Assembly (NCBI RefSeq): GCF_018350175.1
Contig: NC_058377.1
Location: 19,158,001 to 19,222,000 of the forward strand
From: Felis catus
Taxonomy: Eukaryota
Direction: 5' to 3'
Length of the DNA: 64,000 bases
Position 1 is the stretch's first letter, and each line of letters starts with the position of its first letter. Positions 1 to 64,000 of the stretch are shown here, one piece after another. The position numbers and the translations under genes are program-made. Below the pieces are notes generated by a model. That model saw only the letters and a program-made list of their open reading frames with translations, had not been told where the DNA came from and did not search any database.

Positions 1-1439
1 GCATTAGTTTCTAAAAGAAGCCTTCCTGATTCGATCAGGTAGCATGAGAAGCGCTGCTGTTGTTGGTTTTAACTACAAATGCTTGATAGGCAACAGGCAT
101 AAACAACCTCAGCCAAGCATGACAGAATACTTCCCTGAGAGGCTAGACCATCAAAGGTCAGACCCGGAGATTCCCCTTCATTGAAAGAGCCCAGATTTTG
201 GTCACCCTCGCTAAAGGACAGTTAGATGGTTTGCTTAGCAGTTGGTGCGCGGTCTTTTAGGGACTTGATCTGAGTTCAGACATTTTGGGGGAGAATGATT
301 TAGGTTTGGCCCCATCCAAGACCTCAGTATAGAGACAGGACTGCCTGCTTCCTTGTCACGAACATCAGCAACTTGACCTCTGTGCTTCTCTATCCCACTC
401 AAGATAGGAGGCTTGGGGTGAATAGCTCAGAACCGCCAATCAAATATCCCAGCTGCCCCCAGTAGAAACCATTTTGGGATAGGTTCCTTTGATTTTAAGA
501 GTCGTCTATACAACTCCTCCAGTGTAAGATGATCTCATTGTAAAAAAATCTCTCTGTCCCCAGGGGAGTGATAAGCAATATTCTCTTTAAGAGCTTCAGG
601 TCAAAGTCCAGATTCCCAGCTTTATTCCAGCGCTGGGTACATCTAAAGGAAGATATTATGTTCCAGGGGTCAAGCTTTCAGATCTTACCCCAACGAGAAG
701 ATAATAAAAAAGCACTTGTAGGTTGGATTTTATTCATCATTTCTATAATCACTGAAATTACAGATGAAATAGGCCATTATGTCATCCAGCCTCTCTTGCT
801 AGCTAGCGTGTGTGTATTTTTCTTTTATAACATCCCATAAAAGCATCCAACGCAGGGTTAGATCATAATAATCTCTTGGCCATTTGTGGCAAGTGCAAAC
901 TCTTCCAAATTAACTGGGTTTTTGCCCGATTCCCATCTGGAAGACTCTTGAAATTGCTCAGTGTGAGCAACCATGTGCTTTGCTTTATCCCCCACATCAG
1001 AGTTGCCAACACGGTCAGCTCTGCCTGGAGAGTGTATAGGACCCATGTCATTATGGGCTCTGCTCGAAGCAACTAGGGTATTTCCCTAGCTGTATTTTTC
1101 AAGCAGGAATGTGCGCATTCTCGGGGACGGGGCGGGGGGGGGGGCGGGGGGGGGGAGCTGGAGGCATATTTTTAGAAAGTCAGAAGTTCTTTATGAGAAA
1201 TGTTCAGTGTTATATTTTCATTCTGATGATTTTACAAACACATGTGAACATATTGTGGAGCATCTGGAAGATCTTCTTTTAACTGAATACTGCCGTGTGT
1301 CTCCTGTGTCTCCAGTGCCCCAACTGCATTTGCATTAGGGCAGAGGAGGACCACTTTGTCTCACCAATGAGAAAAGCAGTGAGGTAGAATTCACCTGCAC
1401 CAGAGTGAGGACCAGAGGAACATCAAAATGTGCTAAGGA

Positions 1440-1568
1440 GGGGCGCCTGGGTGGCCCAGTCAGTTAAGTGTGGGACTCTTGATTTCAGCTCAGGTCACGA
1501 TCTCACCATCCGCGAGATGGAGCAGTGCATGGTGGGGATCTGTGCTGGCAGCATGGAGCCTGCTTGGG

Positions 1569-1613
<45 letters not shown>

Positions 1614-1631
1614 ATAAGTAAATAGACTTAA
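1440..1631 (+). mobile_element. Can-SINE (carnivore tRNA-derived SINE)
   Basis: GGGGCGCCTGGGTGGC head, (CT)n tract, A-rich tail; TSD AAAATGTGCTA at 1425-1435 and 1632-1642. Confidence 0.95.
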
Positions 1632-1647
1632 AAAATGTGCTACAGAA

Positions 1648-2054
1648 ATGGTGGTTTTTCAGAATTCCCATCAAGAGCAGCGCTAGGGGGTTGAGGCCCT
1701 AGACAGCACATTGACCAAAGCGGACGCAGACCAGAGTCAAAAGCAGGTGCCCCACAGCGCTTGGAGCCACATTCATATTGTGAGCAACAATTCATTTTTA
1801 CCAAACTGTCATATGTCATACTAAATTCATGGTGATAATTTCATTAGTAATTTTTAAATTTCTTTTGCATGCCATTTGTAAATTAACTTTGTATTGCATA
1901 GGACTATATGCATAAGGAGTTTATGCCCAGTTTTATGGTTATACATATTTAAGGAACATTAAACTGAAAAGAATTGGAGTCAACATGGATCTCCATGAGA
2001 ATTTTTTTTCTCTAAAAAGTCGTCCAGACATTATTCAAGTTGAAGAAATACTGC
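1648..2054. mobile_element. Degenerate hAT-Charlie-like DNA transposon (MER-type)
   Basis: Ends resemble CAGTGGTTTTCAAA / TTTGAGAAACACTG terminal repeats; AT-rich interior; boundaries approximate. Confidence 0.4.
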
Positions 2055-3983
2055 TTGACAGGATTACCTTGTATCTTTCTAGGGACCTCTATACTCAAGT
2101 GTATTTACATCTTCAAGAGTTGTCCACAGAAACCACCTTTTCCTAGATTCAGTGAGTTGTAAAGCCAAACAATTGGACTAGACTGGACCATATTTAAGGA
2201 GGAAGAACGTTGATTTTTTAAAAAAAAATTTCCTTGCAGAATGTTCTGGCCATGTCACTAGAGCAAGACCTCCTATGAACCTCTCTGAGCAATTGATCAG
2301 ATACTGCCTGCTGACCTCCGATGAGAGGAAGTCACACGGCAGCACAGCTTTGGATAACAACTTGTCTTACAGAAAGCGTTCAATAAAATGAAAGAAAGAA
2401 CAAACCTGGGTCAACAGCAAGAAGCCATTAAGACATGAAATAGACATTAGCAATTGGTTAGTTGATCAAAGAATAATCCGGTAGGATGGAAAACATCCTC
2501 CAAAGCAGTCTTTGGAAAGTTCTCTGATGCACAGTCTATTGAGCGGGGTTCCCTAGGGCCTGGTGTATATTAAGCTCCTTCCTTCATGTTATAAAAAACA
2601 GAAGAAATCTAGTCCACTGATCCTCTCAGCAGGCGCTCGATCGTTCTCTGGTAGAAATCCCTGAAACAGCGAGCAGAAAGGCGATCAAGAAAGGAAGTAA
2701 GGGATTTGTGAGAGGTCGAGGAAGATGAGGAGGCAAGAGGCTGGGAAAGGTCACAGTATCACCCCTATTGTGTGTTCTCCCTCCTTTTTTAGATCCTTCT
2801 TGGTGGTATGGTATAAAAACTTGACTGAGATAGGGATGTCAGGAACAGTCATCCCATCCTGGTTTCTCCTTGCTCTCAAAAGTGGCATGGTGGAAAGGAG
2901 AACTTCTTTTGGAGAAATGCCTTCTCTTTTCTTCAACTGAGCACGCAGCTCTGGGTGGGAGAGGACATCCACACAGTGAGTCACGGCAGGTGAGTGGGAC
3001 CCTGGTGGCCCCTGCATGGTGAAGCCGCACAGGAGTGGGGCCCCCCTGTCTGACAGGGAGCAGAAGGAGCTTTATCTCCAGCCTGGGAAACATCTTTGGA
3101 ACAATCCACTTTTTTTTTTTCTTTTTTCTTTTTCTTTTTTCCTCCGGTTTCTCATGTATAAAATAAAGGCAGCAACGCTTTTTACTTTTGGGGTTATTAC
3201 TGGGCTATGTCTTGCCCTTAAATTATTTCAAGCTTTCAGGAAGAAAAAGTCCTCACGCAGTACTTTCTTCACTCTCCAGGTCATGAGTTATTTACATGCT
3301 ACGTTTCCTGGCTCCTCCCCCTTCTCATCATCTACCATTGGGAATATTACTAAATAGGGTTTTCCTCTGATATCTCTTTTATACTCTTCAGAATTTTCTC
3401 ATAAAAACACCGGACTTGATGTCTGAAGAAGTGGGGAGTTAAATTCCCTTTTCTCCCACTTGCCACAGGACTTCGTATGCGTGACTTAGCCTCATTGACT
3501 GTCAATTTTCTCGTGTGCAAATTGGGGCAATGTAAGGAACTTTCAGGATTGTTGAGAGTCATAGGTGTGAAGGTACCAACCACCGGCAGTTAACTGACCA
3601 AAATTACTATGCAGAGCCATCAAAGCAAGAAGCCCTATTTAAGTTGGCTCTGTGATATCGTCTCTGATACCTCCTTGATTCTATGTTTGCTGACTCGCCC
3701 TGACTCAGACACGGCTTGGGTGGGAGGCTTGCGTGCCCTCCGCTGGTTAATGTCAGTCCCTCATCCTTTCTGATGGAATCTCTGTCATCTGTGTAATATC
3801 AACTCCCCTGTATAGGTAGTACTAAGGCTTATGATGGAGACAAAACTGAGACGCTCTGGGCAGAGTTAATTATTTGTTTCCTTTGCCTCAATACCATCTT
3901 AAACCTGCCTTTATTATAACATTTATACACTGACTCCTAATTATTTGTTTACCTGATCATCTCTCCCATGGGACCATATACTC

Positions 3984-4012
3984 TTTTTTAAAAAAAAAAA
4001 TGTTTATTTGAT

Positions 4013-4059
<47 letters not shown>

Positions 4060-4186
4060 ATCCCAGGCAGTCTCTGAGCTGTCAGCACAGAGTACAATGC
4101 AGGGCTTGAACTCATGAACCATGAGACCATGACCTGAGCTAAAATGAAGAGTTGGATGCTTAACCAACTGAGCCACCCAGGCACCT
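3984..4186 (-). mobile_element. Can-SINE
   Basis: Reverse-strand head (...GAGCCACCCAGGCACC), (GA)n tract, T-rich tail; degraded TSD. Confidence 0.95.
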
Positions 4187-4526
4187 GGACAATGAACTCT
4201 TCTAAGGAAATATAGATTATTCCCTTGCAATGTCCAGAGCCGAGCACAGTGTCCAGTGCAGAGCAGATGTCCAATACTAAACGAAGCATTGCTACTAGAA
4301 TTTTCTCTTTTCCTCTCTTCCTCATTACCCACAACTACCTGGTCCAGACGAGCAGTTTGGCCATGCCTTCTATTCTGCCTGAGCTCAAACCCCAGCTGCT
4401 CCCATGAATCTGATTATCTTCCAAACTTTAATCAACCTCTTACCTAGCCCTGCTCCAGATCCCACATAGAGTACATGCTCTTGATGGTGCATTCCATTAG
4501 TGTGTATGTTCTGCTAGTTGGACAAG

Positions 4527-4744
4527 TTTTTTTTTTCTTTTTTTTTTGGAGACTGAGAGACAGAGAGAGAATGCATGAGAGTGTGAGTGGGGGAGGGGCA
4601 GAAGTGGGGAGAGAGAGAATCCTACGCAGACTCCATGCTCAGCTCGGAGCCTGATTTGAGGCTTGATCCCATGACCCTGGGATCATGACCTGAGCCCAAA
4701 TCAAGAAACGGACGCTTAACTGACAGAGCCACCCAGGCGCCCCT
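4527..4744 (-). mobile_element. Can-SINE (older subfamily)
   Basis: ...GAGCCACCCAGGCGCCCC end, GA-rich body, poly-T tail. Confidence 0.95.
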
Positions 4745-5027
4745 GTTTGAACATTTTTGAGGAAACCGGCTGAGGCGGTACGTGTGTGCAAAAAGGAGGG
4801 AAGATAAAAATAAAAGAAAACAAATAGAATAAAAAAGATAGGCCTAGGGGACAGTGGGAGAGGTTTTAGAGGGAATGTTTGTGCATTTGCTCAGCAATAA
4901 GAATGCTAAATGAAATCTATGAAAAGAAAAACTCTATTGGTAAAATTTAGCTCAGTGTATAGACTGGTGTTTTCCAAAGTACATTGCACAGAAACAAAAT
5001 CTATCGATGTTAATAGCTATCAACTGT

Positions 5028-5242
5028 ATTTAAACAATTTTTTTATGTTTATTTGTTTTTGAGAGAGAGAGAGAGAGCACAAGAAGGGGAGGGGCAGAAA
5101 CAGGGAGACACAGAATCCCAAGCAGGCTCCAGGCTTTGAGCTGTCAGCACAGAGCCTGATGCGGGGCTTGAACCCACAAACCATGAGGTCATGACCTGAA
5201 TCAAAGTCAGACGCTTCACTAACTGAGCCAACCAGGCACCCC
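5028..5242 (-). mobile_element. Can-SINE (SINEC_Fc type)
   Basis: Full SINE body; TSD TAGCTATCAACT at 5014-5025 and 5245-5256. Confidence 0.95.
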
Positions 5243-5276
5243 AGTAGCTATCAACTTTAAAAAGTGTTCCAAGTTT

Positions 5277-5526
5277 GGTGTGCCTGCGTGGCTCAGTCAT
5301 TAAGAATCTGGTTTTGGCTCAAGTCGTGATCTCACGGTTCATGAGTTCGAGTCCTGCATCAGGTGGGCTCAAGCCCCGTTTCGGGTGAACACAAGCCCCA
5401 CTTGGGGTAAAACACAAACCCCGCTTCTTTTCCTCCCTTTGCCCCTCCTGGAATTCTCGTTCTCTCTCTGCCCCCTTGCTCACTTGTGCCCTCTCTCTCT
5501 CAAAAACAAAACAAAACAAAACCAAA
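5277..5526 (+). mobile_element. Variant Can-SINE with tandemly repeated B-box segment
   Basis: SINE head, four ~22-nt tandem units at 5343-5427, (CT) tract, (CAAAA)n tail; TSD AAAAAGTGTTCCAA at 5259-5272 and 5527-5540. Confidence 0.9.
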
Positions 5527-6371
5527 AAAAAGTGTTCCAAACTAAAATAAGTTTGTGAGGCCACATGTTATCCGAGGTTCAACAAGTTTCCTTACCCTAG
5601 AACACCTAATAACCTTTTATATGACAATGTCGCTTAGACATCTTCAAGGAAGAATAATCATACTGCTTCGAAAAGTTCTTGATCACCCCCAGTTGGAGAA
5701 TTCCAGAGGATTAAGTGTTCCTTGGAACCCATTTTGAGGAATGCTGCCATAGAGATATGCATTTGAATTTTGTCAAGGCATTTGACAACTGGTTCCATGG
5801 CAATATGGAGTAACATGGACCCAATGACAATGTAACGAGGTAGATTCTTGCCTGATTAAACCACTTCCTTCAAAGGGTTTCATTAATAGAAGTTTGGCAA
5901 GCCGAGCACATTGTTTCCACACTTTGATGCCCCTATCCTTGTCAACCCATTCACAAACACAAAATTTTACCCTTTGTTTCAAAAGGCAAATGCTGAAAAC
6001 AGAGGCTCATATGAAAAACAATAGTCTGTAATGTTCAAGGATTTTAGTTGTTCCCAGAGTCATCACGAATTAACGTACAAGGTAGTTACCAAAACATACC
6101 CCTAATGAAAAACTACATTGATAGTTATTTAGTGTTATCAGATCAAGTCAGGGGAGATACAATCCAACTGTCATTTGCCCTACCAGATCCCACATGTTAG
6201 TGGATACATTAATAAATGTTTCTGTGGGAGAAGAGCAAAAATGGTGATGGGTCTGGAAGCCACATACTAGAATAAAAAACCAGAGATATTGAGAATGTTC
6301 ACCCTGAAGAAGAAAAAGTTTCAAGTATATACATATACCTTAGCGTACCTTAAAGATAAAGTATATATATA

Positions 6372-6579
6372 TTTTTTATGTTTATTTATTTTTGAGACAG
6401 AGAGAGACAGAGCATGAACGGGGGAGGGGCAGAGAGAGAGGGAGACACAGAATCGGAAGCAAGCTCCAGGCTCTGAGCCATCAGCCCAGAGCCCGACGCG
6501 GGGCTCGAACTCACGGACCGCGAGATCGTGACCTGAGCCGAAGTCGGACGCTCAACCGACTGAGCCACCCAGGCGCCCC
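6372..6579 (-). mobile_element. Young Can-SINE (SINEC_Fc)
   Basis: Near-consensus, CpGs intact; TSD TAAAGTATAT at 6357-6366 and 6580-6589. Confidence 0.97.
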
Positions 6580-6611
6580 TAAAGTATATTTTTTAAATAT
6601 TTGAAGAGTTG

Positions 6612-6740
6612 NNNNNNNNNNNNNNNNNNNNNNNNNNNNNNNNNNNNNNNNNNNNNNNNNNNNNNNNNNNNNNNNNNNNNNNNNNNNNNNNNNNNNNNNN
6701 NNNNNNNNNNNNNNNNNNNNNNNNNNNNNNNNNNNNNNNN
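6612..6740. other. Assembly gap (129 N)
   Basis: N run. Confidence 0.99.
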
Positions 6741-7010
6741 CTAATATGATGCCATCAGGGTAGGCCTTAATCCAACATGATTGATGTCATTATAAGAAGA
6801 GGAGATTAAGACATAGACATACACAGAGGGAAGAAAGACCTAGGAAGACACGGTGCCTACAAGCCCACGAGAGAGGCCTCAGAAGAAACAACCCCACTGA
6901 CACCATGATCTTGGATTCCTATTTTCCAGAATTGCGAGAAAATAAATATTTGTTGTTTAAGCCTCCCAATCTATGGTACTTTGTTATGGCAACCCTAGCA
7001 AACTAATACA
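6741..7010 (+). mobile_element. MaLR solo LTR (MLT1A-like), 5' part lost in gap
   Basis: Typical 3' end AATAAAT.TTTGTTGTTTAAGCC..CCA.TCTATGGTACTTTGTTATGGCA.CCCTAGCAAACTAATACA. Confidence 0.9.
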
Positions 7011-8089
7011 AGGAGGGTACCAAGCCCACTAGGTGGTAGACTTTTTGAGAAGGAAGCTTGTCTTACATGTCTTTGCATGTAATCATGTCACCTAACAGGG
7101 AGTCAACAATACAAAAAAATTACTCAATGGATTCTTGGTGTATAAAGGGGCAGATTTACTCTCTGGGTTAGCAGAAAGAAGAACTAAGAGCAATGAGTGG
7201 GGTGGCTAATGTGAACAACTGTGGTTCAGTTACGGAGTGGGTTCTTTGACAAGGCAGTAAGCTCTCTAGTCATTGGAAGTGTTCGTGTAGACACTGACGG
7301 ACGACCTGTGAGGGCTATTGCAGAAGAGACACCTGAACCGGGTAACAGGGGTCCTAGAAGATCCTGAAAATCTTTTCTGTGGAAAGGATTTGGACGTGGC
7401 AAAGAGCTTACTAAACACCCAGATCGTTATCCAGGCCTGATCTTCTTCTAGTAGCACCCGGGGATGGCCAAAGCCTATGATGCCCGTCTGTTACAGTCTT
7501 GACCCTCCGGAGGCCAGGGGGACTTCCATATCACTACTGATGTACGGCTTTTTAAGCGTCCTTGTGTGTAGTGTGTGAGCGAATCTATTCATGTAGGTCC
7601 AACGTTTCAAAAGGAAAAGGAAATGGACAACTATGAGCACACTTGATGGCATGACCTTGATATGGCAGCAGTAACGTCTATTTGGAATAAAATCTTCCAA
7701 CCCGTGAACTTGGGGGCGGTTGGCCTGAATACTGCCAGAGGGCATCTAAAAGGCACGGAGCATTGGCTCAAGCTTTCCTGTTATTAACTCTTATAGGCGG
7801 GATGGATGTTCCTGCTCTACGTTCTTTGGCGGATCTAGCCTCGAATATGGATAAAATGATGATTGCTTATCAGATGAGACTGGAGAAGAAGTGAAAATGG
7901 TTCCTCTTGCCTCTAAACATCTTCTTTGCCTAATCTGCCAGGAGCGTCATCAGAAATGACCTTTTACAAAAGGTATTGTCTCTATTAGAATGTAATCCTT
8001 TTATATGTACTGTCATTTTCTGTGTACTATGCTCTTTCACATGCCACCCGTGAACCTCCAGCCATCCGTGGCTTCTATTTCTGTGGATA

Positions 8090-8330
8090 CATCATGCTTT
8101 TGGTGTGCATAGAGCCTTCACACGCTCTTTTCCCTCTTGGCTAATGGACCCTTCCAAGCACCCATACATCTCTTGCATAGCAATTATTACATCTGTTGAG
8201 AAACCGTTCTTTGTGTAGGCTTAAAGTTCTGTGAGAGTGGGAACCAACTCTACTCTGCTATTTATTCTATCTCAAAACACTAACTGAATGGGCACCAGCT
8301 GATTCATTTATTGAATAAATGGATGAGTGC
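8090..8330 (+). mobile_element. L2 3' fragment
   Basis: L2-like 3' end terminating TTTATTGAATAAATGGATGAGTG. Confidence 0.55.
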
Positions 8331-9903
8331 CGATGGTCTTTGCTTCAACCCTATGATGAGATAGGTATCGTTGTTTTTACTTTGCCAACGAGTTTGTTAA
8401 ACTCAAGTGGTTTACCCCAAATTCACAGGCTGGGCGCTCAAAATGTCTCCTGATTCCAAATGTTTAGCTCTTTCCCCTCTGGATCACAGCTGTCTCTACT
8501 GGTAACATGAACCTGTGCTCTTTGGGACATTAATAATCTTGATGTGGGCCTTCTGGACAGGCTCACCCCCTTCTAACTTGGGATGCCTGTGCACACTGCT
8601 AAATTCCTTCTTCAGGAGATACTATCATGCAGGGTGGGATGGTTTCCTGAGAGTTCTCAACACAAACCTACTTGCAGTCGAGACTGATGCCAAGTTTGTT
8701 CGGCGAGACCACAGGTGTGTAGGGGGTGGGCGTTGCCTTCCTTGTGGATTTGGATCTGTTGTCTGCATAGATGCTGCCTGCTACATACTTAGGCCAATTA
8801 GAAATTAAAGCTTGGAAGTTAAGGATATATATGTAGGTGTGGGGATTCAGGAATGAGGAAGAGAGTGGGAGAAGAGGAGAGATGAGGTGGCACGGATCAT
8901 GGGCAAAAGAGTATGACAATCTGCCTAGGCCATGTGGCTGACAACCCGGCTGATGCTTGTTTTGACTTTTCTCTAACTGTACAACCGGTGCATGCAGATG
9001 ACTTTACATCTCATAGCAAAATGTGCGACAGCAACGTGCTAAGCAAATGCAAACAAAAATATGCTTCCCCCACTCCAAACAAATCTCTCACACGTCGCGA
9101 CGATGCCATGGCATGGCGAGAGACGGGAGACAGGGACGACCAGGAACCAGATTTGCTCATTGTGGAAACTACTCTCCAGGACCAGTAGACACGCACTGGC
9201 ACACCAGTGTCAGCCGTACCGGATTACTTGCTGTGATGTGGACACCGCGTGCACTTGGATTGCGCTCATCCGCGGAAGCATGGAAGCATCACCCATCCGA
9301 TTCGTTCAACGTTCGTTGTGCACCTGCTGTGACCCAGGCATGGCAGAGACAAGCCACATGCACATCCTGTCTTTTAGGAGCTCCTAGCTGCTCTGCGTTT
9401 GCCAGAGACACCGTGACATGCCCCTCAGCCTGGGATGTACTTGACTCTACTGTCTCCCTATGGAAATCCTGCCCGTTCCTTAAGGGCCAGCTTGGGAGCG
9501 TTTCCTTTCTCATCTTTCCCATTCCCCACCACGGTGGGAAGTAATCCTTGTCTCCAGTGCTCCTACAGCTCCGTGCTTGTCCTCCGAAGTGGCACAGGAG
9601 GGATGCAAAGCAAGTGCCTTCGGCCGCCATATCTCTCCTGCCTTGATTTTTCCCACCTCCCCACAGCTTAGAGGACCCGTTCTTCCCTCGTCGTGGGAAA
9701 ATTCTAACCGGAGAAAGTGTGTTGGTGGCCTCAACCTCATGAAAGGGAGACTCACCATTAAGTTTGTATTTTTGTTTTCTTTTTCTTTTTGCACTGAAAA
9801 TCTCTTTGGGTTCGAATACAGCTGCAGGGCTCCCGTGTGCCTTTCTCAGAACTTATTACTGAACTAGAATAGGGACAAGGAATTGTGCTACCTTCTCCTC
9901 CAG

Positions 9904-10165
9904 GGTAGTGTTTACTACGGTGGCGAAGAGCATGGGATTCGAAGTCCAGATATGGCTGGCTCCAAATCCTGGCCCTGCCGTTCACTAACCGTGTTGCTCT
10001 GTATTTAATATATTTGTGCCTGGGTTTTCCCATCTTTCAAATGGGTATAATAATAGAACATCTTTTATGAGGTTGGTGTGAGGATGAAATATGTTAATCC
10101 ACGGAATGACTTGGAACATTGGACGGCACTTACTACGTGGTCAAGAGAGGCTGGTTATTAGTTGT
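9904..10165 (+). mobile_element. MIR SINE, near full length
   Basis: GTGG.GAAGAGCATGGG head; core TGCCTGGGTTTTCCCATCTTTCAAATGGGTATAATAATAG; GGTTGGTGTGAGGATGAAAT. Confidence 0.85.
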
Positions 10166-10319
10166 TATTCTCCGGACGAAATAATTCCTCCCTGGAGCCT
10201 ACTGTGGCATTGTACTGTGACGGTACTTTCATATCAGATTTATCTGAGTCCTTTGAGGCTCAATTTCACAAAAACCTACTGCTGGAGACAGGTACTTGGA
10301 GATCTCCTAGCATTTTTGA

Positions 10320-10545
10320 AAAGTAAGTCATTTGAAGTTAAAACCCAGAATTTGAGTTTCGCTATTTTTACCACCGTTGGATATCTTACCCGGAAGATGG
10401 TACTCAACTTCCCTAATTGTCTATTGCCTCAACCTGAAAAGGAGAGGTGATCATGCGCCCCTCACGGGGTTGCTGTGATGCCCACGTGAACGTGGGCAGA
10501 TCTGAGTTCAATAAACAACATGGAAGTATCTAGCACCCTGTATGA
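10320..10545 (+). mobile_element. MIR SINE (degenerate)
   Basis: Core-like CCTCAACCTGAAAAGGAG...CCTCACGGGGTTGCTGTGA. Confidence 0.6.
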
Positions 10546-10605
10546 CAGTCGTAACAAGTGTTTGCTCCATTCTATTTTTTTTTTTTTCTTTAAAAAAGGC
10601 CTTCA

Positions 10606-10841
10606 GGGGCGCCTGGGTGGCTCAGTCGGTTAAGTGTCCGACTTCAGCTCAGGTCATGATCTCGCGGTCCGTGAGTTCGAGCCCCGCGTCGGGCTCTGGG
10701 TTGACAGCTCGGAGCCTGGAGCCCGCTTCGGATTCTGTGACTCCCTCTCTCTCTGACCCTCCCCTGTTCATGCTCTGTCTCTCTCTGTCTCAAAAATAAA
10801 TAAACATTAAAAAAAATAAAATAAAAGTCAACTTAAAAAAA
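10606..10841 (+). mobile_element. Young Can-SINE (SINEC_Fc)
   Basis: Near-consensus; TSD AAAAAAGGCCTTCA at 10592-10605 and 10842-10855. Confidence 0.97.
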
Positions 10842-10928
10842 AAAAAAGGCCTTCATGGCCATTGAATCTGAACCACCTGGGATGAGCCCTGAGCACTTCG
10901 ATGGCGGCTTTCAGTGTGCCAGGTGTGG

Positions 10929-10930
<2 letters not shown>

Positions 10931-10965
<35 letters not shown>
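10931..10965. repeat. (AC)n microsatellite
   Basis: About 17 perfect units. Confidence 0.98.
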
Positions 10966-10966
<1 letters not shown>

Positions 10967-12860
10967 CTAGATCTAGACATGGAATCACTTAATCCTCACT
11001 GTAGCCCTATGGGGTAGTACTATCATGATCCCTTTTCTTAAGAGATGTTTCTCAGGCTGGGGCCGCTGCTTTGGGTCTGCTCCTCACTCTTTGCACCCCT
11101 ATTCTGGTAGCAGCTCCATTTTCCCTGAAGACTGAGTCTTTTCCCCAAAGCCCAGCTGGGGGCAGGCCTCTGCCGTTGCCTTCTCGCAACAGCATTCTTT
11201 TCTCCGGGGTGGGCCCTGCGGATTGGGCTCTTGTGTTGAATGGGCTAATCTCAGGATCCCATTCTTTGTCCTCCCCTCCTGCCCAGTGGCCAGAGGGCTG
11301 GGTCTCCAGAGCTAAGAATTGTTTAAACCATGCTCTTTGACTATAGTGTCTTAGGTGGTCTGGCTATCTTCTCTAAAGTCTGCCCCTACTACCAAATTAA
11401 TCCCCTTCCTGTGTTTTCTGGCCTAAAAAACATGGCTTCTTCCCGACGTGGTCCCTCCCAGCCTTTGAGGCTTATGTTGCTTGCTGGGTTCACAGCCCAT
11501 TGCAAGCCGGGGCCGGGGACGGGGCCGGGGGCGGGGGGGGGGGCACGGTGGCTGAATAAATGTCTGCATTATCTCGTCCAGGGGCTGGGGTTCTATTTTG
11601 TGCATTAGTGAACCAGAAGTGACCAAAGTCATCTGCAGGGCCGTAGCTCATGAATAAAAGTATTCAGAAGATATTCATGTAAAGGAGAGGTGCGTTATGC
11701 TTGGCGAGCAAGTGACCGTGGAAATAGTGAGTGCAGGAAATAATTGAGCTTTGCATCTGGGGCCTTCGGGAGGCTTTGAATTGGATTGCCCTGCAGGTGG
11801 GAAACTTGGGAGCATCGTGCTCTGACACCACCTCTTGACTAATGAACATGGATTGTCAGGCGACAGAGGGAACCCTGATCAACTGACATTGACTCTTGGT
11901 ACAGGACCACTGTGGAAACCATCCAGGAGAGACAGCTAGTGTGCCTTATGGTGAAGCTTTTTCTCATTGCCTTTGGAGAACGAAATGCACACTTCTTTTT
12001 TAGGGCGGTTGATCTGAGTGAAAACCAATACGAGGGAGAGATGGGGTTCCTTCCTAAACGGAGTAAAAGGTGAGCCGAGGGTGAGCGACGTGGACAAAAT
12101 GGCGGCAGGTGAGAAGTAACAAGTGTGCTTGTCTCCAGCATCCAGCTAAGCAGTCATTTGCCAAGACTCTCACCTTTGACCCGTTTAGAGGCCCTCTCAC
12201 TGGGTCAGAGCAAAGAGCAGCCTCCTGACCATTCATTCCATGTCTCTTAGCTGACCGAGGGAGGCCAATTAGGTGCAATTGTGACGGACGCGGGAGGGAA
12301 AGTTTCCTCTATTCCACTGACCCTTCGGGTGACTCCATCTGTCTTAGAGGCCATAGAGGTGGAAGGTTGGGGGCTATTCTCCACCTCATCGGTCCACAGG
12401 CAGCCCTGGGTGCAGTGACTGGTTCGGTCGTTAGCCTCGCATCCTCACGTCCCTCAGATCTAATGCCCTCGTGTCTCCCCCCCAATACAGAAAATTACCG
12501 TTTGCCATTTCAGAAGCTGGATGTTTAGGGGTGGGAGGAAGAAAGATAACATAGAAATACTAGCTATTGGTTCAATGTGCGTTTTGTTTGAGAAGTAGCA
12601 CTTACGTGGGTAAAGGGTGGCAAATGTCAGTCCCACTTGCAACACCCACTTCCCACTGCCTGCTTTTTTCTCACCGTGGGATACAATGAATGAATTCATC
12701 AGAGGCGTTTCAGAGAAAGGCTGAAGACTAACGAATCACGGTTCTTCCGGCACTCCCAACTAGTTTAAAATCTAACAAGCTTGCTCAATGTGAGGGCTCC
12801 CAAAGTACCCTAAGATGTATTCATCAACTACCAGCGATTAAAATCAATGTGCTTTGGGTA

Positions 12861-12880
12861 CACGCGAACACGCACGCGTG

Positions 12881-12909
<29 letters not shown>
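12861..12909. repeat. (CA)n microsatellite with CG-containing left part
   Basis: cacgcgaacacgcacgcgtg followed by (ca)n. Confidence 0.95.
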
Positions 12910-12913
<4 letters not shown>

Positions 12914-13091
12914 AGCTGCCTTTGCAAACAGGGCTTTGGGAGACGTATATAATCGCATCCCTTCCCTCTATGTCCAGGAACTTCAATCTGCTACTGTGCC
13001 ACATCAGGTATGAAACGAAAGACAAATGACAAGGCATCTAAACAGAAGAAGGGAGCTTGAGTAACTGTAGTTTTTATGGTAGGGAGAGTCC

Positions 13092-13255
13092 NNNNNNNNN
13101 NNNNNNNNNNNNNNNNNNNNNNNNNNNNNNNNNNNNNNNNNNNNNNNNNNNNNNNNNNNNNNNNNNNNNNNNNNNNNNNNNNNNNNNNNNNNNNNNNNNN
13201 NNNNNNNNNNNNNNNNNNNNNNNNNNNNNNNNNNNNNNNNNNNNNNNNNNNNNNN
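13092..13255. other. Assembly gap (164 N)
   Basis: N run. Confidence 0.99.
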
Positions 13256-13651
13256 TGCGGGGGTGGAGGGGCTGGGGTGGAGGAGGAGAAACACGGAACA
13301 AGAAACTGGCAGGGGAGAAGTGGGCCTAGGGCACCCCAGGTTGGGCTGAACCAATGGGGCAGTTAAAGGGCCCTTTCTTGTAGACAGGAACGCTGGTACC
13401 CACAGCCCTCCCTCCCCCATTCCCTTTTAATTCAGTGGCTTCGTAGGGGCTTCTTTGATGGCGGCTTTGAAGTTGGTGGCTTTGAGATTACTCTTCCTCT
13501 GTGACCTTGACCACCAGCCATGAGGTTAGGGGGGAAGGGGAGGGGAGGAGGAAGGCGCTGGAGTTGGAAAAAGGAAAGGAAGGAATGGGGAGGGGAAGGG
13601 AAGGCCGCCCTAAGACATTTCTGCAGCATTCCATGACTTTTCTGATCACTC

Positions 13652-13911
13652 NNNNNNNNNNNNNNNNNNNNNNNNNNNNNNNNNNNNNNNNNNNNNNNNN
13701 NNNNNNNNNNNNNNNNNNNNNNNNNNNNNNNNNNNNNNNNNNNNNNNNNNNNNNNNNNNNNNNNNNNNNNNNNNNNNNNNNNNNNNNNNNNNNNNNNNNN
13801 NNNNNNNNNNNNNNNNNNNNNNNNNNNNNNNNNNNNNNNNNNNNNNNNNNNNNNNNNNNNNNNNNNNNNNNNNNNNNNNNNNNNNNNNNNNNNNNNNNNN
13901 NNNNNNNNNNN
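13652..13911. other. Assembly gap (260 N)
   Basis: N run. Confidence 0.99.
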
Positions 13912-14272
13912 TCAGCGTTTCAGTGGAATGCTGATCATGGTTTTAATATTCCATGCAGCTCTGCCCCCTCTGATTTCACGCTCACACATTAACGAGAGCT
14001 GACACTGGAGATTAGACGCAGACAGCTGGAATGCCAGGTCTTTGTTGAAGCATGGACAGGAGCCAATGTCGTTCAACCACAGCCAAGAGGGACCTGGGAA
14101 AGTCTTCTTAAGAAGGAGGGGAAGGCGGGGTGGGGGGCTTGAGGGAGGGCGGGAGAGGGGGATGGGGGCAGAAAGAAAGCCAAGGTAGTTTCTGAAGGGC
14201 ATAGGAAAAGAGATATTTGCAGAGAGCCCTTTTGTCTCTGAAATCCACGTTCGGATCAATTCTGATTTATTT

Positions 14273-14445
14273 AGAGGAAGTGGATCGTTACAGGGAAATC
14301 CCAAATCGGTTGCAGTATTTTTCTGTAAACTCTGAAAATACAAGTGTGGTGCCCGGAAGTGGAAATGGCTCCCTGCTTTCGGCTGCTCCCTAGCCTGTCT
14401 AAGACACAATGGTGATTAGGAGCTGGCAGAAACGTGCTTACATAA
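14273..14445. promoter_or_regulatory. Candidate immune/myeloid enhancer (motif cluster)
   Basis: AGAGGAAGTG (PU.1) 14273-14282, GGGAAATCCC (NF-kB) 14293-14302, TGTGGT (RUNX) 14345-14350, CCGGAAGTG (ETS) 14353-14361, TTACATAA (C/EBP/PAR-bZIP-like) 14438-14445; motif evidence only. Confidence 0.45.
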
Positions 14446-14761
14446 GGAAATGTGTTCTCCTCTCTGCCTTAAAAAAATCACTTACTTCCAGGTGAATAGA
14501 TGGGGGAAATAAAACTAGATTTATGAGCTAGGGCTGCCTGCTCAACTAGTGACTACCCAGGCAAGAAAGGAAGTCTTGTAGCCTAACTGCCTTGATCCTA
14601 ATAAATTGTTTCCTGATACCAGAAATCAAATAAAGATCCATAGTCTCATCTAAACCATGAAGCAACTTGCGCTCGGATGGCGCCCATATTGCAAAGGGTG
14701 CTGCCTGAAGCAGTGGCACAACTTTCTCAAAAAGAAAATGACAGATGATCAAGGTTGCAAA

Positions 14762-14959
14762 NNNNNNNNNNNNNNNNNNNNNNNNNNNNNNNNNNNNNNN
14801 NNNNNNNNNNNNNNNNNNNNNNNNNNNNNNNNNNNNNNNNNNNNNNNNNNNNNNNNNNNNNNNNNNNNNNNNNNNNNNNNNNNNNNNNNNNNNNNNNNNN
14901 NNNNNNNNNNNNNNNNNNNNNNNNNNNNNNNNNNNNNNNNNNNNNNNNNNNNNNNNNNN
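14762..14959. other. Assembly gap (198 N)
   Basis: N run. Confidence 0.99.
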
Positions 14960-15322
14960 ACGTACCCATTTCTGAGGCATGGGTGGAGTGACTGAGGCCC
15001 AGGACCCTGCAGGGGCTCACTTGGACGGAAGTAGACGACAAATGGCAAAGCCACATGCTACAGCTGCGTGAGGCCCTCCAGGCACTTTCTCTGACTCCCA
15101 CCGCTCTGTCCTATGAGCATGGCTTTCTTCGGGAGATTAGATGAACTGAACTGTCTTGTATCCTTTTGGCCTTTTGTTCTTATTTGTCCTTGTTCTTGGC
15201 CTTGGTTGGACCACTGTCACTGACATAGGTCTATAAACTCAGCGAGTATTTATTGAGCCCTGAACTAGGCAATGTTTTGATTAAAAAGGAATATGAGTTA
15301 GGATGGATATTTATCTATATCC

Positions 15323-15353
<31 letters not shown>

Positions 15354-15399
15354 TGACATATGATATATATTACATTTATCACTGATACTTTAATAAAAA

Positions 15400-15895
15400 T
15401 GCTGGGATCATATCATAGTGGTTAAGAGCACCGCTTCTTTTTTTTTTTTTTAAACTTTTTTTTTTCAACGTTTTATTTATTTTTGGGACAGTGAGAGACA
15501 GAGCATGAACGGGGGAGGGGCAGAGAGAGAGGGAGACACAGAATCGGAAACAGGCTCCAGGCTCTGAGCCATCGGCCCAGAGCCTGACGCGGGGCTCGAA
15601 CTCATGGACCGCAATATCGTGACCTGGCTGAAGTCGGACGCTTAACCGACTGTGCCACCCAGGCGCCCCAAGAGCACCGCTTCTAACAGCATATATCAGA
15701 GTGATGAAGAACAAGTCAGACAAATCTGTACACGAATCTCTTCTTTTACTGGCTCTGTGGCCATTAGCAAGTTACTTAACTTCTCTCTACGCCTCAATTT
15801 TCTTGTCTGTAAAATGGGAGTGAAAATGAAATCACCCTTAGCACAGCACCTGACCCGTAGGAAGCATTCAATGAAAGCTATTATTCTTGCTGTTA
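15400..15895 (+). mobile_element. MIR SINE interrupted by a Can-SINE
   Basis: ATAGTGGTTAAGAGCA head; core GCAAGTTACTTAACTTCTCT...TTCTTGTCTGTAAAATGGGAG. Confidence 0.85.
15439..15669 (-). mobile_element. Young Can-SINE (SINEC_Fc)
   Basis: Perfect TSD AAGAGCACCGCTTCT at 15424-15438 and 15670-15684. Confidence 0.97.
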
Positions 15896-15928
15896 CTTTC
15901 ATACAGTCATTGGGACGATTCAATGAGA

Positions 15929-15930
<2 letters not shown>

Positions 15931-15964
<34 letters not shown>

Positions 15965-15976
15965 GTGCACACACAC
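15931..15976. repeat. (AC)n microsatellite
   Basis: Direct reading. Confidence 0.95.
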
Positions 15977-16125
15977 GGACACAGCTGCATGGTTACAGTA
16001 AACACTAAGTGCTGGTGAGTGTTCCGTAGTGCATTAGAATACATAATCCTAAAGCACTCCCACTGCCTTCAGAGTCCCCTCTTTGATTGATTGACGCTTA
16101 TTTCCAACATAATGCAAAAGTGCTC

Positions 16126-16262
16126 GACGCTGGCTGTTGTATGTAAGTGATGAATCGTGAAATTCTACTCCGGGAACTGATACTACACTATACGTTAACT
16201 AACTTGAACTTTAAATAAATAAATAAATAAATAAACAAACAAACAAATAAAATAAAATAAAA
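16126..16262 (+). mobile_element. Very short 5'-truncated carnivore L1 3' end
   Basis: TGTTGTATGTAAGTGATGAATC...AATTCTACTCC...GTTAACTAAC plus (TAAA)n tail; TSD-like AAAA(T)GTGCTC on both sides. Confidence 0.85.
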
Positions 16263-16814
16263 TGTGCTCAAAGCATGTTTGGAACTCTTCTTTAGAGTTA
16301 TGTGTGGACTCTATTGGCACTCTCTCGCAAGTATCTTCAAACGTGGCACATTTTCATCCTCAGAGGGAGGATTTGTTGTTGGAAGCTACTAAAACTTGCC
16401 CCGAAGTTATGTCCAATGACGATGGGGGCAATCAAGCCAAGGAAATGTTGTTTTGGAAATAATGTGCCTGTAAAGAAATTAGACTGGTTTTCGCTTATGG
16501 CATATAAACTGATTCTGACCACAATTCTGCAAAAGACCCGTTGAGCAAATGCAGCTGTTTTTGGCATCTACACAGAGCCTCCCAAGGAGAGCACTTTAGA
16601 AGGGATCATAGCTTCTGATTTCTGATTTGTGGAGGAAAAAAACTGAAACTCCTTTCTTTCATGGTCACTGTTGCAGACTGGCCTTCCCTGCCATGGCCTA
16701 TAGTCCCCCCCAGAAGGGAAGGGTGTGCCCATGAGTGCTTCAGATCATCCCAAAACTAAAGTTCACTTCTCTTGACTTTGCCCTCTTGGCTCGTGGACAG
16801 TGTTAGTGCAGGGT

Positions 16815-16990
16815 CAATTTGCTCATTTATTTAGAATTGCCGAAGCATTCACTGGGCTTCTAATAGGTACTAAAGATTAAATTTACTAAGTTATGATCTC
16901 TACCCTCAGGGGCCTCACAGTCTAATAGGGAAGGCAAGGTAGAGAGTTGAGTGCTATGGTAGAGGGACATGTCAGGTGTAGGCAGATCCT
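16815..16990 (-). mobile_element. L2 3' fragment
   Basis: CTCATTTATT...CTACCCTCAGGGGCCTCACAGTCTAATAGGGAAGGCA L2 signature. Confidence 0.65.
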
Positions 16991-18067
16991 GGAGGGCCCC
17001 ATATACCTCATGCTCTAGTGTGTGGACATTATGTTAGAGGTGATACGAAGCCATTGACTGTGAAAGCTGAGAAATAATGTGCTTCAATTTGCTTTTCCCT
17101 TTTCTTCCATCTACCCCTGTGCCTGACCTCCATGTTTTCAGAACTGACCAAATCTTAGACTCCCTATCTGAGCCCTGAACGTGGCTGAGGCCCTTTTCTT
17201 GATCTCTTGTTCTTTTTCTTGATCTCTCTCCCTTATTAGGGAGCAATTTGGCAGAGAGAGAGAGGAGACCTTTCCAGTGTCCTCCCTCCAGGAAGATTTA
17301 GGAGGTGTGATTTATTATAACTTCAATTATAAAAGGTTTGGGTTTGGCTTAAAAGGTTTTTTTTGTTGTTTTTTTTTTTAAACTTACAATGTCTGAGTCT
17401 GTTCCAAGGGATGTAAACCATGGCAGACTTCCAGTGGCCCCAGGTAGCATCCCCCATAGTCACATTACTTACAATTGGTAATAAATGGCTTTGACCAAAG
17501 GGGAGAGTAGATTAGCTGAATAGAATACTTAAGAACCTAAAGATGTGAGAGAGTGTGGTTAGATTGCATTGATCATATAGGTACAATATTGCGCGTATAG
17601 AATATGCTAGAAAACAAGAAGCCTGGGGGGTTTGATTTATACCACATTGCTTTGCCTCTGTGATGTTGGAGGCAAGAGTACCATTTGTGCCAACACACTG
17701 TCATTGAAAGAGATCCATTTGTTCAGCGTGCACGGAAAATTATCCAGACTTTGTGCATTCACTCAGGGTCACAGCACCTAGAAGCATGGAAATAAGATGT
17801 AGGAGGCTGCAATCGTCTCCCTGGATATGAATTGTCTAGCGACTCTGGAGTATTGTAACCATTCTGAATGGCCATGATAACAACACCTCTCTGAAGACTG
17901 ATTCTCAGCCTCACTATCGTACTGCACAGAGGTTTCACAGAGGTGGGTTACGAGCATAGCATTTGTGGCTACATGGCTCAGATTTGCACGCAATTTCATT
18001 GGGCAAAAATTAGGGAGGTTGGTTCTGTAACGTCACCCTCATTCATCATCTCCTTTCTAGTATGTTT

Positions 18068-18288
18068 GTATGTTTTTTTTAAATGTTTATTTTTGAAAGA
18101 GAGAGAGATTGAGAGACAGAGCAGGAGTGGGGGAGGAGCAGGGAGAGAGGGAGACACAGAATCCGAAGCAGCCTCCGGGCTCTGAGCTGTTGGCGCAGAG
18201 CCTGACGTGGGCTTCGAACCCACGAACCGTGAGATCATGATCTGAACCGAAGTCGGACGCTTAAACGACTGAGCCACCCAGGCCCCCC
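18068..18288 (-). mobile_element. Can-SINE (SINEC_Fc)
   Basis: Full reverse SINE body and tail; degraded TSD. Confidence 0.95.
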
Positions 18289-18799
18289 TCCAGGATGTTT
18301 TCTTGAGTGGGAGAGAAAGGAGTGGCTACAGGGAATTAGGGAATGTCTGAAGAGCACCCAGAGAGTGTGCTGTATATGGTAATTTATGTTAATGTCACGT
18401 GTGTCCCCCACGAAAAAAAATGTTCAGAGCAAGTATATTAGACAATGACCTTCAGTATAAACACAGGCGTGTCATGTATGCAATTCAAATGGAGTTTAGT
18501 TATTGTGAGATGAGAAAAGATGACATACGATATAGTCTTTCAGAAACCGAGTTTCACGATATATTCCTTGAGCCTGGCATCTGTTGTAGGATCCAAGAGA
18601 ACAGGTTGGATGCAAAGTAGTCTATTTATTTGTCCCATTATTATTTAATCTTAGTTGCTTTTATTAGGTCTATAGATATTCCAATTCCTTCATTTTGTCT
18701 CTGAGCAGTTCCTGGGATTGGTCATTAAGGGCTATAATAGAAATCATGGAAGTCAGGGGTAATGGGAATCAAAATTTGTTGAACACCTACTGCATGTTG

Positions 18800-18902
18800 G
18801 TTATATATATAATATATATGTACATATAATATACATATGATATAATACATATTGGTAAGTTATATATATAATATATATTATAATATGATATATGTAATAT
18901 AA
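18800..18902. repeat. (TA)-rich low-complexity tract running into gap
   Basis: Direct reading. Confidence 0.95.
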
Positions 18903-19093
18903 NNNNNNNNNNNNNNNNNNNNNNNNNNNNNNNNNNNNNNNNNNNNNNNNNNNNNNNNNNNNNNNNNNNNNNNNNNNNNNNNNNNNNNNNNNNNNNNNNN
19001 NNNNNNNNNNNNNNNNNNNNNNNNNNNNNNNNNNNNNNNNNNNNNNNNNNNNNNNNNNNNNNNNNNNNNNNNNNNNNNNNNNNNNNNNNNNNN
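18903..19093. other. Assembly gap (191 N)
   Basis: N run. Confidence 0.99.
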
Positions 19094-19319
19094 ATCTCTG
19101 ATCTTAGTGTCAAGAGAGCTGAATCCAAAGCCCATGCTTCCCCTCTTGCTCATGGTGTGGTTCTCGCAAGTTCATTTCACCTGAGTCTCACTTTTGTCAA
19201 TTTTTTTTGACGGAGGCAACTGTGTGTTGGAATTATGGTGCAGAGTCAATGAAATCATGCAACCAAAGTCTTTGGACCAATGTCTGATGTATACAGCAGA
19301 TACTCAATAAATCCTGGGT
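19094..19319 (+). repeat. Inverted repeat left arm (MIR-derived)
   Basis: About 90% identical to the reverse complement of 21464-21690; MIR core-like GCAAGTTCATTTCACCTGAGTCTCACTTTTGTCA and 3' CTCAATAAAT. Confidence 0.92.
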
Positions 19320-19689
19320 ACGTATACATTATATATATGTGTATATAATGTATGTTTAATCCTCACAATGATTCTACAAGGGTTTGTCCCCATTGCGCAT
19401 CCTTCATTTGAAGGATTCTAAGACACAAAAAACCTTAAATAATTGCCCCTATAACATTAAACCTTGGGAGTAATTTGAATCCAGATCTTTTTGAATCTCC
19501 AAACCCTTGCTTCTTTCCTGACTGTGTGCCTTTTATGGGCTTGCCAGGCAAGGTAAGGTAGGAGGCATAAGTTCTCAGTGGTGCTCCAGGAGGATATAAG
19601 GGCAGGATTGGGTCCAGTCTAAAATGTGAAGTTCAGCCTAAATAATTAGGACCAAGTAGGGCTCATCCATGATAACGTCTAATGGTACG

Positions 19690-19770
19690 CAGAGGCCAAA
19701 CCATGTGAAATTGCCAACTTGACCATTTTTCATCTGTGAAGATGGAAACTTTATATGGTTCAATTTCATA
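19690..19770. mobile_element. MADE2-like mariner MITE (~80 bp)
   Basis: AACCATGTGAAATTGCC..TTGACCATTTTT...ACTTTATATGGTTCAA, matching the MADE2 inverted termini. Confidence 0.75.
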
Positions 19771-19781
19771 AAAGTAGGACA

Positions 19782-20010
19782 GGGGTGCCTGGGTGGCTCA
19801 GTCAGTTAAGCCTCTGACTTTGGCTAAGGTCATGATCTCGCGGTTCGTGGGTTTGAGCACTGTGTCGGGCTCTGGACTGATGGTGAAGAGCCTACCTGGG
19901 ATTCTCTCTCTCTCCCTCTCTCTCTCTGCTCCTCCCCTGCTCATGTGCGTGCTGACATGTGCTCGCTCTCTCTCTCTCTCTCTCTCACAATAAATAAACT
20001 TAAAAAAAAA
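19782..20010 (+). mobile_element. Can-SINE
   Basis: Head, (CT)n, tail; TSD-like AAAAGTAGGACA / AAAAATAGGATA. Confidence 0.95.
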
Positions 20011-20293
20011 ATAGGATAATCAGTGCTAAGCACACTTCATATGTTTTTCTCACACATGAGATTAAAATAAAAAATGTGGCTATTGAAATGGAAACAGAAG
20101 GGTCACTTTGATCCGGAAAGTGTGGCACCTACAAAGACAAGCTTCACATGATGAAAAGAAGAAGAGAGACGACTTCTAGCCCTCTAATGCCATCCCAGGC
20201 TCTAGAATATGAGGCACTGTCCCTCTGCCACAACTAAAATCTAAAGTCACTTGCCTGCATCCCTCTAGGCCCTGAGGAAGGCTAGTTACCTAC

Positions 20294-20694
20294 TGTTATG
20301 GTTGAGTCGTGTCCCCCTAAAAAACAAGTGTTGAAGTCCTCCTAACCCTTGATACTTCAGAATGTGACCTTATTTGGCAATAGGGCTGTTGCAAATGTAA
20401 TTAGTTAAGATGAATTCACGCTGGAGTGGAGTGGCCCCTTTGTCCAATATGACCAATGTTCTTGCAAAGAGAAGAGATACCTGGGGAGGAGAATGCCATG
20501 TGGCAAAGGCAGCAGAGACTGGAAAGAAGCACCTGCAAGCCAAGGGTTGTTGACAAACACCAGGAGCGAGGAGGGGCAAGGAAAGAAGGACCCTTCTCTA
20601 GAAGTTTCAGAGGGAGTACTGTCCTGCTGGCACCTTGATTTCAGATTTCTAGCGTCCAGAACTGGGAGACAAGAAATCTCTGTTGTTTTAGGCC
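20294..20694 (+). mobile_element. MaLR solo LTR (MLT1B/C-like)
   Basis: TGTTATGGTTGA.T.GTGTCCCC start; AATGTGACCTTATTTGG.AATAGGG; CACCTTGATTTCAGA...CCAGAACTG.GAGACAA. Confidence 0.9.
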
Positions 20695-20786
20695 CCGGGA
20701 AACCCACCTTTCGGGCTCTCTATTGACGCCCGTCTTCTGCTCTCAGTCACGATGATTAAGAAAATAAAATTGAAATAAAATTGTTA

Positions 20787-21010
20787 GCTGCGCCTGGGTG
20801 GCTCAGCCCGTTGGGCGGCTGACTTCAGCTCAGGTCATGATCTCCGGCTCCTGGGTTCAAGCCCCGCCCCTGGGTTCTGTGCTGGCAGCTCGGAGCCTGG
20901 AGCCTGCTTCGGATTCTGTGTCTCCCTGTCTCTCTGCCCCTCCCCTGCTCACATTCTGTCTCTCTCTGTCTCTCAAAAATAAATACGCATTAAAAATTTT
21001 TTAAAAAAGA
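20787..21010 (+). mobile_element. Can-SINE (SINEC_Fc)
   Basis: TSD AAATAAAATTGTT at 20773-20785 and 21011-21023. Confidence 0.95.
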
Positions 21011-21463
21011 AAATAAAATTGTTGCATAAAAAGGCAAATTCTAGATTTCAGACTGACTCATTTCTAGAATGTTCTGAAGAGCTTCATTTTTTTCTGAACC
21101 TTTAGTTTGGGAGCTACAGATGCAGACTGGTCTCTTCTTAGCAGGAGTTTTCATGCAATTTATGACAGTTAACCTACATGTTAGATTTCCTCTGAGCCTA
21201 AGTCACGGCATAATGAATTTTGGACAAATGGGCTGCCTTCCTGGTGACCACCAAGGTAAGGGATGTCGATGAGGTCTTCCCTGGCAGCTGTGATGGGCCC
21301 TCCCACCATCAGCAATTAATTTGAGTTATGTTCAATCGTCAGTGTTATGGGGGAGGCACAATATTTTATGCTATTATCACCATTGGTAACTAATCCGGGA
21401 TTCATTTATCAGGTTAGTCGATCATTAGCAGGACCCAGACACGAGCCGGCCACAAATAGATTC

Positions 21464-21690
21464 ACCCAGGATTTATTGAGTATCTGCCATATACATCAGA
21501 CATTGGTCCAAAGGCTTTGATTGCGTGATTTCATTGACTCTGCACCATAATTCCAACACACAGTTGTCTCCGTCAAAAAATGACAAAAGTGAGACTCAGA
21601 AAGGTAAAATGAACTGGCAAGGGTCACATTATGAGCAAGAGGGGAAACTTGAGCTTCGGATCCAGTTCTCCTGACACTAAGATCAGAGAT
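21464..21690 (-). repeat. Inverted repeat right arm (MIR-derived)
   Basis: Reverse complement aligns to 19094-19319 with 21 substitutions and 2 small indels (hand alignment). Confidence 0.92.
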
Positions 21691-21799
21691 GGGGACGACA
21701 GGGGGAACGGCTCCCATGAGGTGCCACACTGGGAGGATCTGGGAAAATGCAGGACCACCGAGAATAGCAGGGAGCAGGAATTCGTACTCAAAAACTGTC

Positions 21800-22620
21800 A
21801 GGGCAAGAGATAACAAGTGTGGCCAGGACGTGGACGAAAAGGAACCTTCGTGCGCCAGTGGCGGGAATGTAAATTGGTGCAGCCACTGTGGAAAACGGTA
21901 TGGAATTTTCTCAAAATTGCAAATAGAATGACCATGTGATCAGTAATTCCAGTACTGGGTATTTACCCAGGAAAAAAAAAAACCCAAAAATACGAATTTG
22001 AAAAGATCCATACAGCCCTATGTTTATTGCAGCATGATTTACAATAGCCAAGATGGGGAAGCAAGCCCAAGTGTCCATCGATAGATGAACGGGTAAATCA
22101 GGTGTGATACACACACAATGGAATATTATTCAGTCATAAAGAAGAATGAGATCGTGCCCTTCGTGACAACATGGATGAACCCAAAGGGTGTTATGCCAAG
22201 CAACAGAAGTCAGAGAAAGACGAATGTATTTCACTTCTGTGTGGAATCTAAAAAACAAAGCAAGTGAACAAGCCAACAAACCAGAAACGGACCATAAGTA
22301 CAGAGAACAGACACACTTGCCAGAGGGGAGAGGGTGGGGGGGGGGATGGGCAGAATGGGGTAATGGGAGAGGGCAATCCAGGCTTCCGGTAATGGAATGC
22401 ATACGTCACGGGGACGAAAGGCACGGCACAGGGAATACAGTCAATGGTATCGTAAGAGCTTTGTGTGGTGACAGATGGTGGCGACACTGTGGCGAGCAGA
22501 GCATAACATATAGGCTTGTCGGATCACTATGTTGTACATCTGAAACGAATTGTGTGTCAACTCTACTCCAATTCCAAAAAGAGAAAGAAAAAAAAAAAAA
22601 ACAACGAAAAACAAAGACCA
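21800..22620 (+). mobile_element. 5'-truncated L1 (carnivore L1_Carn/L1MA9-like), ORF2 end plus 3' UTR plus A-tail
   Basis: GGAATGTAAATTGGTGCAGCCACTGTGGAAAAC; G-rich 3' UTR tract; ATCACTATGTTGTACA.CTGAAAC; A-rich tail. Confidence 0.92.
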
Positions 22621-22639
22621 AAAACACAGTTGGCATGAA

Positions 22640-22900
22640 GGAAGAGCCCTAGAGTAGACCTCCCCAGGCTGTGGTTGTCGAGGTCTGAACTTGGACTCCG
22701 AGATCTGTTGTTCAGCTCTATCATCTGCTGGCTTTTTGGGTCCGTGGGCTACAAACGGAATCTCCCTGAGCCTCAATGTCCTAGACTATGGTATTGAACT
22801 AACTGTACCTTCCTCCTTGGGCCGTTCTCAGATTTGCCCGTGACGATGCAGGGACAATTGTGTAGCAGGCATTAGGCAGTCAGTAAAACGTGGCTGTGTT
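22640..22900 (+). mobile_element. MIR SINE (degenerate)
   Basis: CTCCCTGAGCCTCAATGTCC core; 3' AGGCAGTCAGTAAA. Confidence 0.6.
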
Positions 22901-23329
22901 TTCCCAATTCCATCTTGGGCCGGCCCCGAGCCGGAGTCCTAGCTTTCTGGGAAGCTCCCCCAGGCAACGCGCCATCACAAGTTTAAATTTTTCATAGGCG
23001 GCCATCTTTTTTTATTTGTTTAAATGATAAAGAAAACGTTTTCAAAAGAATTGTAGTGATGTGTTTATTCGGTCCTCAGATGTTGTTCAGGATCCTACAT
23101 ATAGCAAGCATGGTGGGATCAGACACGGAATTAGGAGACACTGCCTGCCCTTGAGAAACACGAATCTTTACTACTTTCCTGAAACATTACAAGGATTTAT
23201 ATTTTCATTCGTCTTCTTTGATACATAGCTCTACGTACGCATGATCATAGGGAGTATACATTTTTGTGTTCCAGCTGTTTGCTTATCATTATTTTCTGCA
23301 CACTTTTCCTTTACCTGTGCGGTAAATGT

Positions 23330-23730
23330 CATGTTTCAGCCTCAGGGACTTTGCACTATCACTTCCCTCGTATATTTTCGTGGCTTACTCCTTAACTTTC
23401 CTCAGGTCGCTAATCAAATGTTGCTTCATCGGAGAGGCTTCCCGGATCTTTTATCGAAAATAACCCCTCCCCTCATGCTTCGCTTGTCTTTTCTCTTCCC
23501 TTTTCCAGGAAAATTGACTCTTAGGTTGATCATTACCTGTCATTGTCTCGTAGGTTTGTATTCTTATTTGTGTGTCATCTGTTTTCTCCATATTCACCCC
23601 ACTGCCCTGGATGCTACACTGTAACCCGCACGAGGGTCAAGACTTTATCTGGTTCTCTGATGTATCCCTCAGACCTAGAATGTGCTCCACAGAAGTGCCG
23701 TGTTTAACGTTTCTAGTGACTATGAAATAA
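23330..23730 (+). mobile_element. L2a-like 3' fragment
   Basis: GCCTCAGGGACTTTGCACT; CAAATGT..CTTC.TC.GAGAGGCTTCCC; GATGTATCCC.CAG.CCTAGAA. Confidence 0.8.
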
Positions 23731-25478
23731 ATCACATGGTCTTCCTTGTGTTTCCGGAGCCACGAGACATTTGCTGATGAACCTCACCCAGCTCTGTTTG
23801 CTTTACACTTCCCCCAGCATGCAGTCAACATATGGACAAATTCTGTTTCTACATATTTTGGTAAGGACTGCTCTGTCTTCCCATACCCTGCCCCCTCCCG
23901 AAAGCCCCCCGTTCTGCCGCTCTCTGAGTATGTCCCCCCTCTGTCCCCGAGAGCAGGGGCACCTGTTCCACGGCACCTCCTTGAGGGTACACACTGTTTC
24001 TCTCCGTCTAAATTTCCATTTTCGAGCTGCCGATGCAAAGGACCTAAAACCCGTTTTGCCCACTGGCCTGTGCTTACAGTGTTCCCAGATTCCTCACTAA
24101 TGGCTATAAATGTGCAAAGGAAGGAAAAGTGAAAAGTTTAATGTGCAATGAATCAAAATTGACCTGGCCTCTCTTGGTGTCCTTTCCCGACCCCCACCTG
24201 AGACCTACCCACCTCGCTATCATTATCTCTCATTAGGAATGACTCAGGAAGCACGAGGTAAGCAGTTCTAGGATGCCGATCGGATTTGTGGGGCTGTGTG
24301 AATAACAAGCCACATCCCCCCCCCCCCCCCGACTGGCTGTGTAGCAGGACCTTTCCGGAGAAGTGTTTAGAGGTTAGCAAGAAAGCAATTAACACCAGGA
24401 TCGCACATCCGCAACATTCGTCCCTTTTCCGATGGCTAGCACGGCAGACTCTGAAACGTATACCTCGGTACTGAATTCAATCAGGATTTTTAGCTTTTTA
24501 GCTTTAAGAGTTCATTTTTGTTTGTTTGTTTGTTTACATAATTCCAGCGTCTCCTACTACTGCATGGGAGTGACTGGAAAGCAGTCACGGTTATGGGTTC
24601 CATCCTTCTCCTTCTGGGAATTTTCCGTGTATAAGGAAGCATACGTGTACTCTATCCTCTCTTCCCTCTGCAAATGGTAGCATGCACACAATCCCACACA
24701 TCCCTCTTTGCTCTACAATTTATCTTGCAGCTCTCTCTTTCATGTACGCATGGAGATGACCCCACTTTAAAACCACTACCTAGCTTTCGATTCAAAGGAT
24801 GTATATCCTATTTTATTTTAGCCAGCCCCTACCAAGGGACATTTAATTTTCTCCCATTGTTTTTGCAATTACAAACAATGTAATAAATCATTCCCCGTAT
24901 GTGCAAGTGTATCACCAGGAACAATTCATAGAGGTGGGATTTCTAGGTCAAGGGATGCGGGCTCTTCACGTTTTGATAGATCATCACAGATGCCCCTCTG
25001 TAAACAATATGACAGCACACGCTCCCATACAACTCGGGCAACAACACAGGAGAGGGACCCCTTCACGTCCTCACCAACCTTTTCCTCTTTGGCGAACATA
25101 GTATTTCATGGTTTCTACTTGCGTTTCTTCTATATTTAAACACTATTTCTATTTCTGTTGATCGTCAGTTCATGACTTTAGCCTGTTATTTTAGTGTTCC
25201 GGGTTATTGGTCATATGACTTTTAATAAGGGACTCTGGATTAAAGACATCGGCTCTTTGGAATATAGGGATATATTCCTCAATTTTGTGAATCTGTACAT
25301 TTCATTTATATGTCACTTACCATGCCCGAAGGTGTAGTTAAAGGTATCACTCCTCGGTTCGGAGATTATTTCAAAGTCTTAGGTACGTTAGCTTCTTCCC
25401 TTCCATTCCATTCCCTTCTCTTCCATTACATTTTCTTTAAACTTTTTTAAATTATGAGGCTATATTTAAAAAGGCATA

Positions 25479-25696
25479 GGAGTGCCAGGGTGGCTCAGCT
25501 GGTTGAGTGTCTGACTCTTGATTTTGGCTCAGGTCATGATCTCATGGCTCGTGAGACTGAGCACCGCATCGGGCTCCACGCTGAGGCCCTGAAGCCCGCT
25601 TAGGGTTCTCTCTCTCCCTCTCTCTCTCTGCCCTCCCCCTGCTCACATGCATACTCCCTCTCTCTCAAAATAAATGAATAAACTTTAAAAAATAAA
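25479..25696 (+). mobile_element. Can-SINE (older subfamily)
   Basis: TSD TAAAA(A/G)GGCATA at 25467-25478 and 25697-25708. Confidence 0.95.
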
Positions 25697-26231
25697 TAAA
25701 AGGGCATAAACAATAATAAAACAATTGCCCCTGTGACCACCACTTCATTTAAGAAGTAAAACATTACTAATAAGGTTGAAACCCGATACATGTCTCCCTA
25801 CCACCTGCTTCTCATCCCTTCTCGAAGAAACCGTTATCTGTATTTGGTGTGCATCATTCCTAGGCATTCTTGACTTTTTCCACATAGGTATGTATTCTGA
25901 AACAACACATGGAATTGTTTTGTATGTTTTTAAACTTTACATAAATGTATTCTGCAGCCTGTTTTTGTCGCTCAATATATTTGTGAGAATTCATCCATAT
26001 TGATAAGTATAATTCTAGTTCATTCATTATGTTGAGTGAGCAGTTCACAATTTATTTACCCATTCTTCTGGAAACGTACGTTTAGGGTGTGCTTTTGCTT
26101 TTTCTTTATTTCCTATTTAAGACTGTGACATTCTTGTTCAGATCTTGTACACAAGGGAGTTCCTCTGGGAGTGGAAATGAAGGGCTTTTGGGTAATTTGC
26201 CATCACACTTACCAGAGAGCATCAAATAGGT

Positions 26232-26465
26232 TTTTTTTGAAGTTTTTTTTTTAATGTTTATTTATGTTTGAAAGAAAGAGAGAGAGAGAGAGAGGGCATG
26301 TGAGCGTGAGAGCAAGGAGGGGCAGACAGAGACACAGAATCCAAAGCAGGCTCCAGTCTCTGGCTGTCAGCACAGAGCCCGATGTGGGGCTCGGACCCAC
26401 GAACTGTGAGATCATGACCTGAGCTGAAGTCAGAGGCTTAACCAACTGAGCCACCCAGGTGCCCC
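26232..26465 (-). mobile_element. Can-SINE
   Basis: Reverse SINE; TSD-like AGC(A/T)TCAAATAG. Confidence 0.95.
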
Positions 26466-26752
26466 TAGCTTCAAATAGTTTTGAAGGTGATATACCCCCA
26501 CAAGCTATGTTTAAGAGCTTCCTATGTCCCACATCGTGGTGTTCACTTGATATTGTGGAACTTTAATCTGAACGGGTATGAATGAGTATCACGTCTAATT
26601 TGAATTTCCCTAATTATTAGCAAGTTTAAGCATTTTTTATTTGCTTATTAACCCTCTAGGTTTCCTTTAATTGATGAATTGAGTGCTCATATCCTTTGTA
26701 CATTTTTCAATTTCTTTTGAAGTCCATTACATTTTTAAAGTATTTTGTTAAG

Positions 26753-26964
26753 GGGGCACCTGGGTGGCTCAGTCGGTTAAGCATCTGACTTTGGCTCAGG
26801 TCATGATCTCACAGTTTGTGTGTGGGTTTGAGCCCCATGTGCTGACAGCTCGCAGCGTGGAGCCTGCTTTGGATTCTATGTCTCCCCCTCTCTCTGCCCC
26901 TCCTTTGTTTGTGCTCTGTCTCTCTCCCTCTCAAAACTATATAAAACATTAAAAAAATTTTTTT
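26753..26964 (+). mobile_element. Can-SINE
   Basis: TSD AAGTATTTTGTTA at 26738-26750 and 26965-26977. Confidence 0.95.
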
Positions 26965-27049
26965 AAGTATTTTGTTAGGAAAGTTACAATGTGTTGATTT
27001 CTATTTATGAATTATGTATCACACGCCATGGTGGTATAGGGTGGGACAC

Positions 27050-27405
27050 CATGATGGTATTATCTTCAATATCTTTCCTTCCAAGAGGTAGAGCTTAGTT
27101 TCCCTTCCCTTGAGTGTATATAGACTTAGTGTCCCGCCTTTCGTGCAGAAGTGATGCTATGCCACTTCATAAATTAAGTCATCAAAGGCACTGCGGTTTT
27201 CTGCTTGCTTACACTTCCTCTTACAACCAGTTGCTATGACGCCATGATGTTCAGGCAAACTCTGTAGAGAGGCCCACGTGGCAAGACACAGAGGCCGACA
27301 GTGAGAAACTGAAACCTGTTGCCAACAGCCATGTGAAGGAGTCATCTTGGAGGTGAATCCTCCGGCCTCTGTCAAGCCTTCGGATGCTTGTGGCCCTTGG
27401 ACTCT
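27050..27405 (+). mobile_element. MaLR LTR (MLT1E/F-like)
   Basis: CCAAGAGGTAGAGCTTA.TTCCCTTCCCTTGAGTGT; GAGAGGCCCACGTGGCAAG; GCCAACAGCCATGTGA. Confidence 0.8.
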
Positions 27406-27899
27406 TCAATTAATTACCATCTTTTCTTCCGTCTTATCCACAACCTTCTTTACCTCTCCTCAAGGAGAAACAATTGGAAACCAGCCAAGCGTTAATGTGT
27501 CTCCCCCAAACAACAAAAATTCTAGCAATGATAATAGTAAGAACGGGTAGCCTTCACCGAGCAGTTAGTATGTGTTGTTTCTATGTGCTTTACATGGATT
27601 ACCTCAGTTAATCCTCACTGCCATCCATCCGGGTTCTATAATGGATTCCTTATCACAATCAGTATGGAAGCAAAATGTGTTCATACTTTTCCCAGAGTAC
27701 ATTCAAAGAACCAGAGCAAAGAACACTAGCAATTTGTCAGTCATGGGGAACGGCAGATGTTTTAAATAACCATTTCACAAGTTTGCTCTTGATTTTCTTC
27801 AAACTCCCTTCAGTGAATACAATTGTATTGATTCATATTCAGAAGATCTTGTAGACTTAACATTATTTTACCTACTAATTTTGAATCATTTTAAAGACA

Positions 27900-28265
27900 G
27901 TAAATTAGAATACATTATGCTAGCTGCTATAACAAACATCCTTCTAAGTCCCGATGGTTTAAAAAAAAAAAAAAGAAAAGAAGAGGAGGAAGCTTATCTT
28001 TGCTCATGTTAATTTAAATCAGATGGACACATGCTCCTTTTTCTTAAGGCTCCGCCCTTGAGTCATTTCCAGTTAGTATCTCCATTCAATACAGAAAATA
28101 GAGGGTGTGGAGGGAATTGATGGGACAAGTTCAGAAAGGGTAGGCCCACATTTCACTGGCCAGAATTCAGTCTCAGAGCCCCAGATACCTTTAAGGAAAT
28201 TGAGAAATGTAGCTGATAGCTCTGTGCCTAGAAAGACAAGGAAATGTGTTCTGTGAACCCTAGGC
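27900..28265 (-). mobile_element. Old MaLR LTR (MLT1K/L-like)
   Basis: TAGCTGCTATAACAAAC...; CATTTCACTGGCCAGAATTCAGTC; GAGAAATGTAG. Confidence 0.65.
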
Positions 28266-28397
28266 TCATCTAGGCAGTTTGAGATCCCACCAATTTCTTA
28301 ATTGGAATGCGTAAAATAAGAGTCTCTTCTGATTTTATTGTCTCTTTTCCATTCAAGATCTTTCATAGCATGACCACCAAGAGGCTTCCTGTTTTTT

Positions 28398-28622
28398 AAT
28401 TTTTTTTTTAATTTTTTTTTAAAGTTTATTTATTTTTGAGACAGAGAGAGACAGAGCATGAAGGGGGGAGGGGCAGAGAGAGAAGGAGACACAGAATCGG
28501 AAGCAGGCTCCAGGCTCTGAGCCATCAGCCCAGAGCCCGACGCGGGGCTCGAACCCACGGACCGCGAGATCGTGACCTGAGCTGAAGTCGGATGCCCAAC
28601 CGATTGCCCCACCCAGGTGCCC
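28398..28622 (-). mobile_element. Young Can-SINE with 8 extra nt at its 5' junction
   Basis: TSD AGGCTTCCTGTTTTTT at 28382-28397 and 28631-28646; extra TAAAAAAC at 28623-28630. Confidence 0.96.
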
Positions 28623-28671
28623 TAAAAAACAGGCTTCCTGTTTTTTAAATTGAAGTCTTCTTTTCAGTGCT

Positions 28672-28785
28672 TGTGGTGATTTTAAAGATTTATGTCTATA
28701 CCTTCTTTGGTATACCTTCTTTCCAAACTTTCCCTCAAGAGGTGGTGTTTAATTCGCCTTCCCCTGAGTGTAGGCTGTGCTTAAA
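28672..28785 (+). mobile_element. MLT1E/F-like LTR 5' fragment
   Basis: TGTGGTGATTTTAAA start; TCAAGAGGTGG.GTTTAATTC.CCTTCCCCTGAGTGTAGGCTG. Confidence 0.65.
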
Positions 28786-30499
28786 GAGTGGTGAAGATTT
28801 TCATCTTTGAGTAGATAATTCTCTGCGATTAGGGACATCATTCTCTTCTACTTGGTTATACCTGTGTCTCCCCTGACTTCATAGATCCCAATACATTCAT
28901 CCTTCTAAAATAAGAAGAATCACAGAGATGACAAAATCCATGCTGATTTTAGTCCTTGGGTAATGGAGGGAACTGCCATTTTTTCACATCATGTTCCTTT
29001 AATAAGCATTTTGTATCAAAGGACACATTAGGCTTCATATCAGCCATGTGATGCCCATATTTATTGCACCTGTGAGGTGGGGTAGACAGAATTTGACCAC
29101 AAGTCCATGACTCCAAATTTCATGCCCTATCATGAAATCTAGAGATTGATGAGCATACATCTCCCTTTCCTTCAAGGGACAGAAGCTGTTATATACTGTA
29201 TACCAGAAAAGAAAAAAGAATCATTCCAGTTAAAACTCAAATAGTTACATCTGTGTGTCAGAGCAGAAACTTCTGCAAACCCACTGATGGAAGCCTGGCA
29301 GGGACTGAACAACTTGGACTTGGTATTTTTTTTTAACACCTGCATAATTGCCTTCTAAATTTTTACTTAGAAGTCTCTTAGAAATTCTGCCTTAAAAAAG
29401 ATCTCAAAGATTATGAGCTATATCCTCTTTAGTTTTTAGATACATTTATTACTTACCCAAACTTCTGTAACTGAAAAGTCACGTATTTCTTCTTTAGCTC
29501 AACTAGACGTGAGCTATTCTTTTGAAAGGTGAGCTGAGAACCAGACTTGGGCTGTAAAGAGGGTCATGTGGGGCTTGTAGAAGTGCGGGATGCATTTCTT
29601 AAAGTCTTACTTTCAAAATGACTGTGTCCAAATACTTACAGAATACCAATGTGCTCAATGCACATTCTCAATTTCCATTAGCATCAGGAAGGCATGTGAT
29701 CACCTGGTCAACAGGAGAGTATTTCACCAGGAGGTGTGCCGAGAGCCATATAAAGTCAGCTCAGTACAGCTCATCGACTCTTGAAGCGGAGCGAGGGCAC
29801 ACCCCGCGTGCTTGGAGACGGGGCCTCGATTCGGTCTGACTCTACACTTGCTCATCAGCTCTAAATACTCGTTTGCATGCAGAACACATTTAGAATGATT
29901 TTAAGCTGAGAATAAAAGGAACCAATGCATATTTAATAAAGTTCAAGAGCACTAAATATATTGGTATTGATCTTTGAAGAAAACACCTATTGACTCAGAT
30001 TTCCGGTCCCTTGAATTGTATTGTCTGCCAACTCCAGCAAGTCTCCTTGCCCTACAAAAAGACCAGCTCCAACATATTCGGCTTAAATTCTTCCATGAGC
30101 ATGCTGGTGAAGTCACTGTATGGTAGAGAAGGCCAAAGGAGAGAAAGGGATAAAGACTGTCTTCTATCTTGCGTGGAGCTTTCGGACCCGGGAAGCAACA
30201 ATCTCCAGCCTCTGTACTTGACCAGGGACTGTGCCTACAGGGGGTCTTCTGTGCTCAGGGCTTGTGCTGGAGGCATCGGAAACTCTGCCCTGCACATAAG
30301 CCAGCTGGGCCCAGGCACAAACCCACTAGCCAGAGAGGTGAGCTGTGAATGTACATCCCCTGTGGTCTTCAGCAATTGTCCGATAGTTTTGGTACTACTA
30401 TAATAATAGTCCCAATTCACTTTATTTGTTTCTAATTTGCTCAGGTTTTGATGCATTTCTGCCAGGCTCAGAATGCCTCCTCTGACAAAGTTTGGCTTT

Positions 30500-30935
30500 T
30501 GTGGCCGCCATATTGATGAGCCTTCAAGAGATCTGCAGTGAGAAGTGTGTCTGACGACCTCCAGCTGCTGCACCTTTGGATCCTCTATACTGTTGGTGCC
30601 AAGGCCACAGTCTCTACAGGGAGGGCAATAGTGCTGGACTGTTCCTTCCCAGTGCAGTTCTTTCCTAACAAACTTGTGCTCAGGGCTCCCCATCAGCCTG
30701 GCTGAGACCTTCTCCGTGCTGGGCTGCCACCTGAGGTCTTCCTCTCTACCCTTCCTTTCTGCTCTTTTTCCTTTACAAGTGTCAGACCAGCATAGCCATC
30801 TGAAGACCAGCCCCCTGCCTCCCCATGCACTTGTGCTCTCCATCCCTTACCCTAGACGAGTATTTCCTCCAATCAATTTCTTGCATATTTACTTTCGTCC
30901 TGGTGTCCGCTTCTTGGAAAGCCAACACTGGTACA
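30500..30935 (+). mobile_element. ERVL solo LTR (LTR16-like)
   Basis: TGTGGCCGCCAT start; CCTCCAGCTGCTGCACCTTTGGATCC; CCAATCAATTTCTTGCA...GTCCGCTTCTTGGA; ends CA. Confidence 0.8.
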
Positions 30936-31522
30936 AGTCCTTCTTCTGGTCCCTGCACTCAAGAGTTCTTGCTGGCTTTCTCAGACATTTGAGCCTTACC
31001 TCTGTCCAACCCACTTCCATTCAACCATCCCTGTGGCTAACCCTTTGGGAGATTTTCATTCCGGCTCCAGGCCTTCAGAGCTCCACATTTGACTGGCAAG
31101 CCAATCCACCCCTAGTAGGCACAAATAACAAATCCTGAAGGGATCAGGCATAACAGAAATTCTAGTAGCCTTCACTAATGCTAGTGCCACCAGGGTGGAC
31201 GTGCCGACCCACGGTCATTTGCCAATACCCTCATGGACAGTTGTGTTTCAGAATACATAATGTGTTGAATTTTAGAAAGGTGCTACGGTATGTAGACTGA
31301 ATACTATGGAATAAACCCAGGGAGTCTGTAGCAGCAAAAACAGTAATATTTCTGCAGCAAAATACACAAATATTCCCACTATATTAGAGAAACCAGAAAT
31401 AAGAACACTTTTTAAAAGACAAAAACAGAAGTAAAAAAGTAATTTCAGGTCCATTTAGGTTGGGTTTTGCAGAGAAATAAGTTATTTAATAATTTTTGAT
31501 GTTCAGAGATTTTTATATTTCT

Positions 31523-31752
31523 TTTTTTAAGTTTATTCTTATTTATTTTGAGACGGAGAGAGAGAGAGAGAGAGAAAACACAAGTGGGGGGAAGGGCAAA
31601 GAGAGAGAGCAAGAGAGAGAGAGAATCCCAAGCAGGCTCTGCACCATCAGTGCAGAGCCCCATGTGGGGTTCAAACTCACGAACCATGAGATCATGACCT
31701 GAGCAGAAATCAAGAGTCGGATTGCTTAACCGACTGAGTCACCCAGGCACCA
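31523..31752 (-). mobile_element. Can-SINE
   Basis: 19-bp perfect TSD CAGAGATTTTTATATTTCT at 31504-31522 and 31753-31771. Confidence 0.97.
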
Positions 31753-31779
31753 CAGAGATTTTTATATTTCTGAATAGTG

Positions 31780-31975
31780 ATACAATTCGCATTTATTGAG
31801 CACCTACTCAAGCATTGTACTGAGCCTGAGTACTCTACAGGCATTTTTAAAAGTTTTTACCTAAGTATGACAAATAGGCATTTTAGCTCCATTTTACAGG
31901 TGACACAATGGAATCTCAATTAACTTGTCCAAGGCCAAACAAATAGCAAGGGCCAAAGCTAAAATCGCTTGTCCA
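31780..31975 (-). mobile_element. MIR SINE
   Basis: CATTTATTGAGCACCTAC; CCATTTTACAGGTGA; TAACTTGTCCAAGGCCA. Confidence 0.8.
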
Positions 31976-32014
31976 CATAAATGTCATCCAGCCCTGACCA
32001 CACAGCCCGATGTG

Positions 32015-32200
32015 ACGGAATAAGCCTTGCCTGGAAGTCAGAAAGCCTGGAGCCAGATTGGTTCCGTTATCTGTAGTTTTTCCTCTTTGAGCCTATTTCC
32101 GAATATAAAAATTGGGGTCAGCAATGCTCAACTCACAGGATGGTTTTAATAAGGATCAAAGTATAAATTAGGTGTGGAAGCATTTTATGATCACACCGTG
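32015..32200 (+). mobile_element. MIR SINE
   Basis: CTGGAAGTCAGAAAGCCTGG head; CTCACAGGATGGTT...AAGGATCAAA. Confidence 0.7.
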
Positions 32201-33189
32201 AAGTGCCAAAGAAGACGATACCATGATTGTGGTGATGATGATATAAGCCATTATTATTGCTTGTGCTTCAGAAAACTCTTCAGGCTATAAATAATTGCTC
32301 CCTTGGCAGAGAGGTGGGCAGATACTTCATCTTCCTTGAGGAGCTCTGCATTTGAGCGCCAAGGAAGGGTTGGAACATTGAGATGAAGTAGGAAATTGGG
32401 CCAATTTGCAATGGCTACACCACACCGTTTGAATTGAGGAAGGAAGAGCTGTCTGTTCTGCATGGTAATGGCTTCTCAAAAGATTCCATTTCCACGTTCA
32501 AGTAAATAATTACAGTTATACACACAGCGGGGAAGGCAGACTTTTGAGTCTTCCAATGTGAGTGGCTATGATCCCTGCAGGTGAAGTCATTGCCTCTGGA
32601 ACAGAATTGTTGACAGTTCCTAATCATTGGGCCTTTTCTTCAAAATTTTTGATTTCTGATTTCTCATTAACATCGCCACATTGTCCATTTCATTACTCTC
32701 TTTGTCTGGGCCAGTAAGGGGTGTCTGTTGAAGAAGGCAGGAAGATAAGAAATGGTTCCAGTTTGGGTACAGTGGGTAGCCTGGAACACAAGACAAGAGT
32801 CCTTGCTGGAGAGTGTAGAAAGCTCTTGCTAGGCTTTGAATTGAAAGGGAAGCTGTGTGATTCCATGGGTTCAGAGTGTGAGGCTGCAGTCAACATTTTT
32901 AATTTCAGATCAAACTAAAAAGATTTATAAGAGGCAGAGAATATTGAGGAAGGGGTGTTAAAAGATTGAAGTCAGTGCTGGGAGATTCCAAATCACATAT
33001 AAAGATACAGGCAGAGTCTAAATCTACAGACAGTGGGCATAGAGGGGTCCTACAGGGGTCCTGGGCGGGGACCTAACATAACTTACAAAAGGAGAAGAAA
33101 ATACAGGCGTTTTAATGGCGAACAGCAGCCTTCAGTCTTGAATAACTAGGAAGATTCATGTAACTCTGTATACCAACTTGCTGATGCTA

Positions 33190-33385
33190 AGCAAGGCAAG
33201 GAAGTCAGTCCCACCTAGTTTTCAAATTCATCTCTGTGATATTAAGTAACCCAACTATCAAAACTTGAATGTATTCCTCTAAAAAATGGGGATGATAATT
33301 CTATTCTGGAGGGTTAGTGTGAGATACATAAAACGGTTGAAGAGGTGCCCAGAACATGCACATGCTTTGTAAATGTTGATGATGA
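33190..33385 (+). mobile_element. MIR SINE
   Basis: CTCTAAAAAATGGGGATGATAAT core. Confidence 0.65.
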
Positions 33386-34029
33386 CTCATTTGCTGAGGA
33401 AAGAGACAGCCCCCCTCCAGACCTACTTGGCAAGTCCCCTGAAAGTAGGCTCTGTAGATAAGCACGTGGCCTCTGGAACACTAAATCCAGAACTGATCGA
33501 TTATTTTGTCTTACATCTGAAGACGATTTGTTTGGTTCAATTATTGGAAATAAACAAAACAAAAGCTTCGACTACGCATCAAGAATCCTCTCAAAACTAC
33601 ACAAGAAAAAGATGCTGTTGTCTTTTCACTATCTCCCTCTCCGCCTAAAGCCTTTAATCCAAAGGAATGACAAGAAGTAAAACACGTCTGAATCTCATCT
33701 GTTAGTTTCGCCTTGGGCCACATACAAGTGACTACATGTCAGATCAACACTTCTCCCACTCCATCCTTCACCATAGAATGCTCTGTTCAAGAGAATCACA
33801 AGAATCTTACCTCTGAGGAGGTGCTTTGAGATGAGAAGGGTTAGTCTCCCATCCCAGTAAAGTGCTCTATTGGGTAAAGGGGCTAGAAAGAAGAGGAGAC
33901 ACTCAGCAACAGAGAGGACAAGAGTGGGACTGCGTCCAGTACGTATTCAGTGTGAGCTACAATGAGCCAGCCACCTTTGTTCGAATGGTTCCGGTTGCCT
34001 TGAGCCTGCTAATACCCGCTCATATGGAC

Positions 34030-34240
34030 TGTTTGTTCTGTCACTCATTTGCTGTGACCTTGGAGGACCTCCTTTACTTCCATCTGAGTTTAGTTTCCTC
34101 ATCTGTAAAATGGAACATTGCTAAACATTTCATTGATTGTATGTATTTACTGTCATTGGGATTAAACGAGACATTATCAACAAAGCGACCAACATGGCGA
34201 CTGGCACAAAATATGTGTTTGTTATATGTTAGCTGCTAGA
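34030..34240 (+). mobile_element. MIR SINE
   Basis: GCTGTGACCTTGG...AGTTTCCTCATCTGTAAAATGG core. Confidence 0.85.
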
Positions 34241-34689
34241 ATGCTGTTTGGGGGGATAGTAGCCATGGTGGCGGCAGAAGAAATAGTACCAGTGGTTAAG
34301 AGTGGTGTGAACAGTAGGAAGAGGTTTGGAAACCAAGCAAATCTCAGCTCTTTCTAACAGAATGGTAGATTCATACATCTGTACGTAGGAAACTTGACTA
34401 TTGTTTTACAGATGACATTTCTCCAACAATTTCCCTTCATTTCCCTTTAGCATTTAGTAAAACTCTATTTGAAAACTGGAAATGATTCCAACTGTCCCAA
34501 GAGTTGGGAGGAGGAAAGGCAAGGAGGGGAGGCTGTGTTCTCTCTTGGGGCAGAGATTAAAGCCAGAACAGTAAATGCTAGAACTGGGCAGAGTGATGGT
34601 AGCAGGAGCCCAAGGAGAAGATAAAACTGTACCTCCCCAGTTGGCAACTGGCCATCCCAAGCTGTTCAGCAACTCCTCAAGGACTTCAA

Positions 34690-35190
34690 GACAAAACTCA
34701 AACTCTTTTGCACGGTGAGTACAAGCACCTTCACCATCTGGCCTTGTCTAATTTTCGATTCCAACTCTCAGTGTCTTCCAGCCTCTACCTGTTCAGGACA
34801 CAAGGCTGTTTCAGACCTCGGTGTTTGTTCTTGCAGCCTTTTGGGCCTGTGCACATGATGAACACCAAGTCATCTTTTAAGATGTGCTTCCTGTCTTTGA
34901 AGGTTTCTTGAATTTCTCTCTCCTCAATGATACTGGCCATATTTTACTTCGTGTTCCAAATTTTGCATGTTTCTATCATTATCTGAAAAGTTTACTGCAA
35001 TTCTTGTCTCCACTTGTGAAATCCCTTGAGGTCTGAGATTATGAGCCTTACGTGTGTTTGTATTCCTGACAAAATAAGGGGCATAGTTAATGCTTTTTAG
35101 AAGAATGAGGAAAGGAAGGGAGGGACAGATGGATGGATGGATGAATAAATGAATGAAAAATGGGTGAGTGGATGAATCGTAAGTGAGTGA
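34690..35190 (+). mobile_element. L2 3' fragment
   Basis: L2 body ending in a (GGAT/GAAT)n tail. Confidence 0.65.
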
Positions 35191-35339
35191 AGAGATAAAT
35201 GAAGAGAAGCTCTTCAAAGTTCCCTGTAGAGGTGCTGACACAGATTCCTCAGTATTGCTCCCGTCTCCCACTCCAGCTCTTTGCTGCCCAGAACTTAGAA
35301 GTTTCTGAATTTTGTTTCCATGTGTCTGATTCTTCCTTT

Positions 35340-36070
35340 ATTGAGAAGTCAGGATGAGATACAGGTGTGAGGAAAGAGGTGACGTTTGGTTTTTAATCAT
35401 ACTGGTTCTGCGATGCTTAGGAAGACATCCATGTGGAAGTATTATGAAGGTAAATAAGAATATGGGGCAAGTGCTCAGACGAGGGGCCAAGTAGACAGTA
35501 TAGATTGGGAAGTGATGTGAAGCAGTGATGATTAAAGCCAGAGGAAAGGAAGAGACCACTGAGTGTGAGGGAAAAGGGCAGGAGGCAGGAGAGTAAGATA
35601 AAGACCCTGTGGGGAGCATGCTGGAAAACACAGCAGATAGGAAAAGTGAGTCAACAAAAGAACAGGAGGAGTCCTTTTCCTAGAAGCCAGAGATGAGATA
35701 CTCAAAAAGAAGGCAATGGGTAACAATGCCCAATGCCAAGAGAGAGCTGCTAAGAGGCCATGGGGTTGGGCGTTGCCTAGGTGATTATAGAGGAAGCTAA
35801 GTTATGTGGGGTCAACAAGTGAGTAGATGGATGGTGGAAGAGTGAAGGAGCAAATATAGACCCCTCTTGAAATGATCTTTCTTATGAAAGAAAGGAGGAG
35901 AAATAGGACATCTCCATGGGCGAGAAAGGGAGAAACCTGAGCTGGGGAAGACTGGAGGGGATTGAGGCCATGCCATTGTTGGGGATATTAACAGGGCAGG
36001 GCTCCATAGAAAATGGGCGGCGATCAATGGCACAAGCAAGAAGGAAGAGTGGACATGGTCTCTGCAAAGG
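35340..36070 (-). mobile_element. L2 fragment (purine-rich on + strand)
   Basis: Typical reverse L2 purine-rich text (AGAAGCCAGAG..GAGA, AATGCC.AATGCC.AGAGAG). Confidence 0.6.
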
Positions 36071-36954
36071 AACAAGAAGAAGGAGAAAAGGAGTAAAGAC
36101 ATGGAGACCTCCCCCATGGACAATCAGCCCCAGGATCCCCCACATATTCTGAATTCACTCATTCATACTAAAACTCAGATACAGTCTTCAGAAGTGGGGA
36201 ACTCCCTTGTGCAGTCCCAAATTCAGATGAGTTCTCGCGGAAAGGAAAGAGTTACAAAACTATCGAAACTATTGTTCGAAAATATCAAACCAGCATTTTT
36301 GTTCATCAATTCAGATTTAAAATTTAATTTCATGGTACAATGAACCCACACACAGTTATATCTATTAAGGTCACCCACTCCTAGTTCATCAGCTTACTCT
36401 GAGCATTGATGACTGTAAAACTCTTTAGGAGATAAGAATCACTGTTTCATACCTCTCAGTGCTTACAGTTTTAATGTGAGTCCAGAGTCTCTGACTCTGA
36501 AATGCCCAGTGAAGTTTATCCCCTCCCCACCCCCCATTCTCCCCCACTGCTCCTCAATCCATAGTTTTAAGCCAACCAGAAAAAAAAAAAAAAGGAAAAG
36601 AAAAAAATCTGTGATATTCTCAAAGGGTTGAGTCAAGAAGAGGTAGGAGGTGAGGTTTTGACTGTTTCATTGTTTCAAAAGAAGACACTTACAGTTCGTT
36701 TGAATTATTTGCTTAGTTTTTCATTAACAAAGCCATCGATGTGTTCTTTCTGCTACTCAAAATACTCAGGCCAGAATCCAACCAGTTTTTATTGTGTTTC
36801 TGATTATTGTAATACGGGGTGCTTTGTTCGTTCAATTTTTGTCTTCCACACAAAATAAATCTAGAATTTTCCTTTAAGGCAACGTAGTAATTAGGCAATT
36901 TGGATTTAAATCGGTCTGAAAATATATTCACATCCGAGGTTACATGAACATGGA

Positions 36955-37290
36955 CACACACACACACAAGCACACATACAATATTACCTCTCTCTCTTAT
37001 ATATATATAAATATATATATATACAATATATACACATATTTATGTATAATAATATAAATGTATAATATAATGTATATATGTATAATGTGTAATATAATGT
37101 ATAATTGATATTATGTATAATATAAGAATATAAATATATACAAATATGTATATAAATATATACACACATATATACACATATTCTTGTATAGCCACATATA
37201 TGAAATATATATGCATATTTATATATGTGTGCATGGGTATACCTGTGAGACGTGTTTTACATATATCTACATATATATATAATTTATATG
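36955..37290. repeat. (CA)/(TA)-rich low-complexity tract
   Basis: Direct reading. Confidence 0.95.
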
Positions 37291-37769
37291 TGGAAACTTG
37301 TGAAAAAACTGCCTACTCTTATCCTACCTTCTCCAGAAACTATGCCTTCAGTTCAATTGTTGAAAATTCAGCACTTTCAGAGATTTAAACTGGGTTAGCA
37401 ACAAGGCTTAAAGAAGTGGGAGGGGGGGTGTTGCAAAGAACAACCTCAGAAAAGTTATAAAAGCATAATTAGGTGGAACATTGCAGACCTAGAAAGCTGT
37501 TGAGAACTGACTCCCCACCCTACCCAGACTATGTTACACTGTCTAAATTCCCTGGATAATTGGCTTGCTTTCCTCCTCTCTTTCTGCCTTTACCTCAGTA
37601 GGAGTATTCTCTCTCCCTCTTTTTTTTTTTTTTTTTGTATTCATTTGAAAAAACTGCTAAATTCTGATACTTTTGATTATATGTGTAACTTTGAACCCCA
37701 CCTCCCCAATCCTGAATATATATATATTTTTCTCACTGCAGTGAAGATATCACAATGAATATTAAGTAT

Positions 37770-38134
37770 CATTAGCCAAGCACATATTTAACCATTTATT
37801 CAACCAGTGAATGGTGGTTGAGGCATCTTATTATGGAATAATGAGATGGAAACAAGGGCAAATAAGGCCTGTTCCCTGCCCTCAAATAGGACACAATCTA
37901 TTGGAGGAGGTTACTCTGCATATAAATAATTACAACGCCATGAGATAATGCTAATGGAAGTATGTGCATGGAGATGAAGCATGTGATTGCATGAAGATCA
38001 CAGGGGAAGAAACCTTTTAGCAGAATCTGGAAGGAAGAGTAGGAAGGACATGGTGGTCTAGGGGGATAATGGCATCCCGGCTAGTAAGAACGGCATTTGC
38101 CAAGGAGAAGAAACAGGTGATGTTTGGGGAATGA
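37770..38134 (-). mobile_element. L2 3' fragment
   Basis: GTTCCCTGCCCTCAA...ACAATCTATTGGAGGAG; TGGAAGGAAGAGTAGGA. Confidence 0.7.
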
Positions 38135-38313
38135 ACATCCGACTTCAACTCAGGTCATGATCTCCCGTCCGTGAGCTCAAGCTCTGCGTTGGGCTCTGTG
38201 CTGACAGCTTGGAGCCTGGAGCCTGCTTCGGATTCTGTGTCTCCCTCTCTCTGCCCCTCCCCTACTCGCGCTCTGTCTCTGTCTCTCAAAAATGAAGAAA
38301 CATTAAAAAAAAA
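38135..38313 (+). mobile_element. 5'-truncated Can-SINE
   Basis: Starts at CATCCGACTTCAACTCAGGTCATG (head missing); normal tail; no TSD seen. Confidence 0.93.
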
Positions 38314-39175
38314 TGTTTATATGTTACTAAATATGCAAGACGCAAGATTCTAAAATTGCTTCTCTTATCAGGTAGAAATAAGATATAAAATATTGAAGCT
38401 GACCTGTTGCAAAGAAAAGAATTAGGTGTCAGTGAAAAGAGTAGGTGCCTGGGGAAATGTTGGACGCTGGGCTTTGAATTTTTCATTTCCTTGAAAGAAA
38501 TATGTCTTGTTCCAATGGCTGGACAATGCGGTTTAATTTGGCAGATTGCAACGTGGTCATGATAACATGCCACATTTGGAAGACTTTTCATTGCGGCCCA
38601 GAGGGAGGAGCAATCTAAACTGGGGACCTCCACCACACCCCAAAAGGATGAACATATTTTCTTCCTTGGAGGTAGAGACCACAGGAAGGGCAGCTTCCCA
38701 GTTTGGGAAGAAAAATACGATTTCAAGAGCTGAAAACATCAAGTGGTTCTTTCGAACTGTATTTTGATGAGGTAAGTGTAAATGAATGAAAAACATATGG
38801 ATTCCATGTTCCTGAAGATCCATACAGATTTGAAATCAAGGAACAAGGAGTTTGTGGCAAAACATGCTTTAGACTTAATCCAAACATAAGTGTTTGAGAA
38901 ATCACTTGGAATTTTCATGAATCTACATAGAAATTCAGTTCTGCATCTTTCCATTATGTGCTCTGTGAATTTCACTCAGAATCCAGCCCTTCTGGAAATA
39001 CAGCGCCATTTATGGGGGGAAATGGCCTAAACGGGCTTGGGAAAACTTAGTTATTATGTTGGGTACACGGTGACCCCAGGCCAGTCAATAAAATCATCAG
39101 CTCCTAAGACAAGCTCTCTGAGACCATCACAGAACCCCTCGACTACTCCCTACCCCAATACGCAAACATACCCTT

Positions 39176-39600
39176 TGTACTAATCAGATTTTACTAGGTT
39201 GGGCTACAATAACAATCTTAGTTCCCATATCCACAAAGGACTTTTTTCTCATTCTTGTCTCATTCACATTGGCTGTGGGAAAGCTGAGGTTCATGTGCTG
39301 TCTTCGTTTAGGGATAGGAAGGAAAGGCAGGGACATTCAATCTAGGACACTCCATTCTTGAGCCAGAGGGAGAAAAACAATGGTAAAACCACACAGTGGT
39401 TCGTTAAACTTTTGCTTAGATGTGGCATAGATCACTTCAACTCATGGTTCATTGCTCAGCGCACATCACACATCCAAGCTTGATCTTGGTGAAGCATCAA
39501 TACACTTTGTACAGGGATGGGAGGTGTTCGGGGAGATGCCCCAGAGGGAATGGCCCAAGACAGAGGGCCGGCAGAGAATTGGAACAAATAACAGTCTAGA
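39176..39600 (-). mobile_element. Old MaLR LTR (MLT1I/J-like)
   Basis: CTAGGTT.GGCTACAATAACAA; CCAGAGGGAGAAAA; TTAAA.TTTTGCTTAGA.GTGGCA. Confidence 0.7.
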
Positions 39601-39649
39601 GCGTTCATTGTCCTTTAGTATTATTAGAGTTTGAAAGCGTTCACTCATT

Positions 39650-39858
39650 GGGTCACCGGGGTAGCTCAGTCAGTTGAGCATTGGACTTCGGCCTGGGTCA
39701 TGATCTCATGGTTTCTGGGTTGGATCCCCGCATCGGGCTCTGTGCTGACTGTGCGGAGCCTGCCTGAGATTCTCATTCTCTCTCCCTCTCTCTGCCCCTC
39801 CCCCATTTGCTCTCTCTTTCTCTCTCTGTCTCAAAATAAATAAATAAACTGAAAAAAA
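39650..39858 (+). mobile_element. Can-SINE
   Basis: TSD GTTCACTCATT at 39639-39649 and 39859-39869. Confidence 0.95.
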
Positions 39859-41679
39859 GTTCACTCATTTACTTAGCGTCTCATCTGCTTCCCTCAGATT
39901 TGCAAGCTGCATAAGGTCGTATCGTATGTTCATCACGTAGTAGGTGTTGGTACTTAAGAGGTGCCCGATAAATATTTGCTGGATAAACAAATGAAATTTC
40001 TGCTTTTCCTTCTAAGAATTGGGCCTGTTGCTATCTGTTCTTTATAGGAATGCTAAGAAAATCAAATGAGAGAATAGGTCTTCTTTCCATATTCTCAGGG
40101 CACAAGATTGCAGCAATGTTTTGGGACAGATAACGTGAAAGCTTTCCAGACCGGTGAGGAAAAAAAAAAATTGCCCTCCAGAAGGGAGGTTCTTGCATAT
40201 AATTCTCAGACTTCCTTCCAGTTTCCAGCCTGCTCCCCGCTCACCCCATCTACAGGCATCAGTGGGTCTCATTGTCAGCAGGAATTGGTCTGTTCCTGTA
40301 TTTTGTCTCTGGGTGAACTTGTTCCAGGATATCTAGTCACATAGATACGGAGTGCCTTATCAAGACTCTGGGCTTCTCTATTAACGGGATAAGGGTAGTC
40401 TTTGCTTGCAGTCTTTAGATAGCCCAGGGCCAGACAATAACTCATCTGTGCTACTTAAAAATACCTCTATGAGAGCCTCCACCAGGTCAGATGGACAGAA
40501 GCGGCTTGAGAGCCCAGTGAGAACATCTGATCTGTTGCTGGGGACTTAAGAGTTTTTAAAGAAGTGTTTTCAGATAGGACCTCCAAGAGCAACCCATATT
40601 GTGTTCTCCAATTTCCCAGGGAAACAGCGAGTGTTCACATATACATTGTGGGCTAGCCTTGCAAACAGGGAACTGACAGGATCCACCGCGCCATAATCAT
40701 GCTACTTTTTCTGCATTCTGGAGCTTTAAAACCGTGCTCGTTATTAATCACAGCTCAGTTCACTCGACACAAGAAACAATTTGGAAGTTTCAATGTGTCT
40801 GTTATACTTCTGGGTGTTATTATTACAGTTAAACATTTCTCTGTCTCTCCCTCTTGTATGGATACAGATCACACAGACTTGTTTCTCTGGCTTCCAAGTA
40901 CAGACTCTGGAGTTTATCCTTTACTAACCAAGCTATTTGGGGGGTCCTCGCCGTCTTGGAAGCTTTTGGGGGGGGCCTGGGCATTTACCAGTTTCAACCC
41001 ACTCTTACCAGTTCCAGTTACTCTTTGGTGGTTCCTGGGGAGCCTCTGTCTTGGGAGCACAGATTGCTTTTCTCAGAATGCCACTTAATGACCCGTATCT
41101 TATCCCCATATTAAGTGTAGTGCAATCTATGCAGGGACTGTGGTTGTGCCTAGCTGCTTCTCAGTTTCTTCCTTCAATGCACATCCAGAACAACTTGGAG
41201 AAGAATGAGTCTTCTCGTACCTTAGTAGCAGAGTCCGGAACTGTCGACTTCTCGGCCATGCTAGTCGGCTGTAGCACGGGCAGATACCCAATTGCTGCCT
41301 GCCTGGATGAATGACACTACGGGAAGCGAGCTAAGGTTCAGGGGAGAGAGGATACAAACACACACCTCTCTTCCCATGCCTTTCATCCTCCAAGTCAGAG
41401 GAATGCTTTTTGAAACAACACCGTATTGTTCCCCTTGTCCCTTAAGTGCTGGTTTCTTCCAGACCCCCTTCGAGCCCCTTTTCCTTCTATCGATGACCTC
41501 CGGGTAGCCTTAGGATTCACTTTGCCTCTACATCTGATAACCCCAAACGTTTAGCCCACGTTTCTCTTCTCTCCCCAAGCTTTTATATCCGACACATAAC
41601 GGACGTCTTCATCTAGAGGTGCCATAGTGACTTCAAATATCATATGTCCAAAACAACACTGCTTATTACCATTCTCTTC

Positions 41680-41888
41680 TTTAAAAATTTTTTTTCCAGT
41701 GTCTATTTACTTGGGAGAGAGAGGGAGAGAGGCAGGAGCAGAGAGAGAGGGAGACGCAGAATCTGAAGCAGGCTCCAGGCTCCGAGCCGTCAGCCCAGAG
41801 CCCGACGCGGGGCTCGAACCCACGAACCGTGAGATCATGACCTAAGCTGAAGTCGGACACTTAACCGACTGAGCCACCCAGGCGCCCC
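41680..41888 (-). mobile_element. Can-SINE (SINEC_Fc), CpG-rich, inserted in an L2 relic
   Basis: Near-consensus reverse SINE. Confidence 0.96.
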
Positions 41889-42071
41889 TACTGTTATTTT
41901 CAAATCTGCTTTTCTCCCTGTGTGTCCCCCTTAGGGAATTGAGCCTGACCTATTCACTTACCCTGGGCTAGCTTCCTTGTAGCAATAGACTGTGAGCTCA
42001 TCCCCATAAACCTCGGTGATGGAGCCTGAAAGGTAATAGGCTATAAATGTTTGTAGAAAAATGATGGAACA

Positions 42072-42297
42072 GGGACACCCGGGGGGCTCAGTCGGTTAAG
42101 CGTCCGACTTCGGCTCAGGTCATGGTGTTGCAGTTCGTGGGTTCGAGCCCCGCGTCGGGCTCTGTGCTGACAGCTCAGAGCCTGGAGCCTGCTTCGAATC
42201 CTGTGTCTCCCTCTCTCTCTCTGCCCCCTCCACCACTTGCACTCTGTCTCTGTCTCTGTCTCTCTCAAAAATAAATAAACATTAAATTTTTTTTTTT
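42072..42297 (+). mobile_element. Can-SINE (SINEC_Fc)
   Basis: Full body; TSD-like AAATGATGGAA / AAATGGTGGGA. Confidence 0.96.
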
Positions 42298-43101
42298 AAA
42301 TGGTGGGAAAAAGTGAGTATCATCACAGCTCATGATGTGTTCAAGCATGGCCTTGTCAGTTTCAGGAACTTGGAGAAGCCCTGGAGGGGTCTGGACAGGG
42401 ACCTTGATTAGTTCATTCTTCGAGTGGGGGGATCAAGAGGAAGTTTAATCCAGCAGCTGAGACACAAAGTCTGGAAAGCATGGTCCCGACAGGCCTTATT
42501 TCACATGAGTAGTGACCCGGGCCCCCAGACAGCTTCGGGAATACATATAGGCAAGCAGCAGGAGATGGGCAGGGCCCCTCGGAGCCACAGAAAAGACAGA
42601 CAAAAGTCAAGGTCGAGGGACTGAGTTGTTCCCTCAGTAAGGAAGCGCTTGGTTCTTGACTCAGGTATGCTGATGGGGACACTCCTCCCGTGAAATGACG
42701 TAGAGACCCCGTGTACATTTGCTCAGATCTGGGACCAAAGGATCTGCTGTCCATAAAGGAAGCGTGGGGCTGAGGGCCAGAACATGACGCTGGGACTGCT
42801 TTAATTCCTCCTGTGCTGGTCAGGCTTCCCCTTGAGCCTGAGGAGGGACAGAGCGAGGCACTCAGTGGGATGCTAGCACCGAGGGGCAGAGATGTTGCTG
42901 CCAATTAGGCAGACCTAAAAAATCCTAAAAGTCTGCTCGGGTCCTATTTAGAGCCTTAGTCTAAACTCAGTTATTAAAGTTGATCTAGAAACTGAGCGAA
43001 GGGTACAGGTGTATGTGCAACTTTTTTGTAAATCTAAAATCATTCCCAAATGAAGTGTTTATTGAAAAAGCATTTAATAAAAATCATCAATCCCCTATTT
43101 G

Positions 43102-43305
43102 TTCCTTTTTAAATGTTTATTCATTTTTGAGAGAGAGAGAGAGGGTGGGGAGGGGCAGAGAGAAAGGGAGACACAGAATCAGAAGCAGGCTCCCGGCTCT
43201 GAGCTGTCAGCACAGAGCCCGACGCGGGGCTGGAACTCACAAACCGTGAGATCGTGACCTGAGCCAAAGTCGGATGCTTAACAAACTGAGCCACCCAGGT
43301 GCCCC
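43102..43305 (-). mobile_element. Can-SINE (SINEC_Fc)
   Basis: TSD TC(A/G)ATCCCCTATTTG at 43087-43101 and 43306-43320. Confidence 0.96.
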
Positions 43306-44744
43306 TCGATCCCCTATTTGGAACCTAACTAGGTTTGGAAAACTGAATTAAAATGAAGCATCTGGGAGTCTGCCGCAGAGCCAAGTCAAATAGGTGGGGG
43401 ATTTTTTTCTTCCTGGTGGCAGAAACTTCCAGGCTAGCTAGATTTAGCCGTAGAGGATAGAAGGACATTTACTGAGAAGACAACTTCTTATTTTATTTCT
43501 TACCATCTGGCCCTACTACCAGGACGGGGGTCAGAGGTGGCGATGAGCTCTGGAGGGAAGTACAGGGGGCAAGGGAGCCTGGCTGCTTCTTCCCCTTTCA
43601 AACTCATCAACTCCTGCCTGTCCTCAGATGACCCAGGGAGGCTTGCTTCTCGAAGCTGCCAGTTAACAAGCAAGGTTGCCAACGGAAGTCAGTTGCTCTC
43701 TTCTGATGCTGGAACTTACAACCTGTCATTTGTTGTCCTTTGTTGTCCGCAGAACAGAGAACACAGCCAAGCCAGCAGGCAGGGGGAGTCTGTTGGGGGA
43801 GCCCAGACCTCATTGGAATGATGCAATTTATTCACACATATCAAGGAAGAGCAATAAATCCCTGCCGCCGTGACCCTTTCTCTGTCTCCCAGTGGTCGGG
43901 AAACAATTACGATGAGTGTGGGCTGGAAAGAAGCTAACACGGTGATGATTTTGCCTTAGATGTAAACATAGGACGAAGAACGGACACAATGGTCACAGTG
44001 CAGGCATATTCACTAGCCTGCGTGTTGAACAGCATCCTTAATGCGACACACCCTGACCTGTCTGAGAGCCAAAGCTCCCAAATAGATCGGCAAGGAGAAG
44101 TGGGCGGACTCATTGATTGAGAGGCTTTCCAACAGCCTGAGAGAAAGAACACTCAAGAAGGAGAGAGGGAAATCTTGAAAGCGGAGACCCAGGAAAACCA
44201 GGTACACATGAGAAATCCCTCCGGAGCGTTATTTTATCAGTGCAGATGTGAATGATGGACAAATAATCCGTGAGCTCGGCAAGAAAAATCGAAATTATTT
44301 CTACCAGGGCCGGCTTGCAGCTAGAAAGCGAAAGCATGCATTGGCCAGGAATGTTCGCGTGCACCTGTTCAAGCAGCTTCCAGACTCACCTCCTTCTTCT
44401 CACTCCGTTTCTGCCGGCTTACCTTGGATTGGGCAGGGACCAGAAATTCCAGGTGGGGAGGCTGTTCAGGTAGAATCAGCTGAGGAAAGAGTCTGGAGAC
44501 CCGCCGGGGCCGAAAGATACATCGTTGTCTGGGGAGCCCCGGGGAGTTCGCTGACTCGAGAGGAAGGTCGTACTTACAGAGAAGAGGCATTAAAGGGGCC
44601 CAGGTTTACCAAGGCACTGAAGAGGGACCCATGAGAAGCAGATTCTCTGCAGGGAGAGGAGAAAGTATTAGGGCAGAACGGGCCTCAGAGACACATAACT
44701 AATTCCCAAAGCAAGTGTGGAATAGTAGGAGTGCCCCAGCTCAA

Positions 44745-44920
44745 GAAGAATGACCTGGGATCAGGTGGAAACATTCCTGTGTGTACCGTCCTATGGTCCT
44801 GGGTAAACCCCAGGCAGCTTCCTCAGATATGAAAAGGGAACCTGCCTTTTCTATCTTCAATGAGTGTTATGAGAACCAGTTACAAGGACACTTAAAAGTC
44901 TTTTAAGCAAATGCAAATTG
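44745..44920 (+). mobile_element. MIR SINE (degenerate)
   Basis: GACCTGGG head; GCTTCCTCAGATATGAAAAGGG core; GTGTTATGAGAA. Confidence 0.55.
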
Positions 44921-45495
44921 TGATTGAAATTGTAGATCAGATAAGACACCTCTGACCTTGAAAGGACCAATTGGATCTGTTTCCTCCCACACTTGCCTCA
45001 CCTTTTGTGAGGCTAAGTGCGGGTTTTATTTTATTTGTATTACTTACATACAAAGATCTTCTTTTCCCCCTTTTAAGTCACACACATTACAGAGAGGCGC
45101 TATTTTTGATGACTAGTTAGGCTGTTAGGATATTGTATTTACGGTGAAATCCCTACTGATGTTTCTCTATTGATTTCTTTTCCCACATCCATCACAATTG
45201 CTTTAAAATACCTACAAATTGACCAAAACTCCCTGCTCAACAGTTCTCCTTACCCATAATTCATTTCTTTCAGTATCTTGAGATAATCAATGAAGGATTA
45301 TCTATGTATCTACATATCTTTGTGTGTTCACATACACACACACAGCACCTACCTCCATGGAATACTGGGCCTTCTGGAAATACTGCACCATGGATTCTCT
45401 TGACTTCCCTTCACACAAGGAATAGATATTTCCCCCATTTTATGGACGGAAAACAGAGGCCCAGTCACTCATGGGGTGAAGATTATAACTGATTA

Positions 45496-45720
45496 GGGGC
45501 GCCTGGGTGGCGCAGTCGGTTAAGCGTCCGACTTCAGCCAGGTCACGATCTCGCGGTCCGTGAGTTCGAGCCCTGCGTCAGGCTCTGTGCTGACAGCTCG
45601 GAGCCTGGAGCCTGTTTCAGATTCTGTGTCTCCCTCTCTCTGACCCTCCCCCATTCGTGCTCTGTCTCTCTCTGTCTCAAAAATAAATAAACGTTAAAAA
45701 ATATATATTAGAAAAAAAAA
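45496..45720 (+). mobile_element. Young Can-SINE (SINEC_Fc)
   Basis: 18-bp perfect TSD GAAGATTATAACTGATTA at 45478-45495 and 45721-45738. Confidence 0.97.
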
Positions 45721-46172
45721 GAAGATTATAACTGATTAGATCCTACCTGTCTGCAAACCCCAGTCCTCTTATATCCTATACCAGAGTCTTTCTCAGTCAT
45801 CCCAGATGGAGGAATTGACCATGGCTCCTTTTAATCTTTATTTTACTCTCTGTGCAAAGCCACAATCCCTGTTGGGGCTGGGATGGCTTACGCCGGGGTC
45901 TGGGGGGATGGAAGGAGCCAAGACAAGGGTCTTAATCCACCACACATCTACCCCAAACGCCTCTGGTAACACTTTCCCAGTTGGTCTGTGTATCTGGAAA
46001 ATTGATGCTGTGCCGGCTGGGTCTCGAGTGCCCCCTCATTGGAGCCTGCGGTTACCCCACCAGTTGCTCAGAAAGCATGGAGCACTTGGCTATGTTATCA
46101 TACACCTTCGAGGCATAGCATATGAATCTTAAGGTGCTGGGCCAGAAGAATAGATTTTAAGAGCTCAGGGGA

Positions 46173-46328
46173 NNNNNNNNNNNNNNNNNNNNNNNNNNNN
46201 NNNNNNNNNNNNNNNNNNNNNNNNNNNNNNNNNNNNNNNNNNNNNNNNNNNNNNNNNNNNNNNNNNNNNNNNNNNNNNNNNNNNNNNNNNNNNNNNNNNN
46301 NNNNNNNNNNNNNNNNNNNNNNNNNNNN
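46173..46328. other. Assembly gap (156 N)
   Basis: N run. Confidence 0.99.
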
Positions 46329-48148
46329 CCTGAGGATCACAAGGTCTAAGACAGAAAAGAAGCAGAAAAAGAACATTTAAAGAGGCAGAATGAAATCCCA
46401 GAAAAGACCTTGTAAATTCAAAATAGCAGTCTGAAAAAAAAAAAAAATCAATTGGCTCCTTTATGAGTGGCTGATGCAACAGTAACCCTGGTCTAATATC
46501 ACTGGACCTATGTGCCCGGGGTCAGGGGCTGACCCCACCATGTCCAAAGCCAGCGTCACTGTGCTGCAGGGTTCATCCTCAGCATCCCGCAAATAAAGAA
46601 AAGGGTAGCAATCGATACGGGACATGACGAAAGCCCAGGAGAGCCAAAAGGAGTTGGCAGGTCACGGCGGAGAGAGGCAAGAGAAACAAAAAAAGCCCCG
46701 GAGATGTCAGCCTCAGATTTCTCAAACAACACAAAGGATGTTGGATTTCAATGCACACTGCTTGGCTCTGTTCAGAGTATAAAAGGGAACAAGGTGGTCA
46801 GTGTTAAAGGAAAGAGAGGAAAATGGCTGACGACAGCCTTGGAGCTGAATTAAAAAGCACCAAATTAAAGGCATGTGTATTGAACTGAGAAGCTGAGTGG
46901 GAGTGCCCTTCCCCAAACTCTGCAATTACTAGATTTGGTACCTAGGTTCCCAGGCAGCCCTCCCACAATTCAGGGGTGTCAGGGAGCCCAGGAATGCCCC
47001 GAATCACCCTCTGTCCACAGCCTTTCCCTCATTTAAAGGTTAAGTCCTTTAGTTTATTGCTTTGATTTCCCCTAACATGCAAACGGTCCTGAGGAGACGT
47101 AACCTGAGCGTGAATTTCAGTACTTTTCCCCAGAGCATGTTTGATCGTAGACGTCACAAGGACAGATTTACTTCCTGTCTTTCACCTTTAACCTTTTAAA
47201 GACACTGGCCAATTCTCTAGTGTTTCTGACCTGCTCTTCACAGTAGATAGTAAGAATGATGACCTCCGGAGTTGCGCAAAATGGTGACTCTGTAGCCATA
47301 GGCCCCAAGCTGGTTTCTCCTTGACGTTGGTATCTACTTCAAGGTCAAGCACTCTTTGCTCCTAAAGCTTTGGGTTTGCTGTGCTATCTGCTTGATTCCC
47401 GATCTTCCTTTCAGCCTAGGACCAGATACAGACTCTGTTGGGGCTCTTGTTCCCAGATTCCTAGGTTTCTCCTAACTTCCAGCTCGTAGGGACCCTCTGG
47501 GTCTTTCCCTACTCCTGCCTTATCCTTACTTTAATGTCTCTAGTCTTATCTCCTTCAGTCTTGGTTTGCAACTGCCCAAAGGATCATCCCCTGCTCATGG
47601 TCATGGCATGAAGCTGAATTATATACATACATAATTTAACGTATACATTAGCTTGTATATATCGTGTGTATAAATAATGTACATACAAGCTAATGTATAT
47701 ATTAGAATAATACAATACTATAATATATGCATATATATATTTCATATCTTTAAAATTTCTATCAAAGGAAATTTCAGAACCAGATCACTTCTGTGGTGAA
47801 TTTTACCAACCATTTATGGGCAAAGTAAAGCTAATTCTACACAAATATTTCCAAAAAATAAAAGAAAAAGGAACTATTTTAATTCATTTTATGAAGTATT
47901 ATCCTGATACCAAACTAGACAGACATTACAAGACAAGGAAACTACAGAATACAATCTTTCATGAGCATAAATGCAAACCCCCGCACCAAAACTTTGGCAG
48001 AAATCTATCAGAAGGACAATACATTATAACCATATAGAATTGATCCCAGAAAGGCAAGTTTGGCTCTGCCATTGAAAATCAATAAAGAAAACAAAATCAA
48101 CAGATTAAAAAAGAAAAAAAAATATGTAGTCATTGAAAACAGACTCAG

Positions 48149-48376
48149 GGGGCACCTGGGTGGCTCAGCTGGTTAAGCATCTGACTTCCACGAGGTCATG
48201 ATCTCGCGATTCATGAGCTCGAGCCCCGCGTCGGGCTCTGTGCTAACAGCTCAGAGCCCGGAGCCTGCTTCAGATTCTGTGTCTCTCTCTCTCTCTCTCT
48301 GTTCCACCCCCACTCAAACACACACACTCTCTCTCTCTCTCAAAAGTAATAAACATTAAAAAACTTTGAAAAAAAA
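48149..48376 (+). mobile_element. Can-SINE
   Basis: TSD GAAAA(C/T)AGA(C/T)TCAG at 48135-48148 and 48377-48390. Confidence 0.96.
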
Positions 48377-49203
48377 GAAAATAGATTCAGAAAAAACTGA
48401 CAAAACTTAATATGAATTTATAATACATAATAAAACATCTCTCAGAAAACTACCTGACAGCGACCATCTGTAAAAAAAACCTTCAGCTAGAATCATCTTT
48501 GACGGTAATTAATGTTTTCTTTCTCCCAAAAAATCAAGGAACAAGACAAAGATGTTTGCTCTGCTATTGGTATTCCACACTATATTAAAGGTTTCAGCTG
48601 GAACAATAAGCTAACCAAACAAACAAATAACATCCAGATTGGAAAAGGGCGAAGTAAAATTGTTTTCGTTCTTGGATGACATTATTGTATATGTAGAAAA
48701 TCCTATGGAATCTGCAAAAGAGATATAAGAACTAATGAATGAATTTAGCAATGTTACAGGTATAAAATCAATGTACAAAAACCAGTTGAATTCCTAACTA
48801 TTAACAATGAACAATCAGAAATTTGAAGAAAACAAAACCAAAGCGTGTGGAATAGCGTCAAAAATATACTGAGTAAGAAATGTTATAAAATGTAAAAACC
48901 TTATAAGCTAAAAGCTGTAAAACATTGCTGAGAGATTAAAGAAGACCTGAATAAATGCAGAGATAGGTGTCTTCCTACATTAGGACAATCAATATTATTA
49001 AGAATTTCCCCCAAATTGAACTCTTCATATACAATGTGATCCTAATAAAAGAGCAGGTGTTTTGTAGAAATTGTCAAGCTGATTCTGAAATTTGTATGGT
49101 AATATAGATGACCTTGTATAGTCACAACAGCTTTGAAAAAGCATAACAAAGTTGGAAGATTAATGCTATTGGACTTCAAGACTTAATTAAAATTAAAAGA
49201 ATA

Positions 49204-49286
49204 GGGGTGTCTGGCTGGCTCACGACAGAGCAAGAGATTCTTTATCTTGGGGTTGCGAGTTGAGGGTAGAGTTAACGTTAAAAAAA
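49204..49286 (+). mobile_element. Short tRNA-Lys-like carnivore SINE lacking the CT tract
   Basis: GGGGTGTCTGGCTGGCTCA...GGGGTTGCGAGTT..GGGTAGAG.TTA plus A-tail. Confidence 0.75.
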
Positions 49287-50819
49287 GCTACAAGAATAAA
49301 GACAATGTGGTATTGCCATAAACATAGCCGAAAAATAGACAAATGGAACAAAAGAGAGAGTCCTGAAATGCCCAAATATTTATGGTCAACTGATTTTTGA
49401 CAAAGGTACAAAGGCAATTCAGCAGAGAAATGAAAGTCTTTTCAACAAATGATTCTGGAAGCAACCGATATCCCCATGCAAACAAGCAAGCAAACAAAGA
49501 AACAAACCCTCAGTCCATACCTTGCATATATAAAGATTAACTCAAATGAGTCATAACCTAAAATGAAAATTTAAAGTTATAAAAAAATCTAGAAGAGCTT
49601 TAAACTATAAAAATTCTAAAAGAAAAGATTTTCAACACTGGCCATAGATTTCTTACATATGAACCAAATGCATCAATCCATGCAATAAAAAATTGATAAA
49701 AGTGGGCTTCACCAAAATTAAGACCTTCTGATATTTAAAGGACATTGTTAAGAGAATCAACAGACAGGTCACATACTAGAAAATAATATTTACAAATCAC
49801 ATTTCTGATTAAGGGCTTGTTCCCAGAGTATATAAAGAAACTGCAACACTCAATAATAATAAAAAAATAAACAAGCAATAGAAAGGAGACAAGGTGCTAG
49901 AAAAGACACTTCAGCAGAAGAGATTTGCAGATAAATACATGAAAAGACATGCAACGTATCATTCATTAGGAAAATAAAAAATTAAAACCCCAAAGAGATA
50001 GCACTATACAACTATTAGAATATCTAAAACAAAAAAGACTGACAACACAAAGTATTGGCAAGGATACAGAAACATTTCAACTCTCATACACTGTTGATGA
50101 GGATATAAAATGGATATAAAACTTGAGAAAACAGTTTGGGGAGGTACATCAACAGAAATGATGGCATAAGTACCTCAAAATGTTTTCTCTTCCATAAAAA
50201 CAAGGAGAAAACTGGCAAAATTTGTCATATGCACTTTTTCAAAACTCTAGAAGTTGCAAGTTACACAAATGATTGCAGCCATCCAAGGAACAATTATTAA
50301 AATGTGTGTGTGTGTGGGGGGGGGGGGGTTGTGTGCTAAATCTTGGTAAAGAACAGTAGGTTTTATAACACTTTAACTTGCCGTATACCAATCTCTTGTT
50401 GTTCAGGCCTGTAGTAATTCTCTGCAAAATAACAGCCAGCATTCTCAAAACAGCCTGGAAGCCACTGGAAGGAGTAGAATAAAACCAAAGCTCTTGCACA
50501 CCTCAAATACAAAGAATTGTCATTATTTGACCTTTCTGTTGGTCCCCTGGAAGACTGTCACTTACAAGAAAGCATGTATTTGATCTGACTCAGAACTTGT
50601 TCAATATGAAAAGCCTTCTTCCCCGGATGCCCTTGTCAAGAACAGTTACTGATTAGTGTTTTAACTTTGTGGCTGCCTGCGGTGGGGGATAATGACTGGG
50701 GTAAATAACAAATGAATCAAAAGTCTTAAAAGGAAAAGTTAGGATAAGAGAATTTGCTTAAGCAGAAAGTGAAGGTTAAGAGAGTTGTCAATTATTTGGC
50801 TGTGTTGAAGGTGTTCCCC

Positions 50820-50820
<1 letters not shown>

Positions 50821-50854
<34 letters not shown>
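50821..50854. repeat. (AC)n microsatellite
   Basis: 17 perfect units. Confidence 0.98.
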
Positions 50855-50856
<2 letters not shown>

Positions 50857-50890
50857 CTTCTTTGAAAAGACTAGAAGATTCATTTATGGC

Positions 50891-51500
50891 TGTGGTAGGC
50901 TGAATAATGGCCACCAAAGATGTCCAAATCCTAATCTCTGGGACCTGTGAATATTACCTCACATGGCATAAGAGACATACTGATGTTTTGAGGGATACTG
51001 GGATGGGGGATTATCTTGGCTTACTTGGATGAACCCTAATTTTACAATAATATGTGTCCTTACATGGGAGAAGGTAAGGGATATTTGACACATAAATAAA
51101 AAGCCAATGCGTGGGGCGCCTGGGTGGCTCAGTCAGTGGAGCGTCTTTTGCGCTGAGCGTGGAGCCTGTTTGGGATTCTTTCCCTCCCTCTCCCTCTGCC
51201 CCTCATCCATTTGCTCTCTCTTTCTCTCAAAAAAAGGCAATGTGAAGATTACAGAAAGATGCTACACTGTTGGCTTTGAAGACTGAAGAAAGGCCTATGA
51301 GCCAGGGAATGCAACTGAAGAAGGTGGAAACGACAGAAAAATCCTCCCCTTGATCTTCTGGAGACGTTGCGATCCTGCTAACACCTTTATTTCAGCCCAG
51401 TAAAAATTATTTCAGACTTCTGACATCCAGACCTATAATAGAATAAATGTGTGTTGTTTTAAGCCACCGAGTTTGTGGTATGTTTTTATAGAGCCACAGA
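50891..51500 (+). mobile_element. MaLR solo LTR (MLT1D-like) nested in the L1
   Basis: TGTGGTAGGCTGAATAATGGCC.CCAAAGATGTCC start; AATAAATGTGTGTTGTTTTAAGCCAC..AGTTTGTGGTA end. Confidence 0.9.
51113..51230 (+). mobile_element. Internally deleted Can-SINE nested in the LTR
   Basis: Head joins directly to GCTGAGCGTGGAGCCTG; TSD AAAAAG(C/G)CAATG(C/T)G at 51098-51111 and 51231-51244. Confidence 0.9.
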
Positions 51501-52324
51501 ATTTACAGAAATCTCTATCCAATCATTAGGTGACCACTAAGCTAGCCAAACAGAGACTTCAGTAGCCACACATGACAAATAATAAATACTTTATAGAATT
51601 AGTTCAGAAAATTCAGTAAGCAAACAACTACTATAAGTAGAAACAACAACAACCCCTGGAGAAGGAGGAGAATCTGATTTCCAGAATTGCCAGATTTAAT
51701 TATTTCAAATATCCAGTTTTCAGTAAAAATTTATGAGACTTGGAAAGAAACAAGTAAGTATGGCTTGTACCCAGGGAAAAAAGCAGTCAAAAGAAACTGT
51801 CCCTGAGGAAGCTCAGAAAAAAATTGGACTTAGCAAACACAAAATTTAAATCAGCCATTTTTTAAGTGTTCAAAAAACTAAAAGAAATCCTGTCCAAAGA
51901 ATTAAAGGAAAGTATGAGAATTATGTTTTCTTGAACAGAGAGTATGAACAAAGAGAAATTATTACAAAAAAGAGAATCAAATAGAAATTCCAGAATTGAA
52001 AAATACAATAGCTGAAATAAAAAATTCAATAGAAACCCTCGGCAAAAGGTTTGAGCAAGCAGAAGAATTAGTAAAGTTGAATATAAATAAATTGCTATTA
52101 TCCAATCTGAAGAAATGGGGGGAAATAAGGAAAAAAGATACAAAGCTTTAGAGACCTCTAGGACAACATAAGAACACTTTAAAGGCACTAGTAAAGGTAA
52201 TTACATAGGTAAATGTAAATGACTGCATCAATGTATTTTTGTTTTTAATCCTTTTTTTTCTCCCATCTGATTGAAAAGACAACTGCATAAAGCAATAATT
52301 ATAAATCTGTGTTTATAAGGCATG

Positions 52325-52522
52325 CAGAAAGAGAGAGAGAGAGAGAGAGCCCTCTGGTATTTCTTCCTCTCGTTATAAGGACACCAATCATATCAGATTA
52401 GGGCCCAACCCTTATGATCTCATGTAGACTTTTAAAAGTTCTTTCTCCAAATACAGTCATACTGGGGGTTAAGTCTTGAACATACGAATTTTGAAAGGAC
52501 ACAATTCATTCAGTCCTTAACA
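52325..52522 (-). mobile_element. MLT1A-like LTR 5' fragment
   Basis: Reverse CTCTGGT.TTTCTTCCTCT..TTATAAGGACACCAATC.TATCAGATTAGGGCCC; ends CAGTCCTTAACA. Confidence 0.85.
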
Positions 52523-52853
52523 TATACTATTGAAATTAAGTTGTTATAAATATGAACAAGACTGTTATAAATGAACATGTTACTCATCAGGGCAACCACT
52601 AAGAAAATAACTCAAAATAAATAGTGGAGAAAACAAAGGACTTAAAATGGTACACTGCAAAATATGTTTTTAACATAAAAGATAACAGTATGGAGGAACA
52701 GAGGAACAATAAAATTCATTAGACATATAGAAAACAAACAGCAAAAGGCAAACATAAATTGTACTGTATCAGTAATACCATTAAATATAACTAGATTAAA
52801 CTCTTAAATTAAAAAACATAGATTGGCTGAAGGGATTAAAAAAGATCAAACTA

Positions 52854-53069
52854 GGGGCACCTGGGTGGCTCAGCTGGTTAAGTGTCTGACTTCGGCTCAG
52901 GTCATGATCTCGCGGTTCGTGAGTTCAAACCCGCGTTGGGCTCTGTGCTGACAGCTGAAAGCCTGGAGCCTGCTTCACATTCTGTGTCTCCCTCTCTCTC
53001 TGCCCCTCCCCGACCACACACTCTGTCTCTCTCTCTTTCTCAAAAATAAACAAACATAAAACAGTTTTT
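52854..53069 (+). mobile_element. Can-SINE
   Basis: TSD AAAAAAGATCA(A/G)ACTA at 52838-52853 and 53070-53085. Confidence 0.96.
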
Positions 53070-53614
53070 AAAAAAGATCAGACTATATGTTATACCTAGA
53101 AGACATACTTTAGATTCAGAGACGCAAACACGTTGGAAGTAAAAGGGTGAAAAATTATATACCATGCTTACCATAACAATGTGGCTGCACCAATATCAGA
53201 AAAAAAAGACTTTAAGACAAAAAAGGTTACTAGAGACAAGAGAGGACATTTTATAATGATAAAAGTGCCAATCCATCAAAAAGATATAACACTTATAAAC
53301 ATATATACATCTAACAAAGTCCCAAAATGCAAGAAGTAAGAACTGGCATAGTTTAGGGGGAAACAAATAATTAATATAAATAGCTGTCAACTTTGATGCC
53401 CCACATTTTATAAATAAAACAGTTAGGTAGAATATCAGCAAAGAAATAGAAACTTGAACAACACTGTAAACAAACTGAACCTAACAAATATGTATAGAAT
53501 ACTCCACACAATAACAGGAGAACATACATTCTTCTTAAAGCACGTGAAACATTCTCCAGGGTAGCCAGATGTTAGACCATAAAACAAGTCTCAAAAAATT
53601 AAAAAGAATGATAT

Positions 53615-53734
53615 GGGGCACCTGGGTGGCTCAGTTGGTTAAGTATCCGGCTTGTGATTTCGGCTCAGGTCATGTTCTCATGGTTGTGAGAACCAGCCGA
53701 GCTCAATCTGGCTCTCCCACCAATGCATGAGCGC
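53615..53734 (+). mobile_element. Can-SINE 5' part, cut by gap
   Basis: GGGGCACCTGGGTGGCTCAG head; N run 53735-53862 follows. Confidence 0.9.
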
Positions 53735-53862
53735 NNNNNNNNNNNNNNNNNNNNNNNNNNNNNNNNNNNNNNNNNNNNNNNNNNNNNNNNNNNNNNNNNN
53801 NNNNNNNNNNNNNNNNNNNNNNNNNNNNNNNNNNNNNNNNNNNNNNNNNNNNNNNNNNNNNN
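53735..53862. other. Assembly gap (128 N)
   Basis: N run. Confidence 0.99.
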
Positions 53863-55566
53863 AGTATATTCACTCACCACAATAGAAAGAAGTTGGTCAC
53901 CAATAGCATAAATTTGGTAAATCCACCTGTGTGGAAATTAAATAACACCCACATAAATAACTAGTGAGTCAAAGAAGAAATTACAAATAAAATTAGAAAA
54001 TATTTTGAGATAAATGAAAGTGAAAACACAATCGGACCCAAACCTACAGGATGCAGCTAATGCAGTTACCAGAGGAAAATTGGTAGTTCCAAAACATATT
54101 ATAAAAGAAAAAAGATCTCAAATAAATAAACTAAACTTCTACCATAAACAAACTAGTAAGAGTAGAACAAATTAAATTCAAAAGAAGCAGAAAGAAGAAA
54201 ATTATAAAATTGTAGCAGAAATTAATAAAATAGGGAATAGAAACAATAAATAAATGAACCAATGGAGGTTCTTTGAAAAGGTCAACAAAGTGAGATATGG
54301 TAACCATGAAAAAAAGAGATTCAAATTACTAAAGTTGGAGAAGACATTATTAATCTTGTATATTTATATTATATATTACATAAATTATTTTTATTATTTG
54401 TATATTGTATATTATATTATAAATTATAGAAATATATAATTTATATGTTATAAATTATATGACATGAATCATATATATTTACATATTAGTATATATACAA
54501 GATTATTAGAATAATATCTTATATCATATATCAACATAGATGAAACCTAGATAGCATATATGATAAGGAAAAATACGTAGAGAGACACAAACTGCTAATA
54601 CTAGCTTAAGACAAAATTAAAAATCTGAATAGATCTATAATAAGTAGAGATTAAATTAGTCATAAAAATGTTTCCCTAAAGAAAAGCCCAGATCTAGATG
54701 TCTTCATTAGAGAATTCTACCAAACATTAAAAAAGAATTAAGATCAAACTTTCTTAAACTCTTCCAAAAATAATAGAAGAGAGGGGAACACTTTCCATTT
54801 GATGAATCCAATATTACTGTGAAATCAAAAGCAAAAAAGACATTACAAGAAAAAAAATACGGACACCAATGTCCGTTATAAATATAGAGACAAAAATTCC
54901 ACAGTGACATACTAGCAAACTGAATCTAACAGCCTATAAAAAGGATTATACACTATAACCAACAGGAATTTATCCCTGGTATAGGTTGAACCAACCTATA
55001 AAAGTCAATCAATGTCACTATATCCATAGAATAAATGGGAGGGGGGGAGCATATAATAATCTCAATCAATGCAGAAAATATATTCGAAAAAATTGAACAT
55101 ATTGTCATGACAAATACATAAATCAAACTGAAAATATAAGAGAACTTCCTCAGACTGATAAAAGGCATCAGTGGAAAACATACAACTAACACATACTTAA
55201 TGGTGAAAGACTGAAAGATTTTACCCCAAAGATCAAGAGCAAGATAAGAATCTCTACTCTTAGCACTTCTATTCAACATTTCCTGAAGGTTCTAGCCCGG
55301 GAAATTGGGTAAGAAAATGAAATAAAAGTCATTCAGGTTGTAAAGGAAAAAGTAAATTATTTTTATTTGCAGATGACACGATCTTGTGTATAGAAAGTCT
55401 TACAGAATCCAGAAGTGATTTATTGGCCTTACTAAACAAATTCAGGATACAAAGTTTATACAAAATCAATATATAATATACAATACACAATCAATATATA
55501 AAATTTAGTTGCATTTTTACTCATTTGTAGTGAACAATCTGAAAATGAAATTAAGAAAACAATTTA

Positions 55567-56038
55567 GAAAGAGCCCAAAAGTCCATTGATGGATGAATGG
55601 ATAAAGAAGATGTGGTATACATAAAATGGAGTATTACTTGGCAATCAAAAAGAATGAGATCTTGCCATTTGCAACTACATGGATGGAACTAGAGGGCATT
55701 ATGCCAAGCAAAATTAGTCAGTCCAAGAAAGACAAATATCATATGACTTTACTCTTATGAGGACTTCAAGATAAAAAACAGATGAACATAAGGGAAGGGA
55801 AGCAAAAGTAATATAAAAACCGGGAGGGGGACAAAACATAGGAGACTCTTAAGTATAGAGAACAAACAGAGGGTTGCTGGGGGGGGGGGGTGTTGTGGGA
55901 GGGGAGATAGGCTAAATGTGAAAGGGGCATTAAGAAATCTATTCCTGAAATCATTGTTGCTCCATGTGCTAACTAACTTGGATGCAAATTATAAAAAGTA
56001 AATAAATTATGGAAGGAAATAGTTGAACCTATAAAAAA
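55567..56038 (+). mobile_element. Younger feliform L1 3' fragment nested in the L1MB
   Basis: Feline-type 3' UTR (GGGCATTAAG.AATCTA.TCCTGAAATCATTGTTGC...GCTAACTAACTTGGATG); perfect TSD AAGAAAACAATTTA at 55553-55566 and 56039-56052. Confidence 0.93.
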
Positions 56039-56637
56039 AAGAAAACAATTTAATTTACACTAGCATAAAAAGAGCAAAATACTTAGGAATAAATTTAGCA
56101 AAAGAAGTTTAAGAATTATACATTGGAATCTACAAAACATTGTTGAAAGAAATTAAAGAACAACTAAATAAATGGATTGGCATATATAATATTATTTACA
56201 CTGTAATAGTCTCCAAATTGATCTACACATTCAAGGCATCACTATCAAAATTCCAAATGCTTTTTTTTTTCAAAAACTGATAAGCTGATTGTAAAATTCA
56301 CATTACAATGCAAGCAAGGTAACCAGAATATCCAAAACAACTTGAAAAAGAAAACTAACATTGAAGGACTCACATTTCCTGATTTCAAAAACTTACTATT
56401 CAGCTACATGAATCAAGATGGTGTGGAACTAGCATGAAAAGACATGGAGATCAGCAGAAGACAAATGAGAAATAAACACATATAGTTATGTTCCATTGAT
56501 TTTCAACCAGGATGCCAAACAATCAAATGAGAGAACAAATAGTCTTTTCAACAAATGGTTCTGGAACAATTGGAAATCCACATCCAAAAGACTGGAATTA
56601 GACCCCTACCTCATACCACATATAAAAATTAACCTAA

Positions 56638-56852
56638 GGGTGACTGGTTGGCTCAGTTGGTTAATTGTCCGACTTGGCTCAGGTCATGATCTCACAGTTC
56701 ATGGGTTGGAGCCCCACATCAGGCTTTGTGCTCACAGCACAGGGCCTGGAGCCTGCTTTGGATTCTGGATTCTGTGTCTCCCTTCTTCTCTACCCCTCCC
56801 CCAATTGAGCTCACTCTCTCTCAAAAATAAATGGATATTTTTAAAAAATAAA
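56638..56852 (+). mobile_element. Can-SINE
   Basis: TSD AAAAATTAACCTAA at 56624-56637 and 56853-56866. Confidence 0.96.
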
Positions 56853-58016
56853 AAAAATTAACCTAAATACATCACACCTATGTGTTGAGTTAAAACTACA
56901 AAATTCATAAAAGAAAACATATGTGTAAATTTTCATGACTTTGGATTAGGCATTGGTTCATCAGATACATCACTTAAAGCACAAATAACCAAAAAAGTAA
57001 GTAAATTAGAATTCATAAAATTTAAAATCATTTGTGCATCAAAGGATACTACCCAGAAAGAGAAAAGATAACCCAAATAATGGGTAAAAATATTTGCAAA
57101 TTGTATCTCTGACAAGGGTTAATATCCAGATATATTAAGAGCTCTTGAAATTCAACAGTAAAAAGACAAATGTCCCAATTAAAAAGTAGGGAAAGGCTTT
57201 GAATAAATATTTCTCCAAAGAAGATAGACCAAAATGGCCAGTAAGCATATGAAAAGATACTTAGTTGTCATTGGTCATTAGATAAATGCAAATCAAGACC
57301 ACCATGAGATACCACTTCATACTAAATAGAATGGCTATGATTTAAAAGAAGAAGGAAGGCAAATAACAGTTTTTGGCAAGGATGCAGAGAAATTGGAATC
57401 TTGTGCACTGCTGGTGGGAATGTCCCATGGTGCATCTGCCATGGAAAACATGTTGACAAAAGTTGAACATCCAGTTACTATACGACTCGCCAGTTTCACA
57501 CCTGAGTGTACATCATGACAAGTGAAAACACATTCACGCAAAAATTTGTATGTGCGTTACAAGATGTGGAATCAACTTGATGTGTATCAACTGATGAATG
57601 GATAAACAAATTTGGTATGTCCACAAAATGGCATGGTATTTAGCCATAAAAAAGGAATGAAATTCTGATGCATGCTGCACGATGGATGAACCTGGAAAAT
57701 ATCATGCTAAGGGAAAGAAGCCAGACACAAAAGACCATATATGACTGCATTTATACGAACAGACCAAAAAAAGGCAAATCCATAGGGACAGAAAGTAGAA
57801 TGGTGGAATAGTGGTTGATAGGAGCTGGGTGGACGGAAGAATTGGGGTGACTGCTAATGAATACAGTGATAAAAATGTTCTGGAGTGCTAAAAATATTCT
57901 AAAACTAGATATTGCTACAATCTTGTGAGTTTATGAAGAACCATTAAATTGTGCATTTTTTAAACGGTGAGTTTTATGGAATGTGAATTATATCTAAATT
58001 AAGAAAAAAAAGATAA

Positions 58017-58630
58017 AGAAAAGCTTGGTGTTTCTTCAAATGTTCAACACACCCCTCCCACACGACACAGCAGTTTTACTCCTAGATATTTTCCCAAGAC
58101 GAATGCCAGTACACGTCTACACAAAGTCTTGCACACAAGTGTTCACAGCAGCTTTATTTGTAATAGCCAAAACCTGGAAACAAACCAAATGTTCACCAAC
58201 AGATGAACGGATACACAAATTACGGCGCCTCCGTACATGAGATTCTATTCAGCAACAAAAAGAAATGAACTATTGACTCATGGAACAGCATAGACTTTTT
58301 CAGAATAATTATGCCAGTGAAAGGAGCCACACTGAAAAAAAAAAAAAAAGCATACTCTGTGACTCCATCTATATAAAATTCTAAAAATAGTAACCTAATT
58401 GGCAGCAGAGATCATGTCATCGGTCACCCAAGGATGAGTGCAAGAGTTGAAAGGTTTGGGAGGAGACAGCTGACCATGGGTCAAGAAGAAACCTTTAGGG
58501 ATGATAGATCTATTCATTATCTTGATTTTGGTGATGTTTATACATCTGTCAAAACTTATCAAGTTGTATACTCTTACTATGTGCAGTTTACTGTTTGTTA
58601 ATTATACTTCATTAAGTTGTTAAAAATAAT
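58017..58630 (+). mobile_element. Old L1 (L1ME1-like) 3' half, continuation of 47745-50139
   Basis: Resumes at GAAAA..G.TTGG..GTTTCTT.AAA.GTT.AACA, where the 5' half stopped; ends GTCAAAACTTATCAAGTTGTA...TATGTGCAGTTTA. Confidence 0.85.
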
Positions 58631-58645
58631 TAGAAGAAGACAAAA

Positions 58646-58779
58646 NNNNNNNNNNNNNNNNNNNNNNNNNNNNNNNNNNNNNNNNNNNNNNNNNNNNNNN
58701 NNNNNNNNNNNNNNNNNNNNNNNNNNNNNNNNNNNNNNNNNNNNNNNNNNNNNNNNNNNNNNNNNNNNNNNNNNNNNNN
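58646..58779. other. Assembly gap (134 N)
   Basis: N run. Confidence 0.99.
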
Positions 58780-58836
58780 ATGCAACCATGCACCTACAAA
58801 ATTACAAAAAAAAAAAAAAAAGAAAAGAAAAAGAAA

Positions 58837-58876
<40 letters not shown>

Positions 58877-59560
58877 AAATACAAGGCAAAGGGCTGGCAA
58901 GCATACAGAGCAACCGTAATTTTCATACGTTGTTGGTCTAAATGCAAAAATGGCACAGGCACTTGGGAAACGAGTTTGGCACTTTCTTATAAAGTTAAGC
59001 CTATATTTATCACACAGCTCATGTTGTTTCACTCCTAAATATTTACCTCAAAGAAATGGAAGCATAAGAGCACACGGAGGTCAGTAGGTTGTTTATAGCA
59101 AACTGAAATCTGGAAACATCCCAAATGTCTGTCAGCTGGTGAATGGCTGAACAACCGTGGTGCGTCCATACAATGCGCTCCTCAACCATAAAAACAAACA
59201 AACTGCTCATAAATGCAACAATATGGATGCGTCTCAAAAGCATTAGGTTAAAAGAAAGAAGCAAGATGCAAAAAAAAAAAAAAAAAAGAGCTATAGGCTG
59301 TGCAATTCCGTTTATTCTCGAAAATACAAAACCATGGATAAAAAGATCAGGTCGGTAGCTGTCAGGGGTAGGAATGTTAAGGACATTGACTATAGAGTGG
59401 CACAAGGGGACTTTCTGTGGAGATGACAATATCTTATATGTTGAATGTGCTCATAATTAGAGAACTGTAAACATTTGTCAAAATTCTCTGAGCACGACAC
59501 CCAAAAAATCTGAATTTTGCTCTATGAAAATTATGCTTCCATAAACCTCTTTTTTTAAAA
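58780..59560 (+). mobile_element. Old L1ME-type 3' fragment containing a poly-A/(GAAA)n tract
   Basis: AATGCAAAA.TGGCACAG.CACTT.GGAAA..AGTTTGGCA.TTTCTTATAAAGTTAA; (GAAA)n at 58821-58879. Confidence 0.8.
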
Positions 59561-59664
59561 AAATCCATCAGTTATTCTTGAGTTTTAAAAGCTCAATAAA
59601 ATAGGGCTAGATACTTTCCCGATAGAGTTAAATATTTCTGAGCCCCCAAATGAGCATCACTTTT

Positions 59665-60955
59665 AATTGAAAAACCACAGAGGAATTCCAACTAGAAGCA
59701 CAAAGCAGGTGACCGCAGTCATCACAATGTTCTTTAACATTGCACTGAAGTCTCTAGCGAACAGTGTTGGACTAGAGAAGAAAGATAGGCGCAAAATCGG
59801 AAACAAGGAATGAATCACAACCTTTGAAAGTGTTTGGGGGTAATCTGGAAAAGCCAAGAAAATAAACCGAGTGAAAGCAGAGACTCAAAAAACCCAGTCA
59901 GGGCGGCTATACAGTTAATACAAATAAATCGACGATTTTCGTATATCTAAATAGTAACGAGGGGGCAGATATGAAAGAAGAAAAAAGTCCCATCTACAAC
60001 AGCAACACAAAAGGACAAGGGGAAAATTCCCATGAGAAGTCCAAGCCATACTAAGAAAACGCGGCAAAATTAACTAAAGATAGCAAAGTTTAACAAATGG
60101 AAAGATATGCAGATTTTAGTTTGGGAGAACCAACATCATAAAGATGTCATTTTTATCTAACCTAATTTTAAAAATTGATGTGATCTCCATAACGTTACCA
60201 ACGTTTAAAAAAAAATACCATACCTCGAGCAAGGATAAATTCCAAATGGATCAAGATTTAAATATAAAACATGAAATCATAAAAATACTGGAAGAAACCA
60301 TGGAAGGATTCCATTATAGGCTTGGATAGAGAAAAGCTTATCTAAATATAAATCAAAACTCCAAATTAAAAAAAAATTGTTATATTTGACTACATAAAAT
60401 TACAAGAAAATTTCGGCATGAAGATGTACCACTTAAAAAGGAAAATATAAATGTTAAACTGCGTTAAAATACTTGTAACTAGTATCGAGAAAAGGAGCTT
60501 CTCTCCCTAATATATAAAGAGCTCCTAAATTTTGATAAAATCCAGTGGGGAAATGGGCAAAGAATATAAAAGGAAATACAAAGTATTTTTAAAGATATGA
60601 AACTACTCATAAGTAAAATGCAATGTAAAAACTACCCTGAGATACTATTTTTTTCACCTATCAGATTGTCAAAAAATCTAAAAGGGTGATACAATCTGTT
60701 GGGGAGGCTGTAAGAAAAGATTTACTCTCATCCATTGCAGATGGGAATGTAAATTGTTACAACCCCTAGGGAGGGCAATTTGGTAATATCTATTAAAATT
60801 ACAAATGCATATACTCTTTGACCCAGCTATTCCACTTCTGGGAATGTATCCTAGAGTTATACTGGGTCACATGCAAAATGATCTACATGAATATCTATTG
60901 CAGCATTGTTAGCAATAGCAAAAGGTTGGAAGCGACCCAAATCTTCCATCAATCT
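59665..60955 (+). mobile_element. Highly degenerate L1 ORF2/3' relic
   Basis: TAAATTCCAAATGGATCAAGATTTAAATATAAAA; GATGGGAATGTAAATTG; TTTGACCCAGC.ATTCCACTTCTGGGAAT. Confidence 0.8.
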
Positions 60956-62190
60956 GAGACCGATTTTTCTTTTAGCTTGCTTTTACAGCTTCAAAGTGGG
61001 GGGGGGGGGGGGGGCGGGGAATGAGCCCCTGTTCCTAAGCTGCATTCCTTCTTGCCCTGGACTGCCCTCAGTTCTCCTAGTCCTTCCAAGATAGGGGAGC
61101 TGTCCCAAGGGGAGATGGCCTCAGGCCCCTTGAGCACATCAGCGTCATGAGAGGGATGAAAAGGAGAGGGAGAAATGCAGAACTCTATCCTCTATGAATT
61201 ACCAGATTGGAATTTGGCTTTGCTGGGGCCAGTGCAGAGGAAGAAAACAGGTAGCCTGCGAACGTTCTCTGGATGTTCCGAGTATCTCTGTGCCACTGAT
61301 ACTGTTTGTTTGTTTGTTTGTTTTTTTTCAAGTCTCGCTTAACTTTTACTTAGGGCAAGATCTGACTAACGTTGCTTAAGATTTACCCTTGCCGCTTCAG
61401 TACAGTGGTCCGTTTTTCTAAAAATTCCACAACCGGGAAGAAACGCATGATGGTATTTTTTGCCCAGATACTAATGTTTATGGATACTTCGTGGAACCAT
61501 AATCAGGGCAAAAATATTCACCACCGACAGCTTTCTAACCTCAGACAAAATATCTAGAAGATATAAATAGAGTCCTGAGTGAGGTTGCACAAACCGAGAC
61601 TATAAAATGATGGGAAATACTAGTTCGATGTTCTTCGTGTCTGCATTTACATCCACTTCTTTGTGGGAACCACGTGATTTTGGGAAAAGCTGTTGTTGCC
61701 ATCCGCTTCTTTGCCATTCAGAGAAAAGCAGTTGAACCTCATCAGCGTGTAGACAGCAAGAATTCTGCTGGATGGCCCTAGTTTAAACAGAAACCACGTT
61801 GTGTAAAAAGGCTCACTCTAAGTGGGTCAATCTGTGTAAGTTGCACCACTTGAAACACCGAAGACACACTTTTGTGTATCTAGTGTTTGGGGACTTTTTG
61901 GGAACACACTATATTTATACTCTATTAAACTAGGTCAGCTCCTTTGTTGGGACAATCCCACAGGGAGCTATGCATTTCACCTAAAGATAGCAAGAAGAGT
62001 TCTAGCATTTTCCTGGTCTGTCTCTCCCAACTCATTCTGCTGAAGTCTAATCTAGTAATGTCCTACGTCTCGGTAAATAAACAGTGACTCATTCATTTAA
62101 AAATATTTCTTTGGTGTCTAGGGTGAATTCTTCATTGTGCCAGGTGTTATAGGAAATATGAATTCCAGCTGTCAATAAAACTGCTCTCCA

Positions 62191-62396
62191 NNNNNNNNNN
62201 NNNNNNNNNNNNNNNNNNNNNNNNNNNNNNNNNNNNNNNNNNNNNNNNNNNNNNNNNNNNNNNNNNNNNNNNNNNNNNNNNNNNNNNNNNNNNNNNNNNN
62301 NNNNNNNNNNNNNNNNNNNNNNNNNNNNNNNNNNNNNNNNNNNNNNNNNNNNNNNNNNNNNNNNNNNNNNNNNNNNNNNNNNNNNNNNNNNNNNNN
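62191..62396. other. Assembly gap (206 N)
   Basis: N run. Confidence 0.99.
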
Positions 62397-62501
62397 AGTT
62401 AGATAAAGCTATTGAATCTAAGGTACCAGAAAGTTACTTAAGACAAAGTGTCCTCCAGGTAGCTAGAAACTAAGACTTTAACTGGAGAGAGCTCGGGGCA
62501 C

Positions 62502-62529
62502 GATAGATAGATAGATAGATAGATAGATA
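62502..62529. repeat. (GATA)7 tetranucleotide microsatellite
   Basis: Direct reading. Confidence 0.95.
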
Positions 62530-63589
62530 TAAAAACTAGTATGTATACATATATATTAGTTTTTGGTGGTAGCAAATGAAACTCTTGAAAGAGAAAAGAG
62601 AGACCTTGACTTACACATAGTTTTTCCCAATGAAAAACTATGGAAATACGTGCCAATCGCAAGAACAACATCAAAACTATGGAGATTAACTCGACTTTGC
62701 ACGCCATTGGACGCAGATTTAGGGAGTCACAGACTACTCACTGTTTCTTGGGGCATCCAGTCCCACACGCTTCGAGAATAACATTGAACGGCAATTTTGT
62801 ATTTTAATTCCGGCACCAATAACCAAATGTGCATCAGATTCAGATGAAATGTCTAAAAATCTGGTTATGTGAAGAATGCCAATTCAGATGGGTTGTCCAC
62901 CTTAGAAAAGAGAAGGCTTAGAACCAATGATACCTATCTTTAAATAATTGTGGTGGGTGTTGGGTCAGTATTTTGTATTGTTATTCCAGAGACCAGAAAT
63001 AGTAATTTTTATTGTTATTCCAGAGACCGCAAGTGAAAGTTCCAAGGAGGCAATTTTTAGCTTATAATGTGGAATGACTTGCTAACAATTACAGCTGTCC
63101 AAGAAAAGTCTAGGGTTTTTGTGTATTTGTGCACAACCTAAACAACAGTTGAATGGCACTTGATTAGAGATGTTGCAGATGAAATGCTTCTCAAACTTGA
63201 AGGTGCATTTGAGTCACCCGGAGTCTTTAACATGCTGTGGATCAGCAAATACACTTTGAGTCTCAAGGACACAGAGAATTTTCTTTCAGTGTGTCATTTG
63301 GGAGTAGAGAAAATTTAAATTCCTCCCATCTTGAGAAGACTATTAATCTATCGTTTGTTTTAGTCCAATGCAAGGTATTTGTTAGATGTTATTGGGCTTA
63401 ATAAAAGTCAGGGTTCCTGAGCTAATATGGTAAATTCTAGAAACAGGAAAATGCATATCCCATGTGGAGTATATTAATTTGATCACACAAAAAAATGTTT
63501 CTGGTAGACGTGTTGTAGGAACATGCTTAGAGGTAGGCCAAGTTTCCACTGTGAATATCAAGAACTTTCTGCACCTCAGGGATAATGGT

Positions 63590-64000
63590 ATATCAGCTCA
63601 GATTTGTATCCACCTGTAAACAACATACCCCCAGGGTAGTGGGTTAATGTACAAATGTTTACTTTTTTAATAAATATAAAAGTACAGATTTAGGCAGCCC
63701 AGGGCTGGTTGATCTGACAGCCCTCTGAAGTCATTCGAGACTGTCTCCTATCTTTCTGTTCAGCCATCTTCAGAGCTGACCTCTACCCTCAAGGTTATCT
63801 TAAGATTCAAGACATTTGCTGGAGCTCTGGCACTGTGGTCACATTCCAGCCCTGGGAAAGAGGAAAGGAGGCTGAAGAAAACACTCTTTTTGAAGCAAAC
63901 AGCTCAAAAAAATCCATGCAAATGATGCTATGTCTCATTGGAAAGCACTTGATCACATGACTGAAAGTAACTGCCAGGGGGGTTGGGAAAGGTGGGTTTC
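63590..64000 (-). mobile_element. Old MaLR LTR (MLT1J-like), runs off the window
   Basis: TAGGCAGCCCAGGGCTGGT; GTCTCATTGG..AG.ACTTG.TCACATG; GGTTGGGAAA. Confidence 0.7.

What the first reader, a model, noticed from the sequence alone, without database searches (positions are those of the whole stretch)
19094..21690. Homogenised inverted MIR pair flanking a 2.1 kb potentially invertible cassette
Seen: 19094-19319 aligns to the reverse complement of 21464-21690 with 21 substitutions (19 transitions) and 2 small indels over ~225 bp, about 90% identity. The inner ~135 bp has only 6 substitutions (~95%); the outer part is ~82%. The arms share long strings that are not MIR consensus (e.g. CAACTGTGTGTTGGAATTATGGTGCAGAGTCAATGAAATCA, CTTTGGACCAATGTCTGATGTATA). 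Established: MIRs stopped amplifying in early mammalian evolution, and independent copies are far more divergent than this. Inference: either a local inverted duplication of an already decayed MIR, or repeated gene conversion between two inverted MIRs; the identity gradient fits conversion tracts of different ages. Such arms can flip the 2144-bp spacer (MADE2, two SINEs, MLT1 LTR, and unique AT-rich sequence at 21300-21430) or form a long dsRNA stem if transcribed. The left arm abuts an N-gap, so the repeat may be longer.
Basis: partly seen in the sequence, partly recalled or inferred. Interest (0 to 1): 0.72.

Follow-up and report, generated by a model that had tools for sequence, protein, structure and literature searches.

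The report
Inverted DNA copy pasted into TA repeat
A 243-base piece of an old MIR repeat and its flanks sits as a back-to-front second copy 2.1 kb away, inside a TA-rich tract that splits another old repeat, and is likely an ordinary scar of one DNA repair or copying error rather than a flipping cassette kept alike by gene conversion.

Summary
The full arms are 19077-19319 and 21464-21707 (24 substitutions in 240 columns), with only two matches in the genome.

The N stretch is not an assembly gap. The genome copy reads a TA-rich tract there, and the arm extends only 17 bases into it.

The left arm has TA-rich sequence on both sides and splits an older, opposite-strand MIR into two collinear halves. 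The arms share a 5' truncation, 61 non-consensus bases and non-MIR flank. This fits a one-off repair-mediated duplication (Pace et al. 2009) with the right arm as donor, roughly 25 My old. It does not fit two independent MIRs homogenised by conversion.

The spacer is in its ancestral orientation. The identity gradient is borderline (p 0.01 raw, 0.05 with adjacent changes merged), so one later conversion tract is not excluded.

In 1.86 Mb there are 9 other low-copy local duplications and 51 other inverted pairs as good. One lead: a second inverted copy inside a TA tract lies 98 kb away. No cross-species or RNA data could be obtained. Ordinary.

The parts
18770..18798 (-). 3' piece of the host MIR-like element that the insertion splits (profile positions 229-257)
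   Evidence: weak alone (E 0.58); joins the 5' piece into one collinear hit of 18.6 bits against 12.8; 19 of 2000 random flanks reach that score
18800..19076 (.). Degenerate TA-rich tract left of the insert (277 nt, 95% AT); partly N in the window, read in genome locus L002
19077..19319 (+). Left arm, the inserted (acceptor) copy, 243 nt: 5'-truncated MIR (profile 45-253) plus flanks; lacks 4 nt that the right arm keeps
19320..19356 (.). Short TA-rich tract right of the insert (81% AT, 20 TA/AT steps in 37 nt; 44 of 20000 random 37-mers reach this)
19354..19489 (-). 5' piece of the host MIR-like element (profile positions 50-193)
   Evidence: E 1.4e-4
19320..21463 (.). 2144-nt spacer, inferred to be in ancestral orientation relative to the left flank
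19686..19775 (.).
   Evidence: hairpin, -21.1 kcal/mol, no shuffle control
19780..20015 (+). High-copy SINE in the spacer (carnivore tRNA-derived SINE by recall)
20290..20690 (+).
   Evidence: read only
20756..21020 (+). Second high-copy SINE in the spacer
21464..21707 (-). Right arm, the inferred donor: 5'-truncated MIR (profile 43-253) with non-TA flanks on both sides

Best explanation
The left arm is a 243-base inverted copy of the right arm that sits in a TA-rich tract splitting an older MIR, and it was likely pasted there once, roughly 25 million years ago, when a broken or stalled DNA end at that tract briefly copied nearby sequence; since then both copies have likely decayed without function. 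Shown: the arms, the TA-rich sequence on both sides of the left arm only, the collinear halves of the host MIR, and two matches in the genome. Inferred: the direction (right arm donor, left arm acceptor), a break or fork stall at the TA tract, strand invasion or template switch at a few bases of homology about 2 kb away on the opposite strand, synthesis of about 240 nt, and re-joining. SDSA-type repair, polymerase-theta end joining and an intrastrand template switch cannot be told apart here. The age uses K2P 0.11 and the 2.2e-9 per year rate that Pace et al. use for primates, so it is uncertain by up to twofold.
For: (1) Host MIR halves flank the left arm in the same orientation and order: profile 50-193 at 19489-19354 and 229-257 at 18798-18770. 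Joining the flanks gives one hit over profile 51-257, 18.6 bits against 12.8; 19 of 2000 random flanks reach the score, 12 of 2000 with a junction-spanning hit. (2) TA-rich sequence lies on both sides of the left arm; the right arm's flanks hold 3 and 2 TA/AT steps per 37 nt against 20. (3) The arms share 61 non-consensus bases, the same 5' truncation and non-MIR flank. (4) Private changes occur on both arms: 8 left, 10 right, 6 both; 10 left, 6 right, 8 unresolved. (5) Two matches in the genome; no poly(A) at either end of the insert. (6) Size and distance fit Pace et al. 2009 (PMC2671141): proximal acceptors average 162 bp, maximum 619, and 753 of 1,136 duplicons lie under 3 kb apart; 192 repair-mediated duplications were counted in dog. 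(7) The class is common here: 9 other low-copy spaced pairs in 1.864 Mb; the five that were checked each have 2 genome matches. (8) TA repeats are break hot spots whose repair favours short templated duplications in cancer-cell ecDNA (PMC13645644, abstract and section 10).
Against: Substitutions are uneven: 17 of 24 lie in the outer 92 columns (81.5% against 95.3%), permutation p 0.0075-0.0095, or 0.052 when adjacent changes count as one event. The five other alignments of spaced pairs tested show no such gradient (p 0.34-0.94). 22 of 24 changes are transitions (binomial p 0.005 at 0.67, 0.11 at 0.8), which is unexplained. The 3' host piece is weak alone (E 0.58). No outgroup empty site could be seen. 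Junction microhomology is at most 1-2 nt and cannot be judged after this much decay.
Confidence: 0.75

Rival explanations
1. The same duplication, but older (outer part about 18% diverged), followed by one later gene-conversion tract that reset the inner 150 bases to about 95% identity.
For: Gradient of 81.5% against 95.3%, permutation p about 0.01; a tract of this length is typical for mammals (passage in PMC3961182).
Against: p rises to 0.052 when adjacent changes are merged. The outer excess leans to the left arm (8 left-derived, 3 right-derived, 6 unresolved), as local mutability beside the TA tract or error-prone synthesis would give, and the outer part is richer in G+C (51% against 40%). 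The longest identical run, 41 nt, is unremarkable (p 0.24).
Confidence: 0.17
2. Two independently inserted inverted MIRs were homogenised by repeated gene conversion and flip the spacer.
For: Both arms are MIR-like and about 90% alike, against 49% for independent pairs; the gradient.
Against: Homology extends beyond the MIR on both sides, both arms share a truncation point, the left arm is nested in a TA tract in another MIR, and the spacer keeps its ancestral orientation. None of 2798 other MIR pairs exceeds 67%. Identity of 90% is far below the more than 99% of conversion-maintained palindromes (PMC8981503, start of abstract).
Confidence: 0.03
3. The spacer was inverted once by staggered breaks, which left an inverted duplication at the two breakpoints.
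For: This process gives the same layout of inverted duplicates around a segment (PMC1885836 seen as search listing only; mechanism recalled).
Against: It predicts that the left flank once joined the far end of the spacer. That join gives no extension of the MIR hit (1.0 bit, profile 230-258), while the simple-insertion join gives 18.6 bits over profile 51-257.
Confidence: 0.03
4. Assembly artefact at a gap edge.
For: The window shows N beside the left arm.
Against: The genome locus reads through without N; the arms differ at 24 sites and 2 indels with private changes on both; 1.8 Mb of flanks hold no N.
Confidence: 0.01

Closest known systems
Repair-mediated duplication (RD), Pace, Sen, Batzer and Feschotte 2009, PMC2671141 (abstract, parts 1-5 of 7 of the main text and passages read; supplements not seen)
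   Same: Insert of 50-619 bp that interrupts a transposable element, one donor elsewhere, donor within 5 kb, no poly(A) tail; opposite orientation occurs (their ACSBG2 case); they note that such pairs may promote inversion or deletion of the spacer; 192 counted in dog.
   Different: The donor here is itself a decayed MIR. The acceptor site is a TA tract; the word 'microsatellite' does not occur in that paper's main text. No outgroup empty site was seen.
Template-switch mutation, four-point model type 1-4-3-2 / 3-2-1-4 (Loytynoja and Goldman 2017, PMC5453318; abstract and passages read)
   Same: A reverse-complement copy of nearby sequence is inserted and creates an inverted repeat without inverting the spacer.
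   Different: Described for short events near the mutation cluster; a 243-nt copy from 2.1 kb away is larger (their size limits were not seen in the passages read).
TA-repeat fragile sites repaired by polymerase-theta end joining (PMC13645644; abstract and section 10 read)
   Same: Breaks at TA-rich loci, with small (under 5 kb) templated duplications enriched there.
   Different: Somatic, extrachromosomal DNA in cancer cells; here an old chromosomal event in the genome assembly.
Conversion-maintained inverted repeats with recurrent inversion, e.g. HsInv0389 and X palindromes (PMC3961182 passages; PMC8981503 start of abstract)
   Same: Inverted arms around a spacer.
   Different: Palindrome arms there are over 99% identical, and the inversion breakpoints lie in high-identity stretches of repeats up to kilobases long. 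These arms are 0.24 kb and 90% identical, with no sign of a flip.

Membership tests
Repair-mediated duplication (Pace 2009) | Insert splits a transposable element into two pieces of the same family and orientation | tested here: met
   profile built from local copies; 3' piece weak alone, join p about 0.01
Repair-mediated duplication (Pace 2009) | The two pieces meet within 30 consensus positions | tested here: inconclusive
   separate hits end at 193 and start at 229 (36 apart); in the joined alignment TA-rich bases fill part of this and 17 columns are missing
Repair-mediated duplication (Pace 2009) | Insert at least 50 bp (observed maximum 619) | tested here: met
   243 bp
Repair-mediated duplication (Pace 2009) | Found at only one other place in the genome | tested here: met
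   2 matches, (the search skips very common words)
Repair-mediated duplication (Pace 2009) | Donor 50 bp to 5 kb away | tested here: met
   2144 bp
Repair-mediated duplication (Pace 2009) | No poly(A/T) tail of retrotransposition | tested here: met
   both ends of the insert match the donor and run straight into TA-rich sequence; a target-site duplication cannot be judged inside a TA tract
Repair-mediated duplication (Pace 2009) | Microhomology, filler or small deletion at the junctions | tested here: inconclusive
   1-2 nt at most by eye; host element lacks about 17 columns; too old to resolve
Repair-mediated duplication (Pace 2009) | Empty orthologous site in an outgroup | not testable with these tools
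   no related eukaryote genome is held; the run search listed none
Conversion-maintained inverted repeat with recurrent inversion | Very high arm identity (over 99% in X palindromes) | tested here: not met
   90%, longest identical run 41 nt
Conversion-maintained inverted repeat with recurrent inversion | Arms group by species; both spacer orientations exist | not testable with these tools
   no cross-species or population data; the orientation here is ancestral
Staggered-break inversion | Spacer inverted relative to the ancestral order | tested here: not met
Four-point template switch 1-4-3-2 | Inserted fragment is a reverse-complement copy of nearby sequence, spacer not inverted | tested here: met
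Four-point template switch 1-4-3-2 | Switch points lie within one replication fork, close in sequence | tested here: inconclusive
   2.1 kb today, about 1.65 kb if both spacer SINEs are younger (inferred)
Segmental duplication | Longer than 1 kb at over 90% identity (definition quoted in PMC2671141) | tested here: not met
   243 bp

The most novel reading that the evidence does not exclude
TA tracts that grow inside old retroposons are germline sinks that capture inverted copies of nearby DNA, seeding of the order of a thousand local inverted repeats per mammalian genome: a fixed, datable germline record of the TA-repeat fragility known from cancer cells. In 1.864 Mb, 2 of 3 inverted low-copy pairs sit inside TA tracts against 0 of 7 direct pairs. 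Leaving out this finding, 1 of 9 events does, against about 0.01 expected (108 of 200,000 random intervals, 18 copies). This is a post hoc test resting on one independent case from one chromosome.
Probability: 0.35. Interest if true: 0.42.

Novelty: new member of a known kind. Interest (0 to 1): 0.17.

Why it matters
The locus itself matters little. It is a neutral-looking scar of a described class, in a window where none of the 140 longest low-repeat open frames (of 326) matched Pfam, and it is no better an inversion or double-stranded-RNA substrate than dozens of SINE pairs nearby. Its value is as a clean example with known donor, acceptor and insertion site. With the second case 98 kb away, it suggests a cheap genome-wide test of whether TA repeats are preferred germline landing sites for inverted templated insertions.

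Tried and rejected
Sequencing-run search with window 19094-21780, DNA runs, library word PACBIO: none was listed. That is no evidence either way; it leaves cross-species presence, orientation, polymorphism and transcription untested.

Young repeat or low-copy family: rejected; 2 genome matches, no Rfam match in the region (the only hit in the window is tRNA-like at 5153-5237).

Single-copy seeds against 264 kb gave almost no other MIR hits; a usable profile needed 1 Mb.

Selection for an RNA stem: on a + strand transcript 12 changes give wobble pairs and 10 give mismatches, and duplex energies are equal on the two strands (-388.6 and -389.3), against -297 to -427 for three SINE pairs in the window; no support.

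Gene context: 0 of 140 frames matched Pfam (140 of 326 submitted); no CpG island at my thresholds in the window or the 500 kb to its right, the nearest 157 kb to the left. An intronic position is not excluded.

Staggered-break inversion: rejected.

Literature: (MIR elements, gene conversion, inverted, concerted evolution) listed 1 unrelated paper; (TA repeats, templated insertion, germline and others, 4 of 5 terms) listed none; two searches listed 7 and 12 papers, none with a title or abstract start on germline capture at TA tracts. These searches are narrow and no supplements were read; Table S1 of PMC2671141 may hold orientation and site data that bear on the novel case.

Earlier-findings look-ups by place returned nothing.

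Full report
Observation. Alignment of 19094-19319 with the reverse complement of 21464-21690 gives 223 columns, 21 substitutions (19 transitions), indels of 4 and 3 nt and 90.6% identity; 2144 nt separate the arms. A search of the window's own genome, 2.43 Gb in 71 contigs, returns these two places only. The abundant SINE pairs point to a carnivore; that label is recalled.

The N stretch. The window holds nine N stretches, while 1.8 Mb of fetched sequence from the same chromosome holds none, so they are not assembly gaps. Locus L002, returned by the genome search, reads through: a TA-rich tract, then 17 further bases that match the right arm with three C/T differences. The full arms are 19077-19319 and 21464-21707: 240 columns, 24 substitutions, 22 transitions, K2P 0.11 +/- 0.02.

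Are they MIRs, and how alike should MIRs be? No repeat library was available, so I built a profile from 40 flank copies, without the arms, by iterating from a seed search. It finds 185 hits in 1 Mb, and its consensus looks like MIR by recall. Both arms match it (profile 45-253 and 43-253) at 61-62% identity to the consensus, like ordinary copies (mean 64% over the 100 hits with at least 120 columns). Independent copies are 48.7% alike on average, 66.9% at most over 2798 pairs. The arms share 61 departures from the consensus. They therefore descend from one already decayed copy.

Which arm is the copy. The same profile finds a third element on the minus strand in two pieces around the left arm: positions 50-193 at 19489-19354 (E 1.4e-4) and 229-257 at 18798-18770 (E 0.58, weak alone). 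Between them lie a 277-nt tract of 95% AT, the left arm, and a 37-nt TA-rich tract. Joining the two flanks gives one hit over positions 51-257 at 18.6 bits, against 12.8 for the right piece alone; 19 of 2000 random flanks reach that score, 12 of them with a junction-spanning hit. The short tract has 20 TA/AT steps, reached by 44 of 20,000 random 37-mers, while the right arm's flanks have 3 and 2. The right arm keeps 4 nt that the left lacks, and the arms share about 30 nt outside the MIR-alignable part at the outer end and 7 nt at the inner end. The left arm is thus an insert in a TA tract inside an older MIR, and the right arm is the inferred donor.

Orientation of the spacer. The host MIR's 5' piece lies inside the spacer and its 3' piece outside, and they are collinear. 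The spacer therefore has its ancestral orientation, or has flipped an even number of times. A staggered-break inversion predicts that the left flank joined the far end of the spacer; that join gives no extension (1.0 bit). As a substrate for inversion or RNA pairing the pair is not special. In 1.864 Mb there are 52 inverted pairs of at least 200 bp and 87.5% within 5 kb, this one included, most of SINE size. The duplex energy (-389 kcal/mol) lies within the range of three SINE pairs in the window, -297 to -427. Wobble and mismatch changes are balanced, 12 to 10.

The gradient, which tells against a purely uniform decay. 17 of 24 substitutions lie in the outer 92 columns (81.5% against 95.3%), permutation p 0.0075-0.0095; merging adjacent changes gives p 0.052. 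The outer excess leans to the left arm (8 left-derived, 3 right-derived, 6 unresolved) and the outer part is richer in G+C. The five other alignments of spaced pairs tested show no gradient. One later conversion tract remains possible (about 0.17) and cannot be tested without other species. The transition excess is unexplained.

How common. Comparing each 10-kb piece with itself and its neighbour over 1.864 Mb, and removing sequences with matches more than 30 kb away, gave 9 low-copy rows of 12 candidates at 80 bp or more and 10 of 12 at 35 bp or more. I merged two rows split by a piece boundary and dropped one tandem pair (L109) and one minisatellite-like pair (L030:9132). The L030:6228 pair appears only. 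The union is 10 events: 7 direct and 3 inverted, this one included. Four direct pairs of 150-250 bp, 83-89% alike and 1.2-3.4 kb apart each have exactly two genome matches. One direct row (L068) flanks a SINE and may be a long target-site duplication. This is about five events per Mb on this chromosome.

What is known. Pace et al. 2009 (PMC2671141; abstract, parts 1-5 of 7 and passages read) define repair-mediated duplications in just this way: a transposable element interrupted by at least 50 bp that occurs at one other place, with the donor usually within 5 kb. Proximal acceptors average 162 bp (maximum 619), lack poly(A), and number 824 in human and 192 in dog. Five of eight features tested as met, two are inconclusive (consensus gap of 36 against their limit of 30; junction signatures), and the outgroup empty site could not be tested. 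They cite Thomas et al.'s 'doublets' as the same class (not read by me). Four-point template switches of type 1-4-3-2 give the same geometry at short range (PMC5453318, abstract and passages). TA repeats are break hot spots with small templated duplications in cancer-cell ecDNA (PMC13645644, abstract and section 10). At the 2.2e-9 rate used by Pace et al. the event is 25 +/- 5 My old; the true lineage rate is not known here.

A lead. Of 99 TA tracts in 1.8 Mb of flanks, 6 neighbouring pairs are split by 50-650 nt; 3 of the inserts had no other match, 2 were repeats and 1 was an inverted local copy. That insert, L018:3178-3247, matches L018:3859-3790 at 96% over 70 bp, 542 bp away, has two genome matches, and sits in a TA tract inside what reads as an L1 3' end (label recalled). 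The low-copy scan, which does not use TA content, recovers it. Random intervals have TA tracts at both ends in 108 of 200,000 draws, so one case among 18 other copies has p about 0.01, post hoc. Searches listed no paper on this germline pattern by title or abstract start, but they were narrow.

Not obtained. The run search listed none, so there are no data on other species, polymorphism, transcription or editing. None of 140 submitted frames (of 326) matched Pfam.

Verdict. Real, explained and ordinary: a new member of the repair-mediated duplication class. Interest 0.17. The TA-tract lead would deserve about 0.42 if a genome-wide test bore it out.

Noticed in passing
L018:3178-3247 and L018:3790-3859 (G000:C21:19275178 and 19275790): Second inverted local copy (70 bp, 96%, 542 bp apart, two genome matches) embedded in a TA tract inside an L1-like 3' end; donor lies on the same side as in the finding.
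   Followed up: partly
L096:9381-9533 / L097:854-1001; L030:6228-6399 / 7637-7808; L119:3247-3401 / 6851-7012; L156:9888-L157:138 / L157:2224-2477: Four direct two-copy local duplications, 150-250 bp, 83-89% alike, 1.2-3.4 kb apart; no TA tract seen in their flanks.
   Followed up: partly
L068:3528-3613 / 3841-3926: An 86-bp, 99% identical direct repeat flanks a SINE: an unusually long target-site-like duplication.
   Followed up: no
L172:854-905 / 1977-2027; L041:6807-6847 / 7939-7980; L071:149-190 / 1132-1173: Short low-copy local pairs of 42-52 bp about 1 kb apart (one inverted, two direct).
   Followed up: no
L109:5444-5730: Young 144-bp tandem duplication, 99% identical.
   Followed up: no
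L084:6752-6967 / 8391-8606: Inverted pair of 216 bp at 99% identity, 1.4 kb apart, of SINE size; a far better inversion substrate than the finding.
   Followed up: no
window 36998-37174 and 54348-54460: Other degenerate TA-rich tracts; no low-copy local insert was found beside them.
   Followed up: partly
window 22713-22891 (+): Another MIR-like copy right of an L1-like fragment (about 21780-22600; label recalled), unrelated to the arms.
   Followed up: no
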